24,540 nucleotides of DNA. It comes from Nanobdellota archaeon (GTDB lineage: Archaea > Nanobdellota > Nanobdellia > SCGC-AAA011-G17 > JACPNG01). The DNA lies in contig JBBSWJ010000014.1 of assembly GCA_038046345.1 (NCBI GenBank), positions 1 to 24,540 of the forward strand, read 5' to 3'. The stretch's first letter is position 1. The number at the start of each line of letters is the position of its first letter. This document shows, in pieces, positions 1 through 24,540 of the stretch. Both the position numbers and the translations under genes were made by a program. The notes beneath the pieces were generated by a model. It was not told the origin of the DNA and made no database searches. It saw only the letters and a list, made by a program, of their open reading frames with translations.

Positions 1-409
1 TATCCATATCAATTACATCAATAAAGAAGCTCTGCTTCCCTTTGGTCTTGTATTCCATTTCGTCAAAGCTTATACTATCACTATTCTGCACTTTAAGGCT
101 ATCTACATAAGAACCAACAAGAGAAGCATATTCCCTAATCCATCTTAGGATGGTCATGTGTGAAGCGTTGTGGGGATGGAACACTCCTAGATGCTCTTGA
201 GATTTCCTTAATGATGCTCCAGAAAAGTAAAGATGAATTGCTTGGGTTATTTTGTCAGAGTTATTCTTTTTCTTGAAGAAACCATCATCTACAACAAAGC
301 GTTTTTTACAACCCTTACAGAAGTATCTCTGAATAAGCCCCTTATTCTTAGTTTTTCTTTGTCCCCTTTTTGTGATATTTTCTGAGGAACAATTTTTACA
401 TTTTACCAT
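1..409 (-). mobile_element. N-terminal part of a DDE transposase (IS6/IS240-like, with Zn ribbon and HTH); truncated by the window edge and absent from the ORF track
   Basis: Manual translation from ATG at 409: MVKCKNCSSENITKRGQRKTKNKGLIQRYFCKGCKKRFVVDDGFFKKKNNSDKITQAIHLYFSGASLRKSQEHLGVFHPHNASHMTILRWIREYASLVGSYVDSLKVQNSDSISFDEMEYKTKGKQSFFIDVIDMD. It shows CxxC...CxxC, an HTH (SLRK...TILRWI) and the first catalytic strand FDEM...IDVID, resembling the IS6 DET..K.KG....AVD pattern. The exact family is tentative. Confidence 0.85.
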
Positions 410-420
410 ACTCTATATTA

Positions 421-455
421 GGTACCCGAAGATTATAAATCTTTCGGTTCCCGAA
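421..455 (-). promoter_or_regulatory. Transposase promoter (BRE-TATA, CCGAAAGATTTATAA on minus strand) bracketed by two GGT(A/T)CCCGAA direct-repeat boxes
   Basis: ggtacccgaa at 421-430 and ggttcccgaa at 446-455 flank ttataaat at 433-440. The TATA lies about 24 nt upstream of the ATG at 409. Confidence 0.7.
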
Positions 456-502
456 TTTACCGCGCAGTTAATTTTATATACTAACCTATAATCCTAGAGA
501 AT

Positions 503-1606
503 ATGAGAAAAAAAAGAAAGTTAACATGGGAAAAGCCAGAATATACTAAAGATGAAGTTAATTGGGCTGGAAAAGTAGTGAGTGGTAGAAAAAAAGTCTC
601 TCATGAGGATGAAGAGCGCGCTATGGTTATTTTTGAAAATTGGAGGGCTTGCCATAATTATCCCCTGCATATTTTCTATATGAGACTTAAAAAATATTCA
701 GAAGATTTACATACAAATTCAATAGTTGCCCAACGTCTTAAGCGTACTCCTTCCATTATCCAAAAACTAAAAAGAGGCTATAATAACCATAAGCCTTCTA
801 TGAATCTTTATCAAATGCAGGATATTGGTGGATGTAGAGCTATTGTTCCTAATGTCAAACTTGCAAGAAAATTATATGAAGAAAAATTCTTAAGAGGTGA
901 TTTAAAGCATAAAAAATCAAACCAAAAAGATTATGTCCATTTTCCTAAAGAGGATGGATACAGGGGGCTTCATTTAGTTTATAATTATCAGAGTGATAAG
1001 AATAGGGTAGTATTTAATGACCTTAAGATAGAGATACAAATAAGAACAAAATTACAACATTTGTGGGCTACAGGAATTGAAACAATTGATTTTATTACAC
1101 AACAAGCTATGAAGTTCGGCAAAGGACGTTCTGAATGGTCAGAGTTTTTCTTATTAGTTAGTTCCGCGTTTTCCGATCTTGAAGGATATCCTTTTCTGGA
1201 AAATACTCCTAATAATAAGGATGAATTATACAGAAGAATAAAAGAAAAAGAAGATGAACTCAAGGCAATTGATAAGTTAAAGGGTTTCACTTATGCATTT
1301 AGAGAGTATACTGAACAAAAAAAGAAAAATAAGAAAGAAGCCAAGTTTTTTTTACTTGAATTAAGCATGGTTAAAGATAATAAGAGACTGATCATTACCG
1401 AATATGGTAATTCTGAAGAAGAGAAAGAAAAAGCTATAAAAGATTATGGTATGAAGGAAAAAGAACATAAAGATGATTTAGAGTATGATGTAGTTCTAGT
1501 AAGCGTTGATGATGTAAAAAACCTGAAAAGGGCTTACCCCAAATATTTTGCAGATACAAAAGAACTTATAGAGGAGCTAGATAGAATTATTTCTCTAGTT
1601 AAATAG
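503..1606 (+). CDS. RelA/SpoT-domain small alarmone synthetase, fused CapRel-like toxin-antitoxin (toxSYNTH plus C-terminal autoinhibitory/sensor domain)
   Basis: Synthetase motifs AQRLKR..SI..KL, MQDIGGCR, DY...PK.DGYRGLH and EIQIRT.LQH.WAT. N-terminal YTK..V..AG...WR..H.YPL. A roughly 100-aa C-terminal beta/alpha domain ends VVLVSV...LKRAYPKYFADT (YxxY at 345-348 of 367). No hydrolase, TGS or ACT domains. Confidence 0.88.
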   Translation: MRKKRKLTWEKPEYTKDEVNWAGKVVSGRKKVSHEDEERAMVIFENWRACHNYPLHIFYMRLKKYSEDLHTNSIVAQRLKRTPSIIQKLKRGYNNHKPSMNLYQMQDIGGCRAIVPNVKLARKLYEEKFLRGDLKHKKSNQKDYVHFPKEDGYRGLHLVYNYQSDKNRVVFNDLKIEIQIRTKLQHLWATGIETIDFITQQAMKFGKGRSEWSEFFLLVSSAFSDLEGYPFLENTPNNKDELYRRIKEKEDELKAIDKLKGFTYAFREYTEQKKKNKKEAKFFLLELSMVKDNKRLIITEYGNSEEEKEKAIKDYGMKEKEHKDDLEYDVVLVSVDDVKNLKRAYPKYFADTKELIEELDRIISLVK

Positions 1607-1615
1607 TATTTTTAA

Positions 1616-1777
1616 TTACTCGATATTTGAAATTAGGATTTTTCCTTTTTCTAAAGTTATAACTAAATCTTTCTCCAAAAGCCTACTATTTTCCACTATT
1701 TTTTTAGGAAGGTTTATTCTGTACTTGTAGTAGACTGTGTCACCAACTTTCTTGTCAATCACTTTCATAATCTTCAT
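1616..1777 (-). CDS. AbrB/MazE/SpoVT-like swapped-hairpin DNA-binding protein (53 aa; start moved from 1837 to ATG 1777)
   Basis: YKYRINLPKKIVENSRLLEKDLVITLEKGKILI fits the AbrB pattern (I.LPK.I....L...DL.I......I.I). TATA-like TTAAATA lies about 23 nt upstream of ATG 1777. Confidence 0.7.
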   Translation of the reverse strand: MKIMKVIDKKVGDTVYYKYRINLPKKIVENSRLLEKDLVITLEKGKILISNIE

Positions 1778-1788
1778 ATTCAAACTTA

Positions 1789-1822
1789 GGCACCCGATAT
1801 ATTTAAGCCTTTGCGTCCCGAA
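1789..1822 (-). promoter_or_regulatory. AbrB-like gene promoter with paired boxes matching those of the transposase promoter
   Basis: ggcacccgat at 1789-1798 and gcgtcccgaa at 1813-1822 flank atatttaagccttt. The proximal box is 11 nt from the ATG, as at the transposase. Confidence 0.65.
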
Positions 1823-1882
1823 GACATTACAATGCAATCTTAAAGATAGATTTATATATAAGCAGTTATTTATAGTATTCTA

Positions 1883-2374
1883 ATGAGAGAGGTTGATTTA
1901 AGTTTAAGTACTCCAAGACGGATGGTCTTAGGTGTTGTAGTGCTTTTAACTGTATTTTTTGCTGGAGTGTATTTTCAATCATCAGGGGTTAATAATTCAT
2001 TGGCTGGAAGCGCAGTGATGGAATCAGTATGTGATGACAGCTTAAGCGTAGCTGTTGGGTTTACAGTAAACGAACCAGGATATGATGATGCTGTTGTAAC
2101 TTATGAGCTAACTTTGCGTGATGAGAACCATGTTTTGTTAGAAGGCGCTAAAGAATATACAGCTGTTATTAGTGAAGGGGACGTTCTTGATTTTGGGAAT
2201 AATGATTTAGAGTTTAAAAGAGATCGTATAGGTGCTGTTGATTTTGATATCATTGATGTTAAAAGTAATGTGGGTGGAAAGTTATCTTTAAAAGCAAATG
2301 AGGATAGGAAATCTGTAACTGTAAAAAGGAATCAGTGTTTAAAAGTTAACTTTAATTTTGAAAGAGAAGATTAG
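1883..2374 (+). CDS. Membrane-anchored/secreted hypothetical protein, paralog of 3252-3722
   Basis: N-terminal STP plus a hydrophobic helix, then a beta-rich domain. DAVVTYELTLRDE aligns with DANIKYEIVTRDR of the paralog. TTTATATA lies about 25 nt upstream. Confidence 0.75.
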   Translation: MREVDLSLSTPRRMVLGVVVLLTVFFAGVYFQSSGVNNSLAGSAVMESVCDDSLSVAVGFTVNEPGYDDAVVTYELTLRDENHVLLEGAKEYTAVISEGDVLDFGNNDLEFKRDRIGAVDFDIIDVKSNVGGKLSLKANEDRKSVTVKRNQCLKVNFNFERED

Positions 2375-2389
2375 GGTGTTTTAGAGTTT

Positions 2390-2998
2390 CTAATAATATT
2401 TAAAATAATCTATATTTGTTGTAAAATGGTTTATTTTCCTTTCAAGGGTTCTTTCTTGTAATTTTAGTTCTTTAAATCTTCTTGCTATCCCCGTGCTTCC
2501 ACCAAAAAATGGTAGTGTAAGCCTTCCTAAAAGAGTGTTTTTATAAGAAAAGCGTTCTTCTTCGTTTCTTCCAATTGCGTGTTGTATCTGCTTTAATTGG
2601 GTGTGCAAGGCAGTAAGCTCATGATTATAATGATCTACTAATATTTCAGAGTATCGTGGTCTTTCAGGCGAATTTGATTGCGATTTAGGTAAAACGTAAG
2701 CGCTGATGCAATTATCCCTCTTGGTTATAAGCTTGTTTATTTCTCCATCAATGTTTTTTTCTTGTCCCTTTAGTTTTTTAAATCTCATTGCTATTCCGTT
2801 TCTTCCACCAAAAAATGGTAGTGTAAGCCTTCCTAAAAGAGTGTTTTTATAAGAAAAGCGTTCTTCTTCGTTTCTTCCAATTGCGTGTTGTATCTGCTTT
2901 AATTGGGTGTGCAAGGCAGTAAGCTCATGATTATAATGATCTACTAATATTTCAGAGTATCGTGGTCTTTCAGGCGAAGATTCCCGATTAGTTTTCAT
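2390..2998 (-). CDS. Hypothetical helical protein made of two ~102-aa tandem units (start moved to ATG 2998)
   Basis: SPERPRYSEIL...LTLPFFGG occurs twice. The promoter CCGAAAGATTTATA (3022-3035, minus strand) sits about 24 nt upstream of ATG 2998 and inside the longer ORF call. Confidence 0.75.
   Translation of the reverse strand: MKTNRESSPERPRYSEILVDHYNHELTALHTQLKQIQHAIGRNEEERFSYKNTLLGRLTLPFFGGRNGIAMRFKKLKGQEKNIDGEINKLITKRDNCISAYVLPKSQSNSPERPRYSEILVDHYNHELTALHTQLKQIQHAIGRNEEERFSYKNTLLGRLTLPFFGGSTGIARRFKELKLQERTLERKINHFTTNIDYFKYY
2496..2978. repeat. 177-bp perfect direct repeat, copies at 2496-2672 and 2802-2978 (period 306 nt)
   Basis: Base-by-base comparison by eye found no mismatch over 177 nt. 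The adjoining parts of the two units are homologous but clearly diverged. Confidence 0.95.
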
Positions 2999-3074
2999 AC
3001 ATTTATTACTCTTTAGTGGTATATAAATCTTTCGGTTGATAAACTGTAAAATAAATATTAAGACCAAACAATAA

Positions 3075-3200
3075 AACTATGCTTATACTAGGCACAATCA
3101 TTTTAGGCCACATCAGAACCTGAATTGGAAGACGCCATCAGAAATATTTCATGATCTTGCAAGGAATATTATCTGGTGACATATGTCACCTGATTACACA
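3075..3200 (+). mobile_element. IS481-type remnant: transposase C-terminus plus right terminal repeat
   Basis: Frame 3075-3179 reads NYAYTRHNHFRPHQNLNWKTPSEIFHDLARNIIW*, matching the integrase-core tail YN..RPH..L...TP.E. It is followed by GTGACATATGTCACCTGATTACACA, resembling IS481-family ends (GT.AC.TATGTC.CC.G...ACA). Confidence 0.65.
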
Positions 3201-3251
3201 CAGCTCACCTTTCAGTTAAGTTTATAAATAATTAAGTATTAGAATCTTGTT

Positions 3252-3722
3252 ATGAAAGGGGTTGATATTAGGGTAAGCACACCAACACAAGTGCTTGTAG
3301 TTGTTTTATTATTAGCTTCAGTGTTCTTTTTTGGAGCATTTGTACAATCAGTAGTTGGTATAACCACTGGATTTGCTACGAAAGATTCAAGATGCGGAAA
3401 TACTGCTGCATGTGTACAAGTAGTAAGCAGTTTTAAAGATGCAAATATAAAATATGAAATTGTGACACGCGATAGAGAAGATAATATCGTGGATGTAATA
3501 AGAGGAAATGTTGGCAGGGACGGTAAAGGTCCAGTGCATGTCCTTGGTGAAAATGGGTATTCTGAATTAGGTTTACGTAGCAGAACTTCACTGAATGTTT
3601 TTGTTTTAGACGTTGCTGATGAATATTGGGTATCTCGTAAACCAACTACTAGAACTATAAGAGGAAATGTAATGGAAGTTGTGACCTTAAATAGTGACGC
3701 TGTTGATATTAAAAGTAATTAA
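3252..3722 (+). CDS. Membrane-anchored/secreted hypothetical protein, paralog of 1883-2374
   Basis: MKGVDIRVSTPTQVLVVVLLLASVFFFGAFVQS aligns with MREVDLSLSTPRRMVLGVVVLLTVFFAGVYFQS. An ITTGFAT segment follows the helix. TTTATAAATA lies upstream at about 3221. Confidence 0.75.
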   Translation: MKGVDIRVSTPTQVLVVVLLLASVFFFGAFVQSVVGITTGFATKDSRCGNTAACVQVVSSFKDANIKYEIVTRDREDNIVDVIRGNVGRDGKGPVHVLGENGYSELGLRSRTSLNVFVLDVADEYWVSRKPTTRTIRGNVMEVVTLNSDAVDIKSN

Positions 3723-3724
3723 AA

Positions 3725-4471
3725 TTATTTTTTCCTGTTACCAAAAAATTCCATCAACTCTATTGGAATCGGGAGAATAATTGTAGAATTCTTTTCTGCT
3801 GATATCTCTTGTAATGTATGAAGCAACCTTAGCTGCAATGTGCTTGGATTTTTGCTCATTAATTGTGCAGCCTCTAAAAATGACTTAGCAGCTTCTTTCT
3901 CCCCGCTTGCTGAAGTAATCTTAGCACGTCTATCTCGTTCAGCTTCAGCCTGGGCAGCAAGAGCACGCTTCATGTTCTCTGGCAGTTCAATGTCTTTAAC
4001 TTCTATATTTGTAACTTTAATCCCCCAAACATCAGTTTCTTTATCAACAATACTTTGTATTTTAGTATTTATTGTTTCCCTTTTAGAAAGGATATCATCA
4101 AGTTCAAATTCACCAATAATATTCCGCATAGTTGTTTGAGCTAATTGTGACACAGCAAAATCAAAGTCTTCAACCTCAAGAACAGCCTTGTCAGGTTTAT
4201 TGACCTTATAATAAAGAACTGCATTAACCTTTAATGAGATATTATCCTTTGAGACACAATCCTGCCCAGGTACATCAACAGTCTTTACTCTAAGATCTAT
4301 TTTTTGGTATGACTGAAAAACCGGTATTACTAATCTCCAACCAGGGCTCATAATGCCTGAATATTTTCCTAATGTAAACTTAACACCTCGTTGATATTCG
4401 TTAACTTGACGAATAGAACTAACTAAAAGTAATGCTAAAGCCCCTCCAAGATAATAAATTGAGAAAACCAT
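3725..4471 (-). CDS. SPFH/band 7 (stomatin-like) protein
   Basis: N-terminal TM helix, V.EYQRGV.F.LG, DLRV.TVDVP.Q..VSKDN, LAQTTMR.IIG, WGIKV..IEVKDIELP, AEAERDRRA. Confidence 0.95.
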   Translation of the reverse strand: MVFSIYYLGGALALLLVSSIRQVNEYQRGVKFTLGKYSGIMSPGWRLVIPVFQSYQKIDLRVKTVDVPGQDCVSKDNISLKVNAVLYYKVNKPDKAVLEVEDFDFAVSQLAQTTMRNIIGEFELDDILSKRETINTKIQSIVDKETDVWGIKVTNIEVKDIELPENMKRALAAQAEAERDRRAKITSASGEKEAAKSFLEAAQLMSKNPSTLQLRLLHTLQEISAEKNSTIILPIPIELMEFFGNRKK

Positions 4472-4521
4472 GGAAGTAAGTAACCACTAAGGTTTAAAAA
4501 GTTTACTTTGTTTATTAAATT

Positions 4522-5181
4522 ATGGAAGATTCTAAAAATAAGGTTGAAGCGATATTATTCACAACCGGCAGGTTTATGGACGTAGAAGAGATAAGCAAAC
4601 TTTGTGGTATAGGGTCTGTAGGATACGTAAAAGAAGTTTTAAACAAACTAATAAAAGAGTTTAATGACAGACCAGGATCATTGATGGTGCAGCAGGAAAA
4701 TGGAAGGTTTAAATTAGCATTAAAAAAAGAATTTAATTATTTAACTGCAAACTTGTTAAGTGAAACAGAACTTGATGGGCCAACAATGAAAACACTTGCA
4801 TTAATTGCATATAAGCAGCCGGTTATGCAGTCTGAGATAGTTGAGATGCGTGGTAGTGGTGCTTATGATCATATTAAATCACTTAAAGAAAATGATTTTA
4901 TAGTATCAGACCGGAAAGGTAGAACTAAACTAATCAAACTATCCCCAAAATTTTATGATTATTTTGATATAATAGAGGGGGAGCTTAAGCCGCATTTGAA
5001 TTCTGAAAAAATTCAAAAAATTGATGAAGATACTACTAGTATGGAGCATGAAACTAAAGAACTAGAAAAAGTATCCACAAAAAAACATACTGATAAAACT
5101 ATCATTAATGTGCCTGATGAAGAATCTGATAGTATCAATGTGATAGAAGAAACTGTTGCTGAAGAAAAAAATGAACCTTAA
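4522..5181 (+). CDS. scpB: SMC-Scp complex subunit ScpB
   Basis: VEAILF, L....MKTLALIAYKQPV.QSEI..MRG...YDHIK.L, plus an acidic disordered tail. Confidence 0.92.
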   Translation: MEDSKNKVEAILFTTGRFMDVEEISKLCGIGSVGYVKEVLNKLIKEFNDRPGSLMVQQENGRFKLALKKEFNYLTANLLSETELDGPTMKTLALIAYKQPVMQSEIVEMRGSGAYDHIKSLKENDFIVSDRKGRTKLIKLSPKFYDYFDIIEGELKPHLNSEKIQKIDEDTTSMEHETKELEKVSTKKHTDKTIINVPDEESDSINVIEETVAEEKNEP

Positions 5182-6652
5182 AATAATAATCTTTATAGTG
5201 ATTATGGGGGTTTTAGCAGCAGGGATACAATTATATCTAGTGTTTAGAACTGATACTTTTAGCTCTGATGGATCTTATTTTTTGTTAAGACAAGCTGAAC
5301 ACATAAGTGAAACAGGGTTACCATTAAGATATGATGAGCTAAGCCATAGCGGAAGGACTATATTTGGAAGTCCTTTGTACTGGTATTTGCTTGGATTTTT
5401 TGGTTTTGTATTTGGGCTGGTGTCACTTAAGGTACTCCCAATATTATTTGTTTTTCTGATACCTCTAACAACCTATCTTGCTGCAGGATTGCTGGTAAAA
5501 GATAAGAAATATGCCTGTATTGCTGCGATATCTTCTGTATGGTTACCAATTATGTGGCGTGAAATACTTAATAAGCTAGAATCATTTGCGTTGTTCATAC
5601 CGCTTTCGATAATATTTTTTTATTTGTTTTTGAAGATTGATAATAAATTGTATTTAGCACCATTCCTTGTTGTAAGCTTTTTTATTGGTGCTTTAAATCC
5701 ATTAGTTTTTGTTATTGTTATAACGCTGATTATGTGGCATATACTTATTTATGTTGAGCAAATTAAGCTTACTGCAGTAAAAAAAGAAGCTACATTATTC
5801 CTGGGATTATTCGTGTTACTTTTTCAGTTCTTTTTTTACAAAGAGGTGTTTCTAAACAATGGAATGGGCGTGGTGTATCAGAATATACCAACAGGTGTAT
5901 TACAAAACTATTTTAGTGATTTAAGCTTCTTAGAGTTAGCTGGAAATATCGGGGTGTTATCAATAATATTTGGAATATATGGGCTATTTAGATCTATAAC
6001 AAAAAAGAATGAGGTTGTCTTATTATATGCTGCATTTGCGCTATCTTTATTGTTGCTTTTAATCTTTAAACTAATACCATTAAACATTGGGATAGTATTA
6101 CTAGGAGTAAGTTTTATTATTGTTTCAAGTGTTGGATATGAACGGTTTTTTAATTACCTCTCAATTACAAAGGTTGCAAGGTTTAGTAAAACTATTTTTG
6201 TGATAATGCTCTTGTTGATTATATTGCCCATGGGCTTACAAAGCATTAATGTTGGAGCTGAAGCTGTAGATAAAGCGCCAACTCCAATTGAGATTGAATT
6301 GCTTTCTTTTATAAGAGCAGAGACTCCTGTTTCGTCGGTAATCTTAGGCGGAATAAACGAGGGTCATCTTATTAATTATTATACACAAAGAAAAAATGTA
6401 ATTGACACTAACTTTATAGGCAGCGGGGATATCAATGATCGATACAATGCAGTTGAAGAGGTATACACAACTGAGTCAGAGGTATTTGCTTTAAAAAACC
6501 TTGAGAAATATTCTGTTGACTACATTTATTTATCTAAGGACATGCAAGAGGATATTGGTAAGGAAACATTGTCTTATTCTATCAATGAAGAATGTTTCCC
6601 ATTAATCTTCCAGCAGCTGGACGGGGGGAAATTGTATGAAGTGGCTTGCTGA
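5171..6652 (+). CDS. Multi-pass GT-C-fold (AglB/STT3-like) membrane protein; likely start is ATG 5171
   Basis: First TM, then SSDGSYFLLRQAEHI (STT3 EL1-like D..Y..R), many TM helices, and a C-terminal soluble domain LSFIRAETP..SVILG...GHLI....RKNVID...YSVDYIYL. There is no WWDYG. Confidence 0.65.
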   Translation: MNLKIIIFIVIMGVLAAGIQLYLVFRTDTFSSDGSYFLLRQAEHISETGLPLRYDELSHSGRTIFGSPLYWYLLGFFGFVFGLVSLKVLPILFVFLIPLTTYLAAGLLVKDKKYACIAAISSVWLPIMWREILNKLESFALFIPLSIIFFYLFLKIDNKLYLAPFLVVSFFIGALNPLVFVIVITLIMWHILIYVEQIKLTAVKKEATLFLGLFVLLFQFFFYKEVFLNNGMGVVYQNIPTGVLQNYFSDLSFLELAGNIGVLSIIFGIYGLFRSITKKNEVVLLYAAFALSLLLLLIFKLIPLNIGIVLLGVSFIIVSSVGYERFFNYLSITKVARFSKTIFVIMLLLIILPMGLQSINVGAEAVDKAPTPIEIELLSFIRAETPVSSVILGGINEGHLINYYTQRKNVIDTNFIGSGDINDRYNAVEEVYTTESEVFALKNLEKYSVDYIYLSKDMQEDIGKETLSYSINEECFPLIFQQLDGGKLYEVAC

Positions 6653-8006
6653 GCTTAAATTGTTGATACCATTAGTTGTGATTGTTGGTTTAGTGATCAT
6701 GATCCCGCAGGTGTTTAGAGAAGACTCTATTATAGGCGAAAAATCTTATTATTATCTTAGGATCGCAGAAGATCCATTGATAAGCGAAGATCCACTTAGT
6801 TTTGGCGGGCGCAGGCATGTTTTTAATCCGTATCCTATTATTATTACTTTTGTTGGAAGTATATTGGGTTTAGAACTGGCGTCAAAGATTGTGCCATTAA
6901 TTGTTTGTTTAATGATTGTGGTGATATTCTATTTCATTTTGAGGTTTCATGGTATAACTAAGACAATTAGTGTTTTATCTATTTTGTTGCTAGCTGGTAC
7001 ACCCTCGTTTTTGTATCTTGCAAATGTATCTGATACACATTCTGTTGTATTATTGCTGATACTCTTGGCTTATTTTTCTCAACAACTTAAAAATACTTTT
7101 TTTTCTACATTTTTTTTGCTACCAATTCCTCTGTTTGGGATTAATTATTTGGTGATAGTGTTATTTCTGTTGATGGTATTATGGATTCATTCAAAAAAAA
7201 TTCCAAGTATCCAGATGGTTGGAGTAGCTTGTGTTGGGCTTATACCCCTAATAAGGTATGGTCTTCCTGTGAGCTTATCCAGTCATGTGCTATTCCCATT
7301 TTTTGAGTTTGGTGTTATAAACGGTGTTAGTCTGTTTGTTCTTTTCCTAACAATTGTAGGGTTTCATTCGTTTCAGAATACAAAATATCAGTATGCTAGT
7401 GTGTATGCGCTGGTTATTGGATTATTTGTTTTAAGTTTATTTACAGAATGGGGAGCATCTTTCTTGATGATACCGGCTAGTCCAATAGCAATATTAGGCT
7501 TACAACATATGTTTAATGATGAACGAGGTTACAGATTTTTTCGGAATGCCATTTTAATACTAGCTGCTGCAGGAGTTGTGTTATCATCTGTGTTGGCAGT
7601 TGGCCAGTTAGTGGATGCTGAACCGTCTAAAGATGTGTTTAGTAGCCTGGAATTTTTGCGAGGTGAATCAAAAACTGAAAGTGTTGTTTTGTCCCATCCA
7701 GATAATGGATTTTGGATAAGTGCAATTAGTAGAAATAAGAATGTGATTGACGAGCATTATTATAATTCTCCTAACCTGAAAGAAAGATGGTATGATATTC
7801 AAACATTGTTTCATACAACTGATATTGATGAGGCAGAGAAGGTTATAAGGAAGTATAATATTAAATATTTTTACATTGATAAGGATATGAAATCTGGGCA
7901 AGTTTGGGACGGCAAAACTGGTTTGTTATTTTTATTTGGGGCTTCTAATAAATTTAATATAATATACGAAAGCGAAGAGGTTGAGATCTGGAAGAGTTTG
8001 TTTTGA
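6636..8006 (+). CDS. Second GT-C-fold (AglB/STT3-like) membrane protein, paralog of the upstream gene
   Basis: GEKSYYYLRIAE..DPLSFGGR, LEFLRGE....SVVLSHPDNGFWI....RNKNVID, KYNIKYFYI. It overlaps the upstream stop codon, suggesting translational coupling. Confidence 0.65.
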   Translation: MKWLAELKLLIPLVVIVGLVIMIPQVFREDSIIGEKSYYYLRIAEDPLISEDPLSFGGRRHVFNPYPIIITFVGSILGLELASKIVPLIVCLMIVVIFYFILRFHGITKTISVLSILLLAGTPSFLYLANVSDTHSVVLLLILLAYFSQQLKNTFFSTFFLLPIPLFGINYLVIVLFLLMVLWIHSKKIPSIQMVGVACVGLIPLIRYGLPVSLSSHVLFPFFEFGVINGVSLFVLFLTIVGFHSFQNTKYQYASVYALVIGLFVLSLFTEWGASFLMIPASPIAILGLQHMFNDERGYRFFRNAILILAAAGVVLSSVLAVGQLVDAEPSKDVFSSLEFLRGESKTESVVLSHPDNGFWISAISRNKNVIDEHYYNSPNLKERWYDIQTLFHTTDIDEAEKVIRKYNIKYFYIDKDMKSGQVWDGKTGLLFLFGASNKFNIIYESEEVEIWKSLF

Positions 8007-8203
8007 TTTGATGCAAAATCAGTAGTTGGTTCTTACCATATAGATTCTCAAGAAGGTCTAAATGGATTTGCAAGAGTTGTCAGAGAGCTTTAGAGACAAC
8101 GTTTCTTATTTTTCAGATTAGTCAAAGCCCAGATCTATTTTTTAGTCTCCGATTCGTTCTTTTATAGGAATGAAATTTTATTAAAACTAACATCGGAATT
8201 TAA

Positions 8204-8277
8204 CGAAGCCACCGAAGGCGATTTGGGAAAAATGCGAGCCGATAGGCGAAAACGCGGCGTGGTCGAGGCGAAGCCGA
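8204..8277. repeat. GC-rich cluster of three GCC/GGC mini-hairpins (REP-like)
   Basis: gcc-accgaa-ggc at 8208-8219, gcc-gata-ggc at 8238-8247 and ggc-gaa-gcc at 8267-8275, spaced about 30 nt apart in an otherwise AT-rich intergenic region. Confidence 0.5.
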
Positions 8278-8282
8278 AGAAG

Positions 8283-8751
8283 TCTAATGAGGGGCGAGAA
8301 AGATTTATAAATATTAACTAAATAGTAGTAACTATGGATATTGATTATCAAACATTGAGAGCTTTAGTTGATGGCTCTGAATTAGAAGATTGGACTGAAT
8401 TAAAATTTGAAGGTTTAACTATTTTGGTCGCCTATGATGACGAAAATTCTGGACAACCCGCAGAATATCATCATTTTGACAGTCATTACGAAATTTATTT
8501 ATGGGCATCAATAAGTCCAATCTTTAGAAAACCAATTGTACTTCATGAAGTAGCAGAATTAACTTTATCAGAAAAATATCAAAGAAATGGAATGTCTTCT
8601 GAAGAAGCACAATTGCAAGCTCATAATCGGGCCAGAGAATTAGATGAAATATACGCAAGAGAAATTTTTGATAATCCAACTTTTGATAAATATTTAGAAA
8701 TGAGAAAAGAACTTGTAGATCGCTTTAGAGGAGATTAAGCCCCTCATTCGA
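8283..8751. repeat. Inverted repeat pair bracketing the promoter and ORF of 8334-8738
   Basis: aatgaggggc at 8286-8295 and gcccctcatt at 8739-8748 are a perfect 10-bp inverted repeat (12/13 over 8283-8295 and 8739-8751). The right copy starts at the first base after the stop codon. Confidence 0.6.
8334..8738 (+). CDS. Acidic hypothetical protein with HExxE...H putative metal-binding (zincin-variant) motif
   Basis: PIVLHEVAELTL...GMSSEEAQLQAHNRA. It has its own promoter, AAAGATTTATAAATA at about 8299-8313, roughly 22 nt upstream. Confidence 0.65.
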   Translation: MDIDYQTLRALVDGSELEDWTELKFEGLTILVAYDDENSGQPAEYHHFDSHYEIYLWASISPIFRKPIVLHEVAELTLSEKYQRNGMSSEEAQLQAHNRARELDEIYAREIFDNPTFDKYLEMRKELVDRFRGD

Positions 8752-8931
8752 TTGCAACTAACAACTATTAAGTGAGATAATATTTGTTTTTTATTTCTTG
8801 AAAAAATGGAAAGTACAATAAAAGAACAATACGGCTTAATTTTGATTGATGGTTGTTAACAATTATTTAGTAGTATCTAACCTTGCTGAGACGTTAATCT
8901 TAAATAAGATTAGTACATAACCCTAAAAGAG

Positions 8932-10188
8932 ATGATAACCTTTGCTGTAATACTAATTTGGTTAGTATATTTTGCTTTGCTTTATATGATTGTATTCTGG
9001 TTAATAGTCTTCATGGAAGATGGAATATCTGACAACAATAAAGAACCAACAAGACTCCCTTTTGTGACTATAGCAATACCAGCATTTAATGAAGAAAAAG
9101 GGATAATAGACACATTGAACTCAGCTATAAAACTAGATTATCCTAAAGAAAAAATGGAAATCCTTGTGATGAATGATGGAAGTATTGACAAAACAAGGCA
9201 GGTTGTTGAAACATTTATTGAGTCTAATAAAGAATATTTAGTTAGATTATATAACCAAGAAAATCGTGGAAAAGGTGCATCATTAAATGTTTTGTTAAGC
9301 AAATCTGGTGGTGAGATATTTATACCGTTTGATGCTGACAGTATAATAAGAGAAGATGCAATCAAAAAACTTTTACCCGTGTTTGAAGAAGGAGAAGAAA
9401 TAGCCGCAGTACTACCATTAATGAAGGTTTGGCAACCAAAAACATGGATACAAAAAATACAATGGGCCGAGTATATGTTTAATTTGTTTTATAAAAAACT
9501 GATGAGCAGCTTAGACTGCATAAGCGTAGCACCAGGCCCGTTTAGTGCATACAGAAAATCGTTGCTAGAAAAGGTTGGAGGATTCAGTGAAAATAATTTA
9601 ACAGAAGACTTAGAAATATCGCTGCGTTTGCAAAAATATCATTATAAGATAGTTCAAGTTTTTAATACTGAAGTATACACAAAGGCGCCAACCACATTCA
9701 AAGCGTTTTATGCACAAAGAAACAGGTGGTACAAAGGAACAATACTAAATGCGTTGAAGTATAGAAGAATGATATTTAATAAGGAATATGGTGACTTTGG
9801 AATGCTACAAATGCCAAGACTTATGTTTGAGGGAATAGTTGTGTTTATGATTATATTATTAGTAGCATATTCTAATATTGTTGCACCATTATATGCAAAA
9901 TTAAAGATGTTGTATTTTACAAACTTAAATATATTGCCTGGATTAAAGTGGGGGATTAATAATTTTCGTATGATAGACCTAAATTTTACAAATATATTCT
10001 TTTCGATATCGCTAACCGGGTTTGCAGTTTTATTGTTATACTATGCACATAAGGCATGCAAGGAAAAACTGACAAAACAAGGATACTTTGCAGTACCATC
10101 CTACTTATTAATGTACGGGGTGTTAGCTGGTGTTGTACTATTAGGCGTTTTCTTTGATTTAACAAGAGGAAAAAAACAGAGATGGTAG
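8932..10188 (+). CDS. Processive membrane glycosyltransferase family 2 (cellulose synthase/PgaC/hyaluronan synthase-like)
   Basis: IPAFNEE, NDGSID, NRGKGASLN, FDAD, TED and QRNRW motifs, with an N-terminal TM and several C-terminal TMs. Confidence 0.93.
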   Translation: MITFAVILIWLVYFALLYMIVFWLIVFMEDGISDNNKEPTRLPFVTIAIPAFNEEKGIIDTLNSAIKLDYPKEKMEILVMNDGSIDKTRQVVETFIESNKEYLVRLYNQENRGKGASLNVLLSKSGGEIFIPFDADSIIREDAIKKLLPVFEEGEEIAAVLPLMKVWQPKTWIQKIQWAEYMFNLFYKKLMSSLDCISVAPGPFSAYRKSLLEKVGGFSENNLTEDLEISLRLQKYHYKIVQVFNTEVYTKAPTTFKAFYAQRNRWYKGTILNALKYRRMIFNKEYGDFGMLQMPRLMFEGIVVFMIILLVAYSNIVAPLYAKLKMLYFTNLNILPGLKWGINNFRMIDLNFTNIFFSISLTGFAVLLLYYAHKACKEKLTKQGYFAVPSYLLMYGVLAGVVLLGVFFDLTRGKKQRW

Positions 10189-10880
10189 AACGAAAAATAT
10201 CAGTAAAAAGATATTTTGCTGCAGGGATGATAACATTACTAGTGTTTGTAACGGGCTTATTACTGGGAGTTATGTTAACAAATGAAAGGGCGAATGTAGT
10301 CGAAACAGAAACATACCAGCAAAAGTTAGATTTAGATAGTGTGCAGCTACAGTATAATTATTTACAAAGTTTTAGCAACAAAGAAAATGGATGCGCAGCA
10401 GCATTAAAAGCATTAGGGATAAACTTAGGCAGCCTGGAAGATACAAGAAAAAAACTTGAAGGATATATATCACAATCATTAACTGATAACGAAGAGTTCA
10501 ATACACTAAAAAGAGAGTATATGCTATCAGAATTACGTTATTGGCTGTTGTATAAAGAAACTGAGCAATTATGTGAATCTGAAACAGTTAGTCTGTTATA
10601 CTTTTATTCAAACAAAGGATGCTCGGATTGTTCATCTCAAGGGGCTATTTTAACAAATATAAAAGAGAAGTTTGACAAATCATTGTTAATCTTTTCTATA
10701 GATGCTGATTTTGAACAAGAACCGTTAATAGGCATTGTACGTGAAAACTATAAGATAAATGAGCTGCCTGCCATAGTGTTAGGAGATCTCAGGATTGAAG
10801 GGCTGCAAACTGAAGATGAGTTACTTCCTATTATTTGCGAATTATTGAATGGTAACATAACAGTGTGCCAAAAAACATAA
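10182..10880 (+). CDS. Membrane-anchored protein with helical stalk and C-terminal thioredoxin-like fold (CxxC)
   Basis: N-terminal TM, heptad-like region, LLYFYSNKGCSDC..QG.IL, LLIFSID, YKINELPAIV. It overlaps the GT2 stop. Confidence 0.7.
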   Translation: MVERKISVKRYFAAGMITLLVFVTGLLLGVMLTNERANVVETETYQQKLDLDSVQLQYNYLQSFSNKENGCAAALKALGINLGSLEDTRKKLEGYISQSLTDNEEFNTLKREYMLSELRYWLLYKETEQLCESETVSLLYFYSNKGCSDCSSQGAILTNIKEKFDKSLLIFSIDADFEQEPLIGIVRENYKINELPAIVLGDLRIEGLQTEDELLPIICELLNGNITVCQKT

Positions 10881-10904
10881 AAAAAGAAAGTTTTTCTAAT
10901 TCTT

Positions 10905-11342
10905 ATGAGCTCATGTGAATTATGCGGAAAAGAAGGGATATTATTACAGACAAAAATAGAAAACACAATATTAGCGCTATGCTCTGACTGCAGGAAACAT
11001 GGCAATATAATCGATCGTCCAAAAGAAAAACCAAAAATACTTATCAAGGTAGCTGATGATGAAGAGTTATTATTAAGTGATTATGCCGTACAACTAAAAA
11101 AAGCAAGAGAGCAAAGAAATTTAACCCAACAAGATTTAGCAATTGCAATATCAGAGAAAAAATCTATGATAACAAAAATAGAATCAGGGTCAGTACCCAA
11201 TGATAGTATTTTAAAAAAGTTGGAGCAGTTTTTTAGAATAAAACTCACTGAAAAAACAAAAAAAGATGATATTGAAGGAGTTAGCTTTAAGGATTCAAGT
11301 GTAACCATAGGGGATCTTCTTAAAAAAAAGAATGAAAACTAA
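10905..11342 (+). CDS. Archaeal multiprotein bridging factor aMBF1 (Zn ribbon plus HTH)
   Basis: CELCG...CSDC, then LKKARE...[19 protein letters not shown], and C-terminal TIGDLL. Confidence 0.9.
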
Positions 11343-11955
11343 AAAATGGATAGCAATGTCCCTTTCTAAGATTAAAGAGTTTAAACTTCCCAAAGCGCAA
11401 TATGAACAATACTCAACAAACTCAGAACTAGCTGCAGGGATATTATGGAAGATATACCTTGATGGAAATTGTGGAAAGGTTATAGCAGATCTTGGGTGTG
11501 GTACCGGAGTGTTAGGATTAGGTGCATTATTACTAGGCGCTAAAAAAGTATTTTTTGTTGATATTGATATTGACGCGTTAAATATCGCGTCTGAAAATCA
11601 TAAAGCTCTTGAAAAAAAATTCCATAAAAAATTAAATGCAGAGTTTATTAATTGTAATGTTAAGACGTTTAACAAAAAAGTAGATGTAGTACTTCAAAAC
11701 CCGCCATTTGGAGTACAAAATGTTCATGCGGATAAGTTATTTTTAGAGAAGGCAATGGGCATTGCAGATATTATTTATTCAGTTCATAAGATTGAGTCTA
11801 AAGAGTTTGTTGAAAGATTAACTAAAAAAAATGATTTTGTTGTTGAAGAAATAACATCACTAGACCTGCCATTAATGAGCACATTACCATTTCATACTAG
11901 AAGAAAGCACATTGTGAAAGTTGGGCTTTGGAAGATCGGAAGGTTTAAAAAGTAG
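11332..11955 (+). CDS. METTL5-like N6-adenine RNA methyltransferase (COG2263-type)
   Basis: [29 protein letters not shown] motifs. Confidence 0.9.
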
Positions 11956-11973
11956 TTCTAGACAAAAAGTTAC

Positions 11974-12249
11974 ATGGAATTAGAAGTTATAAAAAAGACA
12001 AAGAATCTAATCAAACTTAAGATAAAAGGTGAGGATCATACATTTTGTAATGCTCTTACAAAAGAGTTATGGGCTGATAAAGATACGGAGATAGCAGGGT
12101 ATTCTATAGCACACTCATTAACTGAAGAACCAATTTTAACTTTTGAATCAAAAAAAGATGTAATAAAAGCATTAAACGATGCTGCAGAAAGAATAAAAAA
12201 AACTAATAAAACTTTTAAAGAGAATTGTTTAAAGCTACTGAATGAATGA
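11974..12249 (+). CDS. rpoL: DNA-directed RNA polymerase subunit L (Rpo11)
   Basis: GEDHTFCNAL..EL...V..AGY.I.H.L...P.L; 91 aa. Confidence 0.92.
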   Translation: MELEVIKKTKNLIKLKIKGEDHTFCNALTKELWADKDTEIAGYSIAHSLTEEPILTFESKKDVIKALNDAAERIKKTNKTFKENCLKLLNE

Positions 12250-12775
12250 TAAAGAAAAGAGAGATCTTCTTGCACTTGTACGTAAAGCTATAGAGTCAGC
12301 TGTCATAAATGGAGAAGAGACGTATGATGAGACAAGATTTCTACAAAAACAACCAGTATTTGTAACATTATACAAGGCAGGGCATCCGAGAGGATCTATG
12401 GGGACCATGGATACTAGGCTGCCACTTGGAGTGAGCGTGTGCTTAGCAGCTAGATATGCTGCTCTAAAAGATAAAAAGCATAATCCATTAACTAATAAAG
12501 AACTCAAAAAGATAAAAATTGAAATTTCATTGTTATCACACCCGGAGGAAGTAAGACATGATCAATACAAGGAAAAAATAAAGTACGGTGAACATGGATT
12601 AATAGCGGAGATACCACCGTTTAAAGGAACGATACTACCACAATTATTCTTACCCGGAAGTAAAGTGGAAGATATGCTAACCCAGGTATGCAAAAAAGCA
12701 GGGTTGGTTGAGGACAGCTGGACTAAACAAGAGTGTAAAATACATAGATTTACAGCTGAAAGATTTAAAGAATGA
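12242..12775 (+). CDS. AMMECR1-domain protein (AmmeMemoRadiSam protein A)
   Basis: VFVTL, RGSMG (canonical LRGCIG), AA..D....PL...EL..I.IEISLL, GEHGLI, G.ILPQ, C.KAGL..D.W, F.AE.F.E. Confidence 0.85.
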   Translation: MNDKEKRDLLALVRKAIESAVINGEETYDETRFLQKQPVFVTLYKAGHPRGSMGTMDTRLPLGVSVCLAARYAALKDKKHNPLTNKELKKIKIEISLLSHPEEVRHDQYKEKIKYGEHGLIAEIPPFKGTILPQLFLPGSKVEDMLTQVCKKAGLVEDSWTKQECKIHRFTAERFKE

Positions 12776-12845
12776 ATATTGGCGTTAATGTAAAACTTTC
12801 AACTTTTTCTACGAAGAATTTAATAAGGACTATGCTGTGAATAGA

Positions 12846-12977
12846 ATGATGGTGAGTGATATTGTTAATAAAACTAAAAACTTAAAGAATGGACTAGATT
12901 TTATAGAGATATCACTGATAATAGGTATGATACTTGTTGTAATCTTTTTTGTTGCTGTAAGCCTTAAAGGTGGATAA
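12846..12977 (+). CDS. Small single-TM protein (43 aa), below the ORF-track cutoff
   Basis: MMVSDIVNKTKNLKNGLDFIEISLIIGMILVVIFFVAVSLKGG*. It fills the gap after AMMECR1 and ends 1 nt before the next ATG. Confidence 0.5.
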   Translation: MMVSDIVNKTKNLKNGLDFIEISLIIGMILVVIFFVAVSLKGG

Positions 12978-12978
12978 T

Positions 12979-13222
12979 ATGAAACTAGATAAAATTATTA
13001 ATGGGGCGATTGTTATATCATTAGCATTAGTAGCAATATTACTCCTCTGGTTTATTTTAGGAGATTCACCCAACTGATACTAGAGAGGATCTTAAGAAGG
13101 AACTTTCTGAAACAAAGCTATATGTTGAGGCTGCGCTATCTAGAACTAATCTTAGCATACAAAAAGAGTTATTGGGTATGAAACAAATACTTGATGGATT
13201 GCATAATAAGTTTAGTAAGTAA
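12979..13222 (+). pseudogene. Frameshifted small TM plus coiled-coil protein
   Basis: Frame 1 reads MKLDKIINGAIVISLALVAILLLWFILGDSPN* (12979-13077). Removing one C in tcacccaac continues ...SPTDTREDLKKELSETKLYVEAALSRTNLSIQKELLGMKQILDGLHNKFSK* to 13222. A GGTGGA SD-like site lies upstream. Confidence 0.5.
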
Positions 13223-13224
13223 AG

Positions 13225-14133
13225 CTATTTGCTGCTGCCTATAAACTCAAATACGTAATAAGATGCTGTAACTGCTTCTGCAACTCCAGTAATAGCCTGT
13301 TTAAATCCTGTGTCAGCAACATCTCCTGCAGCGTAAAAACCAGGAACATTTGTCTCAGAGCGACGATTAATACAAATTTCTCCATTTTTATTTGTTTTAA
13401 CACCAATGCTTTTAGCAAGATCTGATAATGAAGTGTGCCCAATTGCTATGAACACTCCCGAAAGTTTTAATTCGTTGCTTTTTTTGTATGGTCTATCAAG
13501 GATTACATGAGTAACAAATCTGTCTCCTCTTATTTCTTTAACATTAGTATTATTGATTATTTCAATATTTTTCTTCTTTTTTACACGCTCCATATTTATT
13601 GGTTCGGGGTGTATTTGCGTACCACGATAAATAATATAAACCTTTTTCGCAACTTCTGAAAGTACCAATGCATCTTTAGTAGCAGAATCAGAACCACCAA
13701 TTAAACAGACATCTTTGCCTTTATAACTGTAAGAATCACAAAGAGCACAAAAATGTACGCCTTTACTGTTAAATTTATCTTCACCAGGTATACCAAGTTT
13801 TTTTACTTTAGTACCAGTAGCATAAATAATTGTTTTAGTCTTAAAAGTTTGTTTGCTTGTAGCAACTGAAAATCCTTTATTTGATTTAGTAATCTTTGTT
13901 ACATAATCACTCTTTATTTCAATGTTATATTCTTGTGCATGTTCTCTTAGTTTATTTGATAGTTCAATACCTGTAAGCTTTTTGAAACCGGGATAATTCT
14001 CTACTGTGTCCGTCCATGTTATTAAACCACCATGATCTTCACCAATAAGGAGGGTTTTCATGTTGAAACGACCGCAATACATAGCTGCAGCATAACCACT
14101 GCAACCTGTGCCTATGATTATAGTGTCATACAT
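13225..14133 (-). CDS. trxB: Thioredoxin reductase-like FAD-dependent disulfide reductase; likely start is ATG 14133
   Basis: MYDTIIIGTGCSGYAAA, GG....VENYPG, ATG, HFCALCD redox CxxC, GVFIAIG, PGFYAAGDV, KQAIT.VAE. Confidence 0.9.
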   Translation of the reverse strand: MYDTIIIGTGCSGYAAAMYCGRFNMKTLLIGEDHGGLITWTDTVENYPGFKKLTGIELSNKLREHAQEYNIEIKSDYVTKITKSNKGFSVATSKQTFKTKTIIYATGTKVKKLGIPGEDKFNSKGVHFCALCDSYSYKGKDVCLIGGSDSATKDALVLSEVAKKVYIIYRGTQIHPEPINMERVKKKKNIEIINNTNVKEIRGDRFVTHVILDRPYKKSNELKLSGVFIAIGHTSLSDLAKSIGVKTNKNGEICINRRSETNVPGFYAAGDVADTGFKQAITGVAEAVTASYYVFEFIGSSK

Positions 14134-14178
14134 CACAGAAAAGAAAAGGTTTTTATTATTAAGTATTTCGTTTAGTAT

Positions 14179-14805
14179 ATGAACCTTAAGAAGATATGGC
14201 AGTTTATATGGCATGATGACTCAATATGGAGCTGGCTTGTATCTGCAATATTAGCTTTCTTAATAGTCAAATTTTTGTTTTTACCGGGGCTGGGATTAGC
14301 TTTAGGAACAAGCCATCCAATAGTAGCAGTAGTAAGCGGAAGTATGGAGCATAAAACTGTTGGTGCTGATGGGGCTTATGGTGCTTGCGGTGTATTTATA
14401 ACCGAAAAGAAAAAATTAAGTTTTGATGAGTTTTGGAATATGTGCGGTGCTTGGTATCAAGAGCAGGTAAGTATTACAAAGGAGCAGTTTTCTCAGTACA
14501 ATTTTAAAAATGGATTTAATACTGGAGACATAATGGTGATATTGGGAATGAAACCAGAGAAACTTACTGTAGGGGAGGTAATAGTTTTTGATGTAGGCAG
14601 ATCAGACCCAATAATACATAGGATTGTTGGAATTTATGAATCAAATGGTAAGAGGGTGTTTCATACAAAAGGGGATCATAACAGCGCAAGTAGTAATTCT
14701 GAAAGTGAGATTTCTGAAGAACAAATTATTGGTAAGGCATGGTTTAGGATACCCTGGTTTGGATATGTAAAGCTGTTAGCAGTTAGATTAATCGGTATGT
14801 TTTAA
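14179..14805 (+). CDS. Archaeal signal peptidase I (S26, Sec11-type)
   Basis: N-terminal TM, VVSGSM, GD.....VG.VIVF, PIIHRI (Ser-His type), TKGDHN, IIGKA...IPWFGYVKL. Confidence 0.92.
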   Translation: MNLKKIWQFIWHDDSIWSWLVSAILAFLIVKFLFLPGLGLALGTSHPIVAVVSGSMEHKTVGADGAYGACGVFITEKKKLSFDEFWNMCGAWYQEQVSITKEQFSQYNFKNGFNTGDIMVILGMKPEKLTVGEVIVFDVGRSDPIIHRIVGIYESNGKRVFHTKGDHNSASSNSESEISEEQIIGKAWFRIPWFGYVKLLAVRLIGMF

Positions 14806-14900
14806 GCAAATTCATACTGGAATATTAAATAAGCCATTATTCTGTGACGGTTTTTAATTAACGTAATCTTTTTAAATACTCATGTTGACATTTCTTGTTT

Positions 14901-15224
14901 ATGCAGTTTTGTACTAAATGTGGAGCATTATTAATTCCAAAGAAAGAGGATGGGAATAAAGGGATAACATGTGAAACATGTGGCACTGTTACTAAACATC
15001 GTCTGAATGTTCTTATAAAAGAGAGGGTTAGAAAAGAAAAATCATCAATAATAGAAGTGATAGACAAAAAAATTGATGCGCATCCAAAAATTAAGGAAAC
15101 GTGCCCAAAATGCGGTAATGGTACTGCATTATACTGGACAATGCAAACTCGTTCGGGTGATGAAGCTGAAACAAGATTCTTTGAATGTACAAAATGTCAA
15201 AATCGTTGGCGGGCTTATGAATAA
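14901..15224 (+). CDS. tfs: Transcription elongation factor TFS (RpoM/TFIIS-like)
   Basis: FCTKCG...CETCG, CPKCG....Y...QTRSGDEAETRFF.CTKC. The acidic DE pair is intact. Likely start is ATG 14901. Confidence 0.9.
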   Translation: MQFCTKCGALLIPKKEDGNKGITCETCGTVTKHRLNVLIKERVRKEKSSIIEVIDKKIDAHPKIKETCPKCGNGTALYWTMQTRSGDEAETRFFECTKCQNRWRAYE

Positions 15225-15528
15225 TGCTGATTCTTATCAAGAAGAGTTTATTAAAACATTAAGGGTTAGCGGAAGTAAAATAGCTGTGTCTGGAACGGTT
15301 ATTAGCAATAATGAAACTTATTTAGTGTTGGATGATGGCAGTGGTAATATAACAATTTTAGTGAATAATATACCGATCCCTAATGGAGATTACCTACGTG
15401 TTTTTGGGAGGGTTATGCCTGGAGAAGATGGTATGTATTTTCAAGCAGATGTAATTCAGTCGCTATCAAAGATTGATAAGCATGCCCATAAAAAAATAAA
15501 AGAAAAGATACATGATCTATTACAGTAA
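15217..15528 (+). CDS. Small OB-fold protein, RPA small-subunit-like; start moved from 15073 to ATG 15217
   Basis: IAVSGTV...LVLDDGSG.I...G.YLRVFGRV....QADVIQ. It lies between tfs and pcn. The longer ORF call overlaps tfs by 150 nt. Confidence 0.65.
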   Translation: MNNADSYQEEFIKTLRVSGSKIAVSGTVISNNETYLVLDDGSGNITILVNNIPIPNGDYLRVFGRVMPGEDGMYFQADVIQSLSKIDKHAHKKIKEKIHDLLQ

Positions 15529-15560
15529 TTCATATAAATTAACCTGAGCCTAAGTAGCAG

Positions 15561-16304
15561 ATGAAATTAGTTTTAGCGGAACCAAGGCTACTAAAAGAAA
15601 GTGTGAGTATTATATCTGAATTAGTTAATGAAGTAACATTTGTAGTTGATAGTAATGCAATAGAATTAAAGGCTATGGATCCAGCAAAGGTTTCAATGAT
15701 AGTGTTTAAACTATTAAGCTCAGCATTTGTGGAATATGAGGTAGAAAATGAAACTAAAATATCTGTTTCTTTGGAAGGATTAAACCAGATATTAAAGAGG
15801 GCAAAACCTAGCGATACTCTGCACTTAGAGATGGATAATAAAAAAAACCAGCTGATCATAAAACTAAAAGGGGAGAGCTCAAGAACTTTTAAATTAACTT
15901 TGTTGGATTACGATGAAAAAGAACATACCTTACCTAACTTAAAGTTTGGAGCGAAAATAGAAATGCCATCAAGTGTTTTTTATGAGGCAATAGATGATAT
16001 GGGGGTAGTAGCAGAATCTGTAGCTTTCAAATCAGATAAAACCCAATTTGTAATCGAAGCAGAAAGTAAATTAAATTCTGCAATAGTAAAGGTTACAGGC
16101 AATGATGAAACAACCATTGAATGTGGTGATGATGTTGTCTCAAAGTACTCGTTAGAATACTTAAAAAAAATAGTAAAAGGATCAAAGCTAGCTGAAAATG
16201 TTGTTATACAGTTTGGAAATGAATATCCATTGAGAGCAGATTTTAAGGTCATGGACAAATTAAGCATGATGTTCATACTTGCACCGAGAGTAATTGATGA
16301 ATAA
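15561..16304 (+). CDS. pcn: PCNA, DNA polymerase sliding clamp
   Basis: AMDPAKVSM, F.EY, SKYSLEYL, G.EYPL, LAPR; 247 aa. Confidence 0.97.
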   Translation: MKLVLAEPRLLKESVSIISELVNEVTFVVDSNAIELKAMDPAKVSMIVFKLLSSAFVEYEVENETKISVSLEGLNQILKRAKPSDTLHLEMDNKKNQLIIKLKGESSRTFKLTLLDYDEKEHTLPNLKFGAKIEMPSSVFYEAIDDMGVVAESVAFKSDKTQFVIEAESKLNSAIVKVTGNDETTIECGDDVVSKYSLEYLKKIVKGSKLAENVVIQFGNEYPLRADFKVMDKLSMMFILAPRVIDE

Positions 16305-16416
16305 TTTTCTGAATATATTGTTTTCGTTAAAATAAAGTATGCCTTATAGAAAAAATATCTTTTTTTGCTGGTGAAAACCTTAAATAAAACAAGCCACCAT
16401 TAAAATATTAAAAAAG

Positions 16417-19400
16417 GTGATAATGTTGCTGATTAGAACAAAATCAATACTACAAATTTATCTGGTAATAACTATCATAATAATAAGCTCTCTTAATACT
16501 GTATCTGCAGAGCAGACAGGATGTTGTGAAGAAACAGCTTCTGGAGATACATGTTTAGCTACCACCCAGGAGAATTGTAAAGGTAAGTACCAGCTTGGTG
16601 TGCAGTGTGAAGATACAAATGTTTGTAATGTAGGATGCTGTTTAGTAAATAATCAATGCGCCAGCCAAACAGGACAATATTCATGTACACAGCAGGGCGG
16701 AGCTTATTTTGATGCTGAGTGCTCAGGAATAAAAGCATGCCAAGAAGGATGCTGCCAGATAGGAGATAATTTTTTTTTAGCGTCACAACAACAATGCATG
16801 GAGATAACAAGAAATGAAGGCCTAAAAGAAATAACTTTTTTCCCTGAAATAATCGATGAGTTTAGTTGTCTAGAACAAAAGAAAGGCTTAGATGAAGGAT
16901 GCTGTGCAAGCGGAGATATTTGTGCTTATACCACAAGAGAATTATGCGGAGAAGGAATCTTTGAAGAAAAAAAGTGCAGTGATATAGCATTATGCGCATG
17001 CGATGCAAAAGCGTATACTGGATGTGTAGATGAAGATGTATATTATTTTGATAGCTGCGGGAATAAAGAAGAGTTAGCAGAAGATTGTGATTATAATTCC
17101 GGAACTATTTGCAGTGAAGACAAGGAGAATGTACAATGTGTAAGCGTAAATTGTAAACAAACTCTAGACAGGAAAACATTATGGGGCGATGACGTAAGAG
17201 ATAATGATGGTGGCCCAAGAAAGAATGGAGAAAGCTGGTGTCAGTATGATGGTGCTGTTGGTGTTGGAAATGACCTAGTAGGAAGCAGGCATTACAGGCA
17301 TATGTGCGTGAATGGCAAAGAATTAGTTGAACCATGTAAAGATTATAGAGAAGAGTACTGTATTGAAGGAGAAGTAGAGTTTGATGGCGGTGAGGTGTAT
17401 AATCAAGCAAGGTGTATAACAAATAGCTGGGAAGATTGTACAACTGAATGCAATAGCGCTAAAGGGCTGAATGGAAATCAAAGAGATGCAGCTCTTCAAA
17501 AAGATAAAGTTTGTTGTGAAAATCCAGAGAGGAGTTGTTTGTGGAAGGGGGTACTATCATCAGAACTTGAAGCAGCCGCCCAAGCAGGATTAAGAGATCT
17601 TTGCGAAGATCCAGAAACAGGAGAACCGATACCATGTGCAACAATCAGGTCAGCAGAAGATGAAGGGGTCTGTATACCATTAGTACCACCAGGATTAGTG
17701 TTCTGGGAAGAAGATAATGATGGAACGCAGGAACCATCAGCAGATATTGTAGAATTTTGTGATGCAGGAACAAATAGCTGTGAAGTTTTTTTTACAAAAT
17801 CAGTAATGACCGGATATGAATGGGACTGCGCTGGAAACTGTGCATGTTTAGAACCAGAAAACTTCTATGTACCAACACAATCAGCATGTAATGCGTATGG
17901 TGATTGCGGAGTATTTTATAATGTTGCAGGAAAATTAAGCAGTGATGGATATGATTGCTCAACAAGTGATGGATTATGTTATGGAAACATACATGGTTAT
18001 GATTATGACTTTGATTCAATTGATTGGGATCGAGCACTTGGAGGGATTGGTGCATATAGTAAAGCTACACCACTCTCTTTTGGGACTGTAAACCTGGATA
18101 ATAATGTACTAAAATCTATGAAGCTTACTAGTGTTGCATTAGGTGGTGCATTTCTTGTAGGGGCCGTCGCGCTTTATTCAGCGGCAACAGCCCCAGCAGG
18201 CACTAGTGGGATACTTATATCAATAGGAACAAGTCTTGCATCAGCATGTGCAACAACAGCAGCATTCAGTTTTGGTATTCCATGTTTGATAGAAGGTATT
18301 GTAGCTGCAATTATAATAGCAACATTAGCAATACTATCATTTACAGAAGACTCAGACACTTTAGAAATAACAGCAACATGCGCACCATGGCAAGCACCAA
18401 GAGGATCAGAAGATTGTGAGCTATGCAGAGACTCAGAAATATTTGAAAAATTAGGATATGACACATGCAGTGAGTATAGATGTAAATCATTAGGAACAGC
18501 ATGCAAATATGTACAAGAAAATGAAGGAAGCCCAAGAAATCCTTGTTTAGCAAGCAATAGAAATGATGTTTCAGCACCAATAATAAATCCGTATCCGGAA
18601 GTTTTAACAGAAGGTTATAGCATAGAAGAGTATACTAATGGATATGAAATAACACCGATAGTAGATCCGTTTAATCTATTAACATTTGGAATAATAACAG
18701 ATGAACCAGCACAATGCAAGTTCTCAACAACTCCGGGAGTTAAATATGAAGAGATGCCAGCAGATTTTGGAGAGTCATACTTTTCAGAAGAACATGCATT
18801 AAAAATAAATCCAACACCAACAATATTCAATGAATACTATGTAAGATGCGAAGACATAAATGGAAGATCAAATGATGTTGATTATAAAATAGAATTCAGA
18901 GCAGATGACGCACCAGATCTGACACCCCCTATACTATTAGAAACATCAGTTATTAGCGGAGCAAGTGTATTAGCCGGAGTAGAACAATTAGTGGAATTTG
19001 AATTAAATGAACCATCAACATGCACATATGGAACAAATTCAATGCAATGCACGCATCAATCCGGAGAAGCATCATCATTAGCAAAATATGTATGCAAAGC
19101 AAGACTGCAAGTAACAGAAGGAATAAATGAATATAACATAACATGCCAAGACTTTGCTGGAAATAAAAATGCACAATCATACCTTTATGTGTTAGAAGGA
19201 GTGGAAGGAATAACAATAGAATCATTAGGACCAGAAGGAGAGCTTGAAACAAATTTAGTAACATTAGAAATAATAACATCAGGAGCAGCAATATGCAAAT
19301 ATACTTATCAAGGCGAGAAGCAATTTGAAATAACTGGAGAGACTGTACATAATTCAGAATTACCACAATTACAAAAAGGAACATATAATATTCCTGTAAG

Positions 19401-19692
19401 CTGCGAAGATGGTATAGGAACAGTTGTAATAAGTAAAATAAGTTTTATAATAACAAAGGATGATACAGCACCAAAAGTAATGCATTTATTTACAAATGCA
19501 GGAAACCTAATAATAGAAACTGATGAATATTCAATATGTAAATATTCTGATGATGCGTTTGATTTTCAAGATGGAACATTGTTAGATGGAACAGAAAAAG
19601 AACATTCATTAGTTATCTCAGAAGGAAGATATCACATTATTTGTGAAGATGCTTCAGGAAATCTTATGGATGAAATAGTTGTTTACCCATAA
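16417..19692 (+). CDS. Giant secreted Cys-rich protein A with central hydrophobic segments and C-terminal Ig-like repeats
   Basis: Signal peptide ending VSA-EQ; GCC repeats; RKNGESWCQYD...GSRHYRH.C; hydrophobic block at about 18124-18345; PWQAP.G...CE.C; D..PP.I/APKV Ig-like modules. The start could be GTG 16417 or ATG 16423. Confidence 0.85.
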   Translation: MIMLLIRTKSILQIYLVITIIIISSLNTVSAEQTGCCEETASGDTCLATTQENCKGKYQLGVQCEDTNVCNVGCCLVNNQCASQTGQYSCTQQGGAYFDAECSGIKACQEGCCQIGDNFFLASQQQCMEITRNEGLKEITFFPEIIDEFSCLEQKKGLDEGCCASGDICAYTTRELCGEGIFEEKKCSDIALCACDAKAYTGCVDEDVYYFDSCGNKEELAEDCDYNSGTICSEDKENVQCVSVNCKQTLDRKTLWGDDVRDNDGGPRKNGESWCQYDGAVGVGNDLVGSRHYRHMCVNGKELVEPCKDYREEYCIEGEVEFDGGEVYNQARCITNSWEDCTTECNSAKGLNGNQRDAALQKDKVCCENPERSCLWKGVLSSELEAAAQAGLRDLCEDPETGEPIPCATIRSAEDEGVCIPLVPPGLVFWEEDNDGTQEPSADIVEFCDAGTNSCEVFFTKSVMTGYEWDCAGNCACLEPENFYVPTQSACNAYGDCGVFYNVAGKLSSDGYDCSTSDGLCYGNIHGYDYDFDSIDWDRALGGIGAYSKATPLSFGTVNLDNNVLKSMKLTSVALGGAFLVGAVALYSAATAPAGTSGILISIGTSLASACATTAAFSFGIPCLIEGIVAAIIIATLAILSFTEDSDTLEITATCAPWQAPRGSEDCELCRDSEIFEKLGYDTCSEYRCKSLGTACKYVQENEGSPRNPCLASNRNDVSAPIINPYPEVLTEGYSIEEYTNGYEITPIVDPFNLLTFGIITDEPAQCKFSTTPGVKYEEMPADFGESYFSEEHALKINPTPTIFNEYYVRCEDINGRSNDVDYKIEFRADDAPDLTPPILLETSVISGASVLAGVEQLVEFELNEPSTCTYGTNSMQCTHQSGEASSLAKYVCKARLQVTEGINEYNITCQDFAGNKNAQSYLYVLEGVEGITIESLGPEGELETNLVTLEIITSGAAICKYTYQGEKQFEITGETVHNSELPQLQKGTYNIPVSCEDGIGTVVISKISFIITKDDTAPKVMHLFTNAGNLIIETDEYSICKYSDDAFDFQDGTLLDGTEKEHSLVISEGRYHIICEDASGNLMDEIVVYP

Positions 19693-19726
19693 AGTATTTA
19701 AAGAATAAGTGAAACAAACTAATATC

Positions 19727-20497
19727 ATGGAAAAAAGAGGGCAGGCTACAGTTTTCGTGGCTGTTGGAATAGTAATTGTGGTAGTTGTCGCGCTTATTTT
19801 ATACGGAAGACAAACTATTTTTTTGCCAGGAACACCGGACTCTTTGTCAAAAGTACTTGATGATGTAAACGAACATATAGTAGACTGTATAGGAGAGGTG
19901 AGTGAGAAACCAATAATACAAATAGGATTACAGGGTGGGTATCTAAATCCTGGTGTGGATACGTTTAGGCTACATAATGATACCAGGATAAGTTATTTGT
20001 GCTATAACATGGAGAATAGTGAATCATGCAGAAACAGATTATTATTAGTACAGAGTATGGAAGAAGAATTAAATGCAGCATTACAACCACAAATAATTTC
20101 ATGTGTGGGCAACATAAAAGACTTTGGAAAATTAAGACCTATTACAATTGAAGTACCTGAACAGTTTAAAGTTGCAACAAACATACTGCAAGATAATGTT
20201 GTTGTAGCAGTGGAGTATCCTGTTATTATAAAATCGGATAAAACTACTAATCAAGTACAGAGAAAAACTTTTGAAAAAATATTTGAAATACCATTAGGAG
20301 ACTTATACTTAGTAGTACAAGATGTGTTGGAACAAGAAATAACATTTGGGGACTTTGATCCATTATTGTACATGCTGTCAAAAAAAGGAGAGTATACCAT
20401 CATAAAAACTAGGCCATACCCAGATAAGTTATATGCTATATCTAGAAATGATAATGATTACCAGCTCCAATTTTTTATACAAGGACAACCAGGATGA
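19727..20497 (+). CDS. Archaeal type IV pilin-like protein (class III signal peptide)
   Basis: MEKRG|QATVFVAVGIVIVVVVALILY: basic residues plus GQ cleavage site and a hydrophobic helix, followed by a helix, GGY and Cys pairs. TATTTAAA lies about 25 nt upstream of ATG 19727. Confidence 0.8.
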   Translation: MEKRGQATVFVAVGIVIVVVVALILYGRQTIFLPGTPDSLSKVLDDVNEHIVDCIGEVSEKPIIQIGLQGGYLNPGVDTFRLHNDTRISYLCYNMENSESCRNRLLLVQSMEEELNAALQPQIISCVGNIKDFGKLRPITIEVPEQFKVATNILQDNVVVAVEYPVIIKSDKTTNQVQRKTFEKIFEIPLGDLYLVVQDVLEQEITFGDFDPLLYMLSKKGEYTIIKTRPYPDKLYAISRNDNDYQLQFFIQGQPG

Positions 20498-20555
20498 AAC
20501 TCCAAAAAATTATAAATAACATGGATTTTTTAAATATTCATAAGTTTAATTTCAG

Positions 20556-23500
20556 ATGAAAACACAATATATACTGATAATTGTATTGATTTTGTTAGCT
20601 ATGCCTATATCATTAGGACAAACAGATAGCAAGGCATGCTGTGAATTAACAAGGGCTGGAGATACTTGTGTGTTTACTGACTTCTCAAATTGTGATACTA
20701 ATGGAAGAGTAGCATTTACATCATGTGAACAAACTAATTTTTGCCAGTTAGGATGTTGTTTTTCTTCAGAAGAAGGAAGTTGTTCAAGAAATACTCCAAG
20801 AGCAAGCTGCGAGCAAGCAACAGGAACAAGTTTTGTAAATAATCCAACATGCGATATTGCTGCATGCCAAAGAGGATGCTGTTTGATAGGAGATGAAGCA
20901 TTTTTTGTAACGCAAACACAATGCAAACAAGTAGGAAGCCAATTCCCAGATGCGAATGTCGAGTATAACCCAGCATTAAGCACAGAAGCATCATGCTTAG
21001 AAGCATCAAGAAGTTTAGAGGTGGGTTGTTGTGTAACTGATGACCTTGCAACATTTACAACAAGAGAAAGCTGCAATCAAGGAAATGAAGCCGTTGGAAC
21101 AAATGAAAGTAAAGTAAGCAAATCAGGATTTTACCCAAACATGTTATGCAGCAATGATAGATTACAATCTGGATGCGCAAGACAACACCACACAGAATGC
21201 TACGATGGAAAGGTGTACTGGTTTGATTCATGCGGCAATAGAGAAAATATTTACGATGCAAACAAAGACAAAAGCTACAATCGTGGAATAGTATTAAGCG
21301 TAGAAGAATCATGCATTGCTGGAACAAATGATCCTAGCTGTGGTAATTGTGATTACTTCAAAGGAAATTTATGCGGTGAAGCACCAAGAGATGTTAAACC
21401 TGATAGTGGTGACTTAGCATGTATAAGCTTAGACTGTTCAGATACTGAATCATTTGAGTTCAGCCCAAGCTCTGGAGGAGAAAAAAAGCATGGAGAAAGC
21501 TGGTGCGTATATGATTATCAGCCAGGAGCTGGAAGTGACAGGCCTGGATCAAGGCATTATAGACATTCATGCATAGCAGGAAAAGAAATGGTGGAAGACT
21601 GCAGGGATTATAGAGAAGATATATGCATACAAGGGGTTATAGGGCAGGAAGCATTAATGACGTTAGAAGGTTTAAGAACTAATGGCGGTGATTACGTACA
21701 AGCAGCATGCAGGGATAATAGATGGGAAGAATGTATAAAATTAAGCAATAAAGGAGAATGTGACAATGAAGATTTATTTGACTGTTTCTGGCTTGAAGGA
21801 ACGTTAACTAATATTACAAAACCATTTACCACCAATGTTGGACGAGAAGAAGTTGTAACACCACCTGGTGCATGTGTACCACAAGTACCACCAGGATTAG
21901 TGCACTGGAATGATGAAACAGAGAATGTAGACTTAGGGAAGGAAAATGTACCTGCATTACAAGAAGCAAAAAATCCAATTGGAGATCAACCTGAAAGAGA
22001 TGCAACAGCTATATGCGCAGAAGCAACAAGGGAATGCGTTGTAGTGTATGAACAAGGAGGATGGGAAAAACTATTCGGTGACAAAGGAAAATGCGTAAGT
22101 AATTGTCATTGTGAAAAAAGAGACTGGATACTAGCAGTAGCAGATTACTGCCAAGCACAAGGAGACTGCGGAGCAGATTATAATATCAGAGGGGTTCTAA
22201 CACTTGAAGGATTTAACATTGAAAATCCTAAAAATAGTGATGATAGACTGACAGCTAAAGAAGTAGATAAAAGACCTGACTGCAAAAAAGGTGGATGCAG
22301 GGAATCGAAAGATTTTGATGAGCCAAGTTTCTTTAGCAGACTGGATGATAATAAAGGATGGATTGGATTATTAGGATTAGCAGCAAGTGGAACGTATTCT
22401 AGTTTAGCTGGTGGAGAATTTGTAGCTGGAGTGATAGGCGGACCTGCATATTATGGTCCTGGTTTGTTAAAAGGTGCAGGCATCGTTGCAGAAGAAATTT
22501 TTGGTACATCAGAATCATTAACTAATCTGATCTCACCTACCCATGAAAGTAGTCTTGGGAAACTTTTAAATGTCAAAGCACCAGCAGGTGTAGCAGCAGA
22601 AGCAGCATTAACAACAAAATTAGCAACAGAAGCAGCATTAACAAACGCACTAGCAGTAGCAGTAGACGCAGAAGTGGCATTTAAAGAAGCAACAGCTGCA
22701 GTACTAGACGCGCAAACAGCATTTGCAGAAGAATTATTTTCCACCTCACCAACAGCATTTGAGGAAGCAGGAGTGGCATTAACAAACGCACGAGCAGTAG
22801 CAGTAGACGCAGAAGTGGCATTAACAAACGCACGAGCAGTAGCAGCAAACGCCCAAACAGCATTTGCGGAAGCAGAAGCTGCCAGTACCAAAGGGGTAGA
22901 GTCTGCAGCATTAGGATCTGGTCATATTTTTACTATACTCAACATGGCAGCATGGGCGTACACTATTTATTCATTAGTTGACACTTTCTTTACGGATTAT
23001 GATTCATACACAATAACAACAACATGTTCACCATGGCAAGCACCAAGAGGAGGAAGACTATGTGAAACATGCAATGAACCAGGAAAACCATGTTCAGAAT
23101 ATAAATGCAGAAGCCTAGGACAAACATGCAGATTAATTAATTCAGGAACAAGTGATGAAAGATGCATTAACCTACACCCAAATGACGTAACAGCACCAAA
23201 AATAACACCAAATAAAGATATTTTAACAAAAGGATATCAAGTAAGAGAAATAAATGATGCTTTAGGGTTTGGAGTAGAACCAGATGTAGATCCATTCACA
23301 CCATTACTTGTAGGAATAAATATCAATGAACCAGCAACATGCAAGTATGACCTAAATGCTTCAACATCTTACGACCAAATGAGATATAACTTTGGAGTAA
23401 GCCAATTCCTGTATAACCAATCATTATTAGTAAGCTTCCCAGCGGAATTAGCAAGTGAAGATGCATTAAGAATAACAAATGGCGGAAGATACAATTTATA

Positions 23501-24413
23501 TGTAAAATGCCAAGATGCATCAGGAAACAAAAACGATAAAGATTATCTAATAAGATTCAAAATAAAACCAGGACCGGACCTAACACCACCAATAATAGAA
23601 GCAACAAGTATACCTGATGGAGGAAGCATAATAGCTGGAGTAGACAGCACCGGATTCAGCTTATTCTTAAATGAACCAGCAACATGCAAGTACGGAACAA
23701 ATGATTTAGTATATGAAGAATTACAAAACGAATTCTCATGCACAAAATCAGGATTCCAAACAGTAAGCAATTTCTTAAGCGCATACGAATGTACAACAGA
23801 ACTAGAAAACATAATAGAAGGAGAAAATAATTACTATTTTAGATGCAAAGACAAAGCAGGAAATGTAAACGAAGAAGGAATTAAGTTTAAACTATTTGGA
23901 ACAAAACCATTAGAAATATTAAGCTTCAGCCCTGACAGAGAAGAATTTGCAATAACAAATGTAACATTACAAGCAGAAACAGGAGTCGGAGCTGAAAATG
24001 GAAACGCAGTATGCGGTTATACTCTTGGTGGTGTAACATTTGAGTTTGCAAGCACTGGAGGAACAACACATACAGAACAATTAAGCGGCTTAGCAAGCGG
24101 GGAGTACACAATACCAGTAATATGTAATGATATAGCTGGAAACGAAGCAAAAGTTGTAATGTCTTTTGTGATAAGAAGAGATGAGTTTCCACCAGTACTA
24201 ACACAAGTTTTTAGCAGTGACGGGATATTGCATATTGAAACCAATGAAGAAACAATATGCGAAGTATCTGATAGAACTTTCGAGTTTGGAAGCGGAATAG
24301 CAATGACTGGTGATGGAACAAAAGAACATGAGGCAGTAATTGAAGGAGAAAGCTTGTACATATTATGCCAAGATATCTTTGAGAATGAATTGAGAATAAC
24401 TGTGTTTCCTTGA
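20556..24413 (+). CDS. Giant secreted Cys-rich protein B, paralog of 16417-19692, with an Ala-rich coiled-coil insert
   Basis: It has the same ordered modules as protein A (ACCE, GCC repeats, KKHGESWC.YD...GSRHYRH.C, VPPGLV.W, A.GDCG..YN..G, PWQAPRGG..CE.C, PDLTPPII). Confidence 0.85.
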   Translation: MKTQYILIIVLILLAMPISLGQTDSKACCELTRAGDTCVFTDFSNCDTNGRVAFTSCEQTNFCQLGCCFSSEEGSCSRNTPRASCEQATGTSFVNNPTCDIAACQRGCCLIGDEAFFVTQTQCKQVGSQFPDANVEYNPALSTEASCLEASRSLEVGCCVTDDLATFTTRESCNQGNEAVGTNESKVSKSGFYPNMLCSNDRLQSGCARQHHTECYDGKVYWFDSCGNRENIYDANKDKSYNRGIVLSVEESCIAGTNDPSCGNCDYFKGNLCGEAPRDVKPDSGDLACISLDCSDTESFEFSPSSGGEKKHGESWCVYDYQPGAGSDRPGSRHYRHSCIAGKEMVEDCRDYREDICIQGVIGQEALMTLEGLRTNGGDYVQAACRDNRWEECIKLSNKGECDNEDLFDCFWLEGTLTNITKPFTTNVGREEVVTPPGACVPQVPPGLVHWNDETENVDLGKENVPALQEAKNPIGDQPERDATAICAEATRECVVVYEQGGWEKLFGDKGKCVSNCHCEKRDWILAVADYCQAQGDCGADYNIRGVLTLEGFNIENPKNSDDRLTAKEVDKRPDCKKGGCRESKDFDEPSFFSRLDDNKGWIGLLGLAASGTYSSLAGGEFVAGVIGGPAYYGPGLLKGAGIVAEEIFGTSESLTNLISPTHESSLGKLLNVKAPAGVAAEAALTTKLATEAALTNALAVAVDAEVAFKEATAAVLDAQTAFAEELFSTSPTAFEEAGVALTNARAVAVDAEVALTNARAVAANAQTAFAEAEAASTKGVESAALGSGHIFTILNMAAWAYTIYSLVDTFFTDYDSYTITTTCSPWQAPRGGRLCETCNEPGKPCSEYKCRSLGQTCRLINSGTSDERCINLHPNDVTAPKITPNKDILTKGYQVREINDALGFGVEPDVDPFTPLLVGININEPATCKYDLNASTSYDQMRYNFGVSQFLYNQSLLVSFPAELASEDALRITNGGRYNLYVKCQDASGNKNDKDYLIRFKIKPGPDLTPPIIEATSIPDGGSIIAGVDSTGFSLFLNEPATCKYGTNDLVYEELQNEFSCTKSGFQTVSNFLSAYECTTELENIIEGENNYYFRCKDKAGNVNEEGIKFKLFGTKPLEILSFSPDREEFAITNVTLQAETGVGAENGNAVCGYTLGGVTFEFASTGGTTHTEQLSGLASGEYTIPVICNDIAGNEAKVVMSFVIRRDEFPPVLTQVFSSDGILHIETNEETICEVSDRTFEFGSGIAMTGDGTKEHEAVIEGESLYILCQDIFENELRITVFP
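22591..22870 (+). repeat. Intragenic near-identical tandem repeats encoding Ala-rich 10- and 14-residue units
   Basis: tagca(g/a)cagaagcagcattaacaa at 22591 and 22621 (period 30). agtggcattaacaaacgcacgagcagtagcag at 22772 and 22814 (period 42). A 47-nt block at 22635 and 22776 has one mismatch. Confidence 0.9.
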
Positions 24414-24467
24414 GAAGGGATATATTTATAAATAAGTGTTACTTTAAGTAGTATGGAGGTAATACTT

Positions 24468-24540
24468 ATGGAATTTAAGAAAATAACAATATCCCTGCCT
24501 AAGAGCTTGTATGAAGAAGGAATGAACCTTGTTAATAAGG
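24468..24540 (+). CDS. Ribbon-helix-helix (CopG-like) regulator, N-terminus only
   Basis: MEFKKITISLPKSLYEEGMNLVNK has an alternating beta-strand plus helix. GGAGGT SD at 24455-24460 and TTTATAAATA at 24425-24434. An in-frame ATG at 24453 is an alternative start. Confidence 0.6.
   Translation, partial: MEFKKITISLPKSLYEEGMNLVNK

Follow-up and report, generated by a model that had tools for sequence, protein, structure and literature searches.

A fused CapRel-family toxin-antitoxin gene in a DPANN archaeon, most likely encoding an abortive-infection antiviral sensor

CapRel is among the best-understood cases of direct sensing of viral proteins in prokaryotic immunity. CapRel-SJ46 (Salmonella phage SJ46 / E. 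coli; PDB 7ZTB and 9ERV) is a fused antiphage sensor (PMC9712102, Zhang et al. 2022; PMC11578894, 2024). Like FaRel2, it pyrophosphorylates the CCA ends of tRNA, and regulation of the donor site through a pseudo-zinc-finger domain (pZFD) and a YXXY motif is reported for the tRNA-targeting toxSAS enzymes, not for the alarmone-making ones (PMC11782079). Bipartite toxSAS systems (FaRel2:ATfaRel2, unfused CapRel:ATcapRel, PhRel:ATphRel) share with the protein described here a pZFD-type antitoxin and, at the donor site for ATP, a YXXY motif. However, their toxin and antitoxin come from two genes of an operon, whereas our gene encodes a single polypeptide and has no conserved operon partner. The RelQ/RelP (YjbM/YwaC) synthetases have the RelA_SpoT nucleotidyltransferase core in common with it, but are only about 210-250 aa long, lack the C-terminal pZFD and YXXY motif, and make (p)ppGpp. 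In the literature searched, CapRel is reported solely from bacteria and their phages, and a search for DPANN together with CapRel found no paper on an archaeal CapRel.

The window, that is, the whole stretch of 24,540 nucleotides analysed here, is one entire contig of an 821 kb genome (97% complete, 0.03% contamination). The host is a tiny DPANN archaeon (Woesearchaeota-like) from groundwater. The gene of interest and the relevant parts of its product are the following.

503 to 1606, plus strand: CapRel-family fused toxSAS-antitoxin gene, ATG start, encoding a protein of 367 aa (P0001); assigned from the open reading frame and from Pfam, PADLOC, PDB and Foldseek matches.
719 to 1102, plus strand: predicted toxSYNTH pyrophosphokinase core, aa 73-200; placed by alignment to CapRel-SJ46, with roles taken from PMC9712102.
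1346 to 1504, plus strand: predicted pZFD antitoxin/sensor domain, aa 282-334; delimited by the secondary structure of the AlphaFold2 model.
1535 to 1546, plus strand: YPKY (Y345-x-x-Y348), putative YXXY neutralisation motif, with A344 just before it; aligned with AYPNYF of CapRel-SJ46 (A351, Y352, Y355).

The protein belongs to the CapRel family. It matches CapRel-SJ46 (7ZTB/9ERV) with an E-value of 2e-44, residues 14-363 aligning with residues 15-370. The PADLOC profile PDC-S33 is matched with an E-value of 1.5e-105 and 351 bits, over profile positions 2-342 of 349. PDC-S33 is a computational, single-gene 'phage defence candidate' label only, and a literature search found no paper mentioning the profile. 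Since CapRel-SJ46 matches it as well (E 7e-87, 290 bits), PDC-S33 is in effect the profile of the CapRel family. Judged by their scores, both full-length matches far exceed chance. The AlphaFold2 model of the protein (pLDDT 88.5, pTM 0.81) finds 7ZTB as its best Foldseek match, with TM-scores of 0.69-0.74 over 361-366 columns. The rmsd of the model to the open crystal form is 5.7-6.9 Å, which is compatible with a different orientation of the domains, without proving one.

The likeness extends to length (367 aa, against 373 aa in CapRel-SJ46) and to the order of domains: N-terminal helices, toxSYNTH, anchor helices, pZFD, YXXY switch and C-terminal helix. Both proteins are encoded by a single gene, with no partner gene, in a mobile setting. 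However, they are only 32% identical, the host of the window gene is archaeal, and the mobile setting is a prophage for CapRel-SJ46 but an IS6-type transposase for the window gene. Defence by CapRel-SJ46 is experimentally established, whereas the window protein is known from its sequence and its predicted fold. RelA_SpoT (residues 77-193, E 8.6e-16) is its sole Pfam domain, and the Pfam scan detects no HD hydrolase domain in the 367 residues. In the AlphaFold2 model, the pZFD consists of strands 282-290, 293-301 and 328-334 and a helix at 305-321, and is followed by C-terminal helices (338-364); the topology is the one described for the pZFD of CapRel-SJ46 (PMC9712102). A sequence-only reading of the window had proposed a synthetase without hydrolase, with the size and layout of CapRel-SJ46 and a C-terminal beta-beta-helix-beta arrangement, and the profile, fold and model data bear it out. 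The motifs on which that reading relied are all present: EDGYRGLH at 150-157 (with Y153), EIQIRT at 177-182, FFLLEL at 282-287, RLIITEY at 295-301, YDVVLVSV at 328-335, and YPKY at 345-348, 19 residues from the end where about 20 had been given.

The residues that matter in CapRel-SJ46 are conserved in the window protein. In the toxSYNTH core, these are the two ATP-coordinating arginines R78 and R112, Y153 of the G-loop, and E177, Q179 and R181 of EIQIRT. The alignment maps A77, R79, R116 and Y155 of CapRel-SJ46 to A76, R78, R112 and Y153 of the window protein, and V338, L339, A351, Y352 and Y355 to V331, L332, A344, Y345 and Y348, respectively. V331 and L332 are thus the counterparts of the interface residues V338 and L339, and the three tyrosines singled out by the sequence-only reading (Y153, Y345, Y348) turn out to be the exact alignment equivalents of Y155, Y352 and Y355. 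The two proteins have the G-loop tyrosine, both ATP-coordinating arginines, the two tyrosines of YXXY and the V/L/A scaffold in common. The scaffold residue A341 is replaced by S334, and by glycine in 92% of the clade, a conservative change among small residues. In CapRel-SJ46, mutations of the mapped residues either abolish defence (Y155A) or lead to constitutive toxicity (PMC9712102).

Across 84 members of the clade to which the window protein belongs, the mapped functional positions are 98-100% conserved, and therefore purifying selection on catalysis and autoinhibition is indicated. The catalytic positions, R78, R112 and Y153 among them, are conserved in 100% of these sequences, and both YXXY tyrosines are invariant in the 84 members and in a 120-sequence alignment (A1). 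In contrast, the contacts of CapRel-SJ46 with its capsid trigger are not kept: L280 falls into an alignment gap, and L307 corresponds to R295. In the archaeal clade, the variability of the pZFD is only about 1.5 times that of the catalytic core, compared with about 3.4 times in an SJ46-type set, the two samples being of unequal depth. The imprint of an arms race that a virus sensor should bear is therefore fainter in this clade than in the SJ46-type proteins.

By analogy with CapRel-SJ46, we infer the enzymatic activity of the window protein, its tRNA target, its autoinhibition, the nature of its trigger and its role in defence. At rest, the C-terminal pZFD would be folded back onto the N-terminal toxSYNTH domain, and YPKY, positioned by V331, L332 and A344, would insert between R78 and R112 and block the site for ATP, the pyrophosphate donor. 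A foreign protein, presumably of an archaeal virus, would bind the pZFD and keep it off the active site. The freed enzyme would then transfer pyrophosphate from ATP to a tRNA's 3' CCA terminus, with Y153 stacked against the acceptor adenine. Aminoacylation and translation would be blocked, and the infected cell would cease to produce virus. The CCA end of tRNA is universal, and the mechanism would therefore carry over to archaea. We consider it probable that the window protein, as a fused CapRel-family toxin-antitoxin, is an abortive-infection antiviral sensor of its DPANN host.

The surroundings of the gene bear on a possible different use of the same protein. The features next to it are listed below; L007 is an independent assembly of the locus (ENA).

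2 to 409, minus strand: IS6/IS240-type DDE transposase with a zinc ribbon, N-terminal 136 aa, truncated by the contig end; assigned by its match in L007.
410 to 502, no strand: divergent intergenic region of 93 bp that separates the transposase from the CapRel-like gene; read from the sequence.
1619 to 1777, minus strand: 53-aa ORF, convergent and not co-transcribed with the CapRel-like gene; homologues recur in a subclade, directly after the stop of the CapRel gene.
1824 to 1845, plus strand: right-hand copy of a 22-nt direct repeat (repeat family D3) with the exact 15-nt core AATGCAATCTTAAAG; a single-locus observation.

The transposase fragment matches, at 100% identity, residues 1-136 of the L007 transposase, which is intact there (295 aa, 7687-8574) and has DDE_Tnp_IS240 as its precomputed Pfam match. 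A diverged homologue (37-50% identity) occupies the same divergent upstream position at three other loci (L063, L065 and L070). Transposase fragments are also present elsewhere in the genome. In the intergenic region, 25-30 nt or so ahead of the ATG, stands a TATA-like TTTTATATA (approximately 470-478), a possible leaderless archaeal promoter. The region also contains CCCGAAGA at 425-432; the only other exact copy is at 1817, and the two lie one in each flanking intergenic region. As an operator, CCCGAAGA had to be rejected: with one mismatch allowed, the 4 matches against 5.9 expected are not significant.

Intact homologues of the 53-aa ORF (48-65% identity) lie at the same place in L003, L063, L065 and L070, and the copy in L002 carries an in-frame stop. 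The Pfam family MazE_antitoxin is matched by only 2 of 5 members of this ORF family (E 0.024), the ORF falls into an atlas MazE cluster at 0.88, and a profile search against the PDB gave no match. An AbrB/MazE-like fold is thus possible, as a lead and not a result. A PADLOC scan of the transposase, the 53-aa ORF and the upstream MazE-like gene returned no match. The left copy of the 22-nt repeat lies past the transposase in L007 (7416-7437), 2573 bp from the right copy, and the pair brackets the transposase, the CapRel-like gene and the 53-aa ORF. The draft genome, in which the contig ends within the transposase, has a single copy of the core AATGCAATCTTAAAG. The CapRel-like gene appears to move with an IS6/IS240-type transposase in the lineage of the window.

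The fused toxin-antitoxin could be cargo of an IS6/IS240-type transposon (transposase, CapRel-like gene and small AbrB/MazE-like ORF) and mainly secure the retention of the element, as a selfish addiction or stabilisation module, more than protect the host from viruses. That the transposase recurs in divergent and the 53-aa ORF in convergent orientation around the gene in four genomes fits such a role, as do the repeat that brackets exactly the three genes in L007, the contig break inside the transposase and the scattered transposase fragments. Since the arrangement recurs although the proteins are only 37-67% identical, the linkage looks old. However, the transposase accompanies the gene at only 4 of 86 loci and the small ORF at 5-6, and most members stand alone in varied chromosomal contexts. 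The ORFs within 4 kb of the 86 loci (670 in all) fall into 584 clusters, the largest of which is found at only 6 of the loci; no conserved partner gene emerges, as expected for a self-contained one-gene system. Around the transposase or the three-gene unit in L007, L063 and L070, terminal inverted repeats were sought, and only low-complexity AT-rich pairs were found; flanking direct repeats around the unit are absent from L063 and L070. In addition, a fused toxin-antitoxin cannot exploit the classic loss of a labile antitoxin after segregation, and mobile carriage is also typical of genuine defence genes, the prophage-borne CapRel-SJ46 among them. An addiction role is thus unlikely as the main explanation, but it would not be mutually exclusive with the antiviral sensor.

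A regulated small alarmone synthetase (SAS) is a less likely reading still. In that case the protein would make (p)ppGpp or (pp)pApp, to serve as a signal or to brake metabolism, its C-terminal part would act as an allosteric switch, and a long RSH enzyme would remove the product. The RelA_SpoT synthetase fold with its intact catalytic core is in line with this, and the genome does encode a long RSH that could degrade alarmones: a separate gene on another contig (C15) specifies a protein of 638 aa with HD_4, RelA_SpoT, TGS and ACT domains, and a long RSH, common in the order, is found in 27 of 60 relatives. The sequence-only reading had assumed an archaeon without stringent-response machinery, and on this point it was wrong. 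RelA/SpoT annotations are reported for 41.7% of Woesearchaeota (PMC8407392). The window protein itself is not a long RSH, as it has the synthetase alone and not the HD, TGS and ACT architecture. There is also no consistent co-occurrence of the two genes; genome G029, for example, has the CapRel-like gene and no match to a long RSH.

The (p)ppGpp-making SAS enzymes match the window protein over the catalytic core only, with E-values of 1e-9 to 1e-6. Their PDB chains cover only residues of about 49-197, and the approximately 170 further residues make up the CapRel-type C-terminal module. In Foldseek they likewise align with the catalytic half only (TMq 0.34-0.40; TMt 0.57-0.73 on the core). With the NCBIfam equivalog model for YjbM (GTPPhKinYjbM), which a stand-alone synthetase of the RelQ/RelP type would match from end to end, the protein reaches 48 bits where the cut-off is 320. 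Moreover, the whole architecture, with its YXXY lock on the donor site, is of the tRNA-targeting toxSAS type (PMC11782079). The HMM and structure search suggested by the sequence-only reading has thus come out with PDC-S33 and 7ZTB/9ERV matching at full length and SAS enzymes in the core, and its view of the protein as a CapRel and not a ppGpp regulator is supported. Sequence comparison and model together support the assignment as a fused CapRel-family toxSAS-antitoxin, not a RelQ/RelP-type alarmone synthetase. Given the resident long RSH with its hydrolase domain, some link of the protein to alarmone metabolism is conceivable.

The host of the gene is an archaeon. Downstream, the contig encodes ScpB, RpoL, TFS and PCNA, and it also carries AMMECR1; upstream, L007 runs on into aRF1 and a class I aminoacyl-tRNA synthetase. 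The archaeal origin had been recognised from the letters alone, and these genes agree with it. The gene does lie within 1.6 kb of a contig end, beside a repeated element, in a metagenome-assembled genome, but contamination from a bacterium or phage, or a chimeric assembly, is effectively refuted by the recurrence of the same junctions in separate assemblies (L007, and L008 and L009 from two Logan runs), by these archaeal flanks, by a GC content (0.30-0.34) that is the same around the gene as in the remaining contig, and by homologues deep within long archaeal contigs and in the closed Woesearchaeota chromosome CP060218.

The 80 closest relatives in species-representative genomes come mostly from DPANN archaea, Methanoperedens or Methanosarcinales, and a few are from bacteria; genome hits number at least 583 in all. 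In a tree of CapRel proteins, built without PhRel, FaRel and other toxSAS subfamilies, the archaea-dominated clade is strongly supported (SH-aLRT 100) and lies inside a wider CapRel diversity from bacteria, phages and viral contigs. The window gene differs from CapRel-SJ46 also in its place in a separate clade, in which DPANN and Methanoperedens genomes predominate. Of 62 viral-contig homologues, only 1 falls into this clade, a point against an antiviral sensor. The gene is present in 5 of 60 related genomes and in none of 16 within the same family, and the taxonomy in the tree is scrambled. The patchy distribution, the adjoining IS6/IS240-type transposase and the scrambled taxonomy support horizontal travel of the gene. 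The suggestion that it was horizontally acquired thus survives as far as spread is concerned, but not as an isolated import from bacteria, which the large archaea-dominated clade contradicts. The kind of system is known, and the window gene is a new member of it, within an undescribed archaeal clade.

As a tentative and more far-reaching proposal, which we regard as possible but doubtful, CapRel immunity may operate in archaea in this form: the clade, spread over DPANN phyla and Methanoperedens and comprising dozens of members at the least, probably hundreds, would sense proteins of archaeal viruses through the pZFD and respond by pyrophosphorylation of tRNA, and the subclade of the window would be cargo of an IS6-type element with an AbrB/MazE-like regulator. 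If this is true, the fairly conserved sensor domain would point to a conserved trigger, and thus offer a biochemical route to proteins of the largely unknown viruses of DPANN archaea, for which the domain could serve as bait. As the system consists of a single gene and its presumed target, the tRNA CCA end, is portable, it could be tested in E. coli. The finding also cautions that the "RelA/SpoT" annotations of DPANN genomes lump together two rather different kinds of gene, for a long Rel enzyme on the one hand and for toxin-type defence on the other. A conserved and apparently selected archaeal CapRel clade would extend the mechanism to a second domain of life, and its reach would include the DPANN archaea, ultra-small symbionts about whose viruses and defences little has been learned.

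The gene proposed by the sequence-only reading as a fused CapRel-like toxin-antitoxin is an ORF with an ATG start at 503..1606 (plus strand), encoding 367 amino acids. The motifs quoted for it are all present (EDGYRGLH with Y153, EIQIRT at 177-182, FFLLEL at 282-287, RLIITEY at 295-301, YDVVLVSV at 328-335), as is YPKY at 345-348, 19 residues from the C-terminus, and RelA_SpoT (77-193, E 8.6e-16) is the single Pfam domain, in agreement with a synthetase that lacks a hydrolase. In a search against all PDB sequences, the top matches were 7ZTB (Salmonella CapRel alone) and 9ERV (CapRel with Bas11 Gp54 bound), with E 2e-44 and query residues 14-363 aligned to chain residues 15-370. The small alarmone synthetases YjbM, RelP and YwaC came next, at E 1e-9 or weaker and over the catalytic core only, and the NCBIfam YjbM equivalog scored 48 bits against a cut-off of 320. 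The PADLOC "phage defence candidate" profile PDC-S33 matches over the full length (E 1.5e-105, 351 bits). As CapRel-SJ46, the crystallised reference protein, also matches this profile (7e-87, 290 bits; sequence from phage record NC_031129), PDC-S33 in effect serves as the CapRel-family model of PADLOC.

From 120 homologues, AlphaFold2 produced a confident model (pLDDT 88.5, pTM 0.81) with the CapRel layout. The sheet of the synthetase domain (toxSYNTH) is followed by three long anchor helices and a beta-beta-alpha-beta module (strands 282-290, 293-301 and 328-334, helix 305-321); a short helix lies over YPKY, and a further helix forms the C-terminus. The proposed comparison with the CapRel-SJ46 structure bore out the assignment, with 7ZTB and 9ERV ranked first by Foldseek (TM 0.69-0.74, 361-366 columns) as in the sequence search; small alarmone synthetase structures covered no more than half of the model. 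By all sequence and structure criteria tested, the protein belongs to the CapRel family, and the kind of system is already known.

In CapRel-SJ46, the Y155A substitution in the G-loop abolishes defence, R79 and R116 coordinate ATP, Y352 and Y355 form the YXXY neutralisation motif, and substitutions of A77, V338, L339, A341 or A351 at the interface cause constitutive toxicity (PMC9712102). In a MAFFT alignment, these residues correspond to Y153, R78 and R112, to Y345 and Y348, and to A76, V331, L332, S334 and A344, respectively. The serine is the sole difference, at a position that is glycine in 92% of the clade. Among 84 clade members, R78, R112, Y153, E177, Q179, R181, V331, Y345 and Y348 are 100% conserved, L332 99% and A344 98%, and selection has therefore preserved the catalytic apparatus as well as the autoinhibitory lock. 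The capsid-trigger contacts L280 and L307 of CapRel-SJ46 lack conserved counterparts, as a different trigger would predict.

The best-supported reading, and probably the correct one, is that of an abortive infection system. At rest, the protein would be a tRNA-CCA pyrophosphokinase held in an autoinhibited state; a foreign protein that binds the C-terminal pseudo-zinc-finger domain (pZFD) would release the enzyme, and the released activity would lead to abortive infection. The tRNA target is suggested by the reported coupling of pZFD/YXXY donor-site control with translation-targeting toxSAS (PMC11782079). The ratio of pZFD to catalytic-core variability is only about 1.5 in the archaea-dominated clade but about 3.4 in the SJ46-type set, which counts slightly against a classic arms-race sensor.

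No neighbour gene is conserved across 86 loci, which fits a self-contained one-gene system. Nevertheless, in the window and at three further loci (L063, L065, L070), the CapRel-like gene is preceded, at a distance of 94-150 bp, by a divergent IS6/IS240-type transposase (37-50% identity among the transposases). At these loci and at L003, a convergent 53-aa ORF with faint MazE/AbrB signals is located 5-25 bp beyond the CapRel stop codon. At L002:1290-1490, a copy of this ORF, interrupted by an in-frame stop and lacking a start codon, is probably decaying, next to an intact CapRel-like gene. In L007, an independent ENA assembly of the window locus, transposase, CapRel-like gene and 53-aa ORF are bracketed exactly by a repeat:

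L007:7416-7437 and window 1824-1845: 22-nt direct repeat with a 15-nt exact core, AATGCAATCTTAAAG, copies 2573 bp apart

This repeat may be the boundary of a mobile cassette; no counterpart was found in L063 or L070, which share the gene order. The hypothesis that the CapRel-like gene is cargo of an IS6-type element has moderate support. That the gene serves as a selfish stabilisation module of such an IS-linked cassette is unlikely as the main explanation, and would be compatible with abortive infection. Between transposase and CapRel-like gene, L070 also contains a 28-nt direct repeat (L070:2352-2433, 96% identity, 54 nt apart); the word TTACCGC, common to this repeat and the equivalent window region (~457-463), may be a shared regulatory site.

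The sequence-only reading had argued against a ppGpp regulator from the general absence of a stringent response in archaea. This premise fails, since the same genome encodes a long RSH:

L091:109-2025 (contig C15), minus strand: long RSH of 638 aa (HD_4, RelA_SpoT, TGS, ACT), directly adjoining archaeal rpoA''

Of 60 relatives, 27 have a full-length homologue (40-64% identity), among them 12 of the 16 from the same family. RelA/SpoT has been published as a bacterial acquisition in 41.7% of Woesearchaeota, at the annotation level for DPANN and with long RSH and CapRel-type proteins not told apart (PMC8407392). The resident Rel could have a regulated alarmone synthetase as its partner, yet this role for the CapRel-like protein is quite improbable. 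The conclusion that it is no ppGpp regulator is retained, with architecture and homology as its basis in place of a missing stringent response.

The host is an archaeon, as had been assumed, and the names attached to the closest homologues fit a DPANN, Woesearchaeota-like one. The window is the entire contig C14 of an 821 kb genome (35 contigs, 97% complete, 0.03% contamination), has uniform GC content and also encodes an SPFH protein, ScpB, a glycosyltransferase, RpoL, AMMECR1, TFS and PCNA. Its other ORFs include:

1883-2374, plus strand: 163-aa ORF, hydrophobic, signal-like N-terminus
2390-3067, minus strand: 225-aa ORF, internal tandem duplication of ~100 aa, with SPERPRYSEILVDHYNHELTALHTQLKQIQHAIGRNEEERFSYKNTLLGRLTLPFFGG present twice
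3252-3722, plus strand: 156-aa ORF, N-terminus similar to that of the 163-aa ORF
16417-19692, plus strand: 1091-aa ORF
20556-24413, plus strand: 1285-aa ORF

The duplicated ORF has no significant Pfam match; the two small ORFs flanking it, without a Pfam family, look like paralogous secreted or membrane-anchored proteins. The two very large ORFs, with weak Big_13 and DUF4625 signals and no convincing Pfam family, are probably surface proteins, such as are frequent in DPANN archaea. In L007, the CapRel-like gene is identical, and an intact IS240-type transposase, a MazE-like gene, aRF1 and a class I aminoacyl-tRNA synthetase lie upstream; the downstream junction is reproduced in two Logan assemblies (L008, L009). 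An assembly or contamination artefact, contradicted by the independent assemblies and the archaeal flanks, is practically out of the question.

A homologue (44-53% identity) was found in 5 of the 60 related genomes, and these 5 belong to other families of the same order; it is absent from all 16 genomes of the same family. A collection of species-representative genomes contains at least 583 loci that encode a relative. The best 80 of these (43-53% identity) are mostly archaeal, with the names Woesearchaeota, Nanoarchaeota, Micrarchaeota, Pacearchaeota, Aenigmatarchaeota, Nanohaloarchaea and Methanoperedens/Methanosarcinales bins, and one sits in a closed Woesearchaeota chromosome. A few are labelled bacterial. 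At least one of these bacterial contexts is genuine, that of L028, because trigger factor adjoins the gene. The "Patescibacteria group bacterium" label of L021 (JAHYJW010000005.1) is probably wrong, since its CapRel-like protein barely differs from that of a Woesearchaeota bin (L029) and the adjoining gene encodes a 239-aa Rpb3/RpoD-type RNA polymerase subunit that lacks the bacterial alpha C-terminal domain.

A first tree (113 rows) separated an SJ46-type proteobacterial clade (SH-aLRT 93) from an archaea-dominated one (92), within which taxonomy is thoroughly mixed. With 28 CapRels from viral contigs added, the archaea-dominated clade stayed one unit (100), with a set of 16 IMG/VR CapRels as its sister (91) and the SJ46 clade separate (99). 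In this enlarged tree, computed with the "quick" search method, rooted on the very long branch of a long-RSH synthetase domain and with CapRel as the only toxSAS subfamily covered, the clade is nested within the diversity of CapRels that bacteria, phages and viral contigs contributed to the sample. The nesting is compatible with an old transfer into archaea, which would have been followed by much lateral spread. The sole viral-collection contig with an archaeal-clade CapRel (L101, IMGVR_UViG_GVMAG-S-1041346-124_000001; 48% identity) bears a giant-virus MAG label and could be an archaeal contig that was binned wrongly. No description of the archaea-dominated clade was found in the literature searched. 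The novelty lies in the setting: a large, conserved, archaea-dominated clade of CapRels, which includes DPANN archaea with genomes below 1 Mb.
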